From a phage, in sequence record EF517038.1: a stretch of 541 bases of DNA; one strand, written 5' to 3'. A program made the position numbers and the translations under genes. Positions within the stretch are counted from its first letter, which is position 1; the number at the start of each line of letters is the position of its first letter. Shown in pieces: positions 1 to 541 of the stretch. The notes under the pieces were generated by a model. It saw nothing but the letters and a program-made list of their open reading frames with translations. It had not been told where the DNA came from and did no database searches.

Positions 1-292
1 TACTGTGGAGGCAGGACGAGATGAGATGGCTGTAGGCTCTCACGCTAAGGATTACAATCACAACTCTATCGGCGTCTGCCTTGTTGGTGGTATCGACGAT
101 AAAGGTAAGTTCGACGCTAACTTTACGCCAGCCCAAATGCAATCCCTTCGCTCACTGCTTGTCACACTGCTGGCTAAGTACGAAGGCGCTGTGCTTCGCG
201 CCCATCATGAGGTGGCGCCGAAGGCTTGCCCTTCGTTCGACCTTAAGCGTTGGTGGGAGAAGAACGAACTGATCACTTCTGACCGTGGATAA
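1..292 (+). CDS. 3.5: T7-type lysozyme / N-acetylmuramoyl-L-alanine amidase (Amidase_2/PGRP fold, also the T7 RNA polymerase inhibitor), C-terminal part; 5' end lies upstream of the window
   Basis: Reading frame starts at position 2 (act gtg gag gca... = T V E A G R D E M A V G S H A K D Y N H N S I G V C L V G G I D D K G K F D A N F T P A Q M Q S L R S L L V T L L A K Y E G A V L R A H H E V A P K A C P S F D L K R W W E K N E L I T S D R G), ending at TAA 290-292. The frame is open back to the window edge, so the Met at 5-7 in the ORF track is internal, not the true start. The translation matches the C-terminal ~96 residues of T7 gene 3.5 lysozyme as I recall it almost residue for residue, including the RAHHEVAPKACPSF segment that carries the zinc-ligand His and Cys and the catalytic Lys of the amidase. 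Confidence 0.95.
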   Translation, partial: TVEAGRDEMAVGSHAKDYNHNSIGVCLVGGIDDKGKFDANFTPAQMQSLRSLLVTLLAKYEGAVLRAHHEVAPKACPSFDLKRWWEKNELITSDRG

Positions 293-293
293 T

Positions 294-316
294 TAATTGA
301 ACTCACTAAAGGGAGA
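294..316 (+). promoter_or_regulatory. T7 RNA polymerase promoter, class II type (phi3.8); predicted +1 is G311
   Basis: TAATTGAACTCACTAAAGGGAGA at 294-316 aligns with the 23-nt T7 promoter consensus TAATACGACTCACTATAGGGAGA (-17 to +6). It matches at 19 of 23 positions, with mismatches at -13, -12, -11 and -2; the conserved CTCACT core and the GGGAGA initiation region are intact. It sits in the right place and orientation to drive the downstream gene, and the whole 294-323 stretch agrees with my memory of the T7 phi3.8 promoter. Confidence 0.9.
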
Positions 317-339
317 CCACAGCGATTTCCCTTTGTTCG
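298..339 (+). promoter_or_regulatory. Candidate RNA hairpin in read-through transcripts, possibly the RNase III processing site (R3.8) known in this T7 intergenic region
   Basis: Hand-folded: upper stem 308-316 (AAAGGGAGA) pairs with 326-334 (TTTCCCTTT), 9 bp including one G-U, with a 9-nt loop at 317-325. A lower stem 298-302 (TGAAC) pairs with 335-339 (GTTCG), 5 bp including one G-U, separated from the upper stem by a 5-nt bulge at 303-307. T7 is known to have an RNase III site between phi3.8 and gene 3.8. Folding energy was not computed. Confidence 0.4.
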
Positions 340-343
340 CATT

Positions 344-348
344 GGAGG
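344..348 (+). promoter_or_regulatory. Shine-Dalgarno ribosome-binding site for the downstream HNH endonuclease gene
   Basis: GGAGG at 344-348, followed by a 7-nt spacer (TCAAATA) and then ATG at 356-358. Core SD sequence at optimal spacing. Confidence 0.75.
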
Positions 349-355
349 TCAAATA

Positions 356-541
356 ATGCGCAAGTCTTATAAACAATTCTATAAGGCTCCGAGGAGGCAT
401 ATCCAAGTGTGGGAGGCAGCCAATGGGCCTATACCAAAAGGTTATTATATAGATCACATTGACGGCAATCCACTCAACGACGCCTTAGACAATCTCCGTC
501 TGACTCTCCCAAAAGAAAACTCATGGAACATGAAGACTCCA
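356..541 (+). CDS. 3.8: HNH endonuclease (HNH_3-type, T7 gp3.8-like), N-terminal 62 codons; 3' end lies beyond the window
   Basis: ATG at 356 preceded by the SD at 344-348; the frame is open to the window end (position 541 completes a codon). Translation: MRKSYKQFYKAPRRHIQVWEAANGPIPKGYYIDHIDGNPLNDALDNLRLTLPKENSWNMKTP. The segment Y-I-D-H-I-D-G-N-x2-N-D-x2-D-N-L-R-L-x-L-x2-E-N is the characteristic HNH_3 signature (catalytic His34, Asn38, Asn46, then E-N). Position immediately downstream of lysozyme and the phi3.8 promoter matches T7 gene 3.8. Absent from the ORF track only because there is no in-window stop. Confidence 0.9.
   Translation, partial: MRKSYKQFYKAPRRHIQVWEAANGPIPKGYYIDHIDGNPLNDALDNLRLTLPKENSWNMKTP

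Follow-up and report, generated by a model that had tools for sequence, protein, structure and literature searches.

The canonical RNase III sites of phage T7 (R0.3, R0.5, R1.1, R1.3, R4.7 and R18.5) share their folded architecture with R3.8: the upper stem measures ~10-12 bp, the target site holds an irregularity, a lower helix follows, and a single cut is made in the 3′ strand directly beneath the upper stem. R3.8 has reportedly been on the T7 map since the work of Dunn & Studier in 1983. The R3.8 cleavage site was placed just 3′ of the start of promoter phi3.8 (PMC6938266, citing Dunn & Studier 1983), and the strong RNase III sites include R3.8 (bioRxiv 10.1101/106799, citing the same work). 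The site is also annotated in two relatives. T3 record NC_003298 carries a 27-nt 'RNase III recognition site R3.8' at 10616-10642, which overlaps 'T3 promoter phi3.8', and phiYeO3-12 record NC_001271 likewise annotates a 28-nt stem-loop at 11350-11377 as RNase III site R3.8. The GenBank T7 records V01146, NC_001604, AY264774 and PP384393, as displayed, give the promoter and no RNase III features, and the same holds for R1.1. As for the enzyme, E. coli RNase III accommodates about 22 bp of helix (PMC3867540, PMC1540722, PMC6212723), a bulge or loop at the target site confines cleavage to one strand, and RNA is stabilised by the hairpin left at its 3′ end (PMC3867540), and deletion or substitution of the distal box weakens both binding and reactivity (PMC3867540, PMC1540722).

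The stretch of DNA analysed here (the window; 541 nt, EF517038.1) matches phage T7 10870-11410 over its full length with 98.9% identity, and no better match was present in the phage collection. It holds the 3′ part of gene 3.5, ending at a TAA stop codon at 290-292, and the 5′ part of gene 3.8; the partial proteins match Pfam Amidase_2 (E 7e-9) and HNH_3 (E 2e-15), respectively. The features of the window are as follows.

5-292, plus strand: 3′ part of gene 3.5 (T7 lysozyme / N-acetylmuramoyl-L-alanine amidase); ORF list, T7 annotation and Pfam.
294-316, plus strand: class II T7 RNA polymerase promoter phi3.8 (-17 to +6), TAATTGAACTCACTAAAGGGAGA; GenBank V01146/NC_001604 and promoter comparison.
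298-302, plus strand: proposed 5′ arm of the lower stem, TGAAC (promoter positions -13 to -9); complementary to 335-339.
303-307, plus strand: bulge of 5 nt, TCACT, between the 5′ arms of the two stems; fold.
308-318, plus strand: AAAGGGAGACC, 5′ arm of the upper stem, at -3 to +8 of the promoter; folds and covariation.
319-323, plus strand: hairpin loop, ACAGC; folds and comparison with promoters and relatives.
324-334, plus strand: 3′ arm of the upper stem, GATTTCCCTTT; T7 alignment, stability and alignment column.
334-335, plus strand: expected RNase III scissile bond between U334 and G335; coordinate attributed to Dunn & Studier 1983, fold register and end of the T3 annotation.
335-344, plus strand: 3′ arm of the lower stem, GTTCG (335-339), bulged C340 and outer extension ATTG (341-344); folds.
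338-360, plus strand: competing hairpin CGCAUUG/UAAUGCG (338-344/354-360); pairing probability and energy.
356-541, plus strand: 5′ part of gene 3.8 (HNH endonuclease); T7 annotation and Pfam.

The hairpin at 298-339 lies between gene 3.5 and gene 3.8 and overlaps phi3.8, which is the orthologous position of the annotated sites, and we assign it to R3.8, the RNase III processing signal of T7 within phi3.8, with a probability of about 0.88. The preliminary description had placed a known RNase III site in this intergenic region of T7; that site is the documented R3.8, as given by the literature and by the T3 and phiYeO3-12 annotations, so that the hairpin is a rediscovery of a known element and no new candidate. 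The locus and its flanking genes, the promoter, the hairpin and the expected place of the cut are those of T7 R3.8, and the window differs by G325A in the 11-bp stem and by five private transitions elsewhere. The T3 (TAAAGGGAGACTTAACGTTTCCCTTTG) and phiYeO3-12 stem-loops align with window positions 307-335, with one loop base more in phiYeO3-12. They form a homologous structure, U AAAGGGAGAC...GUUUCCCUUU G, in the same register over phi3.8 and followed by GUUC, with a stem of 10-11 bp and the loop UUAAC. They differ in that the complementarity in the lower stem comes to only 2-3 bp, and in that the element follows the small gene 3.7 and precedes the primase gene rather than an HNH gene. A search of the window against Rfam (E <= 10) gave 0 matches.

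The position of the cut was compared among the T7 sites by folding the genome around the coordinates of ten RNase III sites, and each of these coordinates falls immediately 3′ of its upper stem. The R3.8 cut, reportedly at Dunn & Studier coordinate 11203, maps to the bond between U334 and G335 of the window (T7 11203 and 11204). The claim that cleavage falls near position 334, at the 3′ base of the upper stem, agrees with this coordinate and with the register of the other nine sites, and the T3 R3.8 stem-loop annotation ends at the G homologous to G335. This bond is the junction of the upper and lower stems, and the irregularity at the target site, the 5-nt bulge 303-307, faces it. As judged from this coordinate and its consistency with the fold, the exact scissile bond is probably that between U334 and G335. 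A literature search for the numeric coordinate 11203 and for further work on R3.8 returned nothing beyond two Wilke-lab papers, and one for a 5′-end map of T7 returned none. R3.8 also departs from the canonical sites in several respects. Its cut would lie at the base of the stem opposite a one-sided bulge, whereas in the canonical sites it lies 3 nt into a symmetric internal loop, and the 3′ arm measures 11 nt from loop to cut, compared with 13 nt. The canonical sites share CUCAAGGUC...GGCCUUUAUGAU, which R3.8 is without, and in their folds the cut falls between UAU and GAU; among the ten folded sites, this early-type consensus (CUCAAGGUC...GGCCUUUAU, then the cut and GAU) is missing from R3.8, R6.5 and R13.

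The pairing and stability of the upper stem were then evaluated. All nine pairs of the proposed stem 308-316/326-334 are present in the sequence, with 315/327 as a G-U pair, and RNAfold returned the proposed interrupted hairpin for 298-339 at -11.9 kcal/mol (z -2.7; 5 of 200 shuffles), the structure exactly as drawn in the preliminary description evaluating to -10.4 kcal/mol. On 291-350, the same hairpin was obtained together with pairing of 294-297 with 341-344 across the bulged C340. The pairing probability of the upper stem was at least 0.91 in all contexts from 60 to 442 nt. In wild-type T7, C317-G325 and C318-G324 pair as well, which gives 11 contiguous bp (12 bp if U307-G335 is counted) and a 5-nt loop; in the window the upper stem has only 9 bp because of G325A. 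Accordingly, the 29-nt hairpin of wild-type T7 reaches -16.6 kcal/mol (z -5.8), vs -9.9 kcal/mol in the window, and ranks first or second in stability among the 29-nt hairpins of the T7 genome. The loop of the window is ACAGC, where most T7-like relatives and the phi10 leader have ACAAC.

The preliminary description had made its proposal depend on a stable fold and on conservation in related phages. The hairpin is returned by folding and its upper stem is conserved in relatives, but the energy of the 76-nt fold is unremarkable (z -1.2). By energy alone the window hairpin is ordinary, since the T7 genome gives a 29-nt hairpin of -9.9 kcal/mol or lower at 97 places, or ~1.3 per 541 nt, and its significance comes from comparison with relatives. 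These figures would also suit complementarity that arose by chance, or as a by-product of the promoter, and that has no function at the RNA level, the more so as the 5′ arm is under promoter constraint anyway. Indeed, conservation of the 5′ arm alone proves nothing, because this arm spans promoter positions -3 to +8. Yet across lineages the 3′ arm, which lies outside the promoter, changes in step with the 5′ arm, the wild-type hairpin ranks first or second in the genome by stability, and strong hairpins starting near +1 occur at only 3 of the 17 T7 promoters (phi3.8, phi10 and phi17). Together with the covariation described below, which contradicts it, this makes an origin by chance very improbable.

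Relatives were gathered via the lysozyme gene and by pattern search. The module of promoter plus hairpin is kept in T7-like, T3-like and Klebsiella Przondovirus phages, and also in Rahnella phage Sarma103, Yersinia phage fPS-26 and Erwinia phage L1. When 18 distinct variants were folded singly by minimum free energy, the same hairpin was obtained in all of them, with sequence differing in places: the -2/+23 pair is A-U in the T7 and T3 types and C-G in the Klebsiella types, the +5 pair is G-U, U-G or G-C, the +6 pair is A-U, G-U or G-C, and the +7 pair is C-G or A-U. In plain MAFFT alignments, the 3′ arms of the T3 and Klebsiella types were off by one column, and these alignments were unusable for counting pairs because of this displacement. 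A covariance-model alignment was used, with 53 hits in 23 distinct rows and a stricter threshold that excludes minus-strand and paralogous hits; such an alignment leans toward the structure of its model, which was guarded against by slid-register controls and by the folds of single sequences. In this alignment (23 distinct rows), 97% of the cells of the upper helix are paired, and three pairs are changed on both sides (-2/+23, AU to and from CG; +5, GU to and from UG/GC; +7, CG to and from AU). The covariation score of the upper stem was 0.126, vs 0.048 +/- 0.009 in shuffles, none of 500 of which exceeded it, and at most 0.058 in the slid registers. RNAalifold returned the same 10 pairs from this alignment, with the upper stem only.

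The variant of L026 and L027 was missed by the covariance model and analysed by folding only; in L026 the stem is kept with one bulge. In L067, L068 and L071 the stem runs uninterrupted over 11-13 bp, with energies between -13.8 and -18.6 kcal/mol. In Yersinia phage fPS-26 and Erwinia phage L1 the -1 and -2 pairs are broken and uncompensated, and Rahnella phage Sarma103 has a natural 2x2 U-U internal loop within the upper stem. Collectively, conservation and compensatory changes argue, at the level of sequence comparison, that the upper stem functions as an RNA helix.

The gene that follows the module varies among the relatives (L008-L055), being the HNH gene 3.8, one of several unrelated small ORFs or directly the primase gene, and some phages have an additional small ORF between the lysozyme gene and the module, for example T3 gene 3.7. 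It is consistent with the data that gene 3.8 is a mobile HNH insertion just 3′ of the processing site.

The promoter that the hairpin overlaps starts at G311 of the window, which is T7 11180 (promoter feature of GenBank V01146/NC_001604). In comparison with the other 16 T7 promoters, phi3.8 departs from the T7 consensus at -13, -12, -11 and -2. The TGA at -13 to -11 (window 298-300; consensus ACG) occurs in phi3.8 alone among the 17 T7 promoters, and each of these three deviations adds to the complementarity with 337-339, a hint that RNA structure may in part have shaped the weak class II sequence of phi3.8. The A at -2 was at first also regarded as a special deviation of T7 phi3.8 and was dropped, four other class II T7 promoters having A at this position; for K11 the corresponding argument does stand (see below). 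A sigma-70 scan of the window found one promoter-like site on the minus strand, which is at chance level (1 found vs 0.4 expected); this match lies inside gene 3.8 at 405-376 (TGGATA, 18 nt, TAGAAT; 9/12).

The overlap with the promoter means that two kinds of RNA have to be considered. For transcripts starting at G311, the preliminary description had predicted a short hairpin of 6 bp, and folding confirmed it, with an isolated C318-G324 pair in addition (-5.5 kcal/mol); the phi3.8-initiated RNA of wild-type T7 forms 8 bp at -12.2 kcal/mol. The closest likeness to this RNA is the phi10 leader (the leader of pET vectors), in which +1 to +22 are almost identical, GGGAGACCACA(A/G)CGGUUUCCC, and which forms the same 8-bp hairpin on promoter-initiated RNA and, unlike R3.8, is without the GUUC lower arm; the R3.8 covariance model matches it at T7 22896-22927 with 36 bits. 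The hairpin at phi17 (T7 34554-34599) is a different one, of 14 bp, that also overlaps its promoter. The phi10 and phi17 hairpins are not known to be RNase III sites, so the presence of a hairpin alone is not diagnostic.

These likenesses bear on the possibility that the hairpin is mainly a 5′-terminal stem-loop of phi3.8 transcripts, acting in decay protection or promoter clearance, with RNase III cleavage being incidental. The near identity with the phi10 leader speaks for such a role, as do the hairpins at +1 of K11 phi9, K11 phi17 and T7 phi17, and promoter-initiated RNA contains +5 and +7, two covarying pairs out of three. However, the -3 to -1 pairs cannot form in that RNA, since these nucleotides exist only in read-through RNA, and still the pairing is contiguous through them in the T7-, T3- and Klebsiella-type elements, whereas it ends at about -1 in K11 phi9 and phi17 and is interrupted 5′ of +1 at phi10. 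Moreover, the -2 pair covaries: U stands at -2 in 12 of the 13 annotated K11 promoters, and the post-lysozyme promoter alone has C, deviating from its own consensus and matched by a G in the 3′ arm. In the K11 record NC_011043 (L085) this promoter is annotated and the conserved hairpin, ACAGGGAGAC/GUUUCCCUGU at 10908-10955, is unannotated. The contiguous pairing to -3 and the K11 C at -2 thus favour a role in processing read-through RNA over that of a purely 5′-terminal stabiliser, and the literature and the T3 and phiYeO3-12 annotations give RNase III cleavage at R3.8. Since the two roles are compatible, the 5′-terminal role competes with processing only as the sole function, and as such we consider it improbable.

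The lower stem proposed in the preliminary description (298-302/335-339) fared less well. Its five pairs are present, 298/339 being U-G, and ATTG at 341-344 can pair with 294-297, but the stem is poorly supported, with no covariation and a low probability. Its pairing probability was 0.77-0.83 in a 60-nt context and 0.06-0.14 once 354-360 were included, the fall occurring because 338-344 prefers pairing with 354-360. In the covariance-model alignment (23 distinct rows), 73% of the lower-stem cells are paired and no compensatory change was found, and the stem is absent from the RNAalifold consensus of the same alignment. The competing hairpin 338-360 has -5.5 kcal/mol and a probability of 0.6-0.98 in every context, the RNase III product included. 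The gene 3.8 Shine-Dalgarno sequence GGAGG (344-348) lies mostly within its 9-nt loop, with G344 closing the stem, and the AUG of gene 3.8 (356-358) sits in its stem. In L008, a relative that carries gene 3.8, an A at the position of 342 gives a mismatch in this hairpin; as far as sequence can tell, conservation of the competing hairpin is doubtful. The 3′ flank GUUC(G)C (335-340) is nearly invariant in the T7-, T3-, Rahnella-, Yersinia- and Erwinia-type elements, and its supposed 5′ partner at -13 to -9 varies (TGAAC, AACAC, AAGAC or ACGAC); because this partner varies, pairing in the lower stem does not explain the conservation of the flank.

With respect to mechanism, the wild-type T7 hairpin has 11 bp between the expected cut and the loop; a one-sided bulge of 5 nt faces the cut, as many as 9 pairs (5+4) follow below, and this modelled geometry would fit the established properties of E. 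coli RNase III. In the proposed sequence of events, read-through RNA from upstream T7 promoters would carry both arms of the hairpin, and host RNase III would bind a roughly two-turn helix and nick its 3′ side at or near the bond between U334 and G335, only one strand being cut because the bulge opposes the target site. The upstream RNA, which ends with gene 3.5, would retain a 3′ hairpin as a barrier to 3′ exonucleases, and the downstream 3.8-4 RNA would begin with a 5′-monophosphate at a largely unstructured end, 9 nt 5′ of the Shine-Dalgarno sequence. RNA started at G311, being without -3 to -1 and the lower arm, would have a 5′-terminal hairpin only and would escape cleavage. Against this model of R3.8, the lower helix, which a two-turn substrate needs, is predicted to be thermodynamically disfavoured in long contexts.

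In T7 RNA-seq, read coverage shows a sustained fall 3′ of R3.8 (PMC6938266), in agreement with a more rapid decay of the downstream RNA after processing. The same drop in counts, and the presence of an intergenic hairpin containing G+C, could also be expected if the hairpin terminated or paused transcription between genes 3.5 and 3.8. In the window, however, a scan found 0 terminator-like sites, no U-run follows the stem, and the U residues that are present lie within the 3′ arm; the published account has no terminators after gene 3.8 and ascribes the drop to degradation (PMC6938266). A role in termination or pausing is therefore hardly credible, and R3.8 processing remains the preferred reading of the element.

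The copy in the window differs from that of T7. Six differences from T7 were found in the alignment, at 51, 58, 272, 325, 454 and 503, all of them G:C>A:T transitions, and none of the six was seen in any close T7-like relative (above 90% identity). The substitution at 51 gives lysozyme G72D, 58 is synonymous, 272 changes V to I, 325 lies in the hairpin, 454 is synonymous, and 503 changes A to T in gp3.8. Judged from sequence, this pattern is suggestive of a T7 line that was chemically mutagenised or had evolved, or of a sequence altered on purpose. At position 325, wild-type T7 and all close T7-type relatives examined have G, and G325A creates a C317-A325 mismatch at the 10th pair from the base of the stem, the sole CA cell in the +7 column, at a cost in stability of ~6.7 kcal/mol. 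What is left in the window is 9 bp, the C-A mismatch and 1 bp, C318-G324 (P 0.56), above a lower helix with the low probability in long contexts given above. No match to the exact G325A hairpin was found in the viral and metagenome contig collections.

On modelling grounds, G325A may lower RNase III cleavage, since the pair that it removes falls in the predicted distal box, ~10 bp away from the cut, and the window copy may be poorly cut because its 9 contiguous bp are fewer than the minimum of ~11 bp. In the extreme case, the site of the window would be crippled, with the distal-box pair disrupted, the read-through RNA uncut and the hairpin a relic of R3.8. The mismatch being private to the window, the missing matches in the contig collections, the loss of stability from -16.6 to -9.9 kcal/mol and the reported effect of distal-box changes on RNase III binding and reactivity (PMC3867540, PMC1540722) would all agree with this. 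On the other side, nine contiguous pairs are left, C318-G324 forms about half the time, and the 2x2 U-U loop of Sarma103 implies that some irregularity is tolerated in nature, so that a crippled site, while possible, is the less probable outcome. More tentative still, and in our view rather doubtful, is the idea that G325A represents a distal-box knock-down allele of R3.8 in a mutagenised or evolved T7 line. Only this private, stem-weakening substitution and the mutagenesis-like pattern of the other five changes are unusual here; the rest is ordinary.

Across Teseptimavirus, Teetrevirus and Przondovirus, a role of the element in processing receives comparative support from upper-stem covariation, which takes in pairs 5′ of +1 that only read-through RNA can form. 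Users who take the EF517038.1 stretch as 'T7' should know that a substitution at its predicted distal box weakens the stem. If the substitution does act as a knock-down of R3.8, comparison of this variant with wild type would test R3.8 cleavage as the cause of the drop in class II transcripts after gene 3.8, and would also test whether the promoter-overlapping design gives read-through and promoter-initiated 3.8-4 mRNAs different lifetimes.

Follow-up and report, generated by a model that had tools for sequence, protein, structure and literature searches.

On the evidence of its sequence, the stretch from position 356 to position 541 of the window (the window being the whole 541-nt stretch of DNA analysed here) is certainly the 5' half of the annotated gene 3.8 of phage T7. 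The best explanation of the whole, and one held with high confidence, is that it is T7 gene 3.8 in a variant carrying G:C>A:T mutations, and that its product, gp3.8, probably is, or was until recently, a homing endonuclease of the free-standing kind. Gene 3.8 is a textbook gene, already known and not overlooked, and the finding itself matters little, since an annotated gene of the best-studied podophage has been rediscovered. Comparison of the locus among relatives of T7 does, in addition, yield a concrete candidate target for the enzyme, the 5' end of gene 4A in the phages C5 and IME390, which lack gene 3.8.

Layout of the window and identity of gene 3.8

Nucleotide comparison with the T7 reference genome (NC_001604) placed the window at T7 10870-11410, with 98.9% identity, six mismatches and no gaps. 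The features recognised in it are as follows.

2-292, plus strand: gene 3.5 (lysozyme / N-acetylmuramoyl-L-alanine amidase), C-terminal 96 codons and stop codon (290-292); Pfam Amidase_2, E 7e-9, and NC_001604 annotation
294-316, plus strand: T7 RNA polymerase promoter phi3.8, TAATTGAACTCACTAAAGGGAGA, with +1 at G311; annotated 'T7 promoter phi3.8' at NC_001604 position 11180, which is window 311
311-331, plus strand: predicted 5' leader stem-loop of the phi3.8 transcript; from folding of 311-360
343-344, plus strand: left edge of the gene 3.8 insertion, as seen against phages with an empty site; from alignment with C5 and IME390
344-348, plus strand: Shine-Dalgarno sequence GGAGG of gene 3.8, inside the inserted segment; read from the sequence
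356-541, plus strand: gene 3.8, first 62 of 121 codons (HNH_3 domain), open to the end of the window; from the frame, Pfam and the T7 annotation
395-520, plus strand: HNH_3 core, residues 14-55, with a helix at 14-23 and the beta-beta-alpha metal finger at 31-57; from Pfam, AlphaFold2 and the I-HmuI profile alignment
452-457, plus strand: codons D33-H34 (GAT CAC), predicted metal ligand and general-base histidine; aligned with I-HmuI D74-H75
491-493, plus strand: codon N46, central Asn of the HNH motif; invariant in 26 homologues and aligned with I-HmuI N87
503-505, plus strand: codon 50, ACT (Thr) in place of T7 GCT (Ala), i.e. A50T, resulting from G503A
518-520, plus strand: codon N55 (the N of ...KEN), predicted second metal ligand; at least 90% conserved and aligned with I-HmuI N96

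The promoter phi3.8 drives genes 3.8 and 4, and alignment showed it to be kept in phages 13a, C5 and IME390, with or without gene 3.8. No intrinsic terminator was found in the window. A sigma-70-like promoter on the minus strand at 405-376, antisense within gene 3.8 (TGGATA-18-TAGAAT, 9/12), was rejected as being at chance level, one such match having been found where 0.4 were expected.

The start region of gene 3.8 reads ...gcattGGAGGtcaaataATGcgc, in which GGAGG is separated by a 7-nt spacer (349-355) from the ATG at 356, and an alignment revealed the same arrangement in Tarrare and T7. From that ATG, frame +2 stays open to position 541 and translates to MRKSYKQFYKAPRRHIQVWEAANGPIPKGYYIDHIDGNPLNDALDNLRLTLPKENSWNMKTP, which contains the motif DHIDGN..N..NL..EN. 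Both the clean start and the motif-bearing frame that runs off the window had been described in an earlier reading of the sequence alone and can be read directly from the letters. That reading also remarked that the frame was missing from a program-made list of open reading frames; this is so because the list leaves out frames that run off the stretch, and it is no sign of anything unusual.

The ATG at 356 corresponds to T7 11225, the annotated start of gene 3.8 in NC_001604, and 61 of the 62 visible residues are identical to those of the T7 protein NP_041974 ('HNH endonuclease'), the difference being A50T. A search with the Pfam HNH_3 profile (PF13392), as the sequence-only reading had proposed, was significant (E 2.1e-15): the 62-residue fragment scored 56.5 bits against a curated gathering score of 24.8, with residues 14-55 falling on positions 3-44 of the 46 in the profile. 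The fragment also matched PHROG 4578, 'HNH endonuclease', with an E value of 2.7e-31. The gene lies after phi3.8 and before gene 4A, which it overlaps (the overlap is beyond the window and was seen in the T7 reference only), and on this position together with the near-identical sequence it is the orthologue of T7 gene 3.8. The naming of the product as T7 gp3.8, an HNH_3 protein, therefore stands. An early stop codon just past the window, which had been raised as a possible sign of a decayed remnant, is absent from T7 itself, where the frame runs to 121 aa.

Architecture of gp3.8 and the state of this copy

T7 gp3.8, at 121 aa, consists of an N-terminal HNH motif of the I-HmuI type, which is inside the window, and a C-terminal DNA-binding domain with an AP2 fold, which is outside it. 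A profile of 26 homologues matched residues 31-103 of I-HmuI (PDB 1U3E) with an E value of 1e-8, and in this profile alignment D33, H34, N46 and N55 of gp3.8 fall on D74, H75, N87 and N96 of I-HmuI, the metal ligands, general base and structural Asn of that enzyme. The protein thus has the residues of a beta-beta-alpha-metal nuclease of this type, namely an Asp before the general-base His, a central Asn and a distal metal-binding Asn. Across the alignment of the 26 homologues no variation is seen at D33, H34 or N46 and conservation of N55 reaches at least 90%; the window has intact codons for all four of these residues, which are predicted to be catalytic. A protein with 99% identity, as modelled by AlphaFold2 (pLDDT 88), has a helix at 14-23, a beta-beta-alpha unit at 31-57 and a three-stranded sheet on a long helix at 72-117.

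The gp3.8 profile also matched the AP2 domain of WRI1 (E 5.7e-4), and homologues at 37-45% identity carry both PF00847 and PF13392 in Pfam. The Pfam AP2 family (PF00847) gave no match to T7 gp3.8 itself even at E <= 1; the fold match and the presence of PF00847 in distant homologues nevertheless indicate that the C-terminal domain is AP2-like, though not a Pfam-level member by sequence. A nuclease domain is predicted, then, to be joined to a domain that reads DNA sequence, as is expected of a homing endonuclease, and judged from its sequence the architecture is that of a minimal HNH-AP2 protein, a known homing endonuclease type.

The match to I-HmuI was reached by profile search and not with a single sequence; a single-sequence search of solved structures with T7 gp3.8 returned spurious matches only (a designed Kelch-repeat protein and Fab chains). 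The homologue set was likewise obtained with the full T7 protein as query, a search with the 62-aa fragment having returned only four proteins, truncated or apparently frameshifted. Several database proteins from metagenome and SRA assemblies (P0001, P0002 and P0004) join N-terminal parts of gp3.8 to unrelated C-terminal tails, e.g. MRKSYKQFYKAPRRHIQVWEAANGPDPQDGCGRHDRVVDSGSK, as if gene 3.8 had been frameshifted, truncated or engineered in them.

All six differences between the window and T7, at positions 51, 58, 272, 325, 454 and 503, are G>A or C>T changes and affect 1.1% of sites. In gene 3.5 two of them alter amino acids (G72D, GGT>GAT, at 51; V146I, GTC>ATC, at 272) and C58T is synonymous; in gene 3.8 C454T is synonymous, at D33 of gp3.8, and G503A produces A50T. 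The T7 isolates K, K115, P and P82 (AY264775-8) have 7-8 changes of the same kind in the same 541 nt, at other positions, with only C58T in common, and that with K and K115, so that none of the four is the source of the window. Exact patterns across the variant sites had no match in the viral, metagenome and genome contigs searched. MNNG mutagenesis of T7 populations has been described in work that is cited in a passage of PMC8923235. From this pattern of changes the window looks like part of a separate, mutagen-treated or similar T7 lineage.

It is unlikely that gene 3.8 in this isolate is a decaying and non-functional copy, a dispensable gene left unprotected from mutagen-type G:C>A:T changes. 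The spectrum and density of the changes, the same as in K, K115, P and P82, would fit decay, as would the dispensability of the gene (see below). A50T lies in a column that is invariant in the 26 gp3.8-type homologues, but I-HmuI has Val at the aligned position, so that Thr is plausibly tolerated, and the Pfam HNH_3 score is not lowered by the change (56.5 bits, against 56.0 for T7); a loss of function through A50T is therefore possible but not indicated. In the leader, G325A removes the C317-G325 pair of the phi3.8 hairpin (GGGAGACC...GGTTTCCC), which weakens the predicted fold of 311-360 from -19.0 kcal/mol (z -3.5) in T7 to -12.3 kcal/mol (z -1.1) in the window and could, on this model, lower the stability of the mRNA of genes 3.8 and 4. 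The unseen 59 codons hold 10 sites at which a G:C>A:T change gives a stop, and about 2.3% of the G/C sites of the window are changed; if gene 3.8 were unselected, roughly 20% of such copies would carry a nonsense change in that part. Against decay, the 62 visible codons contain no stop or frameshift and retain every predicted catalytic residue.

The slot before gene 4A

The order lysozyme gene, phi3.8, gene 4 is colinear in the Teseptimavirus relatives of T7, and what varies is the slot between the promoter and gene 4A. A gp3.8 of the 121-aa type fills it in T7, Tarrare, YpP-Y, fPS-53 (Yersinia, Helsettvirus), and Adeo and IME335 (Klebsiella, Przondovirus), and in all six of these phages gene 3.8 overlaps the primase/helicase gene by 26 nt. 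In phage 13a the slot is occupied by an unrelated-looking ORF of 160 aa with its own HNH motif (IDHINCVKTDNRVENL...SEN; L002 1561-2043). This ORF ends in the same coding sequence, ...LHGQYARF*, overlapping the start of gene 4A (MDNMLDSDS), so that two different HNH genes share one docking arrangement. In C5 and IME390 the slot is empty, with ~67 nt from the lysozyme stop codon to the ATG of gene 4. The comparison of presence and absence that had been suggested for this gene thus found it to vary at one fixed site among close, colinear relatives of T7, a property of homing endonuclease genes; by these alignments gene 3.8 behaves as an insertion.

The left boundary of the insertion is sharp in the alignment. 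T7, C5 and IME390 are colinear through ...CCCTTTGTTCGCATT, which ends at window 343, and then diverge, T7 continuing with GGAGGTCAAATAATG... and the empty sites with GTTGATTAAGGAATAACCATATG, the start of gene 4. As divergence begins at base 344, a ribosome-binding site comes with the gene 3.8 insert. On the right, the closing codons of gene 3.8 (...RELHGQFARFR*) contain the gene 4A ribosome-binding site, ATG and opening codons; gene 4A begins MDNSHDSDS... in carriers and MELEQDS... in empty sites.

In a larger phage collection a gp3.8 homologue is encoded in 210 records, 200 of them with a full-length protein, and a contiguous empty junction was found in 52 records. Among the 40 listed of the 210, taken from all down the ranking, the homologue adjoins the primase/helicase gene in every region that has informative annotation, with two exceptions, both of them weak matches (about 41% identity) in larger, unrelated phages. 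An apparent variety of gene 3.8 positions among Klebsiella phages was discarded, as only the start coordinates or orientation of the records differ and the gene is in the same slot before the primase/helicase gene.

Other genes near this locus also vary. Gene 2.8, an HNH gene between genes 2.5 and 3 in T7 (L001 488-907), is absent from 13a, C5 and IME390, while in Adeo and YpP-Y (L007 936-1373; L009 615-1073) the space between gene 3 and the lysozyme gene is taken up by a different HNH gene. In Adeo and IME335 an annotated hypothetical ORF of 39 aa (L007/L008 1885-2004) is found between the lysozyme gene and the gp3.8 homologue, overlapping the start of the latter by 4 nt; T7 has no equivalent.

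The segment that adjoins the insertion on its right is unusual. T7 is 85-100% identical to C5 and IME390 in the lysozyme gene and in gene 4 beyond nt ~180, and in the first three 60-nt windows of gene 4A identity is 67-68%, 70-72% and 42%. This trough, which is the first ~180 nt of gene 4A and lies outside the window (L001 2196-2375 compared with L003/L004), has no counterpart when carriers are compared with each other (100, 93 and 100% over the same three 60-nt windows for T7 and YpP-Y; 88, 85 and 65% for T7 and Tarrare, against a background of about 80%) or when the two empty sites are compared (93, 90 and 87% for C5 and IME390). Distant carriers resemble T7 most closely at the beginning of gene 4A, over 60-120 nt: fPS-53 is 80 and 70% identical there and Adeo 82 and 75%, where the background in the remainder of gene 4 is roughly 60-65% for the former and 65-70% for the latter.

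As the trough is confined to comparisons of a carrier with an empty site, gene 3.8 is linked to a particular allele of gene 4A, in the part that codes for the zinc finger of the primase. A linked, divergent flank of this sort, arising by co-conversion or as an immunity allele, is a further property expected of homing endonuclease genes. We infer from the alignments that the linked allele may be the footprint expected of cutting nearby in non-carriers followed by copy repair, or of an immunity allele, and the first ~180 nt of gene 4A become a candidate target or immunity region for gp3.8. Recent horizontal transfer, looked for as a gene 3.8 more similar between phages than its flanks, was not found, there being at most a slight excess in Adeo. 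Between phages the identity of gene 3.8 roughly tracks that of the flanks, which gives no signal of recent transfer between genera.

Two complete T7 genome records, T7_90S (L014) and T7_compile (L015), are without most of gene 3.8. What they retain is its last ~20-110 nt, where the essential gene 4A has its ribosome-binding site and its start, and T7_90S has an in-frame fusion of gene 3.8 codons 1-10 to gene 4A. A preprint reports that a T7 mutant deleted for 2.8, 7.7 and 3.8 gave plaque numbers comparable to those of the wild type (10.1101/2025.09.07.674715). Gene 3.8 is dispensable. It is scarcely credible, given this, that gp3.8 is a DNA-packaging accessory, although some cos-type siphophages use a terminase-associated HNH protein in packaging. 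The suggestion has in its favour only the small size of this phage HNH protein, about 120 aa. Its gene lies between the lysozyme and primase/helicase genes, in the DNA-metabolism region and not beside the terminase or portal genes; it is missing from close relatives and from the complete genome records of laboratory T7 mutants; and its AP2 DNA-binding domain is typical of homing-type HNH proteins. Dispensability and position effectively refute the assignment of gp3.8 to the terminase-associated HNH proteins.

The one functional result available comes from the same preprint (10.1101/2025.09.07.674715), which deals with GAPS4, a break-sensing defence. Plasmid-expressed gp3.8 with the catalytic-dead change H34A strongly reduced GAPS4 protection against lambda, so that the effect is reported as nuclease-independent, and wild-type T7 outcompeted the triple HNH deletion only when GAPS4 was active; the experiments used the triple mutant and overexpression from a plasmid, and not gp3.8 by itself in the amounts that the phage makes. 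These observations would suit a different account, in which gp3.8 is a domesticated and essentially non-mobile DNA-binding protein, kept for blunting host immunity (e.g. by hiding ends or breaks in DNA from the GAPS4 sensor), and in which the nuclease motif is a vestige or has a secondary part. The tracking of flank identity by gene 3.8 across genera, which resembles vertical descent, and its occupation of the same slot in three genera are also in keeping with domestication.

That account is nevertheless considered rather improbable. The near-complete conservation of D33, H34, N46 and N55 argues for selection on catalysis, and empty sites in close relatives, together with a different HNH gene in 13a, represent the turnover typical of mobile nuclease genes. 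The linked, divergent 5' allele of gene 4A is what a cut-and-copy element leaves behind, the genetic backgrounds used in the preprint do not single out gp3.8, and a role against GAPS4 is in any case compatible with homing.

Proposed mechanism and comparison with known systems

As inferred from these comparisons, gp3.8 most likely acts, or until recently acted, as a homing endonuclease of the free-standing HNH-AP2 kind, and it may be an I-HmuI-like nickase. Its AP2 domain would recognise a specific site in relatives without gene 3.8. This target most likely lies at or close to the 5' end of gene 4A, where the zinc finger is encoded, and the HNH motif, helped by a divalent metal, would make a nick or a cut in it. 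If a carrier has infected the same cell, repair by recombination with the carrier genome would then transfer gene 3.8 and, with it, the linked 5' segment of gene 4A, a segment that would also protect the carrier from being cut. Attenuation of GAPS4, as reported in the preprint (10.1101/2025.09.07.674715), may provide a second benefit that is independent of catalysis.

Several observations temper this proposal. Gene 3.8 tracks its flanks in identity, so the element could be an old and now immobile resident, and the anti-GAPS4 result is independent of the catalytic histidine. The lack of a Pfam AP2 match to T7 gp3.8 also counts against it, as do, for this variant, A50T in its invariant column and the possible nonsense change among the 59 codons beyond the window. 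In the literature searched, no cleavage site, target, nicking or cleavage activity, or homing event of gp3.8 was found, and the remark of the sequence-only reading that the biochemical role of gp3.8 is poorly defined was a fair one. It is possible, and is put forward tentatively as falling somewhat short of even chances, that gp3.8 is a still-active homing nickase or endonuclease targeting the first ~180 nt of gene 4A in non-carriers, that gene 3.8 and the 5' end of gene 4A form one competitor-excluding cassette, and that the protein acts in addition as a catalysis-independent shield against GAPS4. If so, gp3.8 would be a selfish element with a measurable benefit to the phage. An active gp3.8 would make T7 a very tractable system for studying the spread of free-standing HNH genes and also, in view of the anti-GAPS4 report of 2025, how such genes pay their way.

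Among known systems the closest is T7 gp3.8 itself (NP_041974.1), with which this copy shares the locus, the start codon, the promoter and all but one of the visible residues, within 541 nt that are 98.9% identical; it differs in A50T, in the synonymous change at D33 and in G325A in the leader. I-HmuI, from Bacillus phage SPO1, has the same HNH_3-type beta-beta-alpha-metal motif, with the D/H/N/N residues aligned. It is a monomeric, strand-specific nicking enzyme, and by analogy nicking rather than double-strand cutting would be a reasonable expectation for gp3.8. I-HmuI is intron-encoded whereas gp3.8 is free-standing, and gp3.8 is without the N-terminal sheet domain of I-HmuI and has an AP2-fold domain in place of its C-terminal helical DNA-binding modules.

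The Seg and Mob enzymes of T4 and F-CphI are free-standing phage homing endonucleases whose genes lie beside essential genes of DNA metabolism. Like gene 3.8, these genes are found between conserved essential genes, are present in some phages and absent from others, and have unusually divergent sequence adjoining them. For Seg, Mob and F-CphI the cleavage sites have been mapped and marker exclusion or homing has been demonstrated, whereas for gp3.8 homing is a proposal. The setting of gene 3.8 is paralleled in what the title of PMC10448857 announces, 'Nuclease genes occupy boundaries of genetic exchange between bacteriophages'. A parallel of another kind is bas24_0090, an HNH homing endonuclease of phage BASEL_24 that attenuates GAPS4, gp3.8 having been reported with the same nuclease-independent effect (10.1101/2025.09.07.674715).

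In domain content gp3.8 resembles the HNH-AP2 homing endonucleases of phages, cyanobacteria and ciliates, in which an HNH nuclease is likewise fused to an AP2 domain. Magnani et al. are said to have proposed in 2004 that such enzymes were the ancestors of the plant AP2/ERF domains. The pairing of HNH and AP2 domains is also stated in a recent report (10.64898/2026.02.23.707548). Compared with its relatives of 150-180 aa, gp3.8 is a minimal HNH-AP2 protein (121 aa) that does without their N-terminal extension and has an AP2 domain too diverged for the Pfam model.
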